DNA of 64,000 bases, taken from the NCBI GenBank assembly GCA_963824755.1, contig CAWGQT010000022.1, positions 22,930 to 86,929 on the forward strand. The letters run 5' to 3'. The DNA is from an uncultured Solirubrobacterales bacterium (GTDB taxonomy: Bacteria > Actinomycetota > Thermoleophilia > Solirubrobacterales > Solirubrobacteraceae). The first letter of the stretch is position 1, and the number at the start of each line of letters is the position of its first letter. The notes under the pieces are model-generated. The model made no database searches, had not been told where the DNA came from, and saw nothing but the letters and a program-made list of their open reading frames with translations. This document shows positions 1-64,000 of the stretch, piece after piece. The position numbers and the translations under genes were made by a program.

Positions 1-58
1 TAAATCCTACCAGGACGGTAGGTTTAAGCTCCGCAGTGCGGAAGTGTAGGGTCCACGC

Positions 59-1258
59 ATGGAAGCCAGGGGCTTGGCTACCCCAGACGAGATCGCGGCC
101 GTTGCAGCGCTCGCGCGGGCGCGCGGCCGGCTCGGGATCGACACCGAGTTCATGTCCGAGGGGCGCTACCGGGCGCTGCTGTGCCTGGTCCAGGTCGCCG
201 TGGACGATCCATCGGCCGAGGAAGGGATCCGCATCACGCTGATAGATGCGCTGGCGAATCCGCAGGTCGGACCGCTGGCCGAGCTACTCGGGGATCCGTC
301 GATCGAGGTAGTGCTGCACGCGGGGCGCCAGGACGTGGCGATTCTCAGACGCGTGTGGGCGACCGAGCTCAACAACATCTTTGACACCCAGATCGCCGCG
401 GGTTTCGCGGGCGCGAGCGCCCAGGCGGGATACGGCAATCTGCTCGGCGCGATCCTCGGCAGGCGGGTCGGAAAAACCGCGAGCTACACGCGCTGGGACG
501 CGCGCCCGCTCACGACGGAGCAGCTCAAATATGCGGCCGAGGACGTCGCCCACCTCATGGAGCTCGCCGATGAGCTGCAGAAGCGCCTGGAGGGGAGCGG
601 CCGGCTGCAGTGGGCGCAGGAGGAATGCCGGCGCTTGGAGGGCGCCACCGACGAGCGCGACCCCGAGGCCGTCTGGGAGCGGCTCCCGCGTATCGGCCAG
701 CTCGATCCGCAGGCGCGCGCGGTCGCGCAGAAGCTCGCCGCCTGGCGCGAGCGCACCGCCTCCGCGGAGGACCGTCCGGTGGGCTCGGTGCTGGCAGATC
801 CGACGCTGGTCGAGCTCGCCAAACGCCAGCCGTCGAACCTCCGCGGTCTCGAGCACATTCGCGGCTTGCATCCGTCGACGATCAAGCGCCGCGGCGAGCC
901 GATCCTGGTCGCGATCGAGGCGGGTCGCGAGGCTCCCCCAATCCCTCGCGAAGAGGCGCGAGGGCGCTCGGAACCCGGCGACGCGCCCCTGATCGTGCTC
1001 GCCGAGGCACTGCTGCGCGCCCGCGCACTCGAGGCCGGGCTGGCCTACGAGCTGATCTCCTCCCGCAGCGAACTCGACATGATCATTGCCGCCGCCCGCC
1101 GCCGGGACCCTGAACCAGACGTGCGGACACTCGCCGGCTGGCGTCGAGAGTTGGTCGGCGCCGATCTGCGAGACCTCCTGGCGGGCCGCAGCGCGGTGGC
1201 GGTCGGACCCGGCCGGCGCCTCGTCCTCCGGAACGTCAACGGTGAATCACCCCACTGA
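59..1258 (+). CDS. rnd: Ribonuclease D (DEDDy 3'-5' exonuclease with HRDC domain)
   Basis: IDTEF ExoI motif, CLVQVA, VLHAGRQD, FDTQIAA, W..RPLT..QL.YAAEDV; C-terminal HRDC-like region (LAAWRERTA..EDRPVGSVL.D..LVELA). Confidence 0.9.
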   Translation: MEARGLATPDEIAAVAALARARGRLGIDTEFMSEGRYRALLCLVQVAVDDPSAEEGIRITLIDALANPQVGPLAELLGDPSIEVVLHAGRQDVAILRRVWATELNNIFDTQIAAGFAGASAQAGYGNLLGAILGRRVGKTASYTRWDARPLTTEQLKYAAEDVAHLMELADELQKRLEGSGRLQWAQEECRRLEGATDERDPEAVWERLPRIGQLDPQARAVAQKLAAWRERTASAEDRPVGSVLADPTLVELAKRQPSNLRGLEHIRGLHPSTIKRRGEPILVAIEAGREAPPIPREEARGRSEPGDAPLIVLAEALLRARALEAGLAYELISSRSELDMIIAAARRRDPEPDVRTLAGWRRELVGADLRDLLAGRSAVAVGPGRRLVLRNVNGESPH

Positions 1259-1275
1259 GGTGGCTGCCGCCTCGC

Positions 1276-1761
1276 TCAGGACGCGCCGAGCTCGAGCAAC
1301 ATCGACATTGCCGAAGTACCGGTGAACAAGGTGTGCGAAAGCGCCAGCTGGACGCTTTCGGGGCGTTTGATCCAGCCGAGCGTGACTCCCTTCAGGTCGC
1401 CGTACGCGCTGGCATAGGTCACCCGCACCCTGTTTCCGGGCGAGTCCGCCGAGTGTTGCTCGCCGGTGTCGCCGTTTCCCAGCGTCCAGCCGTCGTGGCT
1501 GAGCAGGTCGCGTTCCTGGTGCAGCAGCGCCGTCGAGCTCGGGGCGCGCCGGTCCACGACGACCAGGTCCCAGGCGCAGAACGCATTGGCGCCGTGGTCG
1601 CATTGCTTGACGCGGAGCGTGACCCTCGCCCCAGGTACGATCGGCAGCGAGGAGAGCATCGGCGTCTTGCTGGCACTGCTCTGCCCGCAACCGGCGAGGC
1701 AAGCGATGAGGCCTGCGGCGAGCGCCACGAACGCCGTGATCCTTACTCTTCGGGCGGTCAT
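1276..1761 (-). CDS. Putative lipoprotein of unknown function
   Basis: From ATG at 1761: basic N-terminus, hydrophobic stretch and lipobox LAGC; the longer track ORF runs through the divergent gene. Confidence 0.55.
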   Translation of the reverse strand: MTARRVRITAFVALAAGLIACLAGCGQSSASKTPMLSSLPIVPGARVTLRVKQCDHGANAFCAWDLVVVDRRAPSSTALLHQERDLLSHDGWTLGNGDTGEQHSADSPGNRVRVTYASAYGDLKGVTLGWIKRPESVQLALSHTLFTGTSAMSMLLELGAS

Positions 1762-2200
1762 GGGAAGCAGTGCAAGCGTAGCCGAGCTCCCGGCCTGGGC
1801 CCGTGCGCTGCTCCTGAAGGAGCCGATCGCGCGGCTGGGGTTGATCGACGACGACGGAGCGCCGCGCGTGCTGCCGGTCACGTTCGCACTCGCCGGCGGT
1901 GCGCTCGTCAGCGCAATCGACCACAAGCACAAAGTGGTCGCGGGGGAGCGGCTCGCGCGCGTGCGATGGCTGCGAGCGCGGCCGCAGGCCGCGCTCACCA
2001 TTGACCACTACGACGCCGACTGGTCACGACTCGCCTGGGTGCAGGCTCTTGGCGAGGTGACCGTTTCCGACGCGCACAGCGTCCCGGAGTCGATCGCCGC
2101 GCTGCGGACCCGCTACCAGCAGTACGAGCAACTCCCCCCCGCTGGCCCCGTGCTCGTCCTCACGCCCCGCCGCCTGCTGTGGTGGCGCGCGAGCGAATGA
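1760..2200 (+). CDS. PPOX-class F420-dependent oxidoreductase (Rv0121-like)
   Basis: ARLG...G.PRVLPVTFA, SAIDHK.K, RL..LRARPQAAL.IDHYD.DWSRL.WVQ.G, PP.GPVL. Confidence 0.75.
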   Translation: MGSSASVAELPAWARALLLKEPIARLGLIDDDGAPRVLPVTFALAGGALVSAIDHKHKVVAGERLARVRWLRARPQAALTIDHYDADWSRLAWVQALGEVTVSDAHSVPESIAALRTRYQQYEQLPPAGPVLVLTPRRLLWWRASE

Positions 2201-4308
2201 CGAACACGAGCATCAGCCGCTACCTGCTGGGGATCTTGGCCCTCTTGATCATCATCGGCGGCCCGACGATCGCCGCGATCGCACTAAGACGGCGCTTCCT
2301 CCCAACATTCACCGGAGCGCTGGGCACGCTCGCCACAGCCATCGCCTCCTTGGCCTTCCTCCTCTGGATGTCAGAGGTGTTGGGCACCCTCGGCCTGTTC
2401 AAAATCGCGCCACTGACGATTGTCGCAGCCGCGATCGGACTAGCAGGAATCCGCGTCGGTGGAGGGGCGCGCGGCGATCATGCTCGCGCAGCACGCATGA
2501 GCGCCGCGCGCCCTTCCAGCGGCCCGGCAACGACGGCAATAGCGATCGCCGCCACAGCGGCGGTAACCGCCGAGTGGGCGATCCCGACAATCGAGTCCTA
2601 CACCACAGGCATCCGCACCTTCGACTCGCTGTGGTACCACCTGCCCTGGGCGGCCTCGTTCGCCCAGACCGGCCACATCACCCCGCTGCGGTTCACCGAT
2701 ATCGAGTACCTGACCGCGTTCTATCCGGCCAACGCGGAGCTGCTGCACGGTCTCGGCATCGTGGCCCTCGCCCGCGACACCGTCTCGCCGGGCCTGAACG
2801 TTCTCTGGCTCGGGCTGGTGCTGCTGGCGGCGTACTGCATCGGTCGGGCCCGCGGCGTCGGCTGGGTGACGCTGCTCGGCGCGGCGCTGGCGATGGCGAC
2901 CCCGATGATGATGTTCTCGCAGGCCGGCAGCGCCGCGAACGACGTCGTCGGGGTCTTCTTCCTGCTCGCCGCGGTGGCCCTGCTGATCGCCGCCGACGGG
3001 AACCGTGCGGCGTTCGTGCTCGCCGCGGTCGCCGCGGGACTCGCGGCCGGGACCAAGCTGAGCCTGCTCGCGCCGGTGCTCGCGCTCACGATCGGGGCGA
3101 TCTGGGTGAGCCCCGCAACGGGCAGGCGCGCGGGCGCCGGACTGTGGATCGGCGGCGCGCTGCTCGCGGGAGGCTTCTGGTACCTGCGCAACTTGATCGC
3201 CGTCGGCAGCCCAGCGCCGTGGGTCAACGTTCCGCTGCTGACCCGGCCCGCACCGCCGCTCCAGCAGCACACCGCCTTCTCGGTCGCGCACTACCTGACC
3301 AGCTCACACATCGTCAGCACGACGTTCGTGCACGGAGTCGCCGACGGACTCGGGTCTTGGTGGCCGGCGATCTTGGCCGCGGCGGTGCTCGGCCCGCTCC
3401 TGTGCCTCGACCGACGCGCCTCGCGCACGATCAGGATGCTGGGGCTGGTGGCGCTGGCGTCGCTGATCGCATACCTGGTGACGCCGGAGTCGGCAGCCGG
3501 ACCCGCCGGCGATCCGCTCGGATTCGCGTTCAATCTTCGCTACAGCGCCCCGGCGCTCACGCTGTCGCTGGCACTGCTGCCGGTGGCGCCGTTGCTGGCC
3601 GGTCCGCGCCGCTCGCTGCTGACCGCAGGCGCGCTGGCGATTCTGCTCGTGGCGACGCTCGCTCAGGCGCGCCTGTGGCCGTCGCATCACCTCGACGGAG
3701 CGCTCCTCATCGGCGTGCTGGCGGGCGCGACCGTGCTTGTGGCGGCGGTCAGGCGCGGCTGGATCACCGGCGCCACGAGCCAGCGCGCGTTCGCCCGACC
3801 CCTCCGCGTCGCGCTGATCGCCGCTGTCCTGGCACTCGTAATCGTGGTTCCCGCCGGCTACGCGCTGCAGCGCAGCTACCTGCGCGGACGCTACGTCTAC
3901 CACCCCGGAATCTCGCACCTCGCCCCGGTCTGGGCGCTGTTCCGCACGGTGCACAACGCGCGGGTCGGGATCGTCGGGACGTTCGGCGGCTTCTTCTCCT
4001 ACCCGCTGTACGGCGTGGACGACTCCAATCGCGTCCAGTACATCGGTCAGCGCGGCCCGCACGGATCGTTCACCGCGATCACCAGCTGCGTGGCATGGCG
4101 GACGGCAATCAACGCCGGGCACTTCGATTACGTCGTCACCACCCCGTCACGCGATCCGTGGCATCCGTCGGCACTCGGACCCTCGCCCGAGGGACGGTGG
4201 ACCAGCTCCGATCCCGCCGCCACAACGGTGTATCGAGCGATCGCGCTGGGCCAGCCGATCGCCGTCTATCGGCTGCACGGACGACTGGATCCCACGGCGT
4301 GCCGGTAA
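2197..4308 (+). CDS. Polytopic membrane protein, GT-C (ArnT/PMT-like) glycosyltransferase-like
   Basis: Many TM segments; DSLWYHLP, YPANAELL, SAANDV, GTK, WYLRN motifs typical of actinobacterial GT-C-like proteins; ATGA overlap with upstream gene. Confidence 0.6.
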   Translation: MTNTSISRYLLGILALLIIIGGPTIAAIALRRRFLPTFTGALGTLATAIASLAFLLWMSEVLGTLGLFKIAPLTIVAAAIGLAGIRVGGGARGDHARAARMSAARPSSGPATTAIAIAATAAVTAEWAIPTIESYTTGIRTFDSLWYHLPWAASFAQTGHITPLRFTDIEYLTAFYPANAELLHGLGIVALARDTVSPGLNVLWLGLVLLAAYCIGRARGVGWVTLLGAALAMATPMMMFSQAGSAANDVVGVFFLLAAVALLIAADGNRAAFVLAAVAAGLAAGTKLSLLAPVLALTIGAIWVSPATGRRAGAGLWIGGALLAGGFWYLRNLIAVGSPAPWVNVPLLTRPAPPLQQHTAFSVAHYLTSSHIVSTTFVHGVADGLGSWWPAILAAAVLGPLLCLDRRASRTIRMLGLVALASLIAYLVTPESAAGPAGDPLGFAFNLRYSAPALTLSLALLPVAPLLAGPRRSLLTAGALAILLVATLAQARLWPSHHLDGALLIGVLAGATVLVAAVRRGWITGATSQRAFARPLRVALIAAVLALVIVVPAGYALQRSYLRGRYVYHPGISHLAPVWALFRTVHNARVGIVGTFGGFFSYPLYGVDDSNRVQYIGQRGPHGSFTAITSCVAWRTAINAGHFDYVVTTPSRDPWHPSALGPSPEGRWTSSDPAATTVYRAIALGQPIAVYRLHGRLDPTACR

Positions 4309-4350
4309 ACGCTTTGACGTACGGGCCTCCGGTGTGAGACAAATCCCCCG

Positions 4351-6177
4351 TTGATGAAACTCTGGGGGCAATGCCATGACGGCACGTCATTTCGTCGCGT
4401 TTGCGGTCGTGCGGGACTGACCTGCGCGGTCGCGGCCGCCTCGTTGACGCTGACGGCGCCGGTCCAAGCCGCCAGGCCTGCGGCAAGCGTGTTTCCGATA
4501 CCCGGCAGCAGGCTGGCCACTCCAGTCACGCAGATTGCATTCCGGGGTCTGCCGACAAGCCAATTCGGCCCGATCATCGTCACCGGCTCGCGCAGCGGCA
4601 TCCACATCGGCCGCGTGCTGGCGGACTCCGATGGCGAGGGCGGCAGCTTCATCTCGAGCAAGCCGTTCACGCCCGGCGAGGTCGTGACGGTGAGGACCGA
4701 CATGAACGTGCTCGGCGCCTCCGGCGGGACCTTTCAGTTCACGATCGCGACCCCGTACGGTCCGATCCCGGCCGCGACGATCGAGGCCGCGCCCCGGGTC
4801 CGCGGCGACGTGCAGCGGTTCCGCTCGCGCCCGGACCTGACGCCTGCCGCGCTGAAGGTGACGCTGACCTCTTCGCGCGTGGCGGACGGCGACATCTTCC
4901 TCGCCCCGCAGCGCGGACCACTGCAATGGGGTCCGATGATCGTCGATCCGAGTGGCAAGCTCGTCTGGTTCGACCCGCTTGCACCCAACCAATCGGCCAC
5001 CAACCTGCAGGTCCAGAGCTACCGCGGCAAGCCCGTCCTCACCTGGTGGCAAGGTCGGATCGGCGACGGCCTCGGCTCGGGCGTCGACGTGATCGATGAC
5101 ACCTCCTACCGTAGGGTGGCCGTGGTGCGCGCGGCCAATGGGCTGAACGCCGACCTGCACGAGTTCCAGATCACCCCGCGCGACACCGCGCTGATCACGA
5201 CCTGGGACTCGGTCCACTGGGACGCGTCCGCGGCAGGTGGAGCCAAGGATCAGGAGGTGATCGACGGGGTCGTGCAGGAGATCGACATCCCGACCGGCCT
5301 CGTGCTTTTCGAGTGGCACAGCCTCGATCACATTCCGGTGACCGAAAGCTATGACCGGCCGCCGTGGCTTGGCACCCTGCCTTGGGACTACGTCCATATC
5401 AACTCGATCCAGCAGGATGACGACGGCAACCTGATCGTCTCCGTCCGCCACACCTCGGCTGCGTACAAGATCGACCACCGGACAGGAACCATCATCTGGG
5501 CCCTGGGAGGCAAGCATTCGAGTTTCAAGATGGGTCCCGGGGCGAGCTTCGCGTTCCAGCACGACGTCCGGACGCGGGCGCAGGACGACCGCTATGTCAC
5601 CGTGTTCGACGACGGTGACGGTCCATACCAGGTCCACAAGCAGTCGCGCGGCCTGAAGCTGAAGCTCGACTTCACGCATATGACAGCCACGCGCGTCACC
5701 GCGTATGAACACAATCGCCCGCTGCTGGCCGACTTCGAGGGCAACGATCAGCAGCTGCCGAACCTCGATGACTTCATCGGGTGGGGTCAACAGCCGTACT
5801 TCTCCGAGTTCACCGACGATGGTCGGATGATCTTCGACGGCCACTTCCTCGACGAGAACGCGGTCTACCGCGCATACCGCTTTCCGTGGAGCGCCCAGCC
5901 GCTGACGCGACCCGCCGCGGTGGCGCGCAGAGCCGCCCACGGCAGCACGCTGGTGTACGCAAGCTGGAACGGCGCGACCGACGTTGTCTTGTGGCGAGTG
6001 CTGGCCGGCGACTCGACCGGCAAGCTGAAGCCGGTCGCGACCGGACTCCGGAACGGGTTTGAGACGACGATCCGGATCCACGGCAGGCAGCGATTTTTCG
6101 TCGCGCAGGCGCTTGGATCATCGGGCCGAGTGCTGTCGAGCTCCAGGCTCGTGCGGGTCGGCGCCCGGCACGGTTAA
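4351..6177 (+). CDS. Secreted arylsulfotransferase (ASST) family protein
   Basis: Signal peptide, N-terminal Ig-like region, DLHEF, DYVHINSI, SVRHT and FAFQHD motifs carrying the ASST His/Asn/Arg residues. Confidence 0.8.
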   Translation: MMKLWGQCHDGTSFRRVCGRAGLTCAVAAASLTLTAPVQAARPAASVFPIPGSRLATPVTQIAFRGLPTSQFGPIIVTGSRSGIHIGRVLADSDGEGGSFISSKPFTPGEVVTVRTDMNVLGASGGTFQFTIATPYGPIPAATIEAAPRVRGDVQRFRSRPDLTPAALKVTLTSSRVADGDIFLAPQRGPLQWGPMIVDPSGKLVWFDPLAPNQSATNLQVQSYRGKPVLTWWQGRIGDGLGSGVDVIDDTSYRRVAVVRAANGLNADLHEFQITPRDTALITTWDSVHWDASAAGGAKDQEVIDGVVQEIDIPTGLVLFEWHSLDHIPVTESYDRPPWLGTLPWDYVHINSIQQDDDGNLIVSVRHTSAAYKIDHRTGTIIWALGGKHSSFKMGPGASFAFQHDVRTRAQDDRYVTVFDDGDGPYQVHKQSRGLKLKLDFTHMTATRVTAYEHNRPLLADFEGNDQQLPNLDDFIGWGQQPYFSEFTDDGRMIFDGHFLDENAVYRAYRFPWSAQPLTRPAAVARRAAHGSTLVYASWNGATDVVLWRVLAGDSTGKLKPVATGLRNGFETTIRIHGRQRFFVAQALGSSGRVLSSSRLVRVGARHG

Positions 6178-6286
6178 CAGTCGGCAAAGCCGACCCAGAA
6201 CCGGCGCTCCGCCGCCGAAAACCTCCTAGACTGACCGCGCCATTCCGGGAAGCCCGATCGTTGGGGGCCGTTTCGAGGCGAGTCCG

Positions 6287-7942
6287 GTGAGGCCCTCAAA
6301 TCCCGAAATGCTGCGCGCGCTGATCACATATCGACGCCGTTGGCCACTGCTCGTGCTGGTCGGGTTCGCCTCCCTCGGACTGGCCCTGGCGATCCATATG
6401 CAAGCCGCGCAAGCGGGCCGCCCCAGCCATCCGCCTCCCAGGATCGCGCAGTCAACCGCTCCCAACATCGTCTTCATCCTCACCGACGACCTGTCGATCA
6501 ACCTGCTGCCGTTCATGCCTCACCTCCAGGAGGTCGAGCAGCAGGGGATGACGTTCAACGACTACTTCGTCTCGGACTCGCTCTGCTGTCCCTCCCGATC
6601 GTCGATCTTCACGGGAGACTTCCCGCACGACACCGGGGTGTGGGCGAACGCCGGGCCCGAGGGCGGTTTCAGTCAGTTCTACAAGCGAGGTGACGAGCAG
6701 CACACGTTCTCGCTCGCGCTCCAGCAGATGGGCTACCGCACGGCATTGATGGGCAAATACCTGAACCGCTACATGCAGAGCCAGCCCGCGGGTCTGTCGG
6801 ACACATATATCCCGCCCGGCTGGAGCGAATGGGATGCCGTCGGCTGGGGCTACAACGAGTTCAACTACTGGATGAATGAGAACGGCGCGCTGCACTACTA
6901 CGGCGCCAGCCCGTCGGATTACCTGACCGACGTGCTCAGCCGCAAGGGCACGCAGTTCATCGACGACTCCGTCCGCGCCGGCGAGCCTTTCTTCCTCGAG
7001 CTCTCGACGTTCTCCCCGCACTCACCGTTCGTTCCGGCACCACAGGATGCGAACTCGTTCCCGGGACTGACGGCGCCGGAACCACCCAACTTCGACGTCC
7101 TGCCGACCAACGCACCGAGGTGGCTCGCCGTCCACCCGCCGCTCGACTCCAGGCAGGTCGACAAGATCAACTCGACGTTTCGCCGGCGCGTGCAGGACGT
7201 GCAATCGCTCGACCGCCTGATCTGGCAGATCCAGCAGACGGTCGCGCTCGACGGTGTGGCCGACAACACCTACCTCGTGTTCAGCTCTGACAACGGTTTG
7301 CACACGGGCGAGTACCGGCTGATGCCGGGCAAGCTGACCGCCTTTGACACCGACATCAAGGTCCCGCTGATCGTCGACGGTCCCGGCGTCTCGCCAGGTT
7401 CGACCACCGACGCAATGGCCGAGAACATCGACCTGGCCCCGACGTTCGCCGCGATCGGCGGCGCGCAGTTCTCAGGCGATGGCACCAGCCTGCTGCCGGT
7501 CCTGGAGGGTCAGACGCCCTCCGATTGGCGCAATGCGGCGCTGATCGAGCACCACGGACCAGACCTCTTCACGGGTGACCCCGACTTCCAGCAGCCAGCC
7601 AGCGGCAACCCGAGCACGTACGAGGCGATGCGCACGCACGACTTCCTGTACGTCGAATACGCCGACGGCGAGCACGAGTTCTACGACCTCGCGACCGACC
7701 CGTTCGAGCTGCAGAACCTCGCGCCGAAGCTATCGCTCACCGAGCTGGAGACGTTGCACACCGAGCTGCTGGCGCTCGAGAACTGCCACGATGAGCCCAC
7801 CTGCTGGGCGGCCATGCACGTCGGAGCGCAGAGCGAGATGATGCACCGCCTGGCGCGCTTTCACCCGCGCTACCGTCGAGTCCGGATTCGCCTTATCGCC
7901 CGGCGATCCGGTTCACGGCGTCACGCTGCGCATCGTTCGTAA
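6287..7942 (+). CDS. Secreted sulfatase (N-acetylglucosamine-6-sulfatase-like)
   Basis: PNIVFILTDD, CCPSRSSIFTG (CxPxR formylglycine motif), GKYLN, SPHSP, SSDNG, EFYDL..DPFEL.NL. Confidence 0.9.
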   Translation: MRPSNPEMLRALITYRRRWPLLVLVGFASLGLALAIHMQAAQAGRPSHPPPRIAQSTAPNIVFILTDDLSINLLPFMPHLQEVEQQGMTFNDYFVSDSLCCPSRSSIFTGDFPHDTGVWANAGPEGGFSQFYKRGDEQHTFSLALQQMGYRTALMGKYLNRYMQSQPAGLSDTYIPPGWSEWDAVGWGYNEFNYWMNENGALHYYGASPSDYLTDVLSRKGTQFIDDSVRAGEPFFLELSTFSPHSPFVPAPQDANSFPGLTAPEPPNFDVLPTNAPRWLAVHPPLDSRQVDKINSTFRRRVQDVQSLDRLIWQIQQTVALDGVADNTYLVFSSDNGLHTGEYRLMPGKLTAFDTDIKVPLIVDGPGVSPGSTTDAMAENIDLAPTFAAIGGAQFSGDGTSLLPVLEGQTPSDWRNAALIEHHGPDLFTGDPDFQQPASGNPSTYEAMRTHDFLYVEYADGEHEFYDLATDPFELQNLAPKLSLTELETLHTELLALENCHDEPTCWAAMHVGAQSEMMHRLARFHPRYRRVRIRLIARRSGSRRHAAHRS

Positions 7943-8001
7943 GGCATATCGGCTCGGCGAGCCCTTCCATCGCGATCGCCTGCAGCGGCTAACCTCCAGC
8001 A

Positions 8002-9804
8002 ATGGCCACGACAGGGGAGCACCTCGCAGATCCCGAGCTGCTCTCGACCGAATGGGACCTGAGCCCGTTGGTCGAAGGGGACGCCCGTGAAGGCGTGCAG
8101 CGCCAGCTTGACGAGGCAACGGAGCGCGCGCAGGCATTCGCCTCGCGCTACGCGGGCAAGGTGAGCACACTCGATGCCGCAGGGCTCGAGGCGGCAATGC
8201 ACGAGCTCGCCGAGATCGACGAGCTCGTGGGACGTGCCGGCTCCTACGCCTCACTGCGCTTCGCGACCGACACCGCCGACCCGCCGCGTGGCGCGCTGCT
8301 GCAGCTCGTCCAGGAGCGGGGCACCGCGATCGAGACGCAGCTGCTGTTCTTCGAGCTCGAGTGGGCGGCACTCGACGACGAGCAGGCGGAAGCGTTGCTC
8401 GCGGACGAGCGGCTGGCGTTCTGCCGCCATCACCTGCGCAGCGCACGTCGCTACCGGCCGCACCTGCTGACCGAGCCCGAGGAGAAGATCCTTGCCGAGA
8501 AGTCGATCTCGAGCCATGCAGCCTGGAGCCGGCTGTTCGGGGAGCTCGTCGCGGCGCTGCGAGTCGATCTCGATGGTGACGAGCTGACCCTCGACGTCGC
8601 GCTGAGCCGCCTCCAGGTGCCAGATCGCGATGTGAGGCGCGCGGCGGCCGAGGCGGTTTCCGCGACTCTCTCGCCGGGGCTGCGAACGCGCGCATTCATC
8701 TACAACACGCTCGCGCACGACAAGGCCGTGGAGGACCGGCTTCGCTCCTACCCCCACTGGCTCGCGTCCCGCAACCTCGCAAACGAGGCCTCCGACGAGT
8801 CGGTGATGGCACTGATCGAGGCGGTCCGGGGCCGCTTCGACATGCCGCAGCGGTGGTACGCGCTGAAGGCGAGGCTGCTCGGCGTCGACCGCCTGGCGGA
8901 TTACGACCGTGCCGCGCCCGTCCTCCCAGAGGACGTCTCCTACTCGTTTGCGGAGGCTCGCGACCTCGTCCTCGACACCTACGACTCGTTCTCGACGCAG
9001 GCGGGCCACGTGACCCGGCGATTCTTCGACGAGCGCTGGATCGACGCCCCGGTGCGCCCGCACAAGCGCGGTGGCGCGTTCTGCGCGTACACCGTCCCGA
9101 GCGTGCACCCCTACGTGCTGCTGAACTTCACCGCGCGCCGGCGTGACGTACTGACGATGGCCCACGAGCTCGGACACGGGCTACACGCCGCGCTCGCCCA
9201 GCCCCAGGGTGTCTTTCACCAATCCACGCCACTGACGCTCGCGGAGACGGCGTCGGTGTTCGGCGAGGCGCTGGTGTTCGGGCGCCTGCTGGACGCCGCG
9301 ACGAGCGACGATGATCGCCTCAGCCTGCTCGCCGAGCGGATCGACGGCGCGATCGCGACGGTCTTTCGCCAGATGGCGATGAACCGCTTCGAGCATCTCG
9401 TGCACACCTCTCGCCGGTCCGAGGGAGAGCTCTCAGCGGATCGCATCAACGAGCTTTGGGTCCAGACCCAGGAGGAGCTGTTCGGCGACTCGGTGCAGAT
9501 CACCGACGGCTACGCGATGTGGTGGTCCTACGTTCCGCACTTCATCAACACCCCCGGCTACGTGTACGCATACGCGTACGGGCAGCTGCTGGCGCTGTCC
9601 GCCTACAGCCGCTACCTGCAGGAGGGCGACCCGTTCGTGCCGCGCTACCTCGAGCTGCTGTCGGCGGGCGGCTCGCTCAGCCCCGAGGAGCTCGGCGAGA
9701 TCATCGGGATCGACCTCGCCGACCCAGGGTTCTGGGACGCCGGCCTGGGGCTCGTTGAGCAGCAGTTGCGTGAAGCCGAGGAGCTAGTGGCGACACGAGG
9801 GTAG
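8002..9804 (+). CDS. pepF: M3 family oligoendopeptidase F
   Basis: WDLSPL N-terminus, KRGGAFC, TMAHELGHGLH (HExxH), LAETASVFGE, HFINTPGYVYAYAYG. Confidence 0.88.
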   Translation: MATTGEHLADPELLSTEWDLSPLVEGDAREGVQRQLDEATERAQAFASRYAGKVSTLDAAGLEAAMHELAEIDELVGRAGSYASLRFATDTADPPRGALLQLVQERGTAIETQLLFFELEWAALDDEQAEALLADERLAFCRHHLRSARRYRPHLLTEPEEKILAEKSISSHAAWSRLFGELVAALRVDLDGDELTLDVALSRLQVPDRDVRRAAAEAVSATLSPGLRTRAFIYNTLAHDKAVEDRLRSYPHWLASRNLANEASDESVMALIEAVRGRFDMPQRWYALKARLLGVDRLADYDRAAPVLPEDVSYSFAEARDLVLDTYDSFSTQAGHVTRRFFDERWIDAPVRPHKRGGAFCAYTVPSVHPYVLLNFTARRRDVLTMAHELGHGLHAALAQPQGVFHQSTPLTLAETASVFGEALVFGRLLDAATSDDDRLSLLAERIDGAIATVFRQMAMNRFEHLVHTSRRSEGELSADRINELWVQTQEELFGDSVQITDGYAMWWSYVPHFINTPGYVYAYAYGQLLALSAYSRYLQEGDPFVPRYLELLSAGGSLSPEELGEIIGIDLADPGFWDAGLGLVEQQLREAEELVATRG

Positions 9805-9876
9805 GGTGGGGCCGCCTACGGCGGCATCCATGGGGCCACGAGGCCCCGTCCGGACCATCTGGTATTCCGGGCGGGC

Positions 9877-9935
9877 GGGGGCGGTGGTGGTCGCTAGTGC
9901 TTCGCGGGGGCGGTGGTGGTCCGCTAGTGCTTCGC
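9877..9935 (+). repeat. Tandem 29/30-bp duplication covering the stop codon of the adjacent minus-strand gene
   Basis: gggggcggtggtggt(c)cgctagtgcttcgc at 9877-9905 and 9906-9935. Confidence 0.9.
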
Positions 9936-10298
9936 CTTTCGCGTGCGCGAGCGCTCCTCCTGGCGCTCGACCACGTTGACGATCAGCTTCATCACCTGCT
10001 CGATCCCGGTGGCCTTGACGTCGCCATGCGCGAACGCCGCGCGCCAGTCGCTCACTTGGCCCTTGGTGGCGAGCTCGTTGAACTGGGCCCTGCCGATCGA
10101 TAGCTGGACCTTCGCGTCGCTGGGGAGGTCCTTTGAGACCTTCGGTCCGGGCAGCTCCACCCGATAGATCTGGACGTCTCCGCGGCCGCGCAACTCGAGC
10201 CCGGCGACCAGCTTGAGCGGCTGCAGCGCGGGCACCTCGTCGAGGAACCGGTTGACGGCCGTCTCGATCAGGGACTTGGTGTCGGATGGCGAAGCCAG
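9924..10298 (-). CDS. Conserved hypothetical protein, possibly SCP2-like fold; start uncertain
   Basis: GC3-rich coding style from LASPSDTKSLIETAV to the TAG stop; no clear ATG, so the track extension upstream is doubtful. Confidence 0.55.
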   Translation of the reverse strand: MASPSDTKSLIETAVNRFLDEVPALQPLKLVAGLELRGRGDVQIYRVELPGPKVSKDLPSDAKVQLSIGRAQFNELATKGQVSDWRAAFAHGDVKATGIEQVMKLIVNVVERQEERSRTRKAKH

Positions 10299-10376
10299 GC
10301 CAATCAGTCTATGGGCTCCGTTGACACGCGCGTTGCGTAGCGGGACGATAAAACCAGGCGACTGGAAGGAGAGGGC

Positions 10377-10601
10377 ATGAGCCGCATGATGGCTGACTGC
10401 CGCCGCTGGCCCAGCGAGACGAACTGCTCGCTGGTCCTCATCGGTGAGGAGGACGAGGTCGTGAGCGCTGCGGCCGAGCACGCGGCCGCGGTCCACGGAC
10501 ACGAGGACACTCCGGAGATGCGCGAGCAACTGCGCAGCTTCCTGGAGCCGGCCTCGGAGTACCAGGCCGGGCCGCGTGAGCAGGAGCCGATGCCGAGTTG
10601 A
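10377..10601 (+). CDS. DUF1059-like small protein
   Basis: DCR..PSE.NCSL...GEEDEV..AAAEHA..VHGH pattern; RBS gagggc. Confidence 0.7.
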   Translation: MSRMMADCRRWPSETNCSLVLIGEEDEVVSAAAEHAAAVHGHEDTPEMREQLRSFLEPASEYQAGPREQEPMPS

Positions 10602-10635
10602 TGGGTGGGGCGCTCCTGCGGGCGCCCCTTCCCAT
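10601..10635. terminator. Bidirectional hairpin between convergent genes
   Basis: atggg..ggggcgc-loop-gcgcccc..cccat inverted repeat. Confidence 0.55.
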
Positions 10636-10636
10636 T

Positions 10637-11836
10637 TCAGATCTTGTGGCGCTCGAGCAGCTTGCGCCCGATCACCATGCGCTGGATCTCCGAGGTGCCC
10701 TCGCCGATCAGCAGCAGTGGCGCGTCACGGTACAGCCGCTCGATCTCGTACTCCTTGGAGTAGCCGTAGCCGCCGTGGATGCGGAACGACTCCTCGACGC
10801 AGAAGCGGCCGGCCTCCGAGGCGAACAGCTTCGCCATCCCCGCCTCGAGGTCGCTTCGCTCGCCGGCATCCTTGAGCTCGGCTGCTCTGCGCGTGAGCAG
10901 GCGCGCCGCGTCGACCTGGGTGGCCATGTCGGCGAGCTTGAACTGGATCGCCTGGTGCTGGGCGATCGCCCTGCCGAACGTCTTGCGCTCCTGTGAGTAG
11001 CGGAGCGCGAGCTCCAGGGCTCGCTGGGCGATCCCGACGCCGCGGGCCGCGACGTTCACGCGCCCAACCTCGAGCGCGTCCATCATCTGCGGGAAGCCCT
11101 TGTTCAGACCCGACTCCTCGCCGCCGAGGATGTTCTCCGCCGGGCACCTGTAGCCGTCGAACACGAGCTCGGTCGACTCGACGCCCTTGTATCCCATCTT
11201 CTTGATCTTGGGCGGGACGTTGAAGCCGGCGTAGGGCCCCGTGTTCTCGCTGGCGCCCGGCTCCTTCTCGGCGATGAAGCAGGTCAGCCCGCGATGCTTG
11301 GGCTCGGCGCTCGGATCGGTGCGCACGAGCACGAACACGAGTCCGGACAGCAGGCCGTTGGTGACCCACATCTTCGTGCCGTTGATCTCATAGGTGTCAT
11401 CGTCAATCTTCTTCGCGGCCGTCTTGATCGCGGCGACATCGGAACCGAGCTCGGGTTCGCTCAGCGAGAACGCGGCGCGGATCTCGCCGGTCGCCATCCT
11501 CGGCAGATACTTCTGCTTCTGCTCCTCGGTTCCGAACTTGATCAGGAGGTAGGAGCCGATGAAGTGCGTGTTGACGATCCCGGAGATGCTGATCCACCCC
11601 CGGCTGAGCTCCTCGACGATCATCGCGTAGGTCGACAGATCGAGTCCCATCCCCCCGTACTCCTCGGGGATCGTGACGCCGAACAGGCCGAGCTCCTTCA
11701 TCTGCTCGACGATCGGCTCGGGAAAGCTGTCCTCGTGGTCGTAGTGCTCGGCGTTGGGGATGATCTGCTCGTCGGCAAACTGCCGGACCATCTCGCAGAT
11801 CGCTTTTTGCTCGTCGGTGATGGTTGCGATAGCCAT
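10637..11836 (-). CDS. Acyl-CoA dehydrogenase
   Basis: IPEEYGG.G, FSLSEPELGSD, NGTKMWVTNG, KKMGYKG, IHGGYGYSKEY.IERLYRDA, IGEGTSEIQR. Confidence 0.95.
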   Translation of the reverse strand: MAIATITDEQKAICEMVRQFADEQIIPNAEHYDHEDSFPEPIVEQMKELGLFGVTIPEEYGGMGLDLSTYAMIVEELSRGWISISGIVNTHFIGSYLLIKFGTEEQKQKYLPRMATGEIRAAFSLSEPELGSDVAAIKTAAKKIDDDTYEINGTKMWVTNGLLSGLVFVLVRTDPSAEPKHRGLTCFIAEKEPGASENTGPYAGFNVPPKIKKMGYKGVESTELVFDGYRCPAENILGGEESGLNKGFPQMMDALEVGRVNVAARGVGIAQRALELALRYSQERKTFGRAIAQHQAIQFKLADMATQVDAARLLTRRAAELKDAGERSDLEAGMAKLFASEAGRFCVEESFRIHGGYGYSKEYEIERLYRDAPLLLIGEGTSEIQRMVIGRKLLERHKI

Positions 11837-12046
11837 GGTGATTCGAGGATACGTAAAAACGTGTGCGTTGCGCGGGCGTGGCTCTCGGCTGGCGCCTCGC
11901 TTCCGGCCTGCAGCCGGAGCGCGGTGCGGCGGTCTGCCCCGTATGTGGGCGTGGTCGTTCTAGGGCCGCGATCGACGCGGAACCGCCCCCTCGCCAGCCA
12001 AATCCGAGGCCGCGCGGCAGCCCAGCCGCGGGCGGAGCGCCAAAGC

Positions 12047-12916
12047 TCAGCCCCGCGTCTGCGCGGGCGACGCGTTCTGCGCCTCGGAGCGCACCCCATG
12101 GCTCCAGGGCGACGCCGGACGCTCAGCCAACTCCCCATCGAGCTCCAGATCCACCCGCTCGTTGAAGAAGCAGAGGAGCCCGGCGATCCGCGACACCTCC
12201 GGGAACGGATCTGCGTAGTACCAGATGAGGTCCTTGCCGTCCTCGACGCCCTCGACCGAGTAATAGGCGGCCGTGCCCTTGTACGGACAGCGGGTCACCG
12301 TGTCCGACTCGAGCAGCGAGGCCGAGACATCCTCGCGCGGCAGATACCAGCGCGGCGGGAGGTTGGACTCGAACAGCGCGAGCGCGCGCGAGGACGAAGC
12401 CAGCTCCACCCCGTCGAGCGACACCCTCACTTGCCGGTCGCTCGTCAAGACGTCGACCCGGTGATACGGATCGCGTGGGTGGACGAACACCTCCTCGTCC
12501 TCCTCGAACCAGTGATCCATCCGGTTCCAGTAGAACGCGATCAGGCCCTTCAACTGCGGCGGCGCGTCTGCGATCGGCTCGGGGTAGTACCAGGCGCCGG
12601 CATCGACGACCGACTCGCCGGCGCGGATCGTGTAGTAGGAGGCCTCGCCCTTCTTCGGGCAGCGCGTGTGGCGGTCGGAGGGCTCGAGCCGCTCCGAGCG
12701 TACGTCCTCGGGCGGGAAGTAGTAGATCGGCTGATGGCCAGACTCGTGGAGCAGAAAGGCGTGGCGGCTGTCGGCGACCGTCTCGCCGCCGACCACTGCC
12801 CGGATCCGTTTCGGCGTCGGCTCCAGATAGAGCGCCCGCCCTGGTGCCGGAGGTTCGAAGTTGAAGGCGCCGGCCGGTTCGCGACCGAACGGTCCGCTTC
12901 CCGTCATCAGACCCAT
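12047..12916 (-). CDS. Tandem DUF427 domain protein
   Basis: Two repeats of ..YY.P..DV....L..S...T.CP.KG.A.YY; HPRDPYHRVD linker. Confidence 0.85.
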   Translation of the reverse strand: MGLMTGSGPFGREPAGAFNFEPPAPGRALYLEPTPKRIRAVVGGETVADSRHAFLLHESGHQPIYYFPPEDVRSERLEPSDRHTRCPKKGEASYYTIRAGESVVDAGAWYYPEPIADAPPQLKGLIAFYWNRMDHWFEEDEEVFVHPRDPYHRVDVLTSDRQVRVSLDGVELASSSRALALFESNLPPRWYLPREDVSASLLESDTVTRCPYKGTAAYYSVEGVEDGKDLIWYYADPFPEVSRIAGLLCFFNERVDLELDGELAERPASPWSHGVRSEAQNASPAQTRG

Positions 12917-12992
12917 TAGGACTTCAGCCTACCAAGGGGCTTTCGCCGGCCTTCAGGCATCCAGACCGTCGAGGCTGCAACCATGCACGCCC

Positions 12993-14447
12993 TTGAACTT
13001 CGCTCGCGACGTAGTTGATGGCGCACCCGGCGATCGCATCGCGCTGATCGAGCTGGCCCGCGACGGCCGCCGGCGCGAGTGGAGCTTCGCCGAGGTGAGC
13101 GAGATGAGCGCCCGGCTCGCCGGCACACTCACGCGCCACCACGTGGACCGCGGCGACATCGTGATGACGCTGATCGGCAACCGGCCGGAGTGGGTGCTGA
13201 CGATGGTGGCGTGCTTCCGGATCGGCGCCGTCGTCCTGCCGTGCAACGAGCAGCTGCGCGCCAAGGACCTCCGGCACCGGATCGAGGCCGCGAACCCGAA
13301 GCTGATCGTCGCCGACGAGCGCAACACGGCCGAGCTCGCCGGCGCGAAAGGTGACTCGAGGGTGATCACGATCCCGGACGAGTCGCTGTTCGAAGCCGAC
13401 CCGGTGCCGCCGACGGACCTGCACCCACGCGATCCTTGCCTGATCGTCTTCACCAGCGGCACGACCGGCGAGGCGAAGGGCGTCGTCCACGGGCAGCGGT
13501 ACCTCCCGGGTCAGCGACTCCAGTCGCAACATTGGCTCGACGCGCAGGAGGGCGAGCTCGTGTGGTGCACCGCGGCTAGTGGCTGGTCGAAGTCCGCCCG
13601 CAACTCGTTCATCGCGCCCTGGCTGGGCGGCGCCACCGCGCTGCTTCACGACGCCCGCTTCGACCCCGTCGAGCGGCTCGAGATCCTGGCTCGCGAGAAG
13701 GTCAACGTGCTGTGCATGGCGCCCACCGAGTACCGCGTGATCGCCAAGCGGACGACGATCGCGCCGCTGCCGCACCTGCGTGGCCTGGTCGCGGCCGGCG
13801 AGGCGCTCAATCCCGAGGTGATCAAGGCCTTCAAGGAGGTGCTCGGCGTCGAGATTCGCGACGGCTACGGCCAGACCGAGACCGGCCAGCTGACCGCCAA
13901 CCCACCCGACCAACCCGTCAGGCCCGGATCCATGGGCCTCCCGCTACCGGGCGTCGACCTCCAGATCGAGGACGGCGAGCTGGTCCTCGAGAACCCGCAC
14001 ACCGATCCCACGTTCTTCGTCTCCTACCTCGACGGCACCCCGGCGCCCGAGACCGCCAGGTGGCGTACCGGCGACCGGGTGCAGCAGGACGAGCACGGCT
14101 ACCTGTACTTCGAGGGCCGCACCGACGACGTGATCATCTCCGCCGGCTACCGGATCGGCCCGTTCGAGGTCGAGTCGGCACTCGTCTCGCACGTGGCGGT
14201 CGCCGAGGCGGCGGTCGTCGCCGCCCCCGACGACGAGCGGGGAAGTGTCGTCCGCGCGGTCGTCGTGCTGCGCGACGGCTTCGAGCCGAGCGAGGCGCTC
14301 GCCGGCGAGCTACAGGAACACGTCAGGGAGCAGACTGCGCCTTACAAGTACCCGCGGATCGTCGACTTCGCGCAGGAGCTCCCGAAGACGGCGAGCGGCA
14401 AGGTCCGCCGCGCCGCGCTGCGGGCGGCTGGTAGTCCAACTCAGTAG
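12993..14447 (+). CDS. AMP-dependent acyl-CoA synthetase (start probably TTG 12993)
   Basis: FTSGTTGEAKG, DGYGQTE, WRTGD, GRTDDVI, YKYPR, LPKTASGKV. Confidence 0.9.
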   Translation: MNFARDVVDGAPGDRIALIELARDGRRREWSFAEVSEMSARLAGTLTRHHVDRGDIVMTLIGNRPEWVLTMVACFRIGAVVLPCNEQLRAKDLRHRIEAANPKLIVADERNTAELAGAKGDSRVITIPDESLFEADPVPPTDLHPRDPCLIVFTSGTTGEAKGVVHGQRYLPGQRLQSQHWLDAQEGELVWCTAASGWSKSARNSFIAPWLGGATALLHDARFDPVERLEILAREKVNVLCMAPTEYRVIAKRTTIAPLPHLRGLVAAGEALNPEVIKAFKEVLGVEIRDGYGQTETGQLTANPPDQPVRPGSMGLPLPGVDLQIEDGELVLENPHTDPTFFVSYLDGTPAPETARWRTGDRVQQDEHGYLYFEGRTDDVIISAGYRIGPFEVESALVSHVAVAEAAVVAAPDDERGSVVRAVVVLRDGFEPSEALAGELQEHVREQTAPYKYPRIVDFAQELPKTASGKVRRAALRAAGSPTQ

Positions 14448-14941
14448 GAGTAACCGCCGCCCGCGCCCGCGGCAGAAGAAGACGACGACGACGATGTCGC
14501 AGCCGACGACGAGGCCGGCCCGACCGCCAGCGTGCCCACCATCCCCAGGTGGCGGTGACCGTCGATCGGGCAGTACATCGTGTAGGTCCCGGCCTTGCTC
14601 ACGTCGACCTTCAGCGTCGCCGATCCGCCCGGCGGGATCGGGGCGGTCCGCACGACGCCGGACGGGGTCTGCACGGCGAGCGCGTGCGTCACCTTGCCGG
14701 CGTTCTTGACACTGATCGTGATCGTGCCGGTGTTCGCCACCGACGCGTTCGATGGCGTGATCTTGAACTCGGTCTCGCTCAGCGAAAGGTGGCCGCCGCC
14801 TGCGGACACCGAGGAGGCGGAGCCCGCAGGCGTGGACGCGGCGGCCTTGGATGCGCTCGTTGTAGTGGAGCTGCTCGCCGAGCCGCATCCCGCGAGCAGT
14901 GCCGCGGCAGCGACTGTCACGAGTAGGGTCATGCGGCTCAT
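14441..14941 (-). CDS. Cupredoxin (type-1 copper) lipoprotein
   Basis: Lipobox LAGC, Ser/Thr linker, HAL and YCPIDGHRHLGM giving an H..C..H..M ligand set. Confidence 0.8.
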   Translation of the reverse strand: MSRMTLLVTVAAAALLAGCGSASSSTTTSASKAAASTPAGSASSVSAGGGHLSLSETEFKITPSNASVANTGTITISVKNAGKVTHALAVQTPSGVVRTAPIPPGGSATLKVDVSKAGTYTMYCPIDGHRHLGMVGTLAVGPASSSAATSSSSSSSAAGAGGGYSY

Positions 14942-15029
14942 CTGCGACCTCCGGGAGCTCATCGTCGATGACATAGACGCCGGCAATGACCCCGTCCTTC
15001 CCGTCCGCCCCTCGGTAGGCTGAGGAACC

Positions 15030-15776
15030 GTGACCAGGACCCGCCCTGTGATCGGGATCACGACCGGCCTCACGCGCGCCCAGTGGGGACCATGGGATCG
15101 GCTCGCGGCCCTGCTGCCGTACGAGTACATCACCGCGATCCAGCGCGCCGGCGCGATGGCGCTGATGATCGCGCCGGATCCCGCGCTCGAGTCAGACCCC
15201 GACGAGATCCTCGACACGATCGAGGGGCTGATCCTGTCGGGCGGCTCGGACATCGACCCCGCGAGCTACGGCGAGAACCCGCACCCGGAGACGATCGGCA
15301 CCGTGATCGAGCGCGACCGCACCGAGCTCGCCCTATCGCGTCGCGCGATCGAGCGCGACATCCCCGTCCTCGGCATCTGCCGAGGGATGCAGCTGATCAA
15401 CGTCGCGCGCGGCGGGACGCTCAAGCAGCACCTGCCCGACGAGGTCGGCCACGAGGATCACCGGCCGTATCCGGGAAGCTTCGAGAACTCAGATCACGCA
15501 GTGCATCTGAAGGCCGGCTCGCTGGCCGCGGTCGCCGCCGGCGAGACGCTCCACAACACCAAATCGCACCACCACCAGGGCGTTGAGAAGATCGGCGAGG
15601 GCCTGGTGGTCTCGGGCTATTCGGCGCTAGACGATCTGCCCGAGGCGCTCGAGGCGCCCGACTGCCGCTTCGTCCTCGGCGTGCAGTGGCATCCCGAGGC
15701 CGACGAGCGCAGCCGCGTGATCGACGCGCTCGTCCAGCAGGCGCGCGACTACCGCAGCAACCGCGGCGCCGCGTAG
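15030..15776 (+). CDS. Gamma-glutamyl-gamma-aminobutyrate hydrolase family (peptidase C26, PuuD-like)
   Basis: GLILSGGSDIDP..YG, LGICRGMQ, SHHHQG, GVQWHPE. Confidence 0.9.
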   Translation: MTRTRPVIGITTGLTRAQWGPWDRLAALLPYEYITAIQRAGAMALMIAPDPALESDPDEILDTIEGLILSGGSDIDPASYGENPHPETIGTVIERDRTELALSRRAIERDIPVLGICRGMQLINVARGGTLKQHLPDEVGHEDHRPYPGSFENSDHAVHLKAGSLAAVAAGETLHNTKSHHHQGVEKIGEGLVVSGYSALDDLPEALEAPDCRFVLGVQWHPEADERSRVIDALVQQARDYRSNRGAA

Positions 15777-16987
15777 CCGGCTGCCCGCACCGCGTCGGTC
15801 ACCTGTTGCGCGTGAGTCGGGCCGCGCGTCTCGAGCACGAGCTGCACCGCGGTCTCGCGGATGTGCAGATCGAACCCCTCGCGGACGTGCTCGACATCGA
15901 CCACATTCCCGCGGAGCTCACCGACCAGCGTCAGCAGCCGCGCCAGCGAGCCGGGCGTGTCGGGTAGGGCAGCGAGCAGCACCAGCCGGCGGCCGGCCTG
16001 GCTCTCGTGCCGCCGTGCCACCTCGGCGAGCAGCCCAGCGCCGACGTTGCCGCCCGACAGCACCACGACCGTCGGGCCATCGCCGGCCAGATGCAACTGA
16101 TCCCCGAGCAGCGCCGCGAGCCCGACGGCTCCTGCCCCCTCCACGACCAGCTTCGCCCGCTCGAGCAACAGCACCATCGCCTCGGCCACCTCGTCCTCCT
16201 CGACGACCACGATCCGGTCGACCCAGCGCGCGATCAGCGCCAGCGTCAGCGCGCCGGGGCGCTTGATCGCGATCCCGTCCGCGATCGTCAGGGCGGAGGA
16301 CACGGGGAGCGGCTCGCCCGCCTGGAGCGATGCCGGAAACGGAGCGCAGCCGGCGACCTGGACGCCGATCACCTCGACCGACGGCAACAGCGACTTGATC
16401 GCGATCGCCACACCGCTGACGAGGCCGCCACCACCGACCGGCACGACCACCCTGCGCATGTCCGGCACCTGCTCGACCAGCTCGAGCCCGAGCCCGCCCT
16501 GCCCGGCGACCACGTCGGGGTCATCAAACGGATGCACGAACGCCAGCCCGTCGCGCTCCGCCCGCTCGCGCGCCGTGGCCAGGGATTCGTCGACCGAGCT
16601 ACCGCCGAGATGGACATTCGCGCCGAGCGCGGTGGCGGCGTCGATCTTCGAGATCGACGCGTCCTGGGGCATGTACACGTCGCAGCGGAAGCCTCTTGCC
16701 CGGGCCGCGTAGGCGACGGCCTGCGCGTGGTTTCCGGCGCTCCCGGTGACGACGCCGTCGCGGCATCGCTCCCCGAGCGCCGAGATCTTGGCGAGCGCGC
16801 CGCGGAGCTTGAACGAACCCGTCCGCTGCAGGTTCTCGGCTTTCAGCACGACCGTCGTGCCGGCGCGCTGGCTCAGCGTCTGAGAGCTGAGCACCGGCGT
16901 CTCGCGCACGAGACCGGCGCCTGCGCCGGCGGCGCGGCGGATGTCCTCGACCGTGACGGACTCACGCAGGGAGCGCGACGATGGCAT
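15749..16987 (-). CDS. ilvA: Threonine ammonia-lyase with C-terminal ACT domain
   Basis: KAENLQRTGSFKLRGA (PLP Lys), SAGNHAQ, HPFDD, VPVGGGGL, LSGGN, ACT tail. Confidence 0.9.
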   Translation of the reverse strand: MPSSRSLRESVTVEDIRRAAGAGAGLVRETPVLSSQTLSQRAGTTVVLKAENLQRTGSFKLRGALAKISALGERCRDGVVTGSAGNHAQAVAYAARARGFRCDVYMPQDASISKIDAATALGANVHLGGSSVDESLATARERAERDGLAFVHPFDDPDVVAGQGGLGLELVEQVPDMRRVVVPVGGGGLVSGVAIAIKSLLPSVEVIGVQVAGCAPFPASLQAGEPLPVSSALTIADGIAIKRPGALTLALIARWVDRIVVVEEDEVAEAMVLLLERAKLVVEGAGAVGLAALLGDQLHLAGDGPTVVVLSGGNVGAGLLAEVARRHESQAGRRLVLLAALPDTPGSLARLLTLVGELRGNVVDVEHVREGFDLHIRETAVQLVLETRGPTHAQQVTDAVRAAGYAAPRLLR

Positions 16988-17354
16988 CGATCTCCACCTG
17001 GGCGCCGCGCGGCAGAGCGCCCACCGCGATCGCCACGCGAGCCGGCGGATCGGACTCGAAGAACGACTCGTACACCTCGTTGATCGAGACGAAACTGGAC
17101 ATGTCGGTCAGGTACACGGTTATGCGGACCGCGTCACCCAGCGTCGCACCGGCGGCATCGCACACCGCCGCCAGGTTCTCTAGACAGCGCCCCGCCTGTT
17201 CGGCGGGACCTCCATCGACGAGCTGCCCGGTCTTCGGGTCGAGCGGGATCTGGCCCGAGCAGAACAGCAGGTCGCCGGCGCGCATGGCGTGTACGTAAGG
17301 ACCGACGGCCTCGGGCGCGCCGGGGGCGTTGATCGGCTGGCGATGAGTCGACAA
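16962..17354 (-). CDS. ridA: RidA/YjgF family enamine deaminase
   Basis: [42 protein letters not shown]; adjacent to ilvA. Confidence 0.88.
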
Positions 17355-17412
17355 GCAACCTCCTCTCCTATCGCGATGCCTGAAGCGTATTGGTGCGGGT
17401 AGGCTGAGGCTC

Positions 17413-19323
17413 GTGCCGAACCGCCTCGCGCGCGAGAGCTCGCCTTATCTGCTGCAGCACAAGGACAATCCGGTCGACTGGTATGCGTGGGGTGAGGAGG
17501 CGCTCGAGCGGGCGCGCAGCGAGGATCGTCCGCTGCTGGTGTCCGTCGGCTACTCGGCCTGTCATTGGTGCCATGTGATGGAGCGCGAGTCGTTCGAGAA
17601 CGCCGACACCGCCGCGCTCATGAACGAGCGGTTCGTCTGTGTGAAGGTCGACCGCGAGGAGCGGCCGGACATCGACGCGATCTGCATGGATGCATGTCAG
17701 GCCATGACCGGGCATGGCGGCTGGCCGCTCAACACGTTCTTGACGCCCGAAGGCATCCCGTTCTACGCCGGGACCTACTTCCCGCCGCAGCCGCGTCAGG
17801 GCCTCCCGAGCTGGCAGATGGTGCTGCTCGCGATCGCGGACGCGTGGGACAAGCGCCGCGAGGAGATCCGCACGCAAGGTGATCAGATCGTTCGCGCGCT
17901 GTCCGCGACGGCCCGGATCGAGCCCTCGCACGAGCCGATCCGCGACGACCTCCTGCGAGATGCGGTCGAGGGCCTGCGACATGGCTACGACCGGGTCAAC
18001 GGCGGCTTCGGCGGTGCGCCCAAATTCCCGCCGGCGTCGACGATCGAGGTGCTGCTCGCGCGCGGAGAAACCGAGATGGCGCTCGGCACGCTGCGTGGAA
18101 TGGCGCGCGGCGGCATCTACGACCAGGTCGGCGGCGGCTTCGCGCGCTACTCGGTAGATGCGACGTGGACTGTGCCGCACTTCGAGAAGATGCTCTATGA
18201 CAACGCCCTCTTGGCGCAGGCCTACCTGCACGGCTGGCAGGTCTCCGGTGAGGAGCGCTTGCGTCGCGTGTGCTGCGAGACGCTCGACTGGGTCCTGCGC
18301 GAGATGCAAGCGCCGGAGGGCGCCTTCTACTCGGCGCTGGATGCCGACTCAGAAGGCGTGGAGGGGAAGTTCTACGTATGGACACGCGAGGAGCTGGAGG
18401 CCCTGAGTGCCGACGATGCTTTCGAGCTCGGGCCCTTCGAGCACGGCCAGTACGTGCTGCGAGCGCGCGAACCAGAGCCGCCAGAGCTGCCCGAGATCCG
18501 CGCGAGACTGCTCGAGGCGCGATCGCACCGCGTGCGCCCCGGACTCGACGACAAGCGCCTCACCGGTTGGAACGCGCTGATGATCTCGGCGCTGGCCGAG
18601 GCGGGCGCCGTGCTCGATCGCGGCGACTACGTGGACGCCGCGGTGGCATGCGGGTCATTCCTCCTCGAGCAGCGCCGCGACGAGCAGGGCCGGCTGTTGC
18701 GCACCGAGAAGATCCCCGCGTTCCTCGATGACCACGCCTACCTGCTCGAGGCGCTGCTCACGCTTTATGAGACGACGTTCGACCCGCGCTGGTATCGCGA
18801 GGCGGTCGCGATCGCGGACATGATCGACGCCCGCTTCGAGGACGGCGAACGCGGCGGTTTCTTCACCACCGCCGACGACCACGAGCAACTCGCGGCTCGG
18901 CGCAAGGATCTCGAGGACTCACCGATCCCCTCGGGCAACTCGGCCGCCGCGTTCGGGCTGCTGCGCCTGGCGCTGCTCTCTGGCGAGGGCAAATACGAGC
19001 GCCACGCGCTCGGTGTCCTGCGGCTGATGTTCCCGCTCGCGGTCCGCCACCCCTCGGCGTTCGGCCACCTGCTCCGGGCGACGGACTTCTATCTGGCGCC
19101 GGTACGCGAGGTAGCGATCGTCGGACCGTCGCCCGAGGCGCTGCTGGCGATCGTGCGTGGCCAATACCGCCCGCACCTCGTGCTGGCCGGCGGCGAGGAG
19201 GATGGTGTGCCGCTGCTCAAGGATCGCAGTCCCGTCGACGGCCACGCCACGGCCTACGTCTGCGAGCACTTCGTGTGCAAGGCGCCGGTCACGACACCCG
19301 AGGAGCTCGCGGCGGCGCTCTAA
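17413..19323 (+). CDS. Thioredoxin-domain protein YyaL/SSP411 family
   Basis: [57 protein letters not shown]. Confidence 0.92.
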
Positions 19324-19372
19324 GCCCGGCGATACAAAGCGCCACTTGCATTCGGCCCTGCAAGTAGAGCCC

Positions 19373-20710
19373 CTACAAAACAGGCAGGTAGCGCTCGAGC
19401 TCCCAGGGGGTCACCTGGACGCGGTAGTCCTCCCACTCCTGGCGCTTGATCTCGATGTAGCGGTTGAACATGTGCTCGCCGAGCGTGCGCAGCACGAGCT
19501 CCGACTCGGCGGTCAGCTCGATCGCCTCGCCGAGCGTCTCGGGCAACTGCTCGATCCCGAGCCGCCGGCGCTCGTCGGGCGAGAGGTGGTAGAGGTTCTT
19601 CTCCATCGGCTCGGGCAGCTCGTAGCCGTGCTCGATTCCCTCGAGGCCTGCCTGCAGCAGGACCGCGAAGGTCAGGTACGGGTTGCAGGCCGGGTCCGGG
19701 CAGCGGAGTTCCATCCGGGTCGCCTTTTCCTTGCCCGGGTGGTACAGCGGCACGCGCACCAGTGCCGAGCGGTTGCGCCGCGACCACGCCAGGTATACCG
19801 GCGCCTCGTAGCCGGGGACCAGGCGCTTGTAGGAGTTGACCCACTGGGCGAAGATCGAGCAGATCTCGCGTGCGTGACGTAGCTGGCCGGCGATAAAGGC
19901 CTTGCCAACGTCGGAGAGAAAGTACGGGTCATCGGCGTTGTAGAACGCATTGCCATCCCCGCGGAACAGCGACTGGTGGGTGTGCATGCCCGAGCCGTTC
20001 TTGCCGAACAGCGGCTTCGGCATGAAGGTCGCATGCAGGCCGTACTTCATCGCGTATTCCTTGACCGTGATCCGGTAGGTCATGCAGTCGTCGGCCATCT
20101 TCAGCGCATCCGCGTAGCGCATGTCGATCTCGTGCTGGCTCGGCCCGACCTCGTGGTGGGTGTACTCGGTGTGGATCCCGAGCTGCTCGAGGGCCAGGAC
20201 CGTTTCTCTTCTGAGGTCCGATCCCGCGTCGAGCGTGGTCAGGTCGAAGTAGCCGCCCTCGTCGAGCACCTCCGTCGACTTCGAGTCGCGGAAGTAGAAG
20301 TACTCGAGCTCCGGGCCGACGTAGAAGTGGTCGAAGCCCATCTGGTTTGCGCGCTCCAGAGCCCTTCTGAGGACATGGCGTGGGTCGCCTTCGTACGGCG
20401 TGCGCTCGGGCGTCTGGATGTCGCAAAACATCCGCGCCGTGCCGTTCTCGGCGGGGCGCCAGGGCAGGATCGAGAACGTCGCGGCGTCCGGCATCGCGAT
20501 CATGTCCGATTCCTCGATCGGGTTGAAGCCGGTGATCGACGAGCCGTCGAATCCCATCCCGCCCTCAAAGGCGTCGGGCAGCTCGGTGGCGTTGATCGAG
20601 AACGACTTCAGCTGCCCGAGGATGTCGGTGAACCAGAGGCGGATGAATCGGATGTCGCGTTCCTGGACGAGCGAGATGACGCTGTCGGGAGTGAGGGGTT
20701 GGTCGGCCAT
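19373..20710 (-). CDS. glnA: Glutamine synthetase, type I (GSI-alpha/GlnA2-like)
   Basis: FDGSSI.GF..IEESDM, HHEVGPSQHEI, FMPKP..G.NGSGMHTH, NSYKRLVPGYEAP, RMELRCPDP.CNPY. Confidence 0.93.
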   Translation of the reverse strand: MADQPLTPDSVISLVQERDIRFIRLWFTDILGQLKSFSINATELPDAFEGGMGFDGSSITGFNPIEESDMIAMPDAATFSILPWRPAENGTARMFCDIQTPERTPYEGDPRHVLRRALERANQMGFDHFYVGPELEYFYFRDSKSTEVLDEGGYFDLTTLDAGSDLRRETVLALEQLGIHTEYTHHEVGPSQHEIDMRYADALKMADDCMTYRITVKEYAMKYGLHATFMPKPLFGKNGSGMHTHQSLFRGDGNAFYNADDPYFLSDVGKAFIAGQLRHAREICSIFAQWVNSYKRLVPGYEAPVYLAWSRRNRSALVRVPLYHPGKEKATRMELRCPDPACNPYLTFAVLLQAGLEGIEHGYELPEPMEKNLYHLSPDERRRLGIEQLPETLGEAIELTAESELVLRTLGEHMFNRYIEIKRQEWEDYRVQVTPWELERYLPVL

Positions 20711-20765
20711 TGCGGGAGCGCAGCGTACCTTGTCCTAGCGTTATCGAGTCCGTACTCTCGGTCGG

Positions 20766-21377
20766 GTGCTTCGAGCTCTCGGATTCGTGCCGGCGCTTCT
20801 GGCTCTTGTCGCCTGGGGCTCGTCGATGGCTTTCGCGACGGCTCCCCACCCATGCGGGCCGTCTGACGCCCACACGCTGGCCGTAAACCACCTGGCTCGG
20901 GTGTACGTCGTGCGCGACGCGGTCTACGGCTGCAGCCGCACGCACACGACCCGCCTTGGCGGGGGTGCCCACGGCTTCCGCGAACACGTCGGCCCCGTCG
21001 CGCTGTCCGGGACGACCGCCGCCTACGGGTTGACCCGGTCAGGGGTCGACACGATCAGTGCCGTCGTGATCGTGCGAGGGCTGCGCGACGGCAAGCAGCT
21101 GCGCGAGCTTGCTGCCACCACGCAGCCACTCGGCGCCGAGTTCGTTCAGGCCGTCAGGTCGATCGTCGTACGGACCGATTGCGCGGTCGCGTGGGTGGGC
21201 TCGGGCAGCTCGATCATCATGCAGGGCCGCCGCGACCTCGAGGTCATCCGGGCTGATTCCCGCGGCGAGGCGCGGATCGACTCGGGTAGCGCGATCGTTC
21301 CAGATTCGCTGATGCTGCGCGGCACGACCCTGACCTGGGTCCACGGAACCGAGACCCGCTCGGCGACGCTGCATTAG
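20766..21377 (+). CDS. Secreted hypothetical protein
   Basis: N-terminal signal peptide, beta-rich body, fills the gap between flanking genes. Confidence 0.55.
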   Translation: MLRALGFVPALLALVAWGSSMAFATAPHPCGPSDAHTLAVNHLARVYVVRDAVYGCSRTHTTRLGGGAHGFREHVGPVALSGTTAAYGLTRSGVDTISAVVIVRGLRDGKQLRELAATTQPLGAEFVQAVRSIVVRTDCAVAWVGSGSSIIMQGRRDLEVIRADSRGEARIDSGSAIVPDSLMLRGTTLTWVHGTETRSATLH

Positions 21378-21808
21378 AGGGCGGCGCGGGCCTCCCTCAG
21401 ACGCTGCGCCAGCGGCTTGTCTGCGCCCGGGTTATATGCCGGGCCCGTTCCGTCGACGACCAGATCGTGGAGCATCGCGAGTCCCTGCGCGTACAGCAGG
21501 CGGTCGCCTCGCAGCAGCTCGACGAGCTCTTCCAAATCAGGTGCGTTGGCCCTGACGGCACGGCTCGCCGGCCTCACGTGGATCCGATCAGCCGCTTCGC
21601 TGGCGCTGACCAGAAGCCGCTGAAGCCCGTATGCGATCTCGGCGCGCATTGGCCGCGCCGTGAGCTGAGCGGCTCTCGCGGCGAGGCGTGGCGAGGTGGC
21701 CGGGTCCACTCCTTCGATCAGCTCACGATCGAGTTTCGTAGCGCGCACCCGGACCGCCAGTCGCGAACCGCGACTCGGTCTCAGGACGTGTTCCGCATGG
21801 ATAAGCAT
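21374..21808 (-). CDS. Conserved hypothetical protein
   Basis: RBS ggaggtg before GTG/ATG 21811/21808; promoter-like TTGAAA-N17-TAGGTT upstream. Confidence 0.55.
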   Translation of the reverse strand: MLIHAEHVLRPSRGSRLAVRVRATKLDRELIEGVDPATSPRLAARAAQLTARPMRAEIAYGLQRLLVSASEAADRIHVRPASRAVRANAPDLEELVELLRGDRLLYAQGLAMLHDLVVDGTGPAYNPGADKPLAQRLREARAAL

Positions 21809-21834
21809 CACGACACCTCCGTAACCTTTTTGCT

Positions 21835-21871
21835 GGTTACGTAACCTACTAAATTCCTTTGAAGGTTTCAA
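21835..21871 (-). promoter_or_regulatory. Sigma70-type promoter with overlapping palindrome GGTTACGTAACC
   Basis: Minus-strand TTGAAA (21866-21871)-N17-TAGGTT (21843-21848); perfect 12-bp palindrome at 21835-21846 in an AT-rich patch. Confidence 0.45.
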
Positions 21872-21935
21872 GCGAAATTCAGGCATGTGTAGCCGACCGG
21901 CCGGGGGCCGGCAAACGCCCTGCTTGAAGGAGGTT

Positions 21936-22307
21936 TCAGACCGGCGTCGTGACTCGGCCGCCGAGCCAGCGCTTGGCCCAGCGCTGCAGCTCGGAAAGCG
22001 CGGGTTCGAGCTCCCGCCCCATCTGGGAGAGCTCGTACTCGACCCGCAGCGGCGGGCCGGGCATCACGTTGCGCACGACGATCCCGCGGGCCTCCAGCTC
22101 CTTCATCCGCTCGGACAGGAGCCTGTCGGAGAGTTCTGGGACCGCCTGCGCGATCTCGGAGAAGCGGAGCGGACCGTCCATCAGCACGCGGAGGATCGCG
22201 CCCGTCCAGCGACGGCCGACGAGCTCAACCGCCTCGTGGTACAGGGGACAACAGCCGATGCCCCGTGAGGTGCGGCCCGCGTGGTCCGGATGCTCGCGCG
22301 CGCACAT
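21936..22307 (-). CDS. HxlR-family winged-helix transcriptional regulator
   Basis: CCP...AVELVGRRWTGAIL..L..GPLRFSE, LSERMKELE..GIV.R, RVEYELS.MG. Confidence 0.9.
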   Translation of the reverse strand: MCAREHPDHAGRTSRGIGCCPLYHEAVELVGRRWTGAILRVLMDGPLRFSEIAQAVPELSDRLLSERMKELEARGIVVRNVMPGPPLRVEYELSQMGRELEPALSELQRWAKRWLGGRVTTPV

Positions 22308-22317
22308 TGGCTGAAGA

Positions 22318-22869
22318 TCACGCGGCTTGCAGCCCGCGCGACTCCTCGCTGGATCCATCGACAGGTATCTCGCCCGCCACATTGATCATTGCGGTGAAGC
22401 CCTCGAGCGAAACCGCTGCGATCGCCTCGAGGATCTGCTCGTCGTCCCAGCCCGCCTCGCGCGCCTCCTCGTGGAGGTGCATGGGGGCACGACCGCGCGA
22501 CTCGAGCAGAGCCTGCAGGTACCGGAGCAGAGCTGCCTCGCTGGGGTCCTTGGAGGAGAACTGACGGGCGGCGGCCACCTCGTCGAGCGCGAGGCCTGCA
22601 TTGCGCGCGGCACGAGAATGCATCGCGATCCCGGACTCTGAGTTGTAGTACTCGGCGACGGCGAGAGCGATCCGCTCGAGCGTCGCCAGCGTCAGCTTGC
22701 CATGACGCAGCTCCGAGCGGAACCGCGCGTACGCGCGCAGCGCCGCCGGCGAGCCGGCAAGCACGCCGAGGAAGTTCGGCAGCTGACCGCCTGAAGCAAG
22801 AGCCCCGCGCAGCACCGGGACCGAGCCGTCCGGCGCAGTGAGATCGTCATGGATCTGGAATCTACTCAT
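22318..22869 (-). CDS. Carboxymuconolactone decarboxylase/AhpD-like protein
   Basis: MSRFQIHD..TAP, LPNFLGVLAGSPAAL..Y, ERIALAVA; directly upstream of the HxlR regulator. Confidence 0.75.
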   Translation of the reverse strand: MSRFQIHDDLTAPDGSVPVLRGALASGGQLPNFLGVLAGSPAALRAYARFRSELRHGKLTLATLERIALAVAEYYNSESGIAMHSRAARNAGLALDEVAAARQFSSKDPSEAALLRYLQALLESRGRAPMHLHEEAREAGWDDEQILEAIAAVSLEGFTAMINVAGEIPVDGSSEESRGLQAA

Positions 22870-22997
22870 GGAAGTTTTCATTGCGGTTACCCAGGGGTTC
22901 AAGAAGGGCAAGCGCCCATTTCGGGAAACGCTTGCCCCTTTACTTTTGAGACCTGCTTACGGTTGATAAGTCTAATTCGGTTGTGCCTTCAGCACAA

Positions 22998-23213
22998 GGG
23001 CGGGAGCGATCGTCGGATCCGGGCCGCGGCCGGCCTGAGGCGGTGTCCGATCTCACTCGGCGCAAGTTCACTTCCCCTTATACGGAATCGCCTAAACGGC
23101 GGATCAGCGCGCCCTCGGAGGAGCGTAAGCGGGCGTTGTTCGGGCGCGGTTATTGCGCGGCATTTCCGCTCCCAGGGCTGGTCGAGAAAGCGACGATCGC
23201 GGTTTTCTCGCCC
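22998..23213. ncRNA. Candidate structured ncRNA (6S-like rod)
   Basis: Nested long-range inverted repeats in an intergenic gap: gcgatcgtcg 23006-23015 with cgacgatcgc 23191-23200, gcgcaa/ttgcgc, cgcgccc/gggcgcg, and a less-paired central region. Confidence 0.35.
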
Positions 23214-23228
23214 CGCCTCGTTCTGGCA

Positions 23229-23283
23229 GCGCCGGCTAGTGCAGGAGGACCGCTGCGCCGGCTAGTGCAGGAGGACCGCTGCG
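23229..23283 (+). repeat. Perfect 26-bp tandem duplication covering a stop codon
   Basis: gcgccggctagtgcaggaggaccgct at 23229-23254 and 23255-23280. Confidence 0.95.
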
Positions 23284-23786
23284 TGGGCGCTCGTCGCCGC
23301 GACGAGCACGAGGATCACGCCGAGCAGCACGGCCCACATCGCGACCCGATCGGGCTGGAAACCAGGGCGCTCATGGCGCGGGACGTCAGGGCGACGCCGC
23401 GAGGTCGCGCCGTAGCGATCGTCGACCTGCCCGCGGATCGTGACGGTCCGCCGAACGGGTGGCTGGTCGTGCTCGGGCGCGACGGGGCGCATGGCGGCGC
23501 GGTCCCGCGTGCGCGGGACGCGGGCCGGGCCGGGGCGGGGCTCGGTGCGCGGGACGCCTACGGGCCGCGGCACTGTGGAGGCTCGTCGGGCGGTCGTGCT
23601 GCGCTCGCCGAAAGCGACTGCGCTGCGGACGCGAACAGCCGGGCGGGGATCATCGCCCCGTGGCTCCTCCTGCCGGGGGGCCAGCTCCTCGCGTGGACGA
23701 GGGATGTGGTCGTGCGCAACCCGCTCGGCCCATTCCGCCAGAAACTCTGGCTCGTTGGGGAGTACTGAAACGCCTGTTCGCGGCAT
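23262..23786 (-). CDS. Pro/Arg-rich hypothetical protein with C-terminal TM helix, downstream of c-di-AMP riboswitch
   Basis: RBS gaggac..ATG 23786; low-complexity body; C-terminal DRVAMWAVLLGVILVLVAATSAHA helix. Confidence 0.65.
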   Translation of the reverse strand: MPRTGVSVLPNEPEFLAEWAERVAHDHIPRPREELAPRQEEPRGDDPRPAVRVRSAVAFGERSTTARRASTVPRPVGVPRTEPRPGPARVPRTRDRAAMRPVAPEHDQPPVRRTVTIRGQVDDRYGATSRRRPDVPRHERPGFQPDRVAMWAVLLGVILVLVAATSAHAAVLLH

Positions 23787-23807
23787 CTCAACCGTCCTCT
23801 TTCTCGA

Positions 23808-23945
23808 ATGCTTGCGGGGTTAGCTGACGGGCTCGCGACGAAAGAGCGGCGCTACGTGCTCGCGCACGATTAGCCCCAACAACTTGGTTCCCCCGCTTCC
23901 TTATGCCGTGGCCCGGGGGCCGGCGGAGCGGGAATTCAGCTGTAC
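23808..23945 (-). ncRNA. c-di-AMP riboswitch (ydaO/yuaA)
   Basis: Minus strand reads GCTGAATTCC...AAGGAAGCGGGGGAACCA..TTGGGGCTAATC...GTAGCG..CTCTT...GAGCCCGTCAGCTAACCCCGCAAGC, matching the ydaO conserved blocks in order. Confidence 0.88.
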
Positions 23946-24017
23946 GGAGCGGCGCATGCTAACACCGCGTCCGGATCGAAGCGCGGTCAGCTGAATGGCC
24001 CCCGGCCGGGAGGGCCG

Positions 24018-24545
24018 CTACTCCTGCCCGGCGACTCTGGCGACGAACTGGGCGACGTCTTCGGCTTGCTTGCCGGCAAGCACGTTGGCGGGCATCGTCC
24101 CGTACCCGAGACATGTCTGGTTGCTGTTGGACGGCGGGTTCTGCAGGCAGCCGTTGGCGATCGTGTTCGCGACCAGCGACGCCGGCGGCCGTAGCGTGTC
24201 CAGATCCGGCCCTACCTTGCCGACCGAGTTCGTCGCGGCCAAGGTGTGGCAGACGCCACAGTGCTGACCGAACAGGGTCCTCCCCTGCTTCTCGGCGCTG
24301 GTGAGCCTGATACCGCCCACCTGGGCATTGGCGTTCGCGTGGTTCCCGGTCAGGATCAGCGCCGGAATCGCAACGCCGAACACCACGTACACGAACACGA
24401 AAACGAACGTCAGGGTCTTGCGGCCGCCGCGCGTCTGCGTCTGAAGCGTGGCCCGAGCGCCGCCGAGCCCTCCGCGCACCCCGACAAAGAACAGCCCGAG
24501 CGCGAGGACGACCCAGAACGCGGCGAACAGGTAGACGGCGAGCAC
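24018..24545 (-). CDS. Membrane-anchored c-type cytochrome
   Basis: Two N-terminal TM helices, CGVCH heme motif, GKVGPDLD, distal GTMP Met. Confidence 0.85.
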   Translation of the reverse strand: MLAVYLFAAFWVVLALGLFFVGVRGGLGGARATLQTQTRGGRKTLTFVFVFVYVVFGVAIPALILTGNHANANAQVGGIRLTSAEKQGRTLFGQHCGVCHTLAATNSVGKVGPDLDTLRPPASLVANTIANGCLQNPPSNSNQTCLGYGTMPANVLAGKQAEDVAQFVARVAGQE

Positions 24546-24611
24546 GGGCGCGCACCTTATCGTGAAGCGCACAGGACTGCTACGTGCGTGAGGAAGACCG
24601 AGCCGCTGCTC

Positions 24612-24707
24612 GCCACGGCCTGCCTTCGCCGGCGGCTGCGCGCCACGGCCTGCCTTCGCCGGCCGGCGGCTGCGCGCTACGGCCTGCCTTCGCCGGACGG
24701 CGGCTGC
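24612..24707 (+). repeat. Three imperfect tandem 30-34 bp repeats abutting a stop codon
   Basis: gc(c/t)acggcctgccttcgccgg..cggctgc at 24612-24641, 24642-24675, 24676-24707. Confidence 0.9.
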
Positions 24708-26290
24708 TAGGACCCGCTTAGCGTCCGGAACGGGTACAGACTCGCGAAGTCCCAGAGCAGGAACCCGGCCCAGATCACGACCAGTGGCCACAGCCACCGT
24801 CTGACGCCCAGCAGCCGCGCCACGGCCAGGTACAGGGCCGGCATGACCACGACCATGTAGTAGAGGTACGTCGTGCGCGAATCGATGGCGTGGAACAGCT
24901 CGGTCGGGAGCCACGTGCCGATCACCCACGCGATCACGAGGAACGAGAGGTCGTCGCGCCTGCGGATCGCCCACCACAGGTTGACGGCGAGCGCCAGCCA
25001 GCTCGTGAACAGCAGCACGCGGCTGATCTCACCCCGGAAGAAGATGATCGTCTGCTGCGACTTGACCTTGCCGTTGACCCGGACCGTGGTCTGGACCTCG
25101 TAGTACGGGATCACCTTGCGGTTGATCCAGAAGTCAGTCGGCGCAGACGCGATGCCCCGCGGATGGCCTACGTCGCGTAGGTTCGCCGCGTAGCGGTTCA
25201 TGAACGTGAAGTGGTTGCAGGCGCGCTTCCACAGCAGCATGTAGTCGCAGATCGAGGACTGGTTGCGGTCGACCGGGTGCCCGCCGCTGTACGGAGTGAC
25301 CGCTGTGTCGAGGATCGTGAGGACCGTGAAGTAGGTGAAGCCCGCGACCAGGCACAAGGCAAGCGGTCTGGCCAGCCTGCGGACCAGCGGACGCCGGACC
25401 CAGGGCCGGCCCGGGTTCTCAACCCGCGGGCCCTGCGCGGCGCCGGCAACCTCATCCTCGGCGCCCAGGCCCCCATTCGCGGCGCCGGCAACCCCATCGC
25501 CGGCGCCGGCAACCCCATCGCCGGCGCCGGCAACCCCATCGCCGGCGCCGGCAACCCCATCCCCGGCGCCGGCAACCGTCTTGCCCACCCCCCCGCGCCG
25601 CGCCCACAGCCACGCGAGCCCCCTCATCGCCTCCAGCAGCAGCAGCACGAACAGCGTGTAGACCGCGAACTCCTTGAGGCAGCTGCCGATGCCGATCAGG
25701 ACGCCCGCGATCAGAGGATGGCGCCGTAAGTAGAACCCGGCCGCCGCCAGCATGAACGGCACGGCGTAGATATCGAGTACGGCAATCCGCGAGTGGACAA
25801 GCCACAGGTTGTCGACGCTCGCGATCGCCGTCGTGCCGAGCGCGAGCCATTGACTCCCGCCCGCGCTGCGCACCAACCAGTAGAGCAACAGCAACGCCGC
25901 GAGGCCGAAGGCGACAGGCGTGATCCGCCACGCGATCGAGTTGTCACCGAACAGCTCGATGCTCCCGGCGATCAGCATCTTGCCGAGCTGCGGGTGCTCG
26001 CCATTGGGGTCGGTCCCAGGTGGCGATGCATTCGCGTACGTGTCGCCGGCGGGCGTGGGCAGGCCGGCGATCACCCGCGCGGCCGACACGTAGTAGCGCT
26101 CGTCGAATACGTACCCCTGCGCTGGCGCGGTGTACTTCGGAATCCCGAGGTGCCAGGCGCGCGCACCGGTCCCGAACGCGCAGACGACGGCCAGCAGGAT
26201 CAGGGGCGTGCGCCGGCTCGCCAGCGCACGCGTAACCCAGCCGCGCAGCCGCCAGTAGGCGCGAAGGGGGGCTGCTGTGCGGGCGTTCAC
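24707..26290 (-). CDS. PMT/ArnT-like (GT-C) glycosyltransferase
   Basis: YVFDERYY, NGEHPQLGK, GDNSIAWR, VHSRIAVLDI, YLYYM; multiple TM segments. Confidence 0.75.
   Translation of the reverse strand: MNARTAAPLRAYWRLRGWVTRALASRRTPLILLAVVCAFGTGARAWHLGIPKYTAPAQGYVFDERYYVSAARVIAGLPTPAGDTYANASPPGTDPNGEHPQLGKMLIAGSIELFGDNSIAWRITPVAFGLAALLLLYWLVRSAGGSQWLALGTTAIASVDNLWLVHSRIAVLDIYAVPFMLAAAGFYLRRHPLIAGVLIGIGSCLKEFAVYTLFVLLLLEAMRGLAWLWARRGGVGKTVAGAGDGVAGAGDGVAGAGDGVAGAGDGVAGAANGGLGAEDEVAGAAQGPRVENPGRPWVRRPLVRRLARPLALCLVAGFTYFTVLTILDTAVTPYSGGHPVDRNQSSICDYMLLWKRACNHFTFMNRYAANLRDVGHPRGIASAPTDFWINRKVIPYYEVQTTVRVNGKVKSQQTIIFFRGEISRVLLFTSWLALAVNLWWAIRRRDDLSFLVIAWVIGTWLPTELFHAIDSRTTYLYYMVVVMPALYLAVARLLGVRRWLWPLVVIWAGFLLWDFASLYPFRTLSGS
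25439..25577 (-). repeat. In-frame 21-bp tandem repeat encoding (VAGAGDG)n
   Basis: ggcgccggcaaccccatcgcc three times perfect from 25481, a fourth with one mismatch, one partial and two degenerate units. Confidence 0.95.
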
Positions 26291-26340
26291 CGTGGCATCC
26301 GTACCAGGACGGACTACATCATGCGGTCAGCTATTCCGGA

Positions 26341-29300
26341 TCAGCGCCTCCTTCCCGCCGCGAAACTCATCACCGGAGGGGCGACTGCGCGGAAATCCTC
26401 GGGCTCGGGCTCCGACAGCGGCTGCCCCTGATCGTCCGCGCGATCCTCGTGCTGCCGCAGGGAGCCGTCTCGGACCGCCTGCTGTTCGGCGCGGCCCCGC
26501 CGCACCGCCTCGTCCAGCATCGAGAAATCCTTGACCTCGGCGAGGATCTGGTCAGGTGCCGCGATCGAGCCGACGCGGTCGACTAGCACGTTGATCACCC
26601 CGCCCGCCGATGCGAACTTCTCGAGCTTGCCTTCGATCAGCATCAGCGGTTCGGTACGCACCGTCAGGCGATTGCTCTCGTAGACCTTCGTAGGAACGAT
26701 CAGGTTGATCGTTCCAAACTCGTCCTCTAGCAGGACAAACACGATCCCATTGGCAGTGCCTGGACGCTGGCGGGCGACTACGAGTCCGCCGGTCTTGATT
26801 CGGGTGCCGTGTTCAAGCGTCTCGAGGTCGCGACTCGTCACCACGCCAGCAGGCAAACGATTCCGCAGCAGCGCGATCGGATGTGTCTGAACGGTCAACC
26901 CGGTCGTGCCGTAGTCGGCGAGCATCGACTCCCACTGCGAGAGGGAGCGCAGCTTCGGGGGCGCCGGCAGATCGAGCGGCAACGCCAGCTGCACTCCGCC
27001 TGGGACGTTTCGCCCGGGCGTCGCGACCCCAAGCTGCCAGAGCGCCAGACGCCGCGGCGAGACCGATTGCGGTTCCCCGCTTTCGGCAGAAACGAGCGAA
27101 TCGCACGCCCCCGACCACGCGAGCAACTCGAGCGAAGGGCCACCTGTCCCTCCGCGCGAAGCCAAATCGGAGAGGTTGCGAAAACGTCCTGCCTCCTCGC
27201 GCGCTCCGACCAGTGCCTTGACTTCGTGCTCCCGGACGCTGCGCACATAGCCGAGGCCGATCCTCACCCGACCATCGTTCATCTCGCATTCCGCCGCGCT
27301 CTCGTTGACGTCAGGCGGGAGGACTTCAATCCCGCGCCGCTGTGCCTCGTGCACGAGCGCATCTGGCGGATAGAAGCCCATCGGCTGCTCGTTGAGCAGT
27401 GAGCAAAGCAGCTCGGGGCAGTAGTGAACCCGTAGCCACGTCGACTGGTAGGCGAGCAGCCCGAATGCTGCCCCGTGCGCCTTGGGAAAGCCGAAGCCAG
27501 AGAACCCCTGGACCATCGCGAACACTCGCTCCGCCGTTTCATCGTCGACCTGGTGCAGGCGCCTAGCGCCGGCGACGAAGCGCTGGTGGTACGCCTGAAT
27601 CGCCGCTTCAGAACGCTTGCGGCTCATCGCCCGGCGCAACCCCTCTGCTTCGCCGACCGAGAAGCCAGCGAACGCGATCGCTACCTCGAGCACCTGGTCC
27701 TGGAAGATGATCGTCCCGAGCGTCTCGCGCAGGACCGGCTCGAGTGAGGGATGTTCGTATGGGACTTCGTAGCTCGGATCCTCGCGCAGCCACTGGCGCC
27801 GCTCTATGTACGGATTGACTGCGCCTCCCTGGATCGGCCCGGGCCGAACGATCGCGACCTGGATCGTGAGGTCCTGGAGGCTCTCGGGCCTGGTGCGCCG
27901 CAGCGACTGCATCTGTGCGCGGCTCTCGATCTGAAAGACGCCCGTCGTGTCCGCCGTCTGGATGCATTCGTAAGTCGCCGGGTCGTCGTACGGGATCCTG
28001 CTGAGGTCGATCAACTCACCGCGCGTCTTGGCGATCAGCTCGACCGTCCGCTCGACCGCCGAGAGCATCCCCAGTCCGAGCAGGTCGATCTTCAGAAAGC
28101 CGGCGTCCGAGCAGGAATCCTTGTCCCACATGACGATCTGGCGCCCCTCCATCGCTGCGGGGACGATCGGGCAGCAGTCGATCAGCGGTCGTGTCGCGAC
28201 GATCATCCCGCCTGAGTGCTGGCTCAGATGTCGCGGTAAGCCATGTGCCTCTGCGGCCAGGCGAGCGAGCCACCCCCACCTACCGTGCTTTGCCCGCGCG
28301 CCCGGACGATCCACATCCCGGTCCAGACCGTCCGCCACGCGCCGCTCCACCCCGAACGCGTTCTCGATGTCCTTGCTCACCTCTCTGGCGTCCCACCCCT
28401 CGCTGCCCCTAGCCACCCGCTCGATCTCGCCGGCTGGGAGCCCGAGCACCTTGCCAAGCTCGCGGATCGCCCCACGGGCTCTGTACGTGGGGAAGGCGGC
28501 CACCAGCGCCGAGCGATCGTGACCGTAGCGCTCGTGGACTCGCGGAATCAGCTTCTCGCGGATGTCGCGCGGGAAGTCGAGGTCGATGTCCGGCAGCGAG
28601 GTCAGCTCCTCGTTGAGGAAGCGACCGATCAGCAGCTCGTTTGCGATCGGGTCCACGTGCGAGAGCCCCGTCAGGTAGCAGACGATCGACGATACGCTCG
28701 AACCCCGGCCGCGCCCAGGCGGCAGCAGCGCGCGGGCGCTATCCGGACCTCTGACCTCGACTGCGACCTCCCGAGCGAGCTCGAGTAGGTCGTGATGGAG
28801 CAGGAAGAACCCGGGGAGGTTCAGGGTTTCGATGATTCGCAACTCCTCGTCCAGGCGTTTCCTAGCCTGTTCGCGGCCTCCCGTGTGCGAGTACCGATCC
28901 TGGAAGCGGCCATCACAAAGCTCGACCAGCTCGCGCATCGCCTCTTCATCCTCGGCGCCTGGATAGCGGTAGCCAAGGTCGCTCGAGAGGTCGAAGCGAA
29001 GGCTGTCCGCCAGCCTCGCGGTCTCTGCAACGGCCTCAGGGAACTCCGGGAAGCGTGCCGCCATCGCCTCCGGCGATGCGAGGACATGGCTGAAGTTGCC
29101 TCGGCGCTGCGGCTCGGAGGCATCGAGCGTCGTGTGCAATCGCACGGCGACGAACGCATCCTGAAGCGGTGCTCTGGCAAGCGAATGCGCGTGCACATTT
29201 CCGGTTGCAATGCACCGCACCCCTAATCGCTGCCCCAGCCCCGCGAGTCGCCGATTCCGAGCACGATCGTCGCGCAGGAATGGCCGCTGTAGCTCGATCC

Positions 29301-29760
29301 GCAGCCTGTCTGGACCGAACGCGTCTCTTAGCCGCCTCAGCGTGAATTCGTCGTGGATCCCATGGGTCGCGCAGCCGCTCAGGCAGACGAGACCCTTGGA
29401 GTTCTCGAGCACGGTCTCAAGCGGGGTCTCCGGTGCTGTTGCAGGCGCTCCCGGTCGCCCGTCGCGAGTGCGCGCGTGTGCCCGGGTCAAGATCCGGCAG
29501 AGGTTCGACCAGCCGCTCGCATCCTGAACGAGCAGCGTCATGTGTCGCCCATCGTCGAGATCGATCTCTGCGCCGTGGATCGGACGCAGCCCCAGCGCCC
29601 GCGCGGAGACTGCGAACTCCATTGACCCAGAGACAGTGTTGTGGTCGGTCAGGGCGAGGGCCTCATATCCGAGCTCGATCGCGGCCGGCACGAGCTCGTC
29701 GGGAAGCGACGCTCCGTCCAGGAAGGAGAAGGCCGAGTGGCAGTGGAGCTCAACGTACAT
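26341..29760 (-). CDS. dnaE2: Error-prone DNA polymerase III alpha subunit DnaE2
   Basis: YVELHCHSAFSFLDGAS PHP start, GRGSSVSS, PDIDLDF, LKIDLLGLGML, FPKAH, QPMGFY, RQRPGTANG OB tail; SOS box at the start. Confidence 0.95.
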   Translation of the reverse strand: MYVELHCHSAFSFLDGASLPDELVPAAIELGYEALALTDHNTVSGSMEFAVSARALGLRPIHGAEIDLDDGRHMTLLVQDASGWSNLCRILTRAHARTRDGRPGAPATAPETPLETVLENSKGLVCLSGCATHGIHDEFTLRRLRDAFGPDRLRIELQRPFLRDDRARNRRLAGLGQRLGVRCIATGNVHAHSLARAPLQDAFVAVRLHTTLDASEPQRRGNFSHVLASPEAMAARFPEFPEAVAETARLADSLRFDLSSDLGYRYPGAEDEEAMRELVELCDGRFQDRYSHTGGREQARKRLDEELRIIETLNLPGFFLLHHDLLELAREVAVEVRGPDSARALLPPGRGRGSSVSSIVCYLTGLSHVDPIANELLIGRFLNEELTSLPDIDLDFPRDIREKLIPRVHERYGHDRSALVAAFPTYRARGAIRELGKVLGLPAGEIERVARGSEGWDAREVSKDIENAFGVERRVADGLDRDVDRPGARAKHGRWGWLARLAAEAHGLPRHLSQHSGGMIVATRPLIDCCPIVPAAMEGRQIVMWDKDSCSDAGFLKIDLLGLGMLSAVERTVELIAKTRGELIDLSRIPYDDPATYECIQTADTTGVFQIESRAQMQSLRRTRPESLQDLTIQVAIVRPGPIQGGAVNPYIERRQWLREDPSYEVPYEHPSLEPVLRETLGTIIFQDQVLEVAIAFAGFSVGEAEGLRRAMSRKRSEAAIQAYHQRFVAGARRLHQVDDETAERVFAMVQGFSGFGFPKAHGAAFGLLAYQSTWLRVHYCPELLCSLLNEQPMGFYPPDALVHEAQRRGIEVLPPDVNESAAECEMNDGRVRIGLGYVRSVREHEVKALVGAREEAGRFRNLSDLASRGGTGGPSLELLAWSGACDSLVSAESGEPQSVSPRRLALWQLGVATPGRNVPGGVQLALPLDLPAPPKLRSLSQWESMLADYGTTGLTVQTHPIALLRNRLPAGVVTSRDLETLEHGTRIKTGGLVVARQRPGTANGIVFVLLEDEFGTINLIVPTKVYESNRLTVRTEPLMLIEGKLEKFASAGGVINVLVDRVGSIAAPDQILAEVKDFSMLDEAVRRGRAEQQAVRDGSLRQHEDRADDQGQPLSEPEPEDFRAVAPPVMSFAAGRRR

Positions 29761-29786
29761 AGGCGAACAGATGTTCGCCTATGTAC
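29755..29786. promoter_or_regulatory. LexA (SOS) box within a 32-bp inverted repeat overlapping the dnaE2 start
   Basis: CGAAC-agat-GTTCG at 29764-29777; arms gtacataggcgaaca / tgttcgcctatgtac are perfectly complementary. Confidence 0.85.
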
Positions 29787-29798
29787 CGGACGGAAGTC

Positions 29799-30140
29799 CT
29801 ACTCCTCGATGTCTTCCTCGTCTTCTGGCTCGTCGAGCTCTTCCTCGCCCTCTGGCTGCTCGAGGTCTTCGTCGTCCTCGATGTCTTCCTCGTCCTCGGG
29901 CTCGTATTCGTCTTCGCCGGTCAGCTGATCCTGGAGCCTGGTGACGCCATTCTGGAGCGTTCCAAGCATCCCTCGCCCCCGCCCACTGGTCGCGAGACGA
30001 GCTGCCGTCACCAGTCCGGCGCCCAAGAGAAGCGCGCGCCCCGCAGGGAGGTGGTGTCGTTTTCGCTCGCTCTCGGCTCTTGACTCCTGGAGCGCTGCCT
30101 GGACGCCGGCGAGAACTACGCGATGCAAATCGGCTGGCAT
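29799..30140 (-). CDS. Small hypothetical protein with hydrophobic segment and Asp/Glu-rich tail
   Basis: ORF with LLLGAGLVTAA segment and acidic low-complexity C-terminus. Confidence 0.6.
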   Translation of the reverse strand: MPADLHRVVLAGVQAALQESRAESERKRHHLPAGRALLLGAGLVTAARLATSGRGRGMLGTLQNGVTRLQDQLTGEDEYEPEDEEDIEDDEDLEQPEGEEELDEPEDEEDIEE

Positions 30141-30160
30141 TTGTGCCGCTCCTGCCGGCG

Positions 30161-31338
30161 CTAACCGGCGCTCGAGTGGTTGCCTCTGGATCGCGCGGAG
30201 CTGCGGCCGCGCGATCTCGCCGGCGAGCTCGCTCGCGATCCCGACGACGACCCGCCACCGGACCGCGCGGACGACGCCGCTCGCGATCCCGACGACGACC
30301 CGCGGCCCGACCGTGAAGAGGATCCGCCGCCCGACCGCGAAGAGGACCCGCCGCTGGACCGCTCGGACGCCCCTCCGCCCGACCGCGCCGATGAGCGTGA
30401 GCCTCCGCTCCTCTGAGCGCTCGCACCACGCCCGCGGCTGCTCGAGCGGCTTCCGCTGCTGCCGCCAGACGAGCTCTGCTGCCGCCGGCCGCCCGAACGC
30501 TGCGACTTCTTCGAGTCGCTATCGCCGCCGCGAGCCTCCTCGAGATCTGCATAGTCGCGCTTGCCGTCGTAGCCCGAATCGTGCTGCTCGACGACCTCCC
30601 CTTCCTCGATCACCGAGTCCGAGCTCGATCCGCGTAAGGCGCGGGGCCAGCTCGTGGAAGGTGACTACACCGGTGTGCGTGATCCCGTTGGTGACGCGCC
30701 ACTTGATCCGCTCGTTCGGGCGCTGGGTCTCGATCTCGGCCGTGAACTCCTTCGTCTTGGCCCAGATCTTGGTCGCGAACGAAACCGTGCAGTCGTCCTC
30801 TTGGGTGACGCGGGTGACGCGGTGCATGAACTCGGGCCATTGCTCGAACTGGGTCCACTGGTTGTAGACCGTCTCGATCGGCACCGCTACGTCGACGCTC
30901 TGCTGGACCGGCATCCGCCGGCCCTTCCCAACGCCGGGCATTCCGCCCTTCCCACGGCCGCCGCTGCCGCCGCCGAACGGCAATGCGCTCTTTAGGCCTT
31001 CCTTCAGGATGCCGCCGGCGCCGCCGGACTCCTCGATCTTGTCCGTCAGCTTGTCCTCGATCGTTCCACCGACAGTGCTCCCGAGCTTGGAGGTGACGCC
31101 CTCGAGCGCCTTACCTGGGGCTTTGACGCCCTCGACAACCTTTCCGTCGAGCCTGCCAACGAGCTTGCCGACGCCCTTCGCGGCCAACGGGACAAGCGCA
31201 GCGGCGCCGGCGCCGGCAGCGATCCCGCGTGCACCAGACAGCGGGCCGCCGGACTTCGATGCACCGTCAAGGCTCTTGGCGGCTTGCCCGACCGCGTGTG
31301 TAACGGCCTTGCGCCTTTGCCGGAACAGTTTTAGCCAT
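30161..31338 (-). pseudogene. SRPBCC (polyketide cyclase-like) protein, frameshifted with apparent internal deletion
   Basis: PVQQSVDVAVPIETVYNQWTQFE.WPEFMH core; RBS-ATG at 31338 is out of frame with the core; frame switch near 30615 into VIEEGEVVEQHD and a Ser/Gly/Arg tail. Confidence 0.65.
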
Positions 31339-31414
31339 GCCTCTTCCTTCCTCGTGTTAGAGGCGCCTCCGCAAATCGTGGCTACCCGCTCCATCCGGAC
31401 TCTAAGAAACGACC

Positions 31415-31466
31415 TTGACAAGTTTAATAGTGACTGCTAAGCTCCTGCGTAGTTAGTGCTCACTAA
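31415..31466 (+). promoter_or_regulatory. Sigma70-type promoter and TetR-type operator of the MFS gene
   Basis: TTGACA (31415-31420)-N17-TAAGCT (31438-31443); palindrome TTAGTG-CT-CACTAA at 31453-31466. Confidence 0.75.
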
Positions 31467-31488
31467 GAACTCTTCTCGGAGGTGCCGC

Positions 31489-32937
31489 ATGAGCCAGAGC
31501 CCCCCATCGCAGACGGATAGGTCCCGGATTTGGACGCTCGTGATCGTCTCGCTCGGCCTGTTCATGGTCGTGCTCGACAACCTGGTCGTGAACGTCGCGC
31601 TCCCGAGCATTCATCGGGACCTCGGCGCCTCGATCCAGTCGCTCGAGTGGACCGTGAACGCATACGTGCTCGCGTACGCGGTGCTGCTCTTGACCGGCGC
31701 CGCCCTCGGTGACCGGTTCGGCCGTAAGCGGATGTTCATCACGGGGGTCACGCTGTTCACCGCCTCCTCGGCGGCGGCCGCGATGGCTCCGTCGATCGGC
31801 TTCCTGATCGCGGCCCGGGCGCTGCAGGGCACCGGCGCGGCGATCGTGACACCACTGACGCTCACACTGCTCGCCGAGGCGTTTCCTCCACAGCGCCGCG
31901 GTGTCGCGCTGGGCGTCTGGTCGGGCATCAGCGGTACCGCCGTGGCGCTCGGACCGCTCGTCGGCGGTGCGGTCGTGCAGGCGGCCTCCTGGCACTGGAT
32001 CTTCTGGATCAACGTCCCGATCGGAATCGCGCTCGTCCCGATCGCCGCAGCGCGGCTGAAGGAGAGCCACGGCGCCGCTCGCTCGCTCGACCTCCCCGGA
32101 GTCGTGCTCGCCTCGAGCGGTCTGTTCGGAATCGTCTACGGGCTGGTCCGCTCGCAGTCGCTGGGCTGGACCAACTCCGAGGTGATGATCTCCCTAATCG
32201 CCGGAGCCACCCTGGTCGCCGCTTTCATCGGCTACGAGCTTCGTGCCAAGGAGCCGATGCTGCCGATGCGCTTCTTCGCGAACCGCGCGTTCGCGGTGAC
32301 CAACGTCGTGTCGCTGTCGATGTACTTCGGGATGTTCGGCTCGATCTTCTTCCTCAGCCAGCTCCTGCAGAACGTCCTGCACAACTCGCCGCTGCAGGCC
32401 GGCGTCAAGCTGCTCGTCTGGACCGGGGCGACGATGATCGTCGCGCCGCTCGCGGGGTATTTCTCGGAGCGGATCGGCAGCCGTCCGTTCATGGTGGCCG
32501 GGCTCGGGCTCCAAGCGATCGCGCTCGGCTGGCTCGCGACGCTGACCTCCGTTGATGAGACGTACTCGAGCATGATCGTCCCATTCGTGCTCGCCGGCGC
32601 GGGCATGGCGCTGGTGTTTGCGCCCTCCGCCAATGCGGTGCTGTCCTCCGTGCGCACCTCAGAGGCCGGTCAGGCGTCGGGTGCCACGAATGCGATCCGC
32701 GAGCTGGGCGGCGTGCTCGGGATCGCGGTGCTCGCCACCGTGTTCACGAGCAACGGCAGCTACGCGTCGCCGCAGGCGTACGTCGCCGGGCTCGTCCCCG
32801 CGATGTGGGTCGGAGCAGCGGTGCTGAGCGCCGGCGCACTGATCGCGCTAGCGCTGCCGTTCAGCACTCGGGTGGCAAGCCCGGAGGCCAGGTCCGAGCA
32901 GGAGCGCGGGGAGGCGGCGATCCCACTCGCCGCCTGA
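31489..32937 (+). CDS. DHA2 (EmrB/QacA) family MFS efflux transporter
   Basis: LDNLVVNVALPSI, GALGDRFGRKR motif A, ARALQG.G, WIFWINVPIG; about 14 TM segments. Confidence 0.92.
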   Translation: MSQSPPSQTDRSRIWTLVIVSLGLFMVVLDNLVVNVALPSIHRDLGASIQSLEWTVNAYVLAYAVLLLTGAALGDRFGRKRMFITGVTLFTASSAAAAMAPSIGFLIAARALQGTGAAIVTPLTLTLLAEAFPPQRRGVALGVWSGISGTAVALGPLVGGAVVQAASWHWIFWINVPIGIALVPIAAARLKESHGAARSLDLPGVVLASSGLFGIVYGLVRSQSLGWTNSEVMISLIAGATLVAAFIGYELRAKEPMLPMRFFANRAFAVTNVVSLSMYFGMFGSIFFLSQLLQNVLHNSPLQAGVKLLVWTGATMIVAPLAGYFSERIGSRPFMVAGLGLQAIALGWLATLTSVDETYSSMIVPFVLAGAGMALVFAPSANAVLSSVRTSEAGQASGATNAIRELGGVLGIAVLATVFTSNGSYASPQAYVAGLVPAMWVGAAVLSAGALIALALPFSTRVASPEARSEQERGEAAIPLAA

Positions 32938-32969
32938 GTCTGCCCTAGGATCGACCGGTAAAGAGCATC

Positions 32970-33591
32970 ATGTCCAACATCGACATCGACATCGACATCG
33001 ACATCGGCATCGGAGCAAAAGAGAGCCCGTCAACGCGTCCCGGCCTCAGAGCGCCGGGACGCGCTGATCGAGGCCGCGGTCCACGAGTTCGCGCACGGTG
33101 GGCTCCACGGCACGCCGGTCGACCGGATCGCACGGCGCGTCGGAGTCGCACAGCCATACGTGTTCAGTCTGTTCCCGAGCAAGCGCGAGCTGTTCCTCGC
33201 TGCGGTCGAGAAGGACTTCGAGGTGACCGGCGAGCTGTTCGAGCGCGTGGCCGCCGAATTCGATCCGGCAACCGCCGGGCCCGACGTCGACGTCCTACGC
33301 GCGATGGGAGATGCGTATGTCGAGTTGCTCGATGAGCACCGTGACTACCTGATGCTTCAGCATCACGCGTACGCGGCCTGCGACGATGAGGTCATCCGTG
33401 ATCGGGTCCGGGCGTGCTACGCCCGGCTCGTCGCCCGTGTCCGCGAGTTGTCGGACGCGGACTCCGAGCGGATCGACGAGTTCTTCCGCTACGGGACGTG
33501 GCTGAATGTGGCGGCGGCGATGGGAGTGGAGGACCTGTCGGCCGGGTGCGAGTGGCTGCAGGCATCCGTGCTCGCAGACAAGTCGGAGTAG
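32970..33591 (+). pseudogene. TetR/AcrR family regulator with a +1 frameshift after codon 2 (or a sequencing error)
   Basis: HTH LIEAAVHEFAHGGLHGT.V..IARRVGVAQPYVFSLFPSKRELF is one frame off ATG 32970; in-frame TAA at 32959 closes the HTH frame. Confidence 0.7.
32977..33012 (+). repeat. (ACATCG)5 microsatellite at the tetR 5' end
   Basis: Five perfect ACATCG units at 32977-33006 plus GCATCG. Confidence 0.95.
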
Positions 33592-33627
33592 GAGCCTTGA
33601 CGGGCGCAAGCCGCCGCGCCCGGCTAG

Positions 33628-34044
33628 CTAGTCCGCGACCCGCGCTTCCGGGAATCTCGGTCGGCCGTCGTCGGGGATCGGCTCCCAGGGCGCCGCGTAG
33701 GCGACGTACTGGCGCACGCCTGGAGAGATGCCGGGGTCTGCGTCGAACGCCCCGAGCCGGGCGCCGATCGTGTCCGGATCGCCCGGGACACGACTGAACA
33801 GCGCCGACCCGCACACCCCGCAGAACCATTTCTCGGCGCCCCCATCCGGCATCCACGCGCGCAGGTGCTCTTCGCCTTGCACGATCTGGAACGACCCCGG
33901 TGCTGTCCGTCCGCTCGCCGAAGCGCCCGTGCCGGTGCGGCGCTGGCACCGCGTGCAGTGGCAGTAGATGGCGGAGACGAGCGGTTCGGAGATTTCGAAG
34001 CGCACCGCGCCGCAGCCGCACCCGCCGGTCAGGGGGAGGCTCAC
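33628..34044 (-). CDS. GFA (CENP-V/glutathione-dependent formaldehyde-activating) family protein
   Basis: TGGCGCGAVRF, YCHCTRCQRRTG, WFCGVCGSAL. Confidence 0.9.
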   Translation of the reverse strand: MSLPLTGGCGCGAVRFEISEPLVSAIYCHCTRCQRRTGTGASASGRTAPGSFQIVQGEEHLRAWMPDGGAEKWFCGVCGSALFSRVPGDPDTIGARLGAFDADPGISPGVRQYVAYAAPWEPIPDDGRPRFPEARVAD

Positions 34045-34088
34045 ATCCGACCGCTCGCGCTGGGTCGCGCGCGCTCGTGACTCGGAGC

Positions 34089-35261
34089 TCATCCGGCACC
34101 GCCGACCTGCACGAGATCGCGCTCTGGCTCGATCCGCCAGCGCCGCGCGACGGTCTGCAGCCGCTCGTCCAGACTCCACCCGTCCGCGCGCTCGTCGCCG
34201 CTGTGCACCGGGCTCGCGCCCTTCAGCGCCATGCAGCCGGTGTTGTCGCCCAGCGCCCCGATCTCATCGATGTCTGACTCGGTCAGCCTGAGCTCATGCG
34301 GCAGGGCGGCGAGCTCTGTTCGCTTATCCTCGATTGGACGCGCCGACGGGCGTGCCGCCGAGGCGTCAGCGGGGTCAACCTCCTGGATCAGGGTCGGCAC
34401 CACGCACGCGACCGCGTCGTGCGCCAGATTCCACTGGCAGGCGAGCTGGAGCATCGTCAGGCCGGCGCGCTGGGCGATCGGTCGCATCGAATCGAGCCGC
34501 TCGCGGCCCGCCTCGATCCAGCCCGCAGGCCGGAAACTGCGGTGATCATACGGCAGCATCTTCTGGCCAGGCAGCACGTCGTCAAAGAAGAGTCCGCCGT
34601 AGTCCACGACTCGCGTGATCACCTTCACGTCGTTGGCCGCCGCGGCGCCCAGACACAGCTCGCCTGGCCACGGCTCGAGCGGGTTGAGGATGATCATCGC
34701 CCAGTCGATCACCGTTCCGAAGCGCTCGAGGCAATCGATGATGTCGAGCGTGAAGCCGTTGGCGGGGCCCGGCGCCACGCCGATCAGCCGCGTCAAACCG
34801 GCGTCCCGAAGTCCCACCATCTCGTTCCAGACGGTCTCGCTCGTGTACCCGATCCGGTCGGGGTTGTGAAGCAGGAGCAGATCGAAGCTGTCGAGGCCGC
34901 AGCGCTCGAGGCTTCTCTCGGTCGCCATGCGCAGGTAGTCGCCGTACCCGTCCGGCGACCGCAGTCGCGGGTCGGTGAAGCGCGGAAAGCCCTTCGGTCC
35001 GTCGCGCTGGCCCGTGTAGAAGTCGTGACCGACCGCTCCGACCACGCACATCCGGTCGCGCTGCATGCCGGCGATTGCCAGTCCGAGCATCGTGTCGGCC
35101 TCACCACTGCCGTATACGTCGGCAGTGATCACCGTCGGGATCGACTCATCGGGAGCAATCAGGCGCAGGTAGCGCTCGTCGTCGAGCGCCATGCCGAAGC
35201 GCATGAACCGCCCGCCGCTCCAGGTTCCAACGGCTGTCCGCGTGGGATCGATCGGAGGCAT
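34089..35261 (-). CDS. Aldo/keto reductase family protein
   Basis: TADVYGSG.A, ERSLERCG.D.FDLLLLHNPD, QLA.QWNL. Confidence 0.8.
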   Translation of the reverse strand: MPPIDPTRTAVGTWSGGRFMRFGMALDDERYLRLIAPDESIPTVITADVYGSGEADTMLGLAIAGMQRDRMCVVGAVGHDFYTGQRDGPKGFPRFTDPRLRSPDGYGDYLRMATERSLERCGLDSFDLLLLHNPDRIGYTSETVWNEMVGLRDAGLTRLIGVAPGPANGFTLDIIDCLERFGTVIDWAMIILNPLEPWPGELCLGAAAANDVKVITRVVDYGGLFFDDVLPGQKMLPYDHRSFRPAGWIEAGRERLDSMRPIAQRAGLTMLQLACQWNLAHDAVACVVPTLIQEVDPADASAARPSARPIEDKRTELAALPHELRLTESDIDEIGALGDNTGCMALKGASPVHSGDERADGWSLDERLQTVARRWRIEPERDLVQVGGAG

Positions 35262-35316
35262 GGGCTGAGTTTACGTGGGGCTGATTGAAGTCCGAGCGTC
35301 CGAGCGTGGCGGGCAC

Positions 35317-35559
35317 TCACCGCTGTCGCCACCACCTCCCACTCAACAGATCATGGAACACGATCTCATCGCGTCCGCAAGTCGTCACGACCTCCCAGTA
35401 ACGTCGGCGCAGCGGCCGGTCGGTCCACCAGCGGTCCTCGACCAGCCATGACTCTCGCACTGCGTCCACCTCCCGGCCCTCGACAGCTAGCGGCTGCCCG
35501 TCATTGGCGGCGCTGACCGAAACGCGGCGGGGAATCGAGAGGCGTCGCGGTCCGGCCAT
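35317..35559 (-). CDS. Small protein resembling the ImuB C-terminal (DUF6504-like) region
   Basis: RBS gaggtgg; V..VRESWLVEDRWW...RRRYWEVVT..G...VF.DL..G.W; directly downstream of imuB. Confidence 0.65.
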   Translation of the reverse strand: MAGPRRLSIPRRVSVSAANDGQPLAVEGREVDAVRESWLVEDRWWTDRPLRRRYWEVVTTCGRDEIVFHDLLSGRWWRQR

Positions 35560-35656
35560 CACTGCCACCTCGAAGAGGTCGGTGGCGGCGAACAATGGCT
35601 CCCGTGTTCGGACAGTCCGAACACATAAGCCAAAGTTCCGCGCAGAACAGCCACGC

Positions 35657-36847
35657 CTATCCCTCGAACGGCGCCAGCACGGCCCGGCGCTCGGGAAAAC
35701 GAGAGTTGGGATCGACCTCGAGGATGCGAAGAGCTGCGTCTGGCCCGGCTGCCGCCCGCGTCTGGCGGATCGCCTCTCGCAGGCGTGCGGTCCGCGCAGC
35801 CTCTGGGTCCTCGAGCAGTGCTCGCTGATCGCTCGCGGGCGGACCGAAGCGCTCGACCGAGATACGTAGCTCATCCGCCGGCGCAGGCATCAGCGCCAGG
35901 CGCGGTGCGAGCGCGAGTCTCATCCGCACGGGATCGGCGAGCGCCTCCCGGAAGACGACCTGCTCTCGCCACGTGCCTCCGTGCTCGACCAGAATCGCTG
36001 AGAGCACGACCGCGCGCAGCGTCCGGCCTCGACGCTCACGCCGAGCGAGCAGCCTGTCGATCAGAAGCCCGAGGGCACGCTCGAGCTGGATCCCCGATCC
36101 CGCCTCGGGCAGCTCGAGCGACTCGCGCAAGAACTCGGAGACAGGCCGGGGACGTAGCGCGCCATCGCCTCCGCAGGCCAGCTCATGCGCGAGCAGCCCC
36201 GCCTTCCCAAAGCGATCGGCGAGCGCTGCCGGCGGGAGCCCAGCCAACTCTCCGAGCGTCTTGACCCCGAGCCGCTCTAGCGCCTCTGGCAGGTCGGCGA
36301 GCACAGGGCGTGCCCGCAGCAGCGCAACCGGAAGCGGATCAAGATACGCGCGAGCCTGCGCTCGGGACCCGCCGACGATCACTGGCCGGCGAACGCGCGC
36401 CCTGGTCGCCGCCGCAACCGACGCGAACCTGGACGGCCCCACACCGAGGCGGGCTGGCACTTTCAGCGCTCGACGAGCGGCGCGCAAAACCCCCTCGATG
36501 CCGCCGTACAAACGCAGCAGTCCGCGCGCGTCGAAGCACACCAGCCCAGGTCGCTCGGGCTCTACCTCGGCGCCCACCGACTCGAGCCGCACTAGCAGCA
36601 TCTCCCATGCATCGGCAACGCCGGCGGGATCGGGTGGGATCAGCGCGAGTCGACGGCAGCGAGCCAGAGCCTCTCCGAGGCGCATCCCGGGATGAACGCC
36701 GAACGCTTCAGCCGCCGGCGACACCTCCCCCACCTGCTGGACGCCCCCGGGCTCGGGTGCGACTGCGACTGGCGTCTTCAGCAGCTCTCTTCGATCGCCG
36801 GCCGCGATTGATAACTCGAAGCGGGGTAGGAGAACGCAAACAATCAT
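35657..36847 (-). CDS. imuB: ImuB-like Y-family polymerase homologue
   Basis: VS.AAEAFGVHPGMRLGEALARC, E..RPGLVCFDARGL..LYGG, LERLGVKTLGELA.LP...L..RFG; lacks the catalytic acidic motif; SOS box upstream. Confidence 0.85.
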   Translation of the reverse strand: MIVCVLLPRFELSIAAGDRRELLKTPVAVAPEPGGVQQVGEVSPAAEAFGVHPGMRLGEALARCRRLALIPPDPAGVADAWEMLLVRLESVGAEVEPERPGLVCFDARGLLRLYGGIEGVLRAARRALKVPARLGVGPSRFASVAAATRARVRRPVIVGGSRAQARAYLDPLPVALLRARPVLADLPEALERLGVKTLGELAGLPPAALADRFGKAGLLAHELACGGDGALRPRPVSEFLRESLELPEAGSGIQLERALGLLIDRLLARRERRGRTLRAVVLSAILVEHGGTWREQVVFREALADPVRMRLALAPRLALMPAPADELRISVERFGPPASDQRALLEDPEAARTARLREAIRQTRAAAGPDAALRILEVDPNSRFPERRAVLAPFEG

Positions 36848-36890
36848 GCTGGACTAGGAAGGCGTCGGTGAGCCATCTGCTGGGCGTACC

Positions 36891-36904
36891 CGAACACATG
36901 TTCG
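36891..36904. promoter_or_regulatory. LexA (SOS) box upstream of imuB
   Basis: CGAAC-acat-GTTCG, 44 bp upstream of the imuB ATG. Confidence 0.85.
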
Positions 36905-36978
36905 CAAGGGCCTCGGACGGATACCGCCAACACGTACAGCACTGATCACCTCTCCGCGGTGGTACGGTCTCTGACGAG

Positions 36979-37941
36979 ATGGCGCCACCGAATCCCGCTG
37001 ACCTGACCGTCCAGACCGCGCGGACGCTGCGAGCATTCGGACGGCGAATTCCTGGGGCAGGAACGGTGCTCGCGCCGTCGTTGCACGACGCTGTCAAGGG
37101 CAAGGCGGTCCTGATTACCGGCGCCTCGTCTGGGATCGGCAAGGCCGCCGCCCTCGATATCGGCCAGGCCGGCGGTGAAGTGCTGCTCGTCGCCCGCACG
37201 CGAGAGAAGCTCGAAGAAGTCGGCCGCGAGATCGAGAACTCTGGTGGCACGGCGTTCGTGCACACCTGCAACCTGTCCGACATCGACGACATCGACCGGA
37301 TGGCGGCCGAGGTGCTCGAGCAGCACGGTCGGGTCGACATCCTCGTCAACAACGCCGGCAAATCGATCCGCCGCTCGGTCAGCCGAGCGTATGACCGCTT
37401 CCACGACTACCAGCGGACGATGGCGCTCAACTATTTCGCGCCGGTCAAGCTGATCCTCAATCTCCTGCCCGTGATGCGCGAGCAGAAATCCGGACACATC
37501 ATCAACGTCTCCACGATCGGATTGCAGACGAACACGCCGCGGTTCAGCGCGTACCTCGCGTCAAAGGCAGCGCTCGACGCGTTTTCGCGCTCGATTGCGG
37601 TCGAGATCATCAGCGACGGCGTGCACGTCACGACCGTCTACATGCCACTCGTTCGCACGCCGATGATCGCCCCGACGAAGATCTACGACCGCTTCCCGAC
37701 GCTCAGCCCCGAAGAGGCCGCGACGATGATCACCGACGCGATCCGCAAGCGGCCCAAGCGGATCGCGACGACGATGGGCAACATAGGCCAGCTCGGCTAC
37801 GCGATCGCCCCCGGCGCACAGGACCTCGTCGTCAACCGCGCTTACAAGCTGTTCCCCGAGGGCGACGGGAAGAAGAAGCCCGAAGAGCAGACGGCGGAGC
37901 AGCGGGCGTTCGTGCGCGCGACGCGCGGCGTGCACTGGTAG
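36979..37941 (+). CDS. Short-chain dehydrogenase (fatty acyl-CoA reductase-like)
   Basis: TGASSGIG, LVNNAG.SIRRS, YLASKAAL (YxxxK), VYMPLVRTPMIAPTKIY. Confidence 0.9.
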   Translation: MAPPNPADLTVQTARTLRAFGRRIPGAGTVLAPSLHDAVKGKAVLITGASSGIGKAAALDIGQAGGEVLLVARTREKLEEVGREIENSGGTAFVHTCNLSDIDDIDRMAAEVLEQHGRVDILVNNAGKSIRRSVSRAYDRFHDYQRTMALNYFAPVKLILNLLPVMREQKSGHIINVSTIGLQTNTPRFSAYLASKAALDAFSRSIAVEIISDGVHVTTVYMPLVRTPMIAPTKIYDRFPTLSPEEAATMITDAIRKRPKRIATTMGNIGQLGYAIAPGAQDLVVNRAYKLFPEGDGKKKPEEQTAEQRAFVRATRGVHW

Positions 37942-38012
37942 CGGCTCGGCGGTGGGTCGACCTTCTGGGCGCCCGGAACACCGTTTCGCAGTCACCCCGC
38001 TCCCGCTGAAGC

Positions 38013-38166
38013 GACGAGCAGGATGTCGAACGTCCATTTCGTGACAATTCGACTCCGCCGCAGGGCGACGGTCTACGAAATGGACGCTGGGACGTCCATA
38101 ACGTTCATCGTCGCCGCCGGGGTCGATCGCTTTGCTACGTAATGGACGCTGCAAGGCGCCCCACCA
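38013..38166. repeat. Intergenic mini-array: palindromic ~30-bp units separated by two 32-bp spacers
   Basis: cgtccatttcgt(38031-42)-N32-acgaaatggacg(38075-86) and cgtccataacgt(38093-104)-N32-acgtaatggacg(38137-48). Confidence 0.75.
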
Positions 38167-38316
38167 TGGGTGCGCGGGCGGACGGGTGCGCGGGTGGGCA
38201 GGACCCTTTCCCCAGCAGTGAGTGAGGCGCAAGCCCGGGCAGGACACCATCAGGGCCGCCGGACGGGACCGTCACGAGCTAAGAGCAGTGGAGAGCTCAC
38301 ACCGCGCCCACTATGC

Positions 38317-38346
38317 TTGACTGCACAACCATCTTGGGGCTACCAT
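38317..38346 (+). promoter_or_regulatory. Sigma70-type promoter of the dioxygenase gene
   Basis: TTGACT-N18-TACCAT upstream of RBS aggag and ATG 38373. Confidence 0.5.
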
Positions 38347-38372
38347 TCATGTCCCACCCCCAGGAGACGCAT

Positions 38373-39299
38373 ATGAAGCTCGAAGGCATCCACCACATCA
38401 CCGCGATCACCGCTGACGCACAGGCCAACGTCGACTTCTACGCCGACGTGCTCGGCCTCCGGCTTGCCAAGAAGTCCGTCAACCAGGACCACACGTCCGT
38501 CTATCACCTGTTCTACGCGGACGAGACCGGCGACCCGGGCTCGGACATCACGTTCTTCGAGTACCCGAACCTCCCCCGCGGTCGCGCCGGCGCCGGCATG
38601 ATCCACCGCATCGTCTGGCGCGTGGCCTCGACCGATGCGCTCGACTTCTGGCAGCAGCGGCTCACGAACGCCGGCTACAACCCCCGCCGGGCCGGCGACA
38701 CGCTCCTCTTCGAGGACCCCGAGGGCCTCGCACACGAACTGATCATCAGCAGCGAGGACCAGCCGCTCGTAGCCAACCATCCGGAGATCCCGGCGGAGCT
38801 CGCGCTGCAGGGCTTCCACGCGGCCCGCGCGTACGCGCACGATCCCGAGCACAGCAAGCCGCTCCTCACCGAGACCCTGAACTTCGAGGCAACGGGCGAC
38901 ACCACGTTCACGGCAGCCGGTGACCACCGTCGAGGCCACTACATCTACGACACGCCCCCGCAGGAGCGCGGCCTGCAGGGCGCTGGCACCGTCCACCACA
39001 TCGCGTTCGCCTCCCCCATCGACGAGCACGAAGCGTGGCGCGAGCGCGTCGCGAGCTCCGGACAGGCCCACCCCACGCCCGTGATCGACCGCCACTACTT
39101 CCGGTCGATCTACTTCCGTGAACCATCGGGCGTCCTGTTCGAGATCGCCACGATCGGGCCCGGCTTCACGGTCGACGAGCCGCTCGAGCACCTCGGCGAG
39201 AAGCTCTCGCTGACGCCGCAGTTCGAGCACCTGCGCGCACAGATCGAGCCGACGCTCACGCCGCTCCATAACCCGCGTGAGAGCTGGGCAGCTACGTAA
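38373..39299 (+). CDS. VOC-family ring-cleaving dioxygenase (MhqO-like)
   Basis: GIHHITAI, KKSVNQD...YHLFYAD, GSDITFF, GTVHHIAF, DRHYFRSIYFREP.GVLFEIAT.GPGF. Confidence 0.92.
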   Translation: MKLEGIHHITAITADAQANVDFYADVLGLRLAKKSVNQDHTSVYHLFYADETGDPGSDITFFEYPNLPRGRAGAGMIHRIVWRVASTDALDFWQQRLTNAGYNPRRAGDTLLFEDPEGLAHELIISSEDQPLVANHPEIPAELALQGFHAARAYAHDPEHSKPLLTETLNFEATGDTTFTAAGDHRRGHYIYDTPPQERGLQGAGTVHHIAFASPIDEHEAWRERVASSGQAHPTPVIDRHYFRSIYFREPSGVLFEIATIGPGFTVDEPLEHLGEKLSLTPQFEHLRAQIEPTLTPLHNPRESWAAT

Positions 39300-39341
39300 T
39301 ACGTAGGGCCGGCGATAGTATTCGCGCGGGGCAAATGTCGG

Positions 39342-40307
39342 ATGACGACAGCTGATCCATCGGACGCAGCGGCTTCAACAGCACAGGCGGGATCCTCGGC
39401 GCCGCCCGCTCCGACCGAGCGGGTGTGCCCGGACTGTGGGAGCCTCGCCGTGTCGGGCTCCGTCTGTCCCCATTGCGGCCTGAACCTCGCGAGGATCGAG
39501 CGACTGCCTACTCGCGACCAGTGGGAGCGGGCCAAGGATCTCGATGACGCGGGAGCTCGGGCGATCGCCGGCCGCCTCGGAACGCTCGAGCCCCTGACGC
39601 CCGCTCTGTTCGATGTCGCACCGGGGGAGCGCAGCCTCGACCATCCGGCGGCGGCCCACGTGTTGGAGCAAGCAACCGCGAAGGCTGTAGAGGAGAGGAT
39701 CCCGCGCGCCGAGCGACCTCCCGGGTTTGCCGTGCAGACCACGAGCGAGCTCGTCGATCCGACGTCGCTGAAGATCACCGCGAGCGTGATGCTCGGTGGC
39801 GAGCTCCGCGTGGATCAGGACTTCGCCGGCTCGCTGGAGCTCGGCAAACCGCGCGCGCGAGTCGTTCCAAGCGGCGCGCCGAGGCTGGTCAGCGATGGAA
39901 TGGAGGTCGGCTCGCTTCCCGAACCCACACCGTACGGGCCCAGCGCCCCCGTGCCGGTGGCCGGCACGGTCCGACAGTCAGCCGTCGATTCCTATCCGCC
40001 CGGCTGGTACGTCAACCCCGCCACCGGCGCGCGACAGTGGTGGGACGGCCGGCAATGGGCGGCGGTTCGTGCCTCGCAGGATGAACAACAAGCCCCGCAA
40101 GGCACCAACGGGCTGGCGATCGCATCGCTGGTGCTCGGGATCTTCGGCGGCTCGATCCTGGCGATCATCCTGGGCAGGATCGCCCAGCAGCAGTGCGATG
40201 ACACCGGTCAGCCCGGCAGGGAACTGGCGACTGCTGGCCTGGTGCTCGGGGTGATCGGGCTCTTGATAACGATCGCCGTGATCGTCATCGCGCTGTCAGC
40301 TGCCTAG
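39342..40307 (+). CDS. Membrane protein with N-terminal Zn-ribbon, DUF2510 and DUF4190-like domains
   Basis: CPDC..CPHC; PPGWY.NP...RQWWDG.QW; TNGLAIASLVLGI...G..LATAGLVLG. Confidence 0.75.
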   Translation: MTTADPSDAAASTAQAGSSAPPAPTERVCPDCGSLAVSGSVCPHCGLNLARIERLPTRDQWERAKDLDDAGARAIAGRLGTLEPLTPALFDVAPGERSLDHPAAAHVLEQATAKAVEERIPRAERPPGFAVQTTSELVDPTSLKITASVMLGGELRVDQDFAGSLELGKPRARVVPSGAPRLVSDGMEVGSLPEPTPYGPSAPVPVAGTVRQSAVDSYPPGWYVNPATGARQWWDGRQWAAVRASQDEQQAPQGTNGLAIASLVLGIFGGSILAIILGRIAQQQCDDTGQPGRELATAGLVLGVIGLLITIAVIVIALSAA

Positions 40308-40373
40308 CAGGCGCGATATCGGCCGGCCCACCCCTTGCACCCACGCTGCTCAGCAGCGCCGGATGAGCAGGCC

Positions 40374-43094
40374 CTACGCCGGCGTACCTGCGTCGCGCAG
40401 CAGCTGGCCGACGGGCACCGCCGCGAGGTGCTCTGAGGCCAGTTCGCGGCTCAGCGTGTCGAGCACCGTTTGGTCGGTGCCGGCGCGGTTCATGCTGATC
40501 TCGACGACCTCCCCGGGCCGCAGCGAGCCCAGCGAGTCCCCATGATCGTCGACGTTCACCGCTCCCGCGATCAGGCGACCGCCCGCCCGATGGGCCATGA
40601 ACCACTGACCGACGCTGGGGCCGCTCGATGCGTACAGGAAGTGGTGGCCGAACGCCGCGCCGCCCATCAGGCGCCTGAGCTGCCCGCGCGTGCCGAGCCA
40701 GCGCACAAGGCCGCCGTGGCCGAGCCGCGGCACGCACTGGTCGCCAAAGCCGTACACCGTCTGCTCGGCCGGGGACAGCGCCTGGTTGACCGTGAACGAG
40801 ACGCGGATCCCTCGCGCCGCGAACTCACTCGCGAGCGCCGGAAGCTGGTCCGCGGGCGCGTCCACGAGCACTCCGACCTCAGGCCGTGTCGTACTGACGT
40901 CGGTCACCGGCTTCATGTGGACGAAATGGGAGACGAGCGTGTAGGAGGCGCCGGCAGTCAAGAGCCAACCAGCCAGCGCCACGCCGGCCGTGGCGCCGGT
41001 GATCGCACGCGCGGTGCGCAGCCGCCAGCGCGGGACCCGGCGCGCGCGCCGCTCGTCGCTGAGGATCAGCGATGCGGTCGAGGGTCGGCGGGCGAAGCGC
41101 CCGTCCGGCTCAGGACGATGCTCCAACGCCCGCTCGAGCGCGGGACCGATGTCGGCCTCGGTGCGCGCGACCTGCGCCAGCCCGAACCGCTCGAGTGCGC
41201 GGTTGGAAGCCCGCACGTGTCCGACGCCGAAGCCGTAGGAGATCACCGGGCAGCCGCGGATGATCGCCTCGAGCACCGTCAGCCCAGCGCTCGAGTGGAT
41301 CAGCGCGTCGGCGGCGGCAAGCACGTCGCCCATCCGGTCGGTGAAGCCCATCACCCGCAGGCGCGGCTCGTCGCCGAAGCGCTTGGCGACGTTCGCGCGG
41401 AGCTTGTCGTTGCGCCCGCACAGGCACAGCACCGTCGCGCCCGGCACCTGCAGGGCTTCGCGGGTCGCGCCGGCGAGGTCGCCTACGCCCCAGCCGCCGC
41501 CGGAGACGGCGATCACGATCCCGTCGGCAGGCAGAGCCAGCGCGCGACGCGCGTCTGCGCGCGAACGCGCCGCGAGGAACGCAGGCGAGGTCGGCGGCTT
41601 GGCCCATCTGACGCTGCCGGGCCCGGCGATCTGCTCGACCTCCTCGGCCGACTCGGGGTGCGTGATGAAGTGCAGGTCGATCCCGGGATGTGCCCAGAAC
41701 CGAAGCCCGGCAAGGTCGGTGATCGACGAGTAACACGGGACGTCGAGCTTGCCCCTGCGGCGCAGCTCGCCCAGGATCGCGGTCACCCCGGGATAGGTCG
41801 AGACGATCTGGTCGGGATTGTGCGCCTTGATCAGACGCATCAATCCGCGCCGCCCGAAAGCCACGAGCAGGCGCTTGGCCAGCCACCGGGTCGGCGCGAA
41901 GTACATGAACAGCCAGTACTGGAAGTCGAACAGCCACGGCAGCCGCTGGAACATGAACGCGGAGTTCTCGCGCAGCGTTTTGGTCAGGATCGGACCCATC
42001 GCCGGCAGGCCGTTGACGATCGAGACCTGAGCGTCCGGATCCTCGTCGTGGAACTCGCGCGCGACCGCGCGCGCGGGAAGATCGTGGCCCTCGCCAATGT
42101 CGGCGGAAATGATCAGGACCTGGCGCGGGCGCGCCTCGGCGTCCGGTTCGCCGGCGGGAATCACCACGTCGGCCTCGCGCGCTGCCGCCAGCGCTTCCTG
42201 CTCGCGGCGCCACTCGACGTACTTGCGCACGCCCTCCGAGAACGGCGTCGCCGCGGTCCAGCCGAGCTCGCGCTCGGCTCGCTGCGAGCACACGACCTTG
42301 CCGCCGAAGTCACCGGGCCGCGCGGGCGTGTACACGATCTCGACGTTCCCGATCAGCTCCTGCACGCGCTCGGCGATCTGCTTGATCGTCACGTTCTCGT
42401 TCGAGGCCAGGTTGTAGACGCGGTTGGTGGCGACGTCGTCCAGACCCACCGCGACCCCATCTGCGAGGTCCTCGACGTACACGAACCGCCGCGACTGGCC
42501 GCCATCGCCCGCGAGCGTCAGCGGCTCGCCGCGCAGGGCCTTGCCCACGAACGCCGGGATCACGGCCGCCTCGCGGGCGCGCGGGCCGTACGGGATCCCG
42601 AAGCGCAGAATCGTGTAGTCGATCCCGTAGAGCTCCTGGTAGGCCTTGCAGTACAGCTCGCCGGCGAGCTTGGTGCTCGTGTAGAGGTGGCTCGGCGCCG
42701 GAAGCAGCGTCTCCTCGTCGACCGCCTCGGGCTCGCAGTCCGAGTAGACCCAGATCGTGCTCGCGTAGACGATCCGCTTGACGCCCGCGCGGCGACAGGC
42801 CTCGAGCACGGTGACGGTGCCGCGCGCGTTGACCCGCTCGGCGTCCTCGGGCGAAGCATGAACGTCGTTGACGTCGGCGACCGCGGCGAGATGGGCGACC
42901 GCGTCGCAGCTGTGGAGCGCGCGCTCGAGCGCCTCGCGGTCGGTGATCGATCCCAGCACCGTGTCGACAGATTCGTCCTCGTGCCACGGAGACGGGCGCA
43001 GGTCGTAGATGACGGGCTCGTGCCCGCGCACGCGGAGCTTGTCGACCACGTGCGAGCCGATGAACCCCGATCCGCCTGTGACTAGGACTCTCAT
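40374..43094 (-). CDS. Fusion of NAD-dependent epimerase/dehydratase, GT28/MGDG-synthase-like glycosyltransferase and degenerate polysaccharide deacetylase domain
   Basis: TGGSGFIG, YTSTK (YxxxK), RFGIPYGP, RPGDF; then ISADIGEGH, STYP, SGGGWGVG, GFTDRM, SSAGLT.LEA; then TM helix and a NodB-like domain without catalytic D/H motifs. Confidence 0.8.
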   Translation of the reverse strand: MRVLVTGGSGFIGSHVVDKLRVRGHEPVIYDLRPSPWHEDESVDTVLGSITDREALERALHSCDAVAHLAAVADVNDVHASPEDAERVNARGTVTVLEACRRAGVKRIVYASTIWVYSDCEPEAVDEETLLPAPSHLYTSTKLAGELYCKAYQELYGIDYTILRFGIPYGPRAREAAVIPAFVGKALRGEPLTLAGDGGQSRRFVYVEDLADGVAVGLDDVATNRVYNLASNENVTIKQIAERVQELIGNVEIVYTPARPGDFGGKVVCSQRAERELGWTAATPFSEGVRKYVEWRREQEALAAAREADVVIPAGEPDAEARPRQVLIISADIGEGHDLPARAVAREFHDEDPDAQVSIVNGLPAMGPILTKTLRENSAFMFQRLPWLFDFQYWLFMYFAPTRWLAKRLLVAFGRRGLMRLIKAHNPDQIVSTYPGVTAILGELRRRGKLDVPCYSSITDLAGLRFWAHPGIDLHFITHPESAEEVEQIAGPGSVRWAKPPTSPAFLAARSRADARRALALPADGIVIAVSGGGWGVGDLAGATREALQVPGATVLCLCGRNDKLRANVAKRFGDEPRLRVMGFTDRMGDVLAAADALIHSSAGLTVLEAIIRGCPVISYGFGVGHVRASNRALERFGLAQVARTEADIGPALERALEHRPEPDGRFARRPSTASLILSDERRARRVPRWRLRTARAITGATAGVALAGWLLTAGASYTLVSHFVHMKPVTDVSTTRPEVGVLVDAPADQLPALASEFAARGIRVSFTVNQALSPAEQTVYGFGDQCVPRLGHGGLVRWLGTRGQLRRLMGGAAFGHHFLYASSGPSVGQWFMAHRAGGRLIAGAVNVDDHGDSLGSLRPGEVVEISMNRAGTDQTVLDTLSRELASEHLAAVPVGQLLRDAGTPA

Positions 43095-44095
43095 CGCGGG
43101 CCTGGCCGGTAGTACAGCGGAACGCAGGAATGGTTGCGCGCGACCCAGTCGGAATTCGGCAGATCCACATCGTGGCCGAGGATCCGGTGGCACGGCTGGT
43201 CGTAGACGCGGCCGGTCGACCGCTCGAGCCAGTCGAACACGATGTACTTGTAGAGGCCGGAGGTCATGCCGTCGGGAAGCTCTAGCCGGCTCGGGTACTG
43301 AGGGTCGAGCTCGGCGCGCGCGACGTCGTTCTTCCACGCGACGATCTCGGGCAGCCGCTCGATCTGCAAGAGTCCGAGCGCCGCCGTGAACTCGTTCATG
43401 CGGAAGTTGAGGCCGTGGACGTCGTGCGAGGGCTTCCCGTAATTGCGGAAGTCACGCACGAACTCGATCAGCTGGGGATTCTTCGAGACCAGCACACCGC
43501 CCTCGCCGGTCGAGATCGTCTTGGTCGCGTACAGCGAGTAGACGCCGGCGTCGCCGTATGTGCCGGGCAACCGGCCTTTCCAGCTGGCGCCGTGCGCGTG
43601 CGCGCAGTCCTCGATCAAGAAGATCCCGTGCTCGTCACAGTAGTCGGCGATCTGCTGTGAGTCGAACGCGAGGTGTCCACCGATGTGCACCAGGATCGCG
43701 GCCTTCGGCTTGAACCTCTCCGCCTTCTGCTCAAAGTCGGCAAACGACATACACAGGTCCTCGCGGTTGCAGTCGACGAACTGCACCTGCGCGCCGGCGC
43801 GAATCGCCGCCAGCGCGGTGGCCATGAACGTGTTCGAAGGGCACAGCACGGTCTCGCCGTCGACGCCGGCGAAGTGCAGCGCCGCGAGCGCCCCGCCGGC
43901 CCAGCTCGACAGCGCGACCGCCTCGAGGCCGTTGTGCTCCTGCCACGCCTGTTCGAACCGCGCGGTGAACCCGGCTTCCGACCAGCGGTTGGAGTCGAGC
44001 ACCTCGTCGATCAACTGGTGCAGGCGAGCCCGGTCGCGCTGGTCAAAACCGATCGCGAACGACTGGAAGTCCGGAGTTGCGGAAGCTGTGGTCAT
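43091..44095 (-). CDS. DegT/DnrJ/EryC1/StrS sugar aminotransferase
   Basis: PSNTFMAT, LIEDCAHAHG, SLYATKTISTGEGG (PLP Lys), NFRMNEF.AALG; ATGA overlap with the fusion gene. Confidence 0.9.
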   Translation of the reverse strand: MTTASATPDFQSFAIGFDQRDRARLHQLIDEVLDSNRWSEAGFTARFEQAWQEHNGLEAVALSSWAGGALAALHFAGVDGETVLCPSNTFMATALAAIRAGAQVQFVDCNREDLCMSFADFEQKAERFKPKAAILVHIGGHLAFDSQQIADYCDEHGIFLIEDCAHAHGASWKGRLPGTYGDAGVYSLYATKTISTGEGGVLVSKNPQLIEFVRDFRNYGKPSHDVHGLNFRMNEFTAALGLLQIERLPEIVAWKNDVARAELDPQYPSRLELPDGMTSGLYKYIVFDWLERSTGRVYDQPCHRILGHDVDLPNSDWVARNHSCVPLYYRPGPR

Positions 44096-44211
44096 CGTCT
44101 TTTGTGTGGCCGCAGCCGAGACGCACGGTTCGCGGATGAGTGACCGGCCGACGGTCGCGAACCTTGCTGCTTGCCTTTCGTTTCTGGTCGACGTGCGCTC
44201 GGGCAAGCCTG

Positions 44212-44865
44212 TCAAACGGCTAGGACGGTATCGATTTCTTGCTCTTTAAGGTGGTTAAGGATGAGTGAGAGGGCAATGGCCGTGCGCCGGTGAGAGTTCT
44301 TCGCGCTGTAAAAATCGGCATCGTGCAGGAGGATTACGTCCCCGGGACCGAGCGCACGAGTCGCTCTCGCCGCGATCCGTTCTGGCGTTGTGAACTTGCG
44401 CCAGTCCTTACCCCAGCGCGACCAGAGTAGCGGCTTCAGCCCGACATTCCGAACCAGTGCGAGTCCGGACGCGCTGTAGATGCCGTAGGGCGGGCGGTGA
44501 TGGTCAGCGGTCGTACCGGCTGCGTCCTCGATCGCGGCGCGTCCCCGCTCCAGATCGGCGCGCAGTTCGCGCTCGCTCAACCGAACCTGCAGGCGGTGAC
44601 GGTCTCCGTGGAGCGCGACCTGGTGACCTTGCGCCACGATCTCCGCGACCAGCGAGGGGCGACGGCGGACCTGCTCGCCGATCACGAAGAACATCGCGCG
44701 CGCGCCCGCGCGAGACAGCAGCTCGAGTACGGCGGGTGTCCCCTCGGGATGGGGGCCGTCATCGAACGTCAACGCGACCCCCGCCGCATCGCCGGACAGC
44801 GTGCGCGGCAGGCGCAGCGCATCGGCGGCGCGGGGTACGACCGGCGCGAGCACGTAGTCGAGCAC
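44212..44865 (-). CDS. Polysaccharide deacetylase (NodB/CE4)
   Basis: ALTFDDGPHP, ALHGDRH, RPPYG, WSRWGKDW, ILLHD. Confidence 0.9.
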   Translation of the reverse strand: MLDYVLAPVVPRAADALRLPRTLSGDAAGVALTFDDGPHPEGTPAVLELLSRAGARAMFFVIGEQVRRRPSLVAEIVAQGHQVALHGDRHRLQVRLSERELRADLERGRAAIEDAAGTTADHHRPPYGIYSASGLALVRNVGLKPLLWSRWGKDWRKFTTPERIAARATRALGPGDVILLHDADFYSAKNSHRRTAIALSLILNHLKEQEIDTVLAV

Positions 44866-44902
44866 GCGAGCATGATCGCGGACGTGCGCTAGAAACAGTC
44901 AC

Positions 44903-45190
44903 GTGCTCAGAGCCGATGGTGACGCCGTGGTCGTTGCTGTGCGCGTCAAGCCCCGCGCCTCGCAGATGCGGATCGAAGGCGAGCGTGCCGGACGACTGCT
45001 CGTCCAGGTGACCGCCCCTCCGCTCGACGGACGCGCCAACGAGGCCGTCTGCAAGCTGCTGTCGAAGACACTCGGCGTCGCGCCCAGCCAGGTGAGCGTC
45101 GTCGCGGGTGAGCGCGCGCGCGACAAGCTGGTCCGCGTACACGGCGCGCCGCTCGCCGACGTGGCCGAGCGCCTTGGGGTCAGCTCGTGA
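44903..45190 (+). CDS. DUF167/YggU family protein
   Basis: VRVKPRA, VTAPP.DGRAN.AV..LL...LGV..S.V.VV.GE.AR.K. Confidence 0.88.
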   Translation: MLRADGDAVVVAVRVKPRASQMRIEGERAGRLLVQVTAPPLDGRANEAVCKLLSKTLGVAPSQVSVVAGERARDKLVRVHGAPLADVAERLGVSS

Positions 45191-45765
45191 GCTTCGAGCT
45201 CGACGATTGGCTGCCGGCGCCGGCGATCCGCGTGCGACACGAGCGCCGCAGCAGCGCCGCGCCCGAGCGCCTGTGGAACGCCGCGCAGAGCGTCCGCATC
45301 GGTGACACCGCGCTGCTCGGCCGGCTGATCCGCTGGCGGATTCCGGGCACCTCTGCCGACCTCGCGTTCGGAAGGTTGTTTCGCGAGCCGCCGTTCATGG
45401 TGCTCGAGGAGCGTGAGGACGCTTTGCTGTCGGGCGTCGTCGGCCGGATCTGGACGCTCAGGCGCGACTACCCGCAGCTGCACGATCCGGAGCAGTTCAG
45501 GGAATGGTCCGAGCGCGGCACCGCGAGGGTGTTGTTCGCGAACTGGACAGCGGCGGACGACACGAGCACCGCCTCGCTGCACTCCGAGGTGCGCGTCGAC
45601 GTGTTCGGGGCTCAGGGCACGCTCGGACTGGCCGCCGTGCGCCCGCTGATCAGCGGCTTTCAGAATCTCGTCGGATCGGAGGGCATCACGGCGGCGGTGC
45701 GCCTCGCCGAGGAGGAGCCGGAGCGCTCAGGCCGCCAGCGGAGCGGCAGCCGGCGCCTCGCGTGA
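45187..45765 (+). CDS. Conserved hypothetical protein (DUF2867-like)
   Basis: GTGA overlap with upstream gene; LDDWLP, G.VGRIW, SEVRV pattern. Confidence 0.6.
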   Translation: MSFELDDWLPAPAIRVRHERRSSAAPERLWNAAQSVRIGDTALLGRLIRWRIPGTSADLAFGRLFREPPFMVLEEREDALLSGVVGRIWTLRRDYPQLHDPEQFREWSERGTARVLFANWTAADDTSTASLHSEVRVDVFGAQGTLGLAAVRPLISGFQNLVGSEGITAAVRLAEEEPERSGRQRSGSRRLA

Positions 45766-47223
45766 GCGCCGCCCGACGATCGCCAGCACGACCGCCGGCA
45801 CGATCGCGGCGGCGGTCAGCACGACCGCCCACCAGAACGTGTTGCCGAACGCGTGCGAGAGCGGCTCCGCGATCCGCACCCTGACCGCCTCGGGGATCGT
45901 CTGGATTGCCCCTCCGCTGATCCCGCTCGCGAGCGGGACCGCGGCCCCGATCTGGTTCTCGAGCACGACCGCCAGCAGCGCGACGCCGATCGACCCACCG
46001 ATCCGTTGCAGCACGTTCATCGTGGTCGTCGCGCGCGGGATCGCCTGACGGGAGATCGTCGCGTAGGCGGCGGCCATCGCCGGCATCATGCTGCACCCCA
46101 GCCCGATACCGCGGATGAACAGAATCGACGACGTGGCGGCGTAGGAGGTGTGTCCGGTCAGCTGCGTGAGCATCACGGTGGCGACGGTCATCACGATCAA
46201 CCCGAACACGACGACCGGGCCGCCGCCGATGCGGTCGGTGAGACGGCCGCTGATCGGCATCACGAGCGCCGCGCCGATCCCCTGGGGCGCGAGCAGCAGT
46301 CCGGTCGCGAGCGTCGACTCGCCGCGGTCGACCTGCAGGTACAGCGGCAGGATGATCAGCGAACCGAAGAAGGCGGCCGCCATCAGCAGCACCGTGACCG
46401 CAGCGGCCGAGAAGCCCGGCGCGCGGAACAGGTTGAGGTCGAGCAGCGGCGTCACCTTCGTATGCAGCGCGTGCCAGACGAACGCCGCGACGAAACCGAG
46501 GCCGAGCGCGATCGGACCCCACGCGCCGATGTAGCTGAGCCCGCCTTGCGCGGATGTTTCCGAGAGTCCGAACACGACCAGCGCGAGGCCGGGCGACAGC
46601 ATTGCAAGGCCCATCACGTCGAGCCGCTCGCCCTTGCGCGGCGGCGAGTACGGCAGCAGCTTGTAGGCCATCACCAGGGCGACCGCACCGATCGGCACGT
46701 TGACGAAGAAGATCCAGCGCCAGCTGAGGTACTGGAGGATCACGCCGCCGAGCACCGGCCCGAGGATCGGGCCGAGCAGCATCGGTGCGCCGACCACGCT
46801 CATCACCCGGCCGATCCGTTGCGGCCCCGCCGCCTGAACCAGGATCGTCATACCGGCGGGCATGATCATTCCGCCGCCCAGACCCTGGAGCACGCGGAAG
46901 AAGATCAGCGAACCTGCGGACCACGCGAGGCCCGACAGCGCCGAGCCCGCCACGAACAGCGCCACGACCACCATCCACAGCCGCTTGGCGCCGAACCGCT
47001 CCGAGGCCCAGCCCGTCATCGGAATCACCATCGCGAGCGCAACCAGGTAACCGCTGGCTACCCACTGGATCGTGCTCAGCGAGGCGTGCAGGTCGCGGCC
47101 CAGCGTCGCGAGCGCGACATTGACGATCGTCGCGTCGAGGATCGACATGACCGCGCCGACCACGACGACGAGCGAAATCACGATGATCTCGCGATCGAGC
47201 TTCTGGGGCTCTCTTTGTGCCAT
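45727..47223 (-). CDS. DHA2 (EmrB/QacA) family MFS efflux transporter
   Basis: ILDATIVNVAL, GWASERFGAKR, RVLQGLGGG, WIFFVNVPIG, GRLTDRIG. Confidence 0.92.
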   Translation of the reverse strand: MAQREPQKLDREIIVISLVVVVGAVMSILDATIVNVALATLGRDLHASLSTIQWVASGYLVALAMVIPMTGWASERFGAKRLWMVVVALFVAGSALSGLAWSAGSLIFFRVLQGLGGGMIMPAGMTILVQAAGPQRIGRVMSVVGAPMLLGPILGPVLGGVILQYLSWRWIFFVNVPIGAVALVMAYKLLPYSPPRKGERLDVMGLAMLSPGLALVVFGLSETSAQGGLSYIGAWGPIALGLGFVAAFVWHALHTKVTPLLDLNLFRAPGFSAAAVTVLLMAAAFFGSLIILPLYLQVDRGESTLATGLLLAPQGIGAALVMPISGRLTDRIGGGPVVVFGLIVMTVATVMLTQLTGHTSYAATSSILFIRGIGLGCSMMPAMAAAYATISRQAIPRATTTMNVLQRIGGSIGVALLAVVLENQIGAAVPLASGISGGAIQTIPEAVRVRIAEPLSHAFGNTFWWAVVLTAAAIVPAVVLAIVGRRSREAPAAAPLAA

Positions 47224-47281
47224 CTCTGTACCAACTTATCGCTCGGGTCCCGGACGGCGGCTAACGTCCAGTCGAGCGCAA

Positions 47282-49399
47282 ATGGAGAGCTTCGATGCCG
47301 AGGTGGTCGTTCGCCGCACGCGGTACGCGAGCGAGGAGACGGGCTGGGCGGTGATCGATGCCGCCGACGCGGACGGCGAGCCCGTCGTGCTGGTCGGTCC
47401 GCTCGTCCACCTCGAGGAGCAGGAGCGCGCGCACATCACCGGCACGTGGGTGGACGACTCGCGCTACGGGCTGCAGGTGAAGGTCGCGCAGGCGCTGCCG
47501 CTGCCTCCGACGGACGCCGAGACGGTGGCGATCTACCTGCGGCGCGTCAAGCACATCGGGGACAAACGCGCAGCGACCCTGATCTCGCGTTACGGCGCCG
47601 GTGACGTGCTCGGGGCGATTGATCGCGATCCGGCGAGCGCGTTCGCCGCCGCAGGTCTCTCGCGCGGCCGCGCCGAAGAGGCGTCAGCGTCGTGGGAGGC
47701 GCTGCGCGTAACGCGCCAGCTCCACATGATGCTCGCGCCGCACGGTCTCGCGTATCTGGTCAAACGGATCCACACCGAGTACGGCGACGGCGCGCACCGG
47801 ATCGTTCGCGACCGACCGTACGAGCTCACCAGCGTGTTCGGCGTCGGATTTCTGATCGCTGACCGGATCGCGCGGGCAGCCGGAGCCGCGCTGGACGGAG
47901 GCGATCGGATGCGCGCGGGTGTGCTGCACGTGCTCGCCGAAGCCGAGCGTGGTGGCAGCACCTGCCTGCCGATCGATGCGCTCCTGGCCACATTCAGCGA
48001 GTTGCTCGGCGGTGCCGAGATTCCGCGAGCGTTCATCGAGGAGCTCGTCGCGGCCGGCGATGTGGTGCGCGAGGACGAATGGGTCTACCGGCGGGCGACC
48101 GCCGAGCTCGAGGCGGAGCTCGCCGAGCGGGTGGCGGTTCTGGTGCGCAGTGCGTCCGGTGGACGTTTGCGATCGCCGTCGGACGCCGGCCTCGGCGCCG
48201 AGCTGACCGACGAGCAGCGGGCCGGGGTCGTGGCGGCGTTCGAGCATCGTCTGTCGCTGATCACCGGCGGACCCGGAACCGGCAAGACAGCGTCGATCAA
48301 GACGATCGGCACGCTCGCCGCCGATCAGGGCGCGCGGGTGCTGCTCGTCGCGCCGACCGGCCGGGCTGCGGTCCGGATGACCGAAGCGAGCGGGATGATC
48401 GCGCGAACCGTGCACTCCGCACTCGGCTGGATCCCCGGCGAGGGTCCGACCCACGACGAGGAGGATCCGCTCACCTGCGATCTGCTGATCGTCGACGAGA
48501 CCTCGATGGCGAACCTCGAGCTGCTCGTCACCCTCCTGCGAGCGGTGGGTCCGACCGCCCACGTGGTGCTCGTCGGCGATGCCGATCAGCTCGCACCAGT
48601 CGGCGCCGGCAAGCCGTTTGCGGAGCTGGTCGCCTCGGGCGCGGTGCCGACGGTGCGGCTAACTCACATCTTCCGCCAGGCCGCCGGGAGCATGATCGTG
48701 CAGGGCGCCCACGCGATCCGCCGCGGCGAGACGCCGGAGTTCCGCACCACCGACGGGATGCGCCGGGACCTGTTCCTGATCGAGCGCCCCGACCCACGCG
48801 CGGCGCGCGAGGAGATCGTCTCGCTGGTGTCCTCGCGCCTGCCTGAGCACTACGAGGTCGACCCCGTGCGCGACATCCAGGTGTTCGCCCCGGTCTACCG
48901 CGGCGAGCTCGGGATCGACGCGCTGAACGCAGCGCTCCGGGACGCGCTCAATCCCGCTGGACAGCCCGTGCGGGGCGGCCGGCTGCGGGTCGGCGACAAG
49001 CTGATGATGACCGGCCGCAACCTCCACGACCTGGGGCTGATGAACGGCACGCTGCTGACGCTGCTCGACGAGGTGTCAGGTTCCGACGAGGACGATGCGG
49101 CGCTGATCCTGGCCGCCGAGGGCACGGTCTTCCGCCTGCCCCCGGAAGAGGCGGAACGCCTCCGCCTCGCGTACGCATGTTCGGTCCATCGCGGCCAGGG
49201 GATCGAGCTGCCGGTCGCGGTGATCGTGGCGCACCCGGCCGCCGGCGCCTTCTTCCTGCGTCGCGAGATGCTCTACACCGCGGTCACGCGGGCCCGGCTG
49301 GCGACGGTGATCGTGGGAACGCGGGAGGTCATTGGTCGTGCCGCCCGGACCGCGGACACGGGGCGGCGGCACAGCCGCTTGGGCGAGCGGCTGGTTTAG
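47282..49399 (+). CDS. recD2: RecD2-like SF1B DNA helicase
   Basis: N-terminal OB/HhH region (PYEL..VFGVGF..AD.IA), GGPGTGKT, APTGRAA, DETSM, VGDADQL..VGAG, LAYACSVHRGQG, LYTAVTRA. Confidence 0.9.
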   Translation: MESFDAEVVVRRTRYASEETGWAVIDAADADGEPVVLVGPLVHLEEQERAHITGTWVDDSRYGLQVKVAQALPLPPTDAETVAIYLRRVKHIGDKRAATLISRYGAGDVLGAIDRDPASAFAAAGLSRGRAEEASASWEALRVTRQLHMMLAPHGLAYLVKRIHTEYGDGAHRIVRDRPYELTSVFGVGFLIADRIARAAGAALDGGDRMRAGVLHVLAEAERGGSTCLPIDALLATFSELLGGAEIPRAFIEELVAAGDVVREDEWVYRRATAELEAELAERVAVLVRSASGGRLRSPSDAGLGAELTDEQRAGVVAAFEHRLSLITGGPGTGKTASIKTIGTLAADQGARVLLVAPTGRAAVRMTEASGMIARTVHSALGWIPGEGPTHDEEDPLTCDLLIVDETSMANLELLVTLLRAVGPTAHVVLVGDADQLAPVGAGKPFAELVASGAVPTVRLTHIFRQAAGSMIVQGAHAIRRGETPEFRTTDGMRRDLFLIERPDPRAAREEIVSLVSSRLPEHYEVDPVRDIQVFAPVYRGELGIDALNAALRDALNPAGQPVRGGRLRVGDKLMMTGRNLHDLGLMNGTLLTLLDEVSGSDEDDAALILAAEGTVFRLPPEEAERLRLAYACSVHRGQGIELPVAVIVAHPAAGAFFLRREMLYTAVTRARLATVIVGTREVIGRAARTADTGRRHSRLGERLV

Positions 49400-49570
49400 G
49401 GGCCGGCGCTTGCGCGCCGGCGTCCGTGGGGCCGCGAGGGCCCGTCCAGACCGCGCCGAACCCCTGCGCAACTCGACGACCAGTCGCTCCGGTATTCGCG
49501 ACCTTCACGATCTCCCGGTAGAGGCGCCGGTGACCCGGCGCGTTTCGCGGCGCAGTCCGGCGCGGGCTGG

Positions 49571-50575
49571 ATGATCCCGGGCGCGGTGAACTTCTCCTCG
49601 GCGCTCACTCACATCGACCGTGTGCAGCGGCGCACTCCGGCGCTCGCCGTCCCCGTCGCAGTGATCAAGAAGTTCCTCGACGACGGGGTCAACCGACTCG
49701 GCGTCCAGATCGCCTACTGGGGCTTCTTCTCCGTCTTCGCGCTGCTGCTCGTGTTCGCCTCGATCCTCGGCTTCGTGTTTCAAAGCGACCCCAGCCTCCA
49801 GCATCGGCTGGTGGACTCGACAATCGAGCGCCTGCCGGTGATCGGTCCCCAGCTCCGCGGGAGCGTCGGCTCGCTGACGGGAAGCGGGGTCGCGCTTGCG
49901 ATCGGCTTGATCGGCGCGCTGTGGACCGGCCTTGCCGTGACACTCGCGTTCGGCAACGCGCTTGACCGGATCTGGGCGGTTCCGCAGGTCAGACGTGCCG
50001 GCTTCGTCAGCTCACGGGCGCGCGGACTCCTCGTGCTGGCATCGATCGGAACCGCCAACGTCGCGGCGACCATCGGCGTCGGGCTCGCGGCGTCCGGCGG
50101 CGCAGGGGGAACGATCACGAACATTCTGAGCCTGCTCGGCTCGGCGTTCGTCGACGTCGTTCTGTTCACGGTGTCGTTTCGCCTCCTGACCAGCGCCCAG
50201 ACCACGGTGCGTGAGGTGCTTCCAGGCGCCCTGCTGGCGAGCGCCTGCTGGTTGGGGCTCCAGGTGGCTGGCGGCGTCTACGTGACCAGGGTGCTGGCGG
50301 GAAGCAGCGAAACGTACGGCGGCTTCGCGGCCGTGGTAGGCCTGCTGACGTGGCTCCTGCTGGCATCGGAGCTCGTGCTGATCGCCGCCGAGTTGAACGT
50401 CGTGCTGGCGCGCCGGCTGTGGCCGCGCTCCCTGACGGGCGAGCTGCTCGAGACCGACGAGCGCGCGCTCGGCGACGCGGCGCGTGCGGCTCAGCTGCAT
50501 CCGCGCCAGCAGATCACCGTCAGCTTCACGCCGTCAGGGGGCGAGAATGCGGGCGAGGAGCCTGGAGGGACCTGA
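49571..50575 (+). CDS. YihY/virulence factor BrkB family membrane protein
   Basis: DD..R....IAYWGFFSVF.L, GSLTGSG.AL.IG, ALDRIW, TYGGFAAVVGLL.WL. Confidence 0.88.
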   Translation: MIPGAVNFSSALTHIDRVQRRTPALAVPVAVIKKFLDDGVNRLGVQIAYWGFFSVFALLLVFASILGFVFQSDPSLQHRLVDSTIERLPVIGPQLRGSVGSLTGSGVALAIGLIGALWTGLAVTLAFGNALDRIWAVPQVRRAGFVSSRARGLLVLASIGTANVAATIGVGLAASGGAGGTITNILSLLGSAFVDVVLFTVSFRLLTSAQTTVREVLPGALLASACWLGLQVAGGVYVTRVLAGSSETYGGFAAVVGLLTWLLLASELVLIAAELNVVLARRLWPRSLTGELLETDERALGDAARAAQLHPRQQITVSFTPSGGENAGEEPGGT

Positions 50576-50611
50576 GTTCCCTTTGGACTCCGGCCGGGGC
50601 GCGAGATACTG

Positions 50612-51133
50612 GTGTGGATGGCAAAGGAGCGACCGGTCGCTCGTTCGGGCGCGTCAGCGAACGCGCCCTGGGATGTGGAGGTCACGGTGACGAGTGTGCC
50701 TCCCGTACGGCGTCGGACCGCCACGAGTTTGTTCGTCTCGCGGCCGCTTGCCGGCTTGGCATTGGTACTTGCTCTCCTCGCCGCGGTGGCCTTCGGTCTT
50801 CTCGGGCACCGTGGGGCCGCTCACCGGCTCACCGGGCCAGCCGCCGTAGCGCCCGACACGGGCGCACTGGCTGCAGTCGCAATGTCGTACGGGTACCCGT
50901 CGCGATGCCTGAACGTCACGATTTCACCCAGCGTCCCGGCCTACGCCCAGGCCGAGCTCGTTCGGAGGCCCGGCTGCCCGCCGTATCGAGGGTACGTCAA
51001 CGCGACCTTTCATCGCGTCGATGGCACCTGGCGACTGGTACTCGACGAGGGGCAGCTGTTCGTCCCGAACCGGCTCCTCCGCCGGTGCCGCGCCGCATGG
51101 CCCAGCTGCCGGCCCACCCGGGCTCGCTGGTAG
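50612..51133 (+). CDS. Membrane-anchored or secreted hypothetical protein
   Basis: Hydrophobic segment then YGYP..C...C..Y domain; start uncertain. Confidence 0.5.
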   Translation: MWMAKERPVARSGASANAPWDVEVTVTSVPPVRRRTATSLFVSRPLAGLALVLALLAAVAFGLLGHRGAAHRLTGPAAVAPDTGALAAVAMSYGYPSRCLNVTISPSVPAYAQAELVRRPGCPPYRGYVNATFHRVDGTWRLVLDEGQLFVPNRLLRRCRAAWPSCRPTRARW

Positions 51134-51181
51134 CCTGGCGCCTGCACACGGAAGTCGTAGGAGATCAAAGGGGGACGGAGC

Positions 51182-51651
51182 GTGACTAGTCTCAGGCGGT
51201 TGGTGCCGCGGTAGCGATCGCGGCTCCGCTGGTCGTGGTTGTCGCCGGCGGCTCGGCACTCGGCGCGCCAGGCAGTGTCGGCCGACCGGCACGCAACGGG
51301 CGCTGGACGGGCCGCACATCACAGGGCCTGGCAATCGCTCTGCGCGTCCGCGATCACCGCGTCGTCTCGATCAGCGGCACCGTTCACCTCACCGCGGTGG
51401 CCGGCTTCGTCGCTGGCGCTTGCGCGCAACCCCGCAAGTTCAGTGCCACGCTGAACAGCGCTGGATCGGGGCCCGGCACCAGCGACACCCACGGGTTCCG
51501 CCTGTGGGTCGTGAAAGATCCATTTGCCTGGGCCAAGGGCCGGATCACCGGCGCGCGCACGATCAGGGGCACGCTGACCTTCCAATCCGACGGTTCTCCC
51601 GATCCTTGCGAGGCTTCCGTGCACTTCACAGCCCACCCGGCTGTCAGCTGA
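51182..51651 (+). pseudogene. Secreted hypothetical protein with a probable 1-nt frameshift in the signal peptide
   Basis: RBS plus GTG 51182 gives MTSLRR then stops; adding one base near 51200 yields MTSLRRxGAAVAIAAPLVVVVAGG continuing into the 51235 ORF. Confidence 0.45.
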
Positions 51652-51702
51652 GTCAGCTGCTTGCGGGCGCGCGGCGTTAGCTGCAGGTTGATGGCGCCCG
51701 GG

Positions 51703-51729
51703 TGATCCGCTTCGCAGCCGGCCGCGTAT
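51703..51729 (+). promoter_or_regulatory. ECF-type promoter motif, copy 1
   Basis: TGATCC-gcttcgcagccggccg-CGTAT, ending 7-10 nt before the NiCoT start. Confidence 0.65.
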
Positions 51730-51738
51730 AGGCCGGTG

Positions 51739-52890
51739 ATGGAAGCTCTCTCGTTGCCGTCGTCGGGCGAGTCGCGGCTGGCGCGAATCAAGGCGTCGAT
51801 GTCGCCGCAGGAGTGGCGGCGGCTCGGCGGAATGGCCGCCGTGATCGCCGGCCTGCACATCCTGGGGTTCGGGCTCCTGATCCTGGTGGTAGCGCCGGAG
51901 CACCTCAAGCTCGGTGCGGCCGGCACGTTCGCGATTGGAACCGGAATTACGGCGTACACACTTGGTATGCGCCACGCGTTCGACGCCGACCACATCTCCG
52001 CGATCGACAACACCACGCGAAAGATGATGGGCGAGGGCAAGCGCCCTTTGAGCGTCGGCTTCTTCTTCTCGCTCGGGCACTCGACGATCGTGTTCGGCCT
52101 GACGTTCCTGCTCGCGATCGGCATCCGCGCGCTGAGCGGCCCCGTTCAGAACAGCCAGTCGACGTTGCACAAGGCGACGAACGTGATCGGGACCACCGTG
52201 TCGGGAGCGTTTCTGTACATCATCGCGATTCTCAACATCCTGATCCTGGTGAGCATCGTCCGGATCTTCTTCGGGATGCGGCGGGGGGCGTACGACGAGC
52301 ACGAGCTCGAGCAACAGCTCAACTCTCGCGGACTGATGAGCCGCTTCTTCGGCAAGCGGCTGAACGCGATCAAGGACCCGTGGCATATGTATCCCATCGG
52401 CATCCTGTTCGGCCTCGGATTCGACACCGCCACCGAGATCGGGCTGCTCGTCCTGGCCGCCGGCGCGGGCGCGGCGGGCCTGCCGTTCTACGCGATCCTC
52501 TGCCTGCCGGTCCTGTTCGCCGCCGGCATGTCATTGCTCGACACGATCGACGGGTCGTTTATGAACTTTGCGTACGGCTGGGCGTTCTCCAAGCCTGTTC
52601 GCAAGGTTTATTACAACATCACGATCACAGGGTTGTCGGTGGTAGTTGCCCTGTTTATCGGAACCTGCGAGCTGTTGGGGCTGCTGGTCCAAAAACTCGG
52701 ACTGCACGGCCCGGTCGCCGGCTGGTTCCAGCACTTCAACATCAACACCGCCGGATTCATCATCGTCGCGATGTTTGTTGGTACCTGGGCTCTCGCACTT
52801 GCGATCTGGCGCTTCGCCAAGATCGAAGAGAAATGGAGCGTCGGCATGCAGCTCGCGGCCACGCGCTCCGGCCGCAAGCAGGACACTTGA
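51739..52890 (+). CDS. HoxN/HupN/NixA (NiCoT) nickel/cobalt permease
   Basis: GMRHAFDADHISAID (HX4DH signature), FFSLGHSTIV, GLGFDTATEI, DTIDG..M..AY.WAF..P.RK.YYN.TIT. Confidence 0.95.
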   Translation: MEALSLPSSGESRLARIKASMSPQEWRRLGGMAAVIAGLHILGFGLLILVVAPEHLKLGAAGTFAIGTGITAYTLGMRHAFDADHISAIDNTTRKMMGEGKRPLSVGFFFSLGHSTIVFGLTFLLAIGIRALSGPVQNSQSTLHKATNVIGTTVSGAFLYIIAILNILILVSIVRIFFGMRRGAYDEHELEQQLNSRGLMSRFFGKRLNAIKDPWHMYPIGILFGLGFDTATEIGLLVLAAGAGAAGLPFYAILCLPVLFAAGMSLLDTIDGSFMNFAYGWAFSKPVRKVYYNITITGLSVVVALFIGTCELLGLLVQKLGLHGPVAGWFQHFNINTAGFIIVAMFVGTWALALAIWRFAKIEEKWSVGMQLAATRSGRKQDT

Positions 52891-52901
52891 GACACTTCCG
52901 T

Positions 52902-52928
52902 TGATCCAAGTCGGCGTGCAGCTCGTAT
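52902..52928 (+). promoter_or_regulatory. ECF-type promoter motif, copy 2
   Basis: TGATCC-aagtcggcgtgcagct-CGTAT upstream of tatA. Confidence 0.65.
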
Positions 52929-52965
52929 TGGTCATAACAAACCTCGAGCCTGATCGGAGTCACAC

Positions 52966-53205
52966 ATGCTTGGACTTGACAATCCAATTCACATTCTCTT
53001 CCTGCTGGTGATTCTGCTTCTGGTATTCGGCGCCAAGCGGTTGCCGGAGTTGGGACGTTCGCTCGGTTCGGGTCTGCGAGGGTTCAAGGACACGATCAAC
53101 GGCGATCCCGCCCGCCCGGAGCAGCTGACCGCAAACGCCGCGCTGGCGAGCGAGCCGACCTCCGAGTCCCGCGAGAACAGCACCACCGCGAGCCACGCCG
53201 CGTAG
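52966..53205 (+). CDS. tatA: Twin-arginine translocase subunit TatA
   Basis: TM helix, then FGAKRLPELGRSLG.GLRGFK amphipathic helix; RBS ggag. Confidence 0.93.
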   Translation: MLGLDNPIHILFLLVILLLVFGAKRLPELGRSLGSGLRGFKDTINGDPARPEQLTANAALASEPTSESRENSTTASHAA

Positions 53206-53236
53206 CTCCGGGCGTACTCACCGACCATCTGTCCCG

Positions 53237-54223
53237 ATGCGGGCTGCTGCCGTGCTCAGGCCGATCGGCCAGGCCGATCACCTGACCGTCGTCGACCACC
53301 TCGACGAGCTCCGCGCGCGGCTGATCGTCTCGCTACTCGCAGTCGCGGTCGCGTTCGGGCTGTGCTTCTGGCAGAACCACCGGCTGCTGCGTTTGATCAA
53401 CGCCCCGCTCGCGCACCAGACACAACAACAGGTGCGCGATGGGCAAGGCCCGCTGGGAGCCACTTACACTGTCAGCCGCAGCGCGAGGGACGTGGCCGTC
53501 CAGCTGCAGACGGTCGTCGGTCTGCTGGCTGCCGAGCGGGGCCAGCCGGCGGTGTCCAGGACGCTCCGTCAGGTCGACGCGAATCTTGGCCGCGACGTCG
53601 CCCGGCTCTCGGCTCCACCGCCCGGCGACCGTCCGGTGACGCTCGGGATCGGCGAACCGTTCACGACGACCGTCACCGTGTCACTGATCTTCGCGCTGAT
53701 TCTCGCGCTCCCCGTTCTGTTGCTTCAGGCTTACGCATTCTTGATGCCGGCGGCCGACCCGGCACTGCGCCGGCGGATGCGACCGGTACTGCTCGCGATC
53801 CCGATCCTGATGACCGCCGGCGTGACCTTCGGCTACTTCGTCGTCCTGCCCGCGGCTCTGCACTTCTTCCAGAACTTCAACAGCACGCAGTTCAACGTGC
53901 TCGTACAGGCGAGCCAGTACTACAAGTTCGCTGCGACCATCCTGCTCGCCATGGCCCTTCTGTTCCAGATTCCCGTCGTCATACTGGGGATCACGCGAGC
54001 GGGCTTGGTAACCCCTGCACAACTGCGCCGGAATCGGCGCTATGCGCTCGGGGCGTGCGCGTTGCTCGCCGCGGTTCTGCCTGGCGATGTGATCACGATG
54101 CTGCTCGAGATTGCGCCGCTGTACCTGCTGTTCGAAGGCAGTGTCTTGGTAGCGGCCATCGCCGCACGCCGCCGTGGATCTCGCGTCGGTGACACTTCGC
54201 CGACTTCCGTCCCGGCTGGGTGA
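53237..54223 (+). CDS. tatC: Twin-arginine translocase subunit TatC (atypical)
   Basis: HLDELRARL, EPF, P.LL.Q..AF..P, G..FGYFVVLP.AL.FF, FQIP, RRNRRYA, PGD...M. Confidence 0.92.
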   Translation: MRAAAVLRPIGQADHLTVVDHLDELRARLIVSLLAVAVAFGLCFWQNHRLLRLINAPLAHQTQQQVRDGQGPLGATYTVSRSARDVAVQLQTVVGLLAAERGQPAVSRTLRQVDANLGRDVARLSAPPPGDRPVTLGIGEPFTTTVTVSLIFALILALPVLLLQAYAFLMPAADPALRRRMRPVLLAIPILMTAGVTFGYFVVLPAALHFFQNFNSTQFNVLVQASQYYKFAATILLAMALLFQIPVVILGITRAGLVTPAQLRRNRRYALGACALLAAVLPGDVITMLLEIAPLYLLFEGSVLVAAIAARRRGSRVGDTSPTSVPAG

Positions 54224-54247
54224 TCCGTTTTCGCGCGGCATCCGTAT
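54221..54247 (+). promoter_or_regulatory. ECF-type promoter motif, copy 3
   Basis: TGATCC-gttttcgcgcggcatc-CGTAT starting at the tatC stop codon. Confidence 0.65.
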
Positions 54248-54300
54248 CGGATGTCAACAAGCCAACCACCACCCAGCTCAGGGGGTTGAAAGGAGCAGTT

Positions 54301-54630
54301 ATGACCGACGAGCGGAACAGCGGCGGCGGAGTGACGCGGCTGTCGTTCATCAAGGCGGGCGCAGGCGTAGCTGCGGGAGTCGCCGCGGCCAGCGTCCCTG
54401 CCGCAGCCGTGCTTTCCGGGGAGAAGAAGGGCGTTGTTACCTCGCCTTCGTCTTCCGCGCCGAAAGAACCGGTAATGGCGTACGTGCGCGATGCGCAGAA
54501 GGGCGAGGTGACGGTGTTGTCCGGCACCGCCGAGACGACGTATCGCGACCACGGGCTCGTCCGGCGTCTGATGGACGCCGCACCCGAGCCTTCAAGCCTG
54601 AACGGAGGAATCGATGTCATCGCACCGTGA
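54301..54630 (+). CDS. Small protein with Tat-like signal peptide (T-R-L-S-F-I-K)
   Basis: RBS gaaaggag; VTRLSFIK, then Ala-rich h-region and PAAA; overlaps the DUF4331 start by 17 bp. Confidence 0.75.
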   Translation: MTDERNSGGGVTRLSFIKAGAGVAAGVAAASVPAAAVLSGEKKGVVTSPSSSAPKEPVMAYVRDAQKGEVTVLSGTAETTYRDHGLVRRLMDAAPEPSSLNGGIDVIAP

Positions 54631-56014
54631 AGCACCGGAGATCAGCAAGGATCCGGTGGCGGACCACACGGACGTTTATGCGTTCGTCAGTCCCGACCGA
54701 CCGGACACGGTCACGCTGATCAGTAACTTCGTTCCGCTTCAGGATCCCCCTGGCGGACCGAACTTCTTCGAGTTCGGCGACGACGTCCTGTACTCGATCA
54801 ACATCGACAACGACGGCGACGGGGTCCCGGAGATCTCCTACGTCTTCAGGTTCCAGACCCTCCTGCGTGACACAGAGACGTTCCTGTACAACACGGGTCC
54901 GATCACCTCGCTCGGCAGCAAGAACTGGAACAAGCGTCAGTTCTATTCGGTCACGCGTGTAACGGGTGGCGACACGACAAAGTTCGGGAACGGCGGCCGC
55001 GGGCTGAGGGCAAAGGTGCTCGGCACCAATCTGCAGTGCCCGCCGTGCAACATTGGGCCACGCTCGACGCCGAACTACCCGGCACTCGGTGCTGCCGCCG
55101 TTCACACCCTATCGGGCGGCGTCAAGGTGTTCGCCGGTCAGCGGCTGGAGGGGTTCTACGTCGACCTCGGAGCGATCTTCGATCTCGGCGACCTGCGCCC
55201 GTTCCAGCACCTGCACCTGATCCCCAGCGCCGACGCGGTGGGGGTTGACGCGACCAAGACGCTCAATGTCCACACGATCGCGATTCAGGTACCGATCTCA
55301 GACCTGACCGCAAGCAGGTCGGTGCCAAAGAATCCGATGAGCAAGAACGCGGTGATCGGCGTGTGGTCCTCGTCCAGCCGCCGCAAGGTGCGGATGCTGA
55401 ACGGCAACGGCGTTCCGTCTGAGTCCGGGCCCTGGGTTCAGGTCTCACGACTCGGCAATCCGCTGTTCAACGAGGTGATCGTGCCGCTCGGCGACAAGGA
55501 TCGCTGGAACGCCCTGCCGCCGGCTGCTGACAAGCAGTTCGTCAAGTACGTGGAGAAGCCCGAGCTCGCCGGCCTGCTGCCGGTTCTGTACCCGGGCGTG
55601 TTCCCGAACTTGGCGAAGTTGAACAAGCCGCGCGCCGATCTGGTGGCGGTGCTGCTGACAGGCATTCCGTCCGGCATCGTTCCCGGGTTCCAGAACTACA
55701 CGGGCAAGACGCTGGCCGACCAGCTGCGGCTCAACCTCGCGATCCCGCCGACGAAGTCCAAGCCGAGCCTGTATGGCCTGCTCGGCGGCGACGCCGCCGG
55801 TTTCCCCAACGGGCGGCGGGTGTTCGACGACATCGTCAGCATCGAGCTGCGAGCGATTGCCGGCGTCACCTACGCACTGGTCGACAAGTCCTTCAAGCCC
55901 GATGGAGCGGCGTCGGAGCTGACGGAGGGACTGACACCCGGTGCGGGCCGCTACCAGAGCACGTTCCCGTATCTCGGCACGCCGAGGAGCGGGTTCGACA
56001 CGCCGTCCAGTTAG
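54614..56014 (+). CDS. DUF4331 domain protein (no signal peptide, N-terminus MSSHREAP)
   Basis: SSHREAP.I..DP.AD.TD.YAF, F.F.DDV.Y.I.IDN.GDG, FAGQR...F.VDLG.IFD, QVSRLGNPLFNEV, GFPNGRR..DD. Confidence 0.88.
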   Translation: MSSHREAPEISKDPVADHTDVYAFVSPDRPDTVTLISNFVPLQDPPGGPNFFEFGDDVLYSINIDNDGDGVPEISYVFRFQTLLRDTETFLYNTGPITSLGSKNWNKRQFYSVTRVTGGDTTKFGNGGRGLRAKVLGTNLQCPPCNIGPRSTPNYPALGAAAVHTLSGGVKVFAGQRLEGFYVDLGAIFDLGDLRPFQHLHLIPSADAVGVDATKTLNVHTIAIQVPISDLTASRSVPKNPMSKNAVIGVWSSSSRRKVRMLNGNGVPSESGPWVQVSRLGNPLFNEVIVPLGDKDRWNALPPAADKQFVKYVEKPELAGLLPVLYPGVFPNLAKLNKPRADLVAVLLTGIPSGIVPGFQNYTGKTLADQLRLNLAIPPTKSKPSLYGLLGGDAAGFPNGRRVFDDIVSIELRAIAGVTYALVDKSFKPDGAASELTEGLTPGAGRYQSTFPYLGTPRSGFDTPSS

Positions 56015-56029
56015 GTGCAGTTCCCGGGT

Positions 56030-56055
56030 GCTGGGCGCCACGGACGGCGCCCAGC
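56030..56055 (+). terminator. Strong hairpin between DUF4331 and His-rich gene (terminator, attenuator or mRNA stabiliser)
   Basis: gctgggcgcc-acggac-ggcgcccagc followed by tcttc. Confidence 0.55.
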
Positions 56056-56085
56056 TCTTCACACTCGATCCCGAAAGAGGACTTG

Positions 56086-56481
56086 ATGGGCCACCAGCAC
56101 TCCGACCACCTCCACGATCACGACCACCCGCACGCACACCCGGTCGAGAACTACTCGGCGCGAAAGCACCCGGAGTTCGTCGTGCTCGACATCGGCGAGG
56201 AGCTCGGCGCTCTGATCATCTACGCCGACCCTGAGATGCACGGCCGCGAGATCGAGATCAGCCCTGCCGGACGCGACGGTGACCGCAGCCACAAGGAGGT
56301 GCTCGAGCGAAGCGAAGGAGGCCACCCGGCGTTCACGGCGGTGTTCGACGCGCTACCTGCCGGCGCCTACACCCTATGGGTCGACGACAGACCCCGTGCC
56401 TGGAACGTGAACATCGACTGTGGCGCGATCGCCCAGCTCGACTGGAGGAGCGCACGGGCCACCTCCCCCTCCGCGGCCTGA
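56086..56481 (+). CDS. His-rich small protein, putative metal chaperone
   Basis: 8 His in the first 18 residues (MGHQHSDHLHDHDHPHAH), then VVLDIG.ELGALIIY..PE..GREIEISP and AVFDALPAG.YTLW. Confidence 0.75.
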   Translation: MGHQHSDHLHDHDHPHAHPVENYSARKHPEFVVLDIGEELGALIIYADPEMHGREIEISPAGRDGDRSHKEVLERSEGGHPAFTAVFDALPAGAYTLWVDDRPRAWNVNIDCGAIAQLDWRSARATSPSAA

Positions 56482-56525
56482 GCCGGTACGGCGCGTCGCC
56501 AGGTTCTAGCGGTCCACCACCGGCT

Positions 56526-57947
56526 TCAAAGACTCCCGACCGCGAATGTTCTCAGCGCGGCTCGCAGCTGGCTTGAGAAAGGGAGCGCCTGGTTGAATCC
56601 CGCCTCGTCACGGGTCAGGTCTTCCTTGAGCATGTGATCAATGCCGTCGAGGTGCACATAGTCGAGTTTCGCCTGCGCCTCAGTGAGACCCTGGGCGATG
56701 CGGTCTTCTTGCGCGCAGGTGAACCACATATCGGCGTTGCTGCAGGTCAAGAGCACCGGCGTCCGCGGGGCCAGCCTTGACGCGAGTTTGGCCGGATCGT
56801 AGTGGTCGATCTGCGAGAGCTCGAGCGGCGTGCCGTTGGCGTTGAAGGCATTGACCAGGGCGGCGGACACGCCCGCGGGCAGCATTCCCGTGCGGCGCAT
56901 GTACGCGACCACGCGTGCTCCGATCGGCGATCCAGCGAACAAGCTGAGAAAACGAGCAGGCACGGGCTCGAACAGGCCCACCGCATGGACCTTGGGCGCG
57001 CCGGGCAGCCCGGTCGCGAGCAGCAGCGCGTATATGCCGCCCTGGCTGTGACCGAACACGGCAAGGCGTGCACGGTTGGTCTGCCGCCGCGTGGCGAGAA
57101 AGCGCAGCGCGGCGACGGCTTCCTGCTCGTACGGCTTGATCCCGACGCGATCTGTATGCGCAGCGTATTTGCCCCAACCGGTCTGGCCGCTGCCGAGCTG
57201 GTCATAGCGCAGGCTTGCGACCCCATCGGCCGACAGCCAGTTGGCCACCGCCGCGAGCGTGTTTCGACCAAGCTGCTCGTCAGGACTTCCCGCCGGGCGC
57301 GGTCCTGTCCAGCAATCTCTCGTGCAGTTGTCGTTGCGGTCAGTCGCCCCGCCGCCGCCGAGCAGCACTGCAGCTGGAATCGATCCGGCGACCGCGATCC
57401 GCGGATGCGTGTACGTTCCGTAGATCGTCACCCCGCCGGCCTGGAACGTGACCGGCTGAGCCAGCCACCCGGGTGCAAGCCGAGGAATCATGCTCTGCGG
57501 TGACGCCGTCGCTGGGAGCGCCTGCATCGGCAGGAGGCCGGAGATCAGGCCGTCGGCGTTGACGGCCAGCGCGCCTCGGAAGCGCTGCGCGCCCCGGACC
57601 GAGATCACGAACGCGATCGACCTCGCCTGGCTGCTCGTAACCGAGACGAGGTGAACCTGCGCGACGCCGGCGAGCCCGCTATTGAGCTCGGCCACAGAAG
57701 TCCTGGCCAACAAGAGCGAGCTGACATGAGCTCGCAGTGCAGTGTCGGAGATGGGCAGATGGTTGAGCGCCTGGATCAGCCAGCGTGCCTGCGCCCCGGC
57801 CGGCGTACTGGGAAACGTTGGGCCGGCGGTCGTAGACGCCGACTGACTGCTCCCGCACCCGGCCAGAAGTGCGCTCGCCAGACCGACCGCCGCCCACCGC
57901 CGCCACGCCCACCTCCCCGCGCAAGATCCATCAACCATCTTGATCAC
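56526..57947 (-). CDS. Alpha/beta hydrolase lipoprotein
   Basis: Lipobox LAGC, DRNDN, SLRYD..G.G, GHSQG nucleophile elbow, late Asp and His (IDHMLK); start uncertain. Confidence 0.8.
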   Translation of the reverse strand: MIKMVDGSCAGRWAWRRWAAVGLASALLAGCGSSQSASTTAGPTFPSTPAGAQARWLIQALNHLPISDTALRAHVSSLLLARTSVAELNSGLAGVAQVHLVSVTSSQARSIAFVISVRGAQRFRGALAVNADGLISGLLPMQALPATASPQSMIPRLAPGWLAQPVTFQAGGVTIYGTYTHPRIAVAGSIPAAVLLGGGGATDRNDNCTRDCWTGPRPAGSPDEQLGRNTLAAVANWLSADGVASLRYDQLGSGQTGWGKYAAHTDRVGIKPYEQEAVAALRFLATRRQTNRARLAVFGHSQGGIYALLLATGLPGAPKVHAVGLFEPVPARFLSLFAGSPIGARVVAYMRRTGMLPAGVSAALVNAFNANGTPLELSQIDHYDPAKLASRLAPRTPVLLTCSNADMWFTCAQEDRIAQGLTEAQAKLDYVHLDGIDHMLKEDLTRDEAGFNQALPFSSQLRAALRTFAVGSL

Positions 57948-58049
57948 CTCGCTTCAAGCGGTCGTCGACCAAATGGCAAGCAGAAGCCCGCGTACCAGTC
58001 GTACTCTCGACTATGAGCGCTCGCGGACTCCACCACATCCGCCGTTTGT

Positions 58050-59054
58050 CGGGAAGTACTGGCGCAGCAGCCCGTTGGTGTTCTCATTGGTGCCGCGCTG
58101 CCACGGACTGTGTGGATCGCAGAAGTACACCGGCAGGCCGGTCTCGATCCGCAGCTGGGCGTGTTGGGCCATCTCGGTGCACTGGTCCCAGGTCAGCGAG
58201 CGGCGCAGCTGCTCAGGCAGCGTGACGATCGTCCTGGCGATCGCGTCGCGGACCGCCTCGGCGCCGTGCCCCGTTAGCGCGGGGCCGTCCTTTACTCGCG
58301 GCGCTTGGCCGGTCATCGGCGGGAGGTAGAGCAGCATCGTAAAGCGGGTTGAGCGCTCCACCAGCGTGCCGATCGCCGAGCTCCTCGCTCCGATGATGAG
58401 GTCGCCTTCCCAATGGCCGGGAACCGCCCTGTCCTGGGCTTCGGCGGGGCGTTGGCTGATCATCACCTCGTCGCTGACGAACCCGCGACCGCGACCGCTG
58501 GTGCGAGCTCTCGGGACCCGCAACGCCCGCCCGGTCCGCAGACAGGCCGTCAGCTCACGCCGCAACGCGCCACGCCCCTGAACGTACAGCGACTGGTAGA
58601 TCGCCTCGTGCGAGATACGCATTGACTCATCATCGGGGAACTCCAAGCGCAGGCGATTGGAAATCTGCTCAGGGCTCCACGCCCTCGCCCAGCGCCGATC
58701 CTTGCGCAGACCGTGACGCCGCCCGATCCACCTCACCCCAGGACCGTCGAGAGCCGTCCCATCGGGCCGCTTGACAGCTCCCGACAGACGGTCCTGCACA
58801 TACCGTCGCAGCCCGGCGTTCACGACCAGCTTCGCCGGCTTCGCACGCGAGCGCGCCGGTCCGCGTACCGCTGCGCCGAGCTCGCCCGATACTCAACGAC
58901 GCCGCCACACCTCACGACGTTCCGACGCAACTCACGAGAGATCGTCGACGGCGAACGCCCGAGCTGACGAGCGATCCCCCGCACCCCACACCCCCCAGCG
59001 CGCAGGATCGCGATCTCCTCCCGCTCAGCGAACGACAGATAACGCCCCGACAGA
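58050..59054 (-). mobile_element. IS30-family transposase remnant, truncated at both ends and frameshifted
   Basis: LSFAEREEIA, RSPSTISRELRRN, WSPEQIS.RL, ISHEAIY, PGHWEGDLI, LTWDQ, QRGTNENTNGLLRQYFP then breaks off; frameshift near 58847. Confidence 0.9.
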
Positions 59055-60060
59055 TTTGCGTAGTTGTCGGTTCAACGCCTCGATCGCGTTCGTCGTGTAA
59101 ATCACGCGACGGACCTCAGGCTCGAACTGAAGGAATGGTGTGACGTGCTCCCAGGCGTCCTGCCAGGCTTGAACGATCGGCGGGAACCGCTTGCCCCACT
59201 TCTCATCGAACGCCTCGAGCGCCGCCCAGGCAGCGTCCTGGTCGATCGCGGTGTAGATCGGCTTGAGGTCCTTGGCGACCTGGTCGAACTCGCGGCGCGG
59301 GACGTAGCGCAATGACCGTCGGATGAGATGCACGATGCATGTCTGCACGACGGTCTGCGGGAAGATCGCCTCGATCGCTTCGGGAAACCCGGTCAGCCCG
59401 TCGACGCAGCAGATCAGGATGTCTCTGACGCCGCGGTGTTTGAGTTCTGAGAGCACTTGCATCCAGAACTTCGCGCCCTCTGTCTCTTGGAACCACATGC
59501 CGAGCACGTCGCGCTCGCCGCTGACACGGACGCCGAGCGCGAGGTAGCACGCCTTGCGCTGCACGCTGCCGCCCTCCTTGACCTTGAGCACGAACGCGTC
59601 GAGGAACACGACCGGGTACACGTCGTCGAGCGGTCGCTGCTGCCACGCGCGGGCGTCTTCCATGACGGCGTCGGTACGCGGCTGATCAGATCCCGGCCGA
59701 CGTTGACGCCGTAGAGCTCGCGCAGGTAGCGCTCGATATCCCGCGTCGAGAGCCCACGGCTGTAGAGCGCGAGGATCTTCTCGTCGAACCCCTCAAAGCG
59801 CCGCTGACGCTTTCTGACCAGTTGCGGCTCAAAGCTGCCATCGCGATCGCGAGGCGCCTTGATCGACACCGGCCCGTGCTCGGTTATGAGCGTCTTCGGC
59901 TTGCCCTTCCCGTTGCGCGTGTTCCCCGTCCCGCCAGGCGGCTCCTGATGCGCCTCATAGCCGAGATGGTCGGTCAGCTCGACCTCCAGCGCCCGCTCGA
60001 CCAACCGCTTGGTCAACTCGCCGAACACGCCACCACGGCCGAAAATCTCCTCCTGGCCTC
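59055..60060 (-). mobile_element. IS256-family transposase remnant, truncated and frameshifted
   Basis: LTKRLVERALE.ELTDHLGY, PRDRDGSFEP, YSRGLSTRDI, VFLDA, DGLTGFPEAI, QTCIVHLIR, IYTTNAIE.LNRQLRK then breaks off; frameshift near 59676. Confidence 0.9.
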
Positions 60061-60138
60061 TGCCCGGATCCGTACTGAACCCGGAACCGCAGTACATGCG
60101 CGCCTGGTCGATACCAGGCGGTTAGGTGAGCCTCTTGC

Positions 60139-61704
60139 GTGAGACTTAGGATTGCGGCGTGCGTCCCCCGAAGGGTTGCTGAGCTGAGCACGGAGTTGGC
60201 ACGTTTCGCGCTGGCCGGAGCGTTGCTCGTGGCGGCGCTCGCGAAGCTCGCTGACCGTAGCGGCAGTCGCGAGTCGATCATCGCTTTCGGCGCCCCGGAG
60301 CCTGCGGCTGCCCCGCTCTCGTGGCTGCTGATCGGCAGCGAGCTGGCGATCGCCGCGGCTCTGTTGATAGGGCGCTGGAGCGTCGCGGGGGCCGTGGCCA
60401 CGCTGGGGCTGCTGGCTGCGTTCAGCGTTGTCGTTGCGGTGGCCCTGGCTCGTGGCAGGACGCCCGCGTGCAACTGCTTCGGGCGACTCTCGGGTGGTCT
60501 GGTCGGCTGGTCCACGGTCGCGCGGAACGCGCTCTTGGGGTCGATGGCCGGTTTCATCGCCCTGGGGGGTCGAGAGCCTGTCGTGTTCGCGGCGCTCGCG
60601 GCGGCATCGTGCGCCGCGTGGCTGGGGCTCGGCCCTCTCCGACATCGCCTGCGCAATACGCGCGCATCTGGCTTCTCGTTGACAGGGGACGGTGGCGAGC
60701 GGTGGACGGTCGATCGGCTCCTGGACGGTGACCGCTCCCTGCTGCTGGTATTCGGACAACCGGGTTGTGGCGCCTGCCATGCCCTGGTTCCAGACCTGGC
60801 TGGCTGGCAGGCCCGGCTGATGGATCGGCTGATCGTCGTGTTGGTGGTTCAGGCCTCGCGGCCCGGAGAGCTGGCTTCCGATCCACGCAACCCCGGCTAC
60901 CGGGTGCTACTAGACGCGCCGGGACAGCTCGCGGCTCGGTATGGCGTCAGGGCCACGCCGAGTGCTGTCCTAATCGACGCAGGAGGTCGGACGGCTTCGG
61001 CCGTGGCAAAGGGCGGCGGCGAGATTTCGGCACTGATCGATGTCAGGTTCGCGGCTGAGGAGACGCAGCGCATACCACGGCGCTCGCTCATAGCCCGTGC
61101 TGTGCGGAACGCGGTCGCGCTGGGAGTCTCTCCAGTCGTCCTCGCCGCTTGCGGAAGCAGCCGGTCGACGTCTTCCTCGACGCCATCAACGGCTACGACC
61201 TCGACGCGTCCCGCAGCGCTGAAGATCGGCAACACCTACATCTGTCGACAGCAATATGCGCTGTGCACAAACGCGGCGTGTGTACCGTCCGAGCACGATC
61301 CAAACATCGTGGTCTGCGATTGCGTCGTCGAGAGTGGCTACTCAGTCGGGTTCACGTCTTGTCCACAGCGGGCGCCACACGGTCGCACCCTGTACTCGAC
61401 GTTCTCGACCGAGGTGGCTGCTGCGGCCCGTGGCGCTATGACATGCCCAGCAGATGTGGCGTGGGCCAACTGCCTGGACGCGATCTGCGAACTCGACCCT
61501 AAGAACCCGGATAAGGCCCGGTGTCAATGCCCGCTCGTCAAGCAAGGGCCGTCGTTCACCTTCGGCGGCGACTGCAATACGCATACCTGCGGATCGACGG
61601 TCTGGTCGGGAGCGCACACGAACGCCGGCGGCCCGAGCATCGCGGCAGCGATGAAGCGCCTTGGCCAACCGCTGGTTTTCCCCAAGCCGTGCCCGAAGGC
61701 GTGA
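60139..61704 (+). CDS. Fusion of MauE/DoxX, thioredoxin-like (CGAC), internal RR-lipoprotein signal and Cys-rich domain
   Basis: AKL.D..G, CNCFG MauE motif; PGCGACH..P.L..W; YGV.ATPSAVLID; PRRSLI...LAAC; 14-Cys C-terminal domain. Confidence 0.75.
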   Translation: MRLRIAACVPRRVAELSTELARFALAGALLVAALAKLADRSGSRESIIAFGAPEPAAAPLSWLLIGSELAIAAALLIGRWSVAGAVATLGLLAAFSVVVAVALARGRTPACNCFGRLSGGLVGWSTVARNALLGSMAGFIALGGREPVVFAALAAASCAAWLGLGPLRHRLRNTRASGFSLTGDGGERWTVDRLLDGDRSLLLVFGQPGCGACHALVPDLAGWQARLMDRLIVVLVVQASRPGELASDPRNPGYRVLLDAPGQLAARYGVRATPSAVLIDAGGRTASAVAKGGGEISALIDVRFAAEETQRIPRRSLIARAVRNAVALGVSPVVLAACGSSRSTSSSTPSTATTSTRPAALKIGNTYICRQQYALCTNAACVPSEHDPNIVVCDCVVESGYSVGFTSCPQRAPHGRTLYSTFSTEVAAAARGAMTCPADVAWANCLDAICELDPKNPDKARCQCPLVKQGPSFTFGGDCNTHTCGSTVWSGAHTNAGGPSIAAAMKRLGQPLVFPKPCPKA

Positions 61705-61805
61705 GCCACAGCCACGAAGCTCGCTGGGCACTAGTCGCGGGCCAGCCGTAGCGGAGTCGCCGCCGCTCCGGACCGCGCGATCGCGGCCGCTGCGACCGGG
61801 AAGGG

Positions 61806-62216
61806 CTAGAACTCGTAAACGGATCCGATGAGCGGCTGCGCCGACGTCGCCCGGCGCGGCTTGCCGGTAAGGACGACCCTTCCGGGCTTCCGGCCCCGCC
61901 GTGCAGTCGCTTGTACGGTGAACGAGCGAATCTCGAATGGGAGGCTGTTTGAGGTCAGGATGTCCGGCCCGTCCTGGATCCCGAAATGCAGATGCGGACC
62001 AGTGCTATTGCCGGTGTTGCCCAGCAGGCCGACCACCTCGCCGGTCCGCAGTCGCTGCCCGACCTTGACGCGAACCGATCCAGTCTGCAGATGCACGTAG
62101 ACGGCGTACCTGCCGGGCGCGATTCTCTGCACCACGGAGTTACCCGCGTAGTCTCGTGGGTTGCGAACCGTGAGGTTCTTCTCCGTCGTCGTGAACGGCA
62201 CCTTCGCTTCGTTCTC
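61806..62216 (-). pseudogene. C-terminal fragment of an M23 metallopeptidase
   Basis: AGNSVV, YVHLQ.GSV.VK.GQR...GEVVG.LGNTGNSTGPHLHF; in-frame TAA immediately upstream and no N-terminal HxxxD region. Confidence 0.7.
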
Positions 62217-62245
62217 TTAGCTCAGAGCTGAGTGATCGCTGCGAG

Positions 62246-62578
62246 GTGCACTACGCTCCGCGGGTGACTCCCACCGCGACCCTTCTCATGTGGTTTCGCC
62301 TGCGCTCGCCGGAGCTGGCCGAGGACTTCGAGCGTCTGATGGCGGGAGACCGGGACATCGTCCGCGGGTCGCTTGACACGGTGACGGATTGGCGTCTTAC
62401 GCGACCGATGGACGTACCCGGTCAGGTGATCGATCAAGCCGACTACGTGCTGATCGCCGAGATCGTCCAAGTGCGGCGCTGGGAGCAACAGGCGAGCGAA
62501 CAGGTCCAACGCCTGGCGGACGATTTGGCGCATCTCGTCTCGAGCCGGGGGATGCTCGTCGTGCGTCCCGTCCTTTGA
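62246..62578 (+). CDS. Small dimeric alpha-beta barrel-like protein (RedY/HapK-like); start uncertain
   Basis: FRLR.PE..EDFER, DYVLIAEI pattern. Confidence 0.4.
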   Translation: MHYAPRVTPTATLLMWFRLRSPELAEDFERLMAGDRDIVRGSLDTVTDWRLTRPMDVPGQVIDQADYVLIAEIVQVRRWEQQASEQVQRLADDLAHLVSSRGMLVVRPVL

Positions 62579-62785
62579 TCCACTGTCCTAGCGGCACCGC
62601 AACGTAGGGCACTGGCCATCACATTTGGGATGCGGTCAGTCCAGGGCGGAGTCGATCGGCGGTCCGTTGTCGCCGAGGAAGGACAGCTCGCTCGAAGAGT
62701 GCTCTTGGTCACACGAAGCAAAGGATCGACCCGGCGCGGCGTCTGGCCCGGCAAAGGTCAATCACACGCGAAGGGAGTACTCCTA

Positions 62786-63469
62786 ATGGGTCGCTTCACG
62801 AGGTCGGGGTTGGTGCTGGGAGCTGCGGCGCTTCTGATTGCTGGCGGCGGTGCATATGACGCGTTCGCGTCTTCGGGCGGCGGAACCATCACGGTGTGCG
62901 TCAACCACGATGGCGGTACCTTGTACAAGGCGCGCAAGTGCGCCAACCGCGACAAGCAGCTCAGCTGGAACAAGCAGGGGTTGCCCGGCGCGACTGGGCC
63001 CCGGGGGCCAGTTGGTGCGACCGGGGCCAAGGGGCCGGTTGGCGCGACCGGGCCCCAAGGGCCAGTTGGTGCGACCGGGGCCAAGGGGCCAGTTGGCGAC
63101 ACCGGGCCGCAGGGCCCGATCGGGCCCCAAGGACTCAAGGGCGACACGGGTGACCGCGGTCCCAGCGACGCATTCACGAAACGAGGCGGCCCTCCTACGG
63201 ACCTGGCCGTGCCCGCCGGCAATTACTTCGTCATCGCCAAGGCCAGCGTCGCCAACGCGAACACGCTCACCCGATGCGATCTCACCGGCGGGACTGACGC
63301 GGACGCGACGTTCGGCAGTATCGAATCGACCGGGCACACCCAGGAAACGCTCGTGGCTACGATCGTCACGCATTTCGACGCCCCAGGGACTATCCACTGG
63401 TCCTGCAGCTCCGGTTTCAGCGCCAACCAGGCGGTCGTGAATGCTATTCAGGTGGGCGCCATCCACTGA
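62786..63469 (+). CDS. Secreted collagen-like protein
   Basis: RBS aagggag, signal peptide, ITVCV...GG.LY...C....LSWNKQG domain, 21 Gly-X-Y triplets (62978-63166), small C-terminal domain. Confidence 0.8.
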
Positions 63470-63639
63470 CTCCTGGCAGACAGACCAGCGGTCGCTGCGA
63501 GGAGGCAAACTGAGCGTGCCAGCTCCAGCTCCCATGCGTTATGTATTCGGTGGCCGAGAGTCGTTAGTCGCGTCTGAGCGAAAGCGCCAGGCTCGGGACG
63601 ACGGTCGAGGCGAGGTATATCGGCCAGATTCTCCCCCCG

Positions 63640-63826
63640 TAGCAGCGACGACATCGCCGTCGGCAGCGTCGAAAGACTGACCTCGGCTCGAGTAGCGGCC
63701 TGTCCGCACTCGGGTAGTGTGCCGGCCGGGTTCGACCGGGGAGCTCGACCGTCTGGTGAGGTTGGATCGAGCCGACGCTGCTGCCGTCGAGCGCGATCCC
63801 AATGGTCCGCGCCGCAGTTCCATGAT
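63640..63826 (-). pseudogene. Multiply frameshifted remnant of a small conserved actinobacterial protein
   Basis: MELRRGP and VEPGRHT.RVRTGRYSSRGQSFDAADGDVV in one frame, bridged by IALDGSSVGSIQPHQTVELP in another frame. Confidence 0.45.
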
Positions 63827-63877
63827 GTTCCCTTCATGCTGAGCTGGTCGCGACCGCCGGCGCGGTGGGCAACTGGG

Positions 63878-63928
63878 GGCCTGATCAGCTACCACTTCTC
63901 CGGCAAGGACGAGCTGATCGCCCAGGTC
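63878..63928 (+). pseudogene. TetR-family HTH fragment
   Basis: GLISYHFSGKDELIAQV without the preceding helices or a start codon. Confidence 0.5.
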
Positions 63929-64000
63929 TCCGGGCCGTCGCGAGAGGTCGGCGCCGTGATCGCACTCGATCGCGCGCTCGCAACGGACGTCGAGGCAACC

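Follow-up and report, generated by a model that had tools for sequence, protein, structure and literature searches.

The window analysed here, a stretch of 64,000 nt, holds a cluster of six genes in which a DUF4331 protein without a signal peptide is encoded next to a small protein bearing a Tat-type signal, referred to below as the escort. This linkage is not unique to one genome and recurs in 81 loci with signal-less DUF4331, in at least three phyla. In the reading that we tentatively prefer, and to which we give slightly less than an even chance, nickel would be loaded in the cytoplasm and DUF4331 would then be exported by Tat piggy-back, the genes forming an exported metal protein module. 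A widely conserved, unstudied gene set of a soil actinobacterium thus becomes testable as a probable new nickel-handling system. The interpretation in the initial annotation is supported in part: the linkage, the either/or pattern of signals and the permease link stand, but a TatA/TatC pair belonging to DUF4331 does not.

All six open reading frames described in that annotation are real, lie on the + strand and are separated by short gaps (51736-56481, Table 1). The annotation had also described three copies of one promoter motif and an odd loop in TatC, and in these two respects the starting observation was confirmed only in part. Two exact copies of the motif GACACTT-N5-ACTTCCGT were found, one before tatA, overlapping the NicT stop codon and ending 64 nt 5' of tatA, and one before the escort gene, within the 3' end of tatC and ending 90 nt 5' of the escort start. 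They are the sole matches with at most two mismatches in the whole 6.4-Mb assembly. The third copy, 116 nt 5' of the NicT start, is weak; since 0.72 matches with three mismatches are expected by chance per window, it is not significant alone. Conservation of the motif in related loci was not found. The G+C content of the gene cluster is below that of its flanks and IS elements adjoin it, so that some neighbour genes may have come jointly by transfer.

Table 1 Features of the gene cluster, with positions in the window and, where applicable, profile matches
Feature	Position	Strand	Remarks
Degenerate motif copy	51601..51620	+	GATCCTTGCGAGGCTTCCGT; 3 mismatches to GACACTTN5ACTTCCGT
NicT, 384 aa	51736..52890	+	NF052500, 544 bits (cut-off 450); TIGR00802, 381 bits; PF03824, 328 bits
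Exact motif copy	52882..52901	+	GACACTTGAGACACTTCCGT; one of two genome matches with at most 2 mismatches
TatA paralogue, 79 aa	52966..53205	+	TIGR01411, 58 bits (cut-off 53.9); PF02416, 59 bits
Second TatC, 328 aa	53237..54223	+	PF00902, 176 bits; TIGR00945, 151 bits (cut-off 133)
Exact motif copy	54191..54210	+	GACACTTCGCCGACTTCCGT; one of two genome matches with at most 2 mismatches
Escort, 109 aa	54301..54630	+	Tat-type signal and conserved mature domain
DUF4331 protein, 466 aa	54614..56014	+	PF14224, 465 bits, profile positions 1-421 of 421
His-tailed partner	56083/56086-56481	+	His-rich N-terminal tail and beta-sandwich; likely start ATG 56086

The DUF4331 protein is a full-length member of its Pfam family. 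It has no sequence match in the PDB, and its AlphaFold2 model (pLDDT 93.5, pTM 0.93) has no fold match there either (best E 0.07, TM at most 0.14). No mention of DUF4331 was found in the literature searched, and it is not treated in PMC12537917. No signal peptide was found on the window protein, which begins with M-S-S-H-R-E-A-P; the same start, M-SSH[RK]E[AG]P, is seen in 79/79 signal-less loci. Most family members have ordinary signal peptides, and in these the predicted signal-peptidase cleavage leaves X-S-H, as between ...ALA and SSHREAP. Sequence comparison shows that DUF4331 is an extracytoplasmic protein family, with a predicted mature N-terminus that is always X-Ser-His, and that the signal-less clade has lost its own signal peptide. 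His4 is the sole invariant histidine among 71 diverse members. An ATCUN site (NH2-X-X-His) binds Cu(II) and Ni(II), Cu(II) more tightly, and is marked by an unblocked N-terminus with histidine as third residue and anything but Pro as second. The M-S-S-H terminus fits this pattern by sequence, with the removal of Met before Ser expected as a prediction only. Because such sites prefer Cu(II), the metal of DUF4331 could be copper. A DxDxDG-like loop (NIDNDGDG) lies at residue 63.

For the escort, the start is likely to be ATG 54301, which has a GAAAGGAG ribosome-binding site upstream, and not GTG 54220; the 3' end of the gene overlaps the DUF4331 gene by 17 nt. Its signal, TRLSFIK (nt 54334-54354), is followed by an Ala/Gly-rich stretch. 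Compared with the Tat consensus S/T-R-R-x-F-L-K, the second arginine is missing (T-R-L-S-F-I-K) and the rest fits, so the full consensus is not present. Among the orthologues the signal is RR in 66, RL in 11 and GR in 1, and the canonical twin-arginine of the 66 identifies the escort as a genuine Tat substrate family. The conserved mature domain of the window escort, approximately 40 aa (40-60 aa across the clade), has the pattern EPVMAYVRD..GEVTV..G..E..YRD..L..RL..AAP with no conserved His or Cys, and none of the 296 homologues has a Pfam assignment. With an HMM of this domain, the escort was found upstream of signal-less DUF4331 in 79/81 loci and in 0/30 loci with signal-bearing DUF4331. 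The two genes have the make-up of a Tat hitchhiker pair, in which a signal-bearing partner adjoins a signal-less cargo with exported relatives, and this either/or pattern is consistent with the earlier proposal that the signal-less protein rides on a signal-bearing one.

The last gene of the cluster encodes a protein with eight histidines in its first 22 residues, which form a disordered tail, and then a beta-sandwich of some 90 aa in which Glu56, Glu58, His70, Arg76 and Tyr96 are conserved. No signal peptide was found on it, and the protein is, as far as its sequence tells, cytoplasmic. It has no sequence match in Pfam, NCBIfam or the PDB, and its AlphaFold2 model (pLDDT 83) matches only generic Ig/CBM-like domains (best E 0.009). 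Although His-rich tails are typical of the nickel chaperones HypB, UreE and SlyD, the protein does not belong to HypA, HypB, UreE, SlyD, CooJ or CooT, and the tail is the only likeness. The His-rich linkage noted initially does recur and is limited to the signal-less class: 75/81 signal-less loci have the partner, with a variable His-rich tail, no more than 5 kb from DUF4331, and it is near none of the signal-bearing genes (0/30 with 1.5-kb flanks, 0/20 with 8-kb flanks).

NicT exceeds the cut-off of a curated equivalog (NF052500) and carries the signature HAFDADHI at residue 80 (the HX4DH of TM2), which places it with confidence among the predicted nickel/cobalt permeases of the NiCoT family. 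NicT-type permeases are importers. As had been stated, no hydrogenase, urease or NiSOD gene was found in the window. The genome has three NicT paralogues, and [NiFe]-hydrogenase genes are located elsewhere, on contig C18, with a NicT paralogue of their own about 8 kb away; this leaves the NicT of the window free for another client. Of the 81 loci with signal-less DUF4331, 39 have a NicT gene no more than 5 kb away, or 28/55 when only loci with full flanks are counted. Genomes with these loci have few NicT copies each. In the signal-bearing class (30 genes), which has neither escort nor His-tailed partner, a NicO-family fusion permease was found in 17/20 extended loci, so the linkage to nickel permeases holds family-wide. 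Fur-family regulators flank eight loci and ArsR-family regulators four.

The TatA and TatC of the cluster both score above their cut-offs, TatC as a member of the six-helix fold family. Other TatA-like genes occur elsewhere in the genome. The window TatC has 40% identity to the genome's housekeeping copy, which is on contig C32. In order to compare it with E. coli TatC, we anchored the alignment on Pro97 and Arg104-Arg105, using for the numbering what we take to be the E. coli segment. In E. coli, Glu103 forms a salt bridge with the second signal arginine, and the contact of Glu15 with the first is mediated by water (PMC13323110). The equivalents of His12, Glu15 and Phe94 are kept in the window TatC (HLDELR, YAF), with Ala at Leu99, Asp at Tyr100 and, where E. 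coli has Glu103, Leu177 (codon 53765-53767), so the full set of signal-binding residues (His12, Glu15, Phe94, Tyr100, Glu103) is not present. The description of this tatC as atypical is therefore right as to Leu177, but not as to its long loop insertion, which is also present in the housekeeping TatC and hence not special to this copy. In 11 genomes, TatC of the window type carries Gln, His, Arg or Leu in place of Glu103. It adjoins TRLSFIK escorts in relatives (three genomes) and, in at least four other genomes, Ferritin_2 proteins with the signals TRLDFLR, TRMSFLR, SRASFILR or ERKQFLR. Since the same type stands beside other single-arginine cargo, it is a second translocase not private to DUF4331; comparison of the sequences assigns it as a lineage-wide second translocase for such cargo in this order of bacteria, which the cluster would have recruited. 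Only 17/81 signal-less loci, in at least three different lineages, have the pair tatA-tatC no more than 5 kb from DUF4331, and this low count also argues against DUF4331 having its own translocase. The co-occurrence across genomes that the initial annotation had proposed to check is thus borne out for the His-tailed partner, and to a lesser extent for NicT and tatA-tatC. The pairing of an R-L escort signal with a Leu TatC is suggestive. A TatC of the Glu-less type is present as well in genomes with an R-R escort (G015, G016, G017) and was not found in four genomes with an R-L escort, each an incomplete assembly, so the pairing is not a strict covariation.

The preferred mechanism would run as follows. 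Ni(II) would be brought in by NicT and buffered or delivered by the His-tailed protein. DUF4331 would fold in the cytoplasm, where removal of Met1 would uncover an ATCUN-type Cu(II)/Ni(II) site, NH2-Ser-Ser-His; such a site requires an unblocked N-terminus, which would account for a signal peptide carried by a separate protein. The folded, metal-loaded DUF4331 would be bound by the escort and carried through the Tat pathway, the receptor in this genome being the adjoining TatA/TatC paralogue, whose lack of the Glu that salt-bridges the second arginine would match the R-L signal of the escort. Against this mechanism are the lack of NicT in about half the loci and of tatA-tatC in three quarters, the escort without conserved His or Cys, and the generic beta-sandwich fold of the His-tailed partner. 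Most members of the family are signal-bearing and must gain any metal outside the cell, so cytoplasmic loading is not a family property.

In another account, which we consider possible although less probable, DUF4331 is a surface accessory of metal uptake: outside the cell, the Ser-Ser-His tip would capture Ni(II), which is scarce there, or some other divalent ion and pass it to the permease for import, the cytoplasmic His-tailed protein would receive or store the imported metal, and Tat piggy-back would merely be the export route. In the operons of the signal-bearing class, all other parts face outward. They include a TPR protein in 19/20 extended loci and the NicO-fusion permease, in which cleavage between A and HPLGNF leaves His as the first residue of the exported N-terminal domain, and some of the DUF4331 proteins have a C-terminal membrane anchor that would keep them at the membrane surface. 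The importing direction of NicT-type permeases agrees with uptake, as do N-terminal-His anglerase domains fused to HupE/UreJ permeases and the Ni-binding DUF4198, which are proposed to fish metals for uptake (PMC12537917). However, uptake leaves unexplained why the signal-less class swapped its own signal for an escort, why a cytoplasmic His-tailed protein is limited to this class and why tatA-tatC pairs were recruited repeatedly, and the slow release of metal by ATCUN sites suits capture with hand-off less well.

The same export device could also serve another metal or none, with DUF4331 as a copper or calcium protein, a non-metal enzyme or an adhesin and NicT as a regulatory or historical neighbour. 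The tighter binding of Cu(II) by NH2-X-X-His, the calcium suggested by the NIDNDGDG loop, the loci without NicT (about half) and the lower G+C of the cluster and the IS elements beside it, which suggest that some neighbours may have arrived jointly by transfer, speak for it. We nevertheless regard it as improbable: each of the two DUF4331 classes, unrelated in architecture, has NicO-family permeases beside it, which is hard to obtain by accident, and the His-rich tail and the Fur/ArsR neighbours point to a transition metal. A single gene for escort and DUF4331, broken by a frameshift or an error of sequencing, as their overlap in different frames might suggest, is almost certainly the wrong reading and is already contradicted by the data. 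The two-gene layout is seen in 79/81 loci, many with the genes set apart by a stop codon and as much as approximately 100 nt of intervening DNA, and DUF4331 always opens with an ATG or GTG of its own and then SSH.

Cytoplasmic loading followed by piggy-back export, the preferred reading, has partial counterparts in known systems. In Streptomyces, the Tat-signal caddie MelC1 is needed both for copper insertion into the tyrosinase MelC2 and for Tat export of the complex. The likeness is a small Tat-signal protein encoded just 5' of a signal-less metalloprotein; there is no sequence relation, the window escort has no conserved His or Cys, the cargo is DUF4331, the likely metal is nickel, and the cluster further includes a His-tailed protein encoded separately, a permease and a TatA/TatC pair. 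In the [NiFe]-hydrogenase HybO/HybC, a signal-bearing subunit carries a signal-less subunit loaded with nickel in the cytoplasm, and hydrogenase genes cluster with His-rich chaperones and NiCoT permeases, the system including HypA/HypB and a nickel permease (HoxN/Nik). The cluster likewise combines a signal-bearing putative carrier, a signal-less cargo, a His-rich protein and a NiCoT permease. It contains none of the HypA-F maturation families, its carrier is a mini-protein of about 70 aa and not an Fe-S subunit, and its metal would presumably bind at an N-terminal X-X-His tip and not at a buried Cys site.

Metal capture by an N-terminal histidine has been proposed for DUF4198 (Ni-binding), DUF6702 and the Ang-1/Ang-2 anglerases fused to HupE/UreJ-2 permeases (Franco Cairo et al. 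2025, PMC12537917). DUF4331 shares with them export, a processed N-terminus as putative metal ligand and a genetic tie to nickel-type permeases, and the NicO-fusion permeases beside its signal-bearing members also start with His after cleavage. It differs in that its His is residue 3 (ATCUN type) and not residue 1, and in a fold without a PDB relative. With regard to the translocase, phoD-tatAd-tatCd and TatAy-TatCy of Bacillus subtilis are cargo-linked minimal translocases with R-R signals that keep the conserved Glu. The cluster resembles them in encoding a second TatA/TatC pair beside cargo in a Gram-positive-type bacterium, but its TatC has Leu (relatives Gln, His, Arg) at Glu103 and the adjoining cargo carries a signal without the second arginine.

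All six co-oriented genes claimed by the initial annotation are present at 51736-56481, as judged from ORF positions and profile matches, and they are spaced by 31-77 nt or overlap (see the table). We refer to the small Tat-signal protein encoded just upstream of DUF4331 as the escort, and to the product of the last gene as the His-tailed partner. The escort and DUF4331 genes overlap by 17 nt, and the His-tailed partner had no match in Pfam and NCBIfam profile searches. The G+C content of the cluster region is 0.60-0.66 compared to about 0.69-0.72 in the flanks, and a convergent alpha/beta-hydrolase gene and insertion sequence (IS) remnants lie downstream of the cluster. These remnants and the lower G+C of 52000-56500 suggest that the cluster sits in an acquired or rearranged region. 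DUF4331 is absent from two genomes of the same genus. The window's genome is that of a Solirubrobacterales-like actinobacterium from soil, and its assembly has 6.4 Mb in 38 contigs.

Features of the cluster and of its surroundings in the window. Column Evidence denotes profile scores or other distinguishing characters.
Feature	Position	Strand	Evidence
c-di-AMP riboswitch	23794-23951	-	RF00379, 79.9 bits (gathering score 38)
Two ORFs upstream of NicT	50612-51651	+	173 aa (one predicted membrane helix) and 138 aa; no family match
NicT	51736-52890	+	NF052500, 544 bits (cut-off 450); Pfam NicO, 328 bits; HAFDADHI signature
TatA	52966-53205	+	TIGR01411, 58 bits
TatC	53237-54223	+	PF00902, 176 bits
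Escort	start ATG 54301 (likely)	+	GAAAGGAG precedes start; 109 aa
DUF4331	54614-56014	+	PF14224, 465 bits, whole profile covered; N-terminus MSSHREAP
His-tailed partner	56083/56086-56481	+	132 aa; 8 His among first 22 residues
IS remnants	58011-60097	-	just past the cluster
rve integrase-core fragment	58011-58823	-	weak; among the IS remnants
Mutator/IS256-family transposase	59025-59663, 59414-60097	-	two overlapping ORFs among the IS remnants
Fusion protein	60139-61704	+	521 aa; MauE/DoxX membrane domain, thioredoxin-like (AhpC/TSA) domain and Cys-rich C-terminal part

With each species represented by one genome, a scan returned at least 566 relatives of the window's DUF4331, and the best 80 of these were analysed together with the window itself (81 loci). 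The escort, recognized by an HMM of its mature domain, immediately precedes DUF4331 in 79 of the 81 loci; L059 is truncated by a contig end and none was found in L022. The His-tailed protein was present within 5 kb in 75 loci, mostly directly downstream, NicT in 39 (28 of the 55 loci with both flanks complete) and TatA together with TatC in 17 (13 of the 55). The proposed linkage is therefore not unique to this genome. The loci are spread over Solirubrobacterales, Gaiellales, Acidimicrobiia, Kribbella, Streptosporangiaceae, Dormibacterota and Ktedonobacteraceae. Recurrent neighbours include an ECF sigma factor (about 24-27 loci), an RskA-type anti-sigma factor (10), a Fur-family regulator (8), an ArsR-family regulator (4) and a CGNR zinc-finger protein. 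We also considered that escort and DUF4331 might be one frameshifted or split gene and excluded it, as the two-gene layout is conserved.

All 79 readable DUF4331 starts in these loci are M-S-S-H-[RK]-E-[AG]-P, and none is preceded by a signal peptide. A family-wide search of 1.84 billion representatives gave 5,659 DUF4331 matches, and most full-length members have an N-terminal signal peptide immediately before SSHREAP; the family at large is thus predicted to be exported. Of 301 evenly sampled Actinomycetota genomes, 61 have DUF4331, and in each of the 30 best loci examined it has its own signal peptide ending in ...A|SSHREAP. Neither the escort nor the His-tailed partner was found in any of these 30 loci. 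Since the escort is present in 79 of 81 signal-less loci but in none of the 30 signal-bearing ones, escort and own DUF4331 signal are mutually exclusive, as expected for a 'signal in trans' (hitchhiker) arrangement. Among the signal-bearing proteins of L153-L172, some have a C-terminal transmembrane anchor whose tail is positively charged and many others end in ...SGSD..PH.

The escort begins with a Tat signal, S/T-R-R-x-F-[LIVM]-K, and then has a stretch rich in Ala and Gly. The canonical R-R occurs in 66 orthologues; 11 have R-L (those of the window's clade, L030 and L039) and a single one has G-R. In the window the signal is T-R-L-S-F-I-K, so the second arginine is missing. The mature part has the core EPVVAYVRD..GEV.V..G..E....D..L..RL..AA and no conserved His or Cys.

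In order to describe the signal-bearing operons, 20 of their loci were extended to 18 kb. DUF4331 is accompanied there by a TPR protein (19/20) and a NicO-family permease (17/20), often with an ECF sigma factor and an RskA anti-sigma factor, and the permease has an exported N-terminal domain which starts with His after the predicted cleavage (A|HPLGNF). Neither the TPR protein nor this fusion permease was found in the 81 signal-less loci. DUF4331 is hence paired with PF03824-family permeases in two unrelated architectures, and this pairing is the strongest argument that the protein handles, as its gene neighbourhoods suggest, nickel or a similar metal. The window's genome has three NicT paralogues, one of them on contig C18, where [NiFe]-hydrogenase genes lie about 8 kb away, and the cluster NicT is therefore not needed for hydrogenase. 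No urease was found in this genome, and a NiSOD search of it was uninformative since the control search also matched nothing.

Across the family, the mature N-terminus is invariably X-Ser-His, and His4 is the sole invariant His among 71 diverse DUF4331 members. An NH2-X-X-His end is the ATCUN motif for Cu(II) and Ni(II), which requires a free amino group. In the signal-less class, removal of Met in the cytoplasm would yield the X-Ser-His end, and a cleavable signal peptide would keep the site blocked until export is done. If metal is inserted before export, the signal would have moved onto a separate protein because a signal of its own would block the N-terminus. The His-tailed partner is modelled as a disordered tail and a beta-sandwich with conserved Glu56, Glu58 and His70. 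It has no signal peptide and is confined to the signal-less class, which fits cytoplasmic loading; searches of Pfam, NCBIfam, PDB sequences and folds placed it in none of the known chaperone families. In two Ktedonobacteraceae assemblies (L054, 4377-5294; L062, 11533-12405) and in a record labelled Proteobacteria (L024, 1250-2149), a further conserved domain, about 180 aa long, is fused to its beta-sandwich; this C-terminal domain matched no Pfam family, and no homologue of it was found in the window's genome. AlphaFold2 modelled DUF4331 with confidence (pLDDT 93.5, pTM 0.93), and a fold search with this model against the PDB gave no match (best E 0.07, TM at most 0.14). The fold search with the His-tailed partner gave no informative match and PDB sequence searches with both proteins gave nothing useful.

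The reading that we prefer, tentatively and at slightly less than even chances, is that nickel would enter DUF4331 in the cytoplasm and that the loaded protein, in complex with the escort, would then be carried out piggy-back through Tat by one of the two TatC proteins of this genome. The main rival is that DUF4331 captures metal outside the cell and passes it to the permease. This suits the signal-bearing class well; it does not account for the escort, the cytoplasmic His-tailed partner or the recruitment of tatAC, and we regard it as rather unlikely. That DUF4331 uses another metal or none seems improbable, given the pairing with permeases. With cytoplasmic loading and piggy-back Tat export as the route in the window, a second maturation route would be the outside relay via the TPR protein and the NicO-fusion permease. 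In both, the processed NH2-Ser-Ser-His would be the active tip. DUF4331, a family with more than 5,600 clusters at 50% identity, could then be a new and very large class of extracytoplasmic proteins that depend on Ni(II) and whose fold the PDB lacks.

The second possible novelty concerns the translocase. Both TatC genes of the window's genome have a long first-loop insertion, and the loop was rejected as the character that would make the cluster TatC 'atypical', as it had been called, since the housekeeping TatC shares it; the term remains appropriate for a different position. The E. coli residue numbers refer to the TatC segment that we take to be P-A-L-Y-K-H-E103-R-R. The cluster TatC has P-A-A-D-P-A-L-R-R at this place, with Leu177 (codon 53765-53767) for Glu103, Ala for Leu99 and Asp for Tyr100, and it retains HLDELR (E. 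coli His12 and Glu15) and the Phe94 equivalent. In a 2026 cryo-EM study, the second signal arginine forms a salt bridge with TatC Glu103 and packs on Tyr100, the first touches Glu15 via a water molecule, and Glu103Ala abolishes binding (PMC13323110). The arginine missing from the window's escort is exactly the one that Glu103 would salt-bridge.

TatC proteins of this Glu-less type (about 70% identical to the window's) have Gln, His, Arg or Leu at the Glu103 position in 11 genomes, and all of the more than 20 housekeeping-type paralogues examined keep Glu. The identifiable cargo adjoining the Glu-less type lacks the second arginine in every case: the escorts are TRLSFIK (window, L008, L015) and the Ferritin_2 (PF13668) signals are TRLDFLR, TRMSFLR (two genomes), and SRASFILR plus ERKQFLR. 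We rejected the idea that R-L signals and Glu-less TatC covary strictly, because the type also occurs in genomes whose escort is R-R and was not found in four R-L genomes with incomplete assemblies; the looser form, that all cargo genes adjoining the type lack the second arginine, is what is left. We conclude that the Glu-less TatC is probably a second translocase for single-arginine cargo, widespread in the order and placed, in the window's genome, inside the DUF4331 cluster. The TatAC pair is not private to DUF4331, as had been assumed: only 17 of 81 loci have it, and this TatC type adjoins Ferritin_2 cargo elsewhere. In Gaiellales and other lineages, the tatAC pairs that were recruited by DUF4331 clusters still have Glu at this position, and the escorts there are R-R.

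Solirubrobacterales-type bacteria may thus run a natural 'single-arginine' Tat pathway, in which the salt bridge between Glu103 and the second arginine, near-invariant elsewhere, would have been given up by both receptor and cargo. That this pathway and a Ni(II)-dependent DUF4331 class are both real is doubtful. One or two exported Ferritin_2 proteins adjoin the Glu-less tatA-tatC in L100 (5787-8512, genome G001), L101, L110 and L114; no Ferritin_2 homologue was found in the window's genome. A LodA-like quinoprotein on contig C2 (~637791, minus strand; LodA_N 216 bits, LodA_C 116 bits) has the signal TRAEFLR, without the second arginine, and the lipobox LAAC, and may be another client. The genome-wide Tat-signal regular expression, which recovered one R-R match, is too strict as a census.

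Among the closest functional analogues are MelC1/MelC2 and the hydrogenase pair HybO/HybC with its His-rich chaperones and nickel permeases. The closest for the N-terminal ligand are the N-terminal-His proteins (PMC12537917), and for a cargo-linked TatAC, B. subtilis PhoD-TatAdCd. None of these is homologous to the parts of the cluster. DUF4331 is found in about one fifth of the sampled Actinomycetota genomes and occurs in many further phyla; no structure of it has been solved, and a literature search for DUF4331/PF14224 found no paper mentioning it. The comparative pattern gives concrete hypotheses, namely nickel, the Ser-Ser-His tip as ligand, export by escort and Tat, and helper proteins. 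If true, they would lengthen the short list of protein systems that depend on nickel and give a natural example of metal choice via cytoplasmic folding before export. The cluster TatC provides a natural experiment on twin-arginine recognition by the Tat receptor, and it is timely as cryo-EM structures have just defined this contact.

Three copies of one promoter motif had been reported for the cluster. Two, of GACACTT-N5-ACTTCCGT, are exact (52882, before tatA, and 54191, before the escort gene); the one before NicT at 51601 has 3 mismatches, a level at which 0.72 copies per window are expected by chance. This weak copy falls in the 3' end of the 138-aa ORF upstream of NicT. The motif is a real element specific to the cluster, since the whole 6.4-Mb assembly has no match at up to 2 mismatches other than the two exact copies. 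It may be a promoter or a regulator site. It was dropped as a conserved regulatory site, being absent from the related loci and from the rest of the genome. A scan of the cluster gave no sigma-70-type promoter, and 50500-57000 had no Rfam match of any kind (E up to 1), which speaks against NiCo or cobalamin riboswitch control. The sole Rfam match of the window is the c-di-AMP riboswitch listed in the table.

Follow-up and report, generated by a model that had tools for sequence, protein, structure and literature searches.

A conserved TGATCC-N16-CGTA motif predicted to place nickel uptake, a second Tat translocase and a DUF4331 operon under one ECF sigma factor in a Thermoleophilia actinobacterium

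Sigma factors of the ECF11 group, such as Shewanella oneidensis RpoE2, Pseudomonas syringae PSPTO_1043 and Rhodobacter sphaeroides sigma-E, read promoters of the form TGATCC-N16-CGTA(T/A), for which transcription starts or ChIP peaks have been mapped (PMC4336711, PMC5507510), and cfa is listed in the regulon table of Shewanella RpoE2. In Mycobacterium tuberculosis (Mtb), SigK is paired with the RskA-type anti-sigma (ECF18/19), and its small regulon encodes exported proteins (PMC7509140, PMC4105308). Mtb SigK also carries a conserved pair of redox cysteines, C133/C183 (PMC7509140, PMC7826278).

We analyzed a stretch of 64,000 nucleotides (the window) from the genome of an uncultured Solirubrobacterales bacterium and found four exact copies of TGATCC-N16-CGTAT (Table 1). 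The initial annotation had reported three of these, on the forward strand before the NiCoT, tatA and small protein-DUF4331 genes. Our motif scan reproduced their exact positions and Pfam confirmed the gene calls, with the small protein confirmed by translation, but a fourth copy on the reverse strand had been overlooked. All four copies are intergenic and each is oriented toward the next gene. The fixed bases and the spacer length are identical, as had been described for three of them, while the spacers and flanks are mutually unrelated, which argues against duplication. The chance expectation is 0.01 copies per window, and four copies were reached in 0 of 100 shuffles. With -35 and -10 boxes separated by a constant spacer of some 16 nt, and CGT within the -10 box, the copies have the two-part layout of ECF (group 4) promoters. 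Across the whole genome, coding DNA included, the exact N16 motif occurs 6 times with CGTAT and 15 times with CGTA, no more commonly than with other spacers. One-mismatch sites upstream of genes were not enriched either (16 at N16 vs 15-27 at control spacers), so the relaxed motif gave no usable extension of the regulon. The genome-wide scan that had been suggested as a check therefore did not single out the motif by raw count; what distinguishes it is position, orientation and clustering.

Table 1 Motif copies and genes discussed in the text. Coordinates are those of the window unless a contig (C26) is given.
Feature	Position	Strand	Basis or remark
HxlR-type transcription regulator	21936..22382	-	paired with CMD gene across the family
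Carboxymuconolactone decarboxylase (CMD, AhpD-like) family protein	22318..22884	-	
Fourth motif copy	23080..23106	-	TGATCC at 23106, CGTAT ends at 23080
P-nicO, predicted promoter, TGATCC(-35)-N16-CGTA(-10)T	51703..51729	+	motif scan
NiCoT/NicO nickel-cobalt permease	51736..52890	+	PF03824, 4.6e-98
P-tatA, predicted promoter	52902..52928	+	begins 11 nt past nicO stop
TatA	52966..53205	+	PF02416
TatC	53237..54223	+	Pfam; second copy in genome
P-small/DUF4331, predicted promoter	54221..54247	+	TGA of motif is tatC stop codon
Small protein, 109 aa, Tat-like signal TRLSFIK	54301..54630	+	translation
DUF4331 protein, N-terminal MSSH, no signal peptide	54614..56014	+	Pfam
His-rich protein, 132 aa	56083..56481	+	immediately follows DUF4331 in almost every related locus
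Anti-sigma, membrane-anchored zinc-finger/RskA-type	C26:118349-119038	-	zf-HC2 + RskA_C
SigK-like ECF sigma, 202 aa	C26:119035-119643	-	PF04542 + PF08281/PF04545
Motif upstream of C26 sigma (putative autoregulatory promoter)	C26:119655-119680	-	TGATCC-N16-CGTA

The three forward copies stand before three gene units. The possible start codons of nicO (GTG at 51736, ATG at 51739) lie only 7 and 10 nt past CGTA, so its mRNA is predicted to be leaderless. Leaders of 38 nt, containing a GGAG ribosome-binding site, and of 53 nt, containing AAGGAG, precede the ATG of tatA and that of the small protein, respectively, while the DUF4331 gene overlaps the small-protein gene by 17 nt. The other tatC copy of the genome is located at C32:135116-135934. 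The nicO, tatA-tatC and small protein/DUF4331 units are co-directional, and between them we found neither a sigma70-like promoter nor a convincing terminator. This suggested that the promoters would add up along the array.

The initial annotation had seen no sigma gene in the window, and the only sigma match on the contig does fall outside it. Genome-wide, 47 sigma70-family genes are encoded, and the motif lies directly upstream of just one of them, an ECF gene on contig C26 that is followed by an anti-sigma gene; a pair of this kind had been proposed as a target of search. The C26 protein has sigma2 and sigma4 domains only, the content of an ECF sigma. Its best NCBIfam match is SigK (NF007228), at 148.6 bits, which is below the subfamily cut-off of 226; among solved structures it is closest to Mtb SigK (4nqw, E 1.3e-24) and R. 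sphaeroides RpoE (2q1z). Both redox cysteines of Mtb SigK are replaced by Ala in the alignment to 4nqw. The anti-sigma gene is translationally coupled to the sigma gene through an ATGA overlap with its stop, and its product matches PF10099 at 30.4 bits (cut-off 29.4) and NF052375 at 103 bits (cut-off 100). That a SigK-like sigma with an RskA-type partner carries the same motif agrees with the earlier view that the two-part layout is that of ECF promoters. A ChrR-type anti-sigma was considered as an alternative partner and rejected: cupin (Cupin_7) matches exist in the genome, but none is adjacent to any sigma gene.

To place these sites in a comparative context, we used 80 DUF4331 loci from other species, comprising 1.0 Mb. 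The motif was found upstream of the small protein/DUF4331 operon (32 cases), sigK (20), tatA (4), nicO (1) and the His-rich gene (1), with 18 matches elsewhere in the 1.0 Mb. The motif is conserved before tatA in loci L005, L012, L083, L091, L141 and L148. Across the family the pattern occurred 97 times, vs 7 for a reversed control, and of 30 sigma orthologues about 22 carry it upstream. More than 45 species have the motif at orthologous positions, with differing spacers. The 63 related sites define a conserved core, TGATCC-R-N15-CGTA. The CGTA of the -10 box as first drawn was thus upheld, but its final T is kept at only 33% of the sites; all 63 have a purine directly after TGATCC, which had gone unnoticed and which the search pattern did not require. 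The recurrence of the motif before sigma, small protein/DUF4331, tatA and nicO genes in many species favors the original proposal that uptake, export and cargo genes are co-regulated and, together with the linkage to the sigma gene, supports its reading as a regulon.

We consider the window boxes very probably to be real promoters of one ECF sigma encoded elsewhere in the genome. The reading we prefer, with a probability of roughly 80%, is that the TGATCC-R-N15-CGTA boxes are promoters of one regulon read by the SigK-like C26 sigma. The boxes would serve as -35 and -10 elements for this single sigma, which would be restrained by its RskA-type membrane anti-sigma. Upon release, the sigma would amplify its own operon through the same box and, in parallel, fire separate promoters for nicO (leaderless), tatA-tatC and the small protein/DUF4331/His-rich operon. 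Peripheral targets may include the CMD-HxlR pair and an O-methyltransferase; an LPG_synthase_TM membrane protein is a further probable one. The motif itself, its placement and direction, its conservation and its link to the sigma gene are observed; both the C26 sigma as reader and the transcription starts are what we infer from the genomic data.

With 47 sigma70-family proteins available, the boxes could be ECF promoters read by another sigma, in which case the motif before the C26 gene would mark a sigma cascade and not autoregulation. ECF11, ECF18 and ECF19 are phylogenetic neighbours, ECF11 members read the same box, and the C26 sigma was assigned by purely genomic inference. However, the motif is absent upstream of all other sigma genes, no ChrR-type cupin anti-sigma stands beside a sigma gene, and no second close homologue of the C26 sigma was found in the genome at E<=1e-30. 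In many species the orthologous sigma/anti-sigma pair directly adjoins the DUF4331 cluster. Moreover, in Gaiellales-type loci, where the sigma has diverged to about 41% identity, the box changes with it: between sigK and the small protein/DUF4331 operon there are back-to-back copies of GAACC-N16-CGAAT, as if sigma and promoter had co-evolved. We therefore regard a different reader as improbable.

Considerably less probable is that the motif is no promoter but an operator bound by a conventional regulator, such as a repressor of the nickel genes that responds to metal. The cluster does contain metal-related genes (NiCoT and the His-rich protein), and such genes are often under metalloregulator control. 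Yet the motif is asymmetric, strictly oriented with the downstream gene, and built of two boxes with a 16-nt spacer as in ECF promoters. The start codons of 17 of 21 sigma orthologues follow CGTA by 10-15 nt, so that their mRNAs would be leaderless, and other nicO genes show the same gap, in line with the leaderless nicO mRNA proposed initially. Genes with the motif at this fixed distance have no space for a second promoter, a sigma70-type promoter that an operator could control is absent, and in about 20 genomes a sigma gene follows the motif. The last alternative, functionless matches that arose by chance or as remnants of a duplicated intergenic segment, accords with the unremarkable genome-wide N16 count (coding DNA included) but appears effectively refuted by the comparative data, given the orthologous positions with different spacers and the invariant purine at position 7; the shuffles count against it as well.

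The regulon of the C26 sigma appears to be wider than the three cluster units, with 6-7 promoters genome-wide and a membership that varies between genomes. Some 195 nt separate the fourth copy in the window from the CMD/AhpD-like gene downstream, and the long leader behind it gave no Rfam family match and no significant fold (z = -1.5). This CMD-HxlR copy is kept in only 3 of 29 relatives, which makes the peripheral members uncertain. An FAD-oxidoreductase/DUF1365 pair likewise has the motif in front of it in a genome of the same genus (G049); the FAD-oxidoreductase/DUF1365/cfa operon of the source genome is without the motif. In ECF11 regulons, the FAD-oxidoreductase/DUF1365 pair accompanies the cfa operon.

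We then considered the proteins that the module might export. Orthologues of the small protein mostly have a canonical Tat signal, [ST]RRxF[VL]K, and all 37 aligned DUF4331 proteins begin with MSSH and have no signal peptide. A signal peptide on one partner only is the arrangement of Tat hitchhiker export, which is known for cofactor-loaded enzymes such as the [NiFe]-hydrogenase small and large subunits. DUF4331 had no sequence match among solved structures, and its AF2 model, although confident (pTM 0.88), matched nothing in the PDB by Foldseek (best E 0.03, TM <= 0.14). The open-access literature searched contained no mention of it, and nothing in NCBIfam or Pfam matched the small protein, the His-rich protein, orf138 or orf173. 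Relatives that are without DUF4331 have ferritin-like Tat lipoproteins, of which no homologue was found in the source genome. As a speculative and, in our estimate, rather unlikely scenario, the second Tat translocase might be induced under stress by the sigma and export a metalloprotein cargo that is exchanged from lineage to lineage, being either a nickel-supplied DUF4331 protein that piggy-backs on its small partner or the ferritin-like Tat lipoproteins. Because the promoter type and part of the G049 regulon match the photo-oxidative-stress ECF11 systems, the module would then act in envelope defence against oxidative stress. If so, this defence would be one not recognized before, and DUF4331 would be a new nickel-dependent enzyme.

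The regulatory principle itself is ordinary, since neither the type of promoter nor the architecture of sigma and anti-sigma is new; what is of value is the gene set that the motif connects. This putative nicO/TatAC/DUF4331 regulon is previously undescribed. The NiCoT permease, the second TatAC, the small protein, DUF4331 and the His-rich protein would form one co-regulated unit in many Thermoleophilia and other Actinomycetota, and the wiring recurs in dozens of related soil actinobacteria. DUF4331 would thereby gain its first regulatory context, that of an ECF11-like and possibly oxidative-stress sigma. Expression of the sigma or deletion of the anti-sigma should switch on the whole module, which offers an experimental handle. 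The 60-odd cross-species sites, together with the Gaiellales variant box, form a natural data set for the co-evolution of ECF sigmas and their promoters.

Each of the known systems resembles this locus in part. The small protein and DUF4331 are a candidate Tat hitchhiker pair in that the small subunit bears a twin-arginine-type signal which its large partner lacks, and the nickel importer and the His-rich protein would be co-regulated with them; neither in sequence nor in fold is the pair related to the hydrogenases. With Mtb SigK-RskA the C26 system shares an RskA-type anti-sigma encoded directly downstream, and SigK is both the closest solved structure and the best NCBIfam model for the sigma. 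It differs in scoring below the SigK cut-off, in having Ala at both redox cysteine positions, and in its regulon, in which nicO, tatAC and DUF4331 stand and no mpt70 or mpt83 was seen. The Gaiellales box may be nearer to the mycobacterial SigK box. From ECF11 RpoE-ChrR the locus differs in its membrane RskA-type anti-sigma (zf-HC2 + RskA_C), where ChrR is soluble with a cupin, in its Gram-positive-type Thermoleophilia host, and in a regulon that holds nicO, tatAC and DUF4331. An autoregulated sigma operon, putative here, and a small regulon are common to both, and the window boxes have the same promoter sequence. Judged by sequence, the closer promoter match appears to be ECF11 and not mycobacterial SigK, to whose type of box (CATCC..CG.A) the motif had first been likened.

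A pattern search of the window recovered exactly the three copies of TGATCC-N16-CGTAT that the initial annotation had placed before nicO, tatA and the small/DUF4331 gene pair, and added a fourth, which lies on the minus strand. Four copies compare with 0.01 expected by chance, and none of 100 dinucleotide-preserving shuffles reached four. The spacers are unrelated, as had been claimed, and so are the flanks; these sites are therefore not copies of a repeat. We consider it probable (about 0.8) that the boxes are promoters of an ECF regulon, with TGATCC and CGTA as the -35 and -10 halves. The regulatory device is of a known kind; the regulon that the boxes define is undescribed, and this is what makes the finding of interest.

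Boxes and genes of the putative regulon (bare coordinates are window positions; C-prefixed coordinates refer to other contigs of the genome)
Feature	Position	Strand	Remarks
Box site 1	start 51703	+	TGATCC-N16-CGTAT; pattern search
NicO	51736-52890		Pfam
Box site 2	start 52902	+	TGATCC-N16-CGTAT; pattern search
TatA	52966-53205		Pfam
TatC	53237-54223		Pfam
Box site 3	start 54221	+	TGATCC-N16-CGTAT; pattern search
Small gene	54301-54630		encodes Tat-like signal TRLSFIK
DUF4331	54614-56014		Pfam
His-rich protein	56083-56481		132 aa; after DUF4331
Box site 4	23106-23080	-	TGATCC-N16-CGTAT; pattern search
Box	C38:324406		before O-methyltransferase gene
Box	C26:119680		TGATCC-N16-CGTAC; before ECF sigma gene
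Anti-sigma gene	C26:118349-119038		downstream of sigma; ATGA overlap with sigma stop
Box	C13:100672-100697	+	TGATCCA-N15-CGTA, exact; before gene for LPG_synthase_TM-family membrane protein

At site 1, the preceding ORF ends 51 nt before the box, and GTG and ATG codons lie 7 and 10 nt past CGTA. The nicO stop codon lies 11 nt before site 2, which is followed by a 38-nt leader with GGAG and then the tatA ATG. At site 3, the TGA of TGATCC is itself the tatC stop codon, and a 53-nt leader with AAGGAG follows. A consensus scan of 51200-56700 found neither a sigma70-like promoter nor a convincing terminator, so the boxes are the only promoter-like elements there, and transcription from them should add up along the co-directional array. 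The cluster is followed closely by transposase remnants (58011-59663, minus strand), one a truncated Mutator-family transposase and the other an rve integrase-core fragment, which suggest a mobile-element scar at its border.

Downstream of site 4 are a CMD/AhpD-like gene and an HxlR regulator gene; of 29 relatives, only 3 share the site. A leader of ~195 nt (22885-23079, minus strand) separates it from the CMD gene; this contains a possible leaderless 46-codon ORF (GTG at 23071, TAA end) and then, immediately before the CMD gene, a strong hairpin, GGGGCAAGCGC...GCGCUUGCCCUUCUU. The hairpin region could be an attenuator or a small RNA; Rfam gave no match in the leader, and its overall fold z-score was only -1.5. 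A 26-nt unit, agcggtcctcctgcactagccggcgc, is present in exact tandem duplication at 23229-23280 (minus strand) and includes the stop codon of the upstream gene.

The initial annotation had proposed scanning the whole genome (6.44 Mb, 68% G+C) for the motif and for an ECF sigma gene preceded by it. In that assembly the window corresponds to C22:22930-86929. TGATCC-N16-CGTAT occurs six times, four of these in the window. The shorter TGATCC-N16-CGTA has 15 matches, a raw count not above those for other spacer lengths, since coding DNA adds a background with a three-base period. Signal is told from noise by position: the copies that are intergenic and point the right way comprise the window's four plus those on C38 and C26, and the set extends beyond the window. 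The C13 box is a likely seventh copy, and the gene behind it a candidate member of the regulon; 8 nt separate CGTA from what is likely the true ATG of this gene, and GC3 goes from 0.43 to 0.83 at that codon. The CMD-HxlR, O-methyltransferase and LPG_synthase_TM genes are weaker candidates, as peripheral members. One-mismatch sites were not enriched in the genome scan, so TGATCC-N16-CGCA at 62576-62601 (plus strand), 29 nt before a collagen-repeat protein gene (62630-63469), is probably a chance match.

Among 47 sigma70-family genes, the box was found directly upstream of a single one (C26:119035-119643, minus strand). Its product contains sigma2 and sigma4 domains only. SigK is its best NCBIfam model (148.6 bits, under the 226-bit cut-off), and the closest solved structures are M. 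tuberculosis SigK (4nqw, 1.3e-24), then R. sphaeroides RpoE (2q1z) and SigL; unlike M. tuberculosis SigK, it has Ala at both redox-cysteine positions. The adjoining anti-sigma combines a zinc-finger (HLATCVVC), RskA_C and a membrane segment, and no ChrR-type cupin anti-sigma adjoins any sigma gene of the genome. From comparative genomics we infer that this is the cognate sigma of the boxes; the transcription starts and the inducing signal are proposed on the same grounds.

DUF4331 relatives were taken from 80 species, mostly Solirubrobacterales, the rest being other Thermoleophilia and Actinomycetota along with a small number of MAGs from Dormibacterota and Ktedonobacteria. A recurring gene set in these loci is small protein - DUF4331 - His-rich (- TatA - TatC) - NicO, and in many of them a SigK-like sigma and an RskA-like anti-sigma directly adjoin it. 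The pattern TGATC[CT]-N16-CG[TA]A occupied the promoter position of the small gene (27), sigK (20), tatA (4), nicO (1) and the His-rich gene (1), and five times that of DUF4331 itself, in loci lacking a detected small gene; only 18 further copies occur elsewhere in 1.0 Mb of related loci. One locus (L005) has two divergent boxes, for tatAC and for small/DUF4331, another (L012) matches the window in its tatA and small promoters, and a third (L016) has a nicO promoter. Within the family, the box lies upstream of the sigma orthologues in ~22 of 30 genomes, and 61 genomes contain the pattern 97 times, versus 7 for the reversed control. In a logo of 63 sites, the purine after TGATCC was invariant even though the search had not required it; of the CGTAT half-site originally described, CGTA stood but the final T showed no conservation. 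This recurrence before sigK, small/DUF4331, tatA and nicO supports the claim of a regulon defined by ECF promoters, and would fit co-regulation of uptake, export and cargo genes.

In 17 of 21 sigma orthologues, 10-15 nt separate CGTA from the first in-frame start codon, and the nicO gap is 7/10 nt in the window and 11 nt and 13 nt otherwise. The small gene and tatA have leaders of 35-119 nt with Shine-Dalgarno sequences. The short gaps agree with the earlier suggestion, and by their spacing support a leaderless nicO (NiCoT) mRNA.

Gaiellales-type loci lack the TGATCC box, and the sigma beside them shares only ~41% identity. GAACC-N16-CGAAT is present instead (L017, L020, L024, L042-L046, L054, L060, L062, L064, L074, L077), back to back between the divergent sigK and the small/DUF4331 operon; one copy also precedes nicO. 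Here sigma and promoter seem to have co-evolved within the same regulon, which makes the regulatory link older than the box itself.

The proposed cargo varies among relatives. G049 (same genus), G011 and G001 are genomes in which DUF4331 is absent and sigma, anti-sigma and box are retained, the box preceding tatAC, CMD-HxlR and tandem Tat-signal lipoproteins with Ferritin_2 domains (loci of G049: L142, L148 and L150; of G011: L141, L144 and L147). The sigma/anti-sigma pair and a second TatAC thus seem to form the conserved core, and the exported cargo to differ by lineage. The source genome has one DUF4331 gene, no detected homologue of the ferritin-like cargo, and another tatC on C32, presumably the housekeeping copy. 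In G049 the box also precedes a FAD-oxidoreductase/DUF1365 pair, which forms part of the cfa operon in ECF11 singlet-oxygen regulons. The FAD-oxidoreductase/DUF1365/cfa-like/SDR operon of the source genome has no TGATCC box upstream (C38:278330-278640). Several TGTACA/CTGGACAG-type repeats occur in that region, possibly as the operator of another regulator.

The small protein in the window has T-R-L-x-F-[IV]-K in place of the canonical twin arginine, a variant common to a clade of close relatives (L001, L002, L004-L006, L009, L012, L025, L027, L036) and therefore not a sequencing error; most other orthologues have [ST]-R-R-x-F-[VLM]-K. Across 37 orthologues, DUF4331 has no signal peptide and an invariant N-terminal MSSH (invariant M1, S2, S3, H4, E6, P8). 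Its AlphaFold model is confident (pLDDT 81.7, pTM 0.88), and a Foldseek search of the PDB gave no match (best E 0.03, TM <= 0.14). One may conjecture that DUF4331 is exported by hitchhiking, that it is a nickel enzyme, and that the module is a response to oxidative stress.

Sigmas of the ECF11 RpoE/ChrR type use TGATCC-N16-CGTA(T/A) as their promoter (PMC4336711, PMC5507510). For Shewanella oneidensis RpoE2 the sequence is TGATCC...CGTATT, and primer extension located the starts (PMC4336711); the promoter of Pseudomonas syringae PSPTO_1043 was defined by ChIP-seq (PMC5507510). ECF11, ECF18 and ECF19 are neighbouring groups, of which ECF18/19 are marked by RskA-type anti-sigmas (PMC7826278, PMC7509140). 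The box in this genome matches the ECF11 promoter sequence, whereas the anti-sigma is of the ECF18/19 (RskA) type. The system therefore joins an ECF11-type promoter with an ECF18/19-type anti-sigma.

Follow-up and report, generated by a model that had tools for sequence, protein, structure and literature searches.

A TatC paralogue clade that mostly lacks Glu103 adjoins single-arginine Tat-type signals in Solirubrobacteraceae

The window, by which we mean the whole stretch of 64,000 nucleotides analyzed here (uncultured Solirubrobacterales bacterium, assembly GCA_963824755.1, contig CAWGQT010000022.1), carries a co-oriented gene cluster in what appears to be an operon-like order: NicO, TatA2, TatC2, a signal-bearing small protein S, a signal-less DUF4331 protein, and a His-rich protein. 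The genes and the features discussed below are as follows.

51736..52890, + strand: NicO/NiCoT-type nickel-cobalt permease, first gene of the co-oriented cluster (Pfam PF03824, E = 4.6e-98)
52966..53205, + strand: tatA2, a TatA paralogue paired with tatC2 (Pfam PF02416, E = 2.3e-16)
53237..54223, + strand: tatC2, a TatC paralogue of 328 aa, clade B (Pfam PF00902, E = 1.3e-51)
53297..53314, + strand: HLDELR motif with the E15 equivalent intact (sequence and alignment)
53738..53773, + strand: signal-binding loop codons, corresponding to E. coli F94-R105 and reading F-L-M-P-A-A-D-P-A-L-R-R (aligned without gaps to TatC of E. coli and Aquifex)
53765..53767, + strand: CTG codon, Leu at the position of E103, the partner of the second signal arginine (sequence and alignment; role of E103 from PMC13323110)
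54301..54630, + strand: small protein S, 109 aa, with a Tat-like signal and a conserved C-terminal domain of ~50 aa (no Pfam match)
54334..54354, + strand: T-R-L-S-F-I-K, the Tat consensus motif with Leu replacing the second Arg (sequence reading; codons ACG CGG CTG TCG TTC ATC AAG)
54614..56014, + strand: DUF4331 protein without a signal peptide, MSSHREAP... (Pfam PF14224, E = 4e-139)
56083..56481, + strand: His-rich small protein, last gene of the cluster (ORF listing; kept behind DUF4331 in relatives)

In almost every paralogue locus checked, tatA2 immediately precedes tatC2, the distance exceeding 1 kb in L040 and L042, and NicO is linked to the S and DUF4331 genes in relatives as well. 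A paralogous tatA-tatC pair adjoining a cargo gene, with a second Tat system elsewhere in the genome, is present here and recurs in ~90 loci. In the window, the S and DUF4331 genes overlap by 17 nt. A signal-less DUF4331 start of the form M/V-SSHREAP directly follows S in all family loci with a readable start (27/27), and this two-gene layout in every such locus rules out that S and DUF4331 are one frameshifted or interrupted gene. It is probable that S is the signal-bearing carrier for DUF4331. A literature search for DUF4331 found no paper.

The window TatC matches the PF00902 profile with 175.9 bits against a cut-off of 25.1, spanning profile positions 1-208. The source genome encodes two TatCs, namely the window copy without E103 and a second copy on contig C32 that has E103 (loop AFVIPALNPQERK). 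The Pfam matches and the second TatC support taking the window copy as a paralogue that comes with a TatA of its own and adjoins a protein with a Tat-like signal. An earlier sequence-only reading of this DNA had aligned the window TatC without gaps to the E. coli segment, and MAFFT as well as phmmer against Aquifex TatC (4B4A) gave the same gapless result (AFLMPAADPALRR in TatC2, AFIAPALYKHERR in E. coli, FIEPALYSHEKR as the Aquifex counterpart in the phmmer alignment). The E. coli TatC reference was taken from NC_000913, and its numbering was verified at E15, F94, P97, L99, and E103. Codon by codon, the loop reads TTC at 53738 (F94), TTG, ATG, CCG at 53747 (P97), GCG, GCC at 53753 (Ala at L99), GAC at 53756 (Asp at Y100), CCG, GCA, CTG at 53765 (Leu at E103), CGC, and CGG. 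The Leu and Ala assignments of that reading are thus correct, as is its intact N-terminal HLxELR motif, here HLDELR with E15. Both F94 and P97 are retained (AFLMPA). The Ala at position 99 is not conserved, given that the nearest relative, L033, has Phe there. An AF2 model built from an alignment reached a pLDDT of 68.7 (moderate confidence), and its best Foldseek matches were 9e01_A, 4hts, and 4b4a (probability 1.0, TM to target 0.63-0.66). This model is adequate for fold assignment and too weak for side-chain geometry; it was used in place of a single-sequence AF2 model, which was discarded at a pLDDT of 53.7.

Both E103 and L99 had been implicated in twin-arginine recognition by the sequence-only reading. 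This holds for E103, which salt-bridges the second signal arginine (R2) in a 2026 cryo-EM structure, but not for L99, which makes no signal contact in it (PMC13323110). In the same structure, R2 also packs on Y100, and the first arginine (R1) is bound to E15 via water and stacked on F94 (PMC13323110). A link between E103 and the second arginine is mechanistically apt because of this salt bridge. E. coli TatC with E103 replaced by A, G, or K has binding and transport abolished or crippled (PMC13323110). E103 is described as highly conserved in bacteria and archaea, its absence being read as an inactive site (PMC13673990, a 2026 review), and the second arginine is almost invariant among known Tat substrates (PMC7317946). 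According to suppressor work, neither the RR pair nor the site that binds it is mechanistically essential (PMC7317946). A receptor lacking E103 may need compensation.

The S open reading frame is preceded by an AAGGAG ribosome-binding site, and codon reading confirms the T-R-L-S-F-I-K signal that had been proposed for it. This signal lacks two consecutive arginines and otherwise matches the consensus S/T-R-R-x-F-L-K at 6/7 positions. The S family comprises at least 296 members, and 116/120 of its sequence clusters keep Arg-Leu amid synonymous codon changes; on these grounds, the pair is evidently kept by purifying selection. At the orthologous site, S relatives from other loci and other genera have RR, and the R-to-L change has at least two origins, in a long form and in a short form of the protein. 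Different genera share the conserved C-terminal motif PV.AYVRDA..GEVTV.SG. A search for distant homologues of the ferritin-like cargo family F1, aimed at the ancestral state of the RR pair, returned only relatives with at least 70% identity, among which DTR[L/M]xFLRK is conserved. A genome-wide scan for further single-arginine signals, tightened after an over-loose first version, gave three plausible extra candidates.

We considered that the R-L N termini are Sec signals or membrane anchors rather than Tat signals, in which case the state of TatC would be irrelevant. The near invariance of the second arginine in known substrates would fit this, as would the occurrence of R-L proteins in genomes without any non-Glu TatC. 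However, the motif agrees with the Tat consensus outside the second arginine and is orthologous to RR motifs. The h-regions are Ala/Gly-rich and of low hydrophobicity, as in Tat signals: that of the window S (AGAGVAAGVAAASVPA) has a mean Kyte-Doolittle value of 1.46, within a range of 1.29-1.48 for R-L forms vs 0.76-1.45 for RR forms, so that R-L forms are slightly more hydrophobic. In addition, the DUF4331 partner is signal-less in RR and R-L lineages alike, which argues for co-export of a folded complex, impossible for Sec. We therefore regard a Sec or anchor function as improbable, and Tat dependence of S as the likely state.

To place the window copy among its relatives, we compared 91 unique paralogue TatCs from Solirubrobacteraceae metagenome-assembled genomes (MAGs) with 16 housekeeping copies from the family and order. 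The E103 loss noted in the window is not a matter of chance: E103 is missing in 80/91 paralogues, mostly replaced by Gln, and present in 16/16 housekeeping copies. TatC2 is a member of a large paralogue clade specific to Solirubrobacteraceae. TatCs without E103, at 38-46% identity, also occur among 150 representatives of a 50%-identity library whose sequences come without names or context. Within clade B, position 103 is Q in 51 copies, H in 10, L in 6, R in 6, M in 2, V in 2, E in 2, T in 1, and A in 1. E15 is invariant across 110/110 aligned TatCs, and clade B retains H12, F94, and P97 as well. An acidic residue (D/E) occupies position 100 in 63/81 clade B copies vs 0/16 housekeeping copies, and position 100 or 102 in 73/81. 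Because Gln103 is conserved and not random and acids are enriched at position 100, these alignments suggest that the site was rebuilt and not just relaxed, which counts against the tolerance reading favored below.

It is conceivable, on this basis, that the acidic partner of R2 moved to position 100 (or 102), that RR is still bound, and that the R-L signals are an unrelated quirk of the lineage. In the structure, Y100 contacts R2 (PMC13323110), and the window has D100. Furthermore, L102, the sole clade A member with Q103, has D100; its sister L114 has E100 together with E103, the rest of clade A has H100 and E103, and the cargo is RR throughout. Against such a shift, acids are absent from positions 100, 102, and 103 alike in eight clade B members, two of which (L090 and L094, VNPRHRR) have RR cargo directly downstream. 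Since it would also leave the clustering of single-arginine cargo beside clade B unexplained, we consider this explanation unlikely, if less so than the other alternatives to a tolerant targeting system discussed here.

Another possibility is that TatC2 has a degenerate site, as does haloarchaeal TatCt, and works only in mixed oligomers with the housekeeping Glu103 TatC. A Glu103 TatC is indeed present in every genome with TatC2, and TatCs without F94 and E103 have been read as inactive sites requiring a partner TatC (PMC13673990). However, TatC2, unlike TatCt, keeps F94, E15, and P97. It is also accompanied by a conserved TatA2 of its own and shares operons with cargo genes, and its Gln103 is conserved rather than decayed. 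We give obligate mixed oligomers little credence.

The proposal of the sequence-only reading went further, to a co-evolved and mutually dependent pair of Leu103 TatC2 and R-L signal that together would make up a private channel, orthogonal to the housekeeping Tat system. Besides the R2-E103 salt bridge itself, the gene neighborhoods offer some support for co-evolution. Directly downstream of Glu-TatC2, 9 loci have RR cargo and 0 have R-x cargo; directly downstream of non-Glu TatC2, 7 loci have RR and 24 have R-x (naive Fisher p = 4e-5 at the locus level), so that R-x cargo adjoining a TatC2 always stands beside a non-Glu copy. Next to clade B stand Ferritin_2 proteins or S, with single-arginine motifs, and the proteins next to clade A (E103) have RR. 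Even within one cargo family, that of S, the motif is STRRGFVK behind the Glu-TatC2 of clade A and VTRLSFIK behind a Leu/Gln TatC2 subclade of clade B. The locus-level association could reflect a real preference of non-Glu TatC2 for single-arginine cargo.

Mutual dependence and orthogonality were not supported by the wider comparison, in which cases of the kinds that the sequence-only reading had named as refuting do occur. RR cargo lies 100-212 nt behind TatC2 with Gln, His, Thr, or Ala at position 103 in seven loci (L102, L090, L094, L039, L041, L088, and L115). Conversely, three genomes (G281, G316, and G217) have Arg-Leu small proteins and a Glu103 TatC as their sole TatC; they are MAGs, 95-98% complete and in 4-7 contigs, so that a missed TatC2 remains conceivable. 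In all three, DUF4331/His-rich genes lie downstream of the Arg-Leu S, and G281 and G316 also have NicO. Single-arginine ferritin-like cargo with only a Glu103 TatC was found in G217 and G005, and in the closed chromosome G299 a distance of 2.1 Mb separates the R-L S operon from TatC2. The same R-L cargo genes in genomes with a single Glu103 TatC speak against an obligate dependence of the cargo on TatA2C2. The covariation of TatC with signals seen at the locus level is not matched at the genome level, where the association in an unbiased draw from the family was not significant (4/4 vs 5/12). The residues do not pair consistently either. The signal TRLSFIK occurs behind L103 (window and L033) and behind Q103 (L091), which rules out a residue-to-residue code of Leu103 (or Ala99) with Leu at R2; the L103 TatC2s of L111 and L064 adjoin Ser or Met variants. 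A position-99 code is likewise ruled out by A, F, and F in three R-L S loci. What stands of the original proposal is that both losses are conserved and associated at the locus level. Given RR cargo behind non-Glu TatC2 and R-L cargo in genomes with a single, Glu103 TatC, the two losses appear to be independent of each other, and we consider a private channel very unlikely.

Taken together, we favor, at slightly better than even confidence, a cargo-linked auxiliary TatA2C2 in a lineage whose Tat targeting would tolerate loss of the second arginine. TatC2 keeps the residues that form the pocket of the first arginine and of the phenylalanine (E15, H12, F94, and P97), its Glu partner of the second arginine having been exchanged for Leu here and for Gln in most relatives. 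The signal of S would be of true Tat type, with a conserved Leu replacing its second arginine, and S would probably carry DUF4331, folded and lacking a signal, across the membrane as its hitchhiker. Targeting would rely on the remaining contacts, namely those of the first arginine with E15 and F94, the Phe pocket, and the h-region. Such tolerance may have let the cargo families S and ferritin-like F1, F2, and F5 fix R-L/M/S/K, and the same tolerance may have let the duplicated receptor lose E103. If an absent second arginine is tolerated, TatC2 would therefore provide dedicated or regulated extra export capacity for adjoining cargo and not an orthogonal channel. We observed directly that TatC2 is a paralogue, which substitutions occur, how far they are conserved, and how they are distributed; the Tat dependence of S, the hitchhiking of DUF4331, and the assignment of each cargo to a TatC are inferred.

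A bolder proposal, which we put forward tentatively and at less than even confidence, is a natural single-arginine Tat code, T-R-[L/M]-x-F-L-K, in Solirubrobacteraceae. Here, R2 and Glu103 would be dispensable and the hydrophobic residue positively selected, and the E103-less TatC2 would be re-tuned (Gln/Leu/His103, often with an acid at 100) to prefer such signals while still accepting RR. If true, it would be the first case in nature of a bacterial Tat system working without the R2-E103 salt bridge, as well as a ready set of natural suppressors for dissecting signal recognition.

Twin arginines and TatC E103 are held to be near-universal, and here ~80 bacterial TatC paralogues without E103 have an otherwise preserved site. 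Arg-Leu, Arg-Met, Arg-Ser, or Arg-Lys is conserved throughout entire cargo families, and some genomes whose sole TatC has Glu103 are predicted to export cargo with Arg-Leu. These proteins constitute a natural test set for the long-standing question of how far Tat targeting rests on the second arginine. Tat predictors based on RR will miss substrates in these soil Actinomycetota.

Among known systems, TatA2-TatC2 resembles TatAd-TatCd with phoD (and TatAy-TatCy) of Bacillus subtilis in being a second TatA-TatC pair beside presumed cargo, with another Tat system in the cell. Partial substrate preference is documented for the Bacillus paralogues, and their cargo signals are treated as ordinary twin-arginine signals (PMC13673990); by contrast, the TatC2 clade has lost E103, and much of its adjoining cargo lacks the second arginine. 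Haloarchaeal TatCt, like TatC2, is a natural TatC paralogue without E103 that exists alongside a canonical TatC, but it is a 14-TM fusion that also lacks F94 and is read as binding-inactive (PMC13673990). TatC2 is a bacterial TatC of normal length with F94, E15, and P97 kept, its own TatA, and adjacent cargo. The pairing of S with DUF4331 is reminiscent of Tat hitchhiker pairs such as the small and large subunits of hydrogenase and PaoABC, in which the gene of a signal-bearing partner adjoins that of a signal-less one, and the latter has to be exported along with it in folded form (PMC4273604). It differs in that the putative carrier is a protein of ~80-110 aa without a Pfam family and the candidate passenger is DUF4331.

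TatC2 and its R-L cargo can be seen as a natural counterpart of laboratory twin-arginine suppressors. In these (Huang & Palmer 2017; Ulfig 2017; TatB F13Y), transport proceeds without the RR pair or without F94/E103 given compensation (PMC7317946). The slightly more hydrophobic h-regions of the R-L signals may parallel such compensation. The suppressors are engineered E. coli variants of reduced efficiency, whereas the state in Solirubrobacteraceae is natural, conserved over ~100 species, and specific in having Leu or Met at R2. To our knowledge, the natural exceptions have the first arginine replaced, conservatively by Lys. Examples of natural Tat signals missing one "invariant" arginine are the K-R signals of Salmonella TtrB and of Rieske proteins (Hinsley 2001, as cited in PMC7317946). 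In Solirubrobacteraceae, by contrast, the substitution affects the second arginine, which gives way to Leu, Met, Ser, Gly, or Lys, and it does so across whole protein families.

The TatC of interest here (TatC2) is encoded in a cluster of six genes that share one orientation, identified from ORFs and Pfam matches in a Solirubrobacteraceae member of high GC content (68%):

51736-52890, shared orientation, NicO permease (Pfam)
52966-53205, shared orientation, TatA (TatA2; Pfam)
53237-54223, shared orientation, TatC2, 328 aa (Pfam)
54301-54630, shared orientation, S, a protein of 109 aa with a Tat-like signal (no Pfam family)
54614-56014, shared orientation, DUF4331 protein starting MSSHREAP, without a signal peptide (Pfam)
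56083-56481, shared orientation, His-rich protein (ORF)

The S and DUF4331 genes overlap by 17 nt. The DUF4331 N terminus, M/V-S-S-H-R-E-A-P (window 54614-54640, with 27 related loci), does not vary between genera and never includes a signal, which fits a functional free N terminus, for example, a metal-binding Ser-Ser-His. At loci such as L034, L035, L037, and L046, an ECF sigma factor gene and an anti-sigma factor gene are directly upstream of tatA2-tatC2, which hints that stress or metals regulate the auxiliary translocase.

The TatC2 loop translated from the DNA is A-F-L-M-P-A-A-D-P-A-L-R-R, with its Leu codon (CTG) at 53765-53767; that of E. coli TatC (NC_000913) is A-F-I-A-P-A-L-Y-K-H-E-R-R, and its numbering of E15, F94, P97, L99, and E103 is as expected. 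TatC2 aligns without gaps to this segment (MAFFT) and to Aquifex TatC 4B4A (phmmer), so that the E103, L99, and Y100 positions are occupied by Leu, Ala, and Asp, respectively. The HLDELR motif is intact, and the S signal (54334-54354; ACG CGG CTG TCG TTC ATC AAG) is T-R-L-S-F-I-K. The sequence-only reading had described the loop and the signal accurately. An alignment-based AF2 model (pLDDT 68.7) confirmed the TatC fold and nothing finer. In both TatC copies of the family, the first periplasmic loop has an insertion of ~70 aa (window 53400-53650, TatC2 residues ~57-135; housekeeping TatC of L001), predicted by the model to be helical, and TatC length is 328 aa in this family versus 256-266 aa in the order's other families.

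In a 2026 cryo-EM structure of E. coli TatBC with MdoD, the first motif Arg reaches E15 via water and is stacked under F94, and the second (R2) forms a salt bridge with E103 and packs on Y100 (PMC13323110). E103A serves as a binding-negative control (PMC13323110), and E103G and E103K cripple Tat transport (PMC3712464). The residue missing in TatC2 is thus the exact partner of the residue missing in the signal. L99 does no more than trap lipid in this structure (PMC13323110). Cargo directly downstream of Glu-TatC2 was RR in nine loci and R-x (R2 not Arg) in none, and that downstream of non-Glu TatC2 was RR in 7 and R-x in 24 loci; this pattern seems to favour a link (naive Fisher p of 4e-5), but the comparison suffers from confounding, since all Glu loci come from a single clade that has a single cargo family.

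The window's genome encodes two TatCs. The second, on contig C32 behind its own TatA, reads AFVIPALNPQERK and retains E103. Paralogues from 14 genomes of the same genus and from the 80 closest loci of species-representative genomes (91 unique sequences) were aligned with E. coli TatC and 16 housekeeping TatCs. Throughout, E15 was invariant and F94 (Tyr in three copies) and P97 were retained; Glu103 was present in 16/16 housekeeping TatCs and missing in 80/91 paralogues. The paralogues fell into two groups in a tree. Clade A (10 loci) has Glu103 in all members except one, and its TatC2 is always followed by a short S with S-T-R-R-G-F-V-K and then by DUF4331. At position 103, clade B (81 loci) has Q51, H10, L6, R6, M2, V2, E2, T1, and A1. 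The window's TatC2 is nested inside clade B, where it forms a small subclade together with L033 and L091, the three loci whose TatC2 is followed by V-T-R-L-S-F-I-K and DUF4331. Most other clade B loci adjoin Ferritin_2 (PF13668) proteins of four subfamilies:

F1, G-D-T-R-[L/M/I/F/S/G]-x-F-L-R-[K/R]
F2, lipoprotein, E-R-K-[K/R]-F-L-K
F3, S-T-R-R-K-F-V-A-G
F4, T-R-R-S-L-L

A fifth ferritin-like subfamily, also single-Arg (V-E-V-H-G-[M/L/I/V]-[T/N/S]-R-[A/S/Q]-[S/T]-F-I-L-[R/K]-G; L043-L045, L204-L227), is usually encoded in tandem with an E-R-K-K-F-L-K lipoprotein. Among 50%-identity representatives related to TatC2, more non-Glu variants were found at 38-46% identity (P0281, P0304, P0317, P0331, P0335, P0339, P0346, P0361, P0373, P0385, and P0389; H, A, I, T, S, L, or M at 103; mostly 250-340 aa). 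These presumably belong outside Solirubrobacteraceae, and E103 loss may be more widespread than this family.

It is possible that the acidic partner moved to position 100, the residue packing on R2 in E. coli. Asp or Glu occupies position 100 in 63/81 clade B members (73/81 counting position 102) versus 0/16 housekeeping TatCs, and within clade A, D100 is found in the one Q103 member, E100 with E103 in its sister, and H100 with E103 in the remainder, a series from which such a shift may be read. It would account for RR cargo behind non-Glu TatC2, but is not universal, as positions 100, 102, and 103 are all non-acidic in eight clade B members.

The best 120 S-family clusters (59-100% identity) comprise 116 with [V/L/I]-[T/S]-R-L-S-F-[L/I/M]-K, a single one with R-R, and three that deviate otherwise. 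Codons around the signal Leu vary synonymously (ACG/ACC/ACA/ACT, CGG/CGT/CGC/CGA, CTG/CTC), and the Leu is therefore selected. Long-form S proteins in other genera of the family are RR (S-R-R-A-F-L-Q and similar) and short forms are RR or R-L, so that R changed to L at least twice. In F1, R2 is Leu or Met in 119/120 close relatives. Some S proteins of genus g14 (L138, L139, L148) have two tandem twin-arginine motifs ahead of the conserved C-terminal domain (for example, D-A-T-R-R-S-F-L-R and A-Q-S-R-R-S-F-L-Q). The window's genome (G000) encodes three further proteins with Tat-like single-Arg signals, versus ~20 canonical RR signals:

Contig C2, ~177471, minus strand, LodA-like oxidase lipoprotein, L-R-T-R-A-E-F-L-R-A
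Contig C6, ~41681, minus strand, flavin amine oxidase, L-T-R-G-S-F-I-G (second half of the ORF appears frameshifted)
Contig C18, ~175983, minus strand, sulfatase, I-T-R-G-E-L-L-K

The S N terminus still looks like a Tat signal: it matches 6/7 consensus positions, its h-region is rich in Ala/Gly and low in hydrophobicity, and relatives have RR at the same site. DUF4331 is signal-less in RR and R-L lineages alike, implying export of a folded complex. The h-regions of R-L signals are slightly more hydrophobic than those of RR relatives, a small effect that appears to point the same way as published suppressors. In that suppressor work, the RR pair and the site that binds it both proved mechanistically dispensable (PMC7317946).

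The sequence-only reading had proposed that Leu103 and the R-L signal coevolved as a private, orthogonal channel. This is supported in part: TatC2 is a dedicated paralogue whose second-arginine site has changed. It does not, however, form a mutually dependent or orthogonal pair with the signal. Both outcomes that the reading had named as refuting occur, namely RR signals with non-Glu TatC2 and R-L signals with Glu-only TatC. Seven loci have a canonical RR signal at a distance of 100-212 nt behind a non-Glu TatC2:

L102 (Q103), S-T-R-R-G-F-V-K
L090 and L094 (H103), F3 (RR)
L039 (T103), L041 (A103), L088 (H103), and L115 (Q103), F4 (RR)

Using S as the query, we searched 401 family genomes and determined the full TatC complement of all 30 S carriers; a second search used TatC2 itself as the query. 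Three genomes have one TatC each, with Glu103 and only 41-43% identical to TatC2:

G281, 95% complete, 4 contigs, S signal V-T-R-L-S-F-L-Q
G316, 95% complete, 6 contigs, S signal V-T-R-L-S-F-L-K
G217, 98% complete, 7 contigs, S signal I-T-R-L-G-F-M-K

In each of them, S is still grouped with DUF4331 and the His-rich gene, and in G281 and G316 also with NicO. Ferritin-like proteins of the single-TatC genomes G217 and G005 have G-D-T-R-L-S-F-L-K-K, G-D-T-R-F-D-F-L-R-K, H-G-L-T-R-A-S-F-I-L-K-G, and E-R-K-K-F-L. On the closed chromosome of G299, the R-L S operon is 2.1 Mb away from a Q103 TatC2. Across the unbiased family sample, R-x S signals occurred in four genomes with and four without a non-Glu TatC, and RR signals in 5 and 12, respectively; this association was not significant (4/4 vs 5/12). 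A divergent TatA paralogue adjoins the S gene with no adjoining TatC at L130 (G316) and L132 (G192), and TatC2 is absent from the whole G316 genome; cargo-linked TatA alone may be of importance.

Simple pairing rules also failed. T-R-L-S-F-I-K stands behind L103 (window, L033) and Q103 (L091), position 99 at these loci is A, F, and F, and other L103 TatC2s adjoin Ser or Met variants.

Most likely, TatA2C2 is a cargo-linked auxiliary pair in a lineage where R2 is dispensable for Tat targeting. Residues other than Arg could then become fixed at R2 in cargo families, and E103 could be lost from a receptor duplicate devoted to cargo of this type; clade A, dedicated to RR-type S, would have retained it.

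To our knowledge, natural single-arginine signals known so far have the first Arg replaced, by Lys. In the literature searched, we came across neither a bacterial TatC clade that lacks E103 nor Tat motifs with a conserved Arg-Leu. Bacillus subtilis TatAdCd with PhoD is the same kind of cargo-linked auxiliary pair as TatA2C2, and ~5% of the species surveyed have a second TatC locus (PMC3827258). The sole E103-less TatC treated in a 2026 review is haloarchaeal TatCt, which is without F94 as well and is considered inactive there (PMC13673990), whereas TatC2 has F94.
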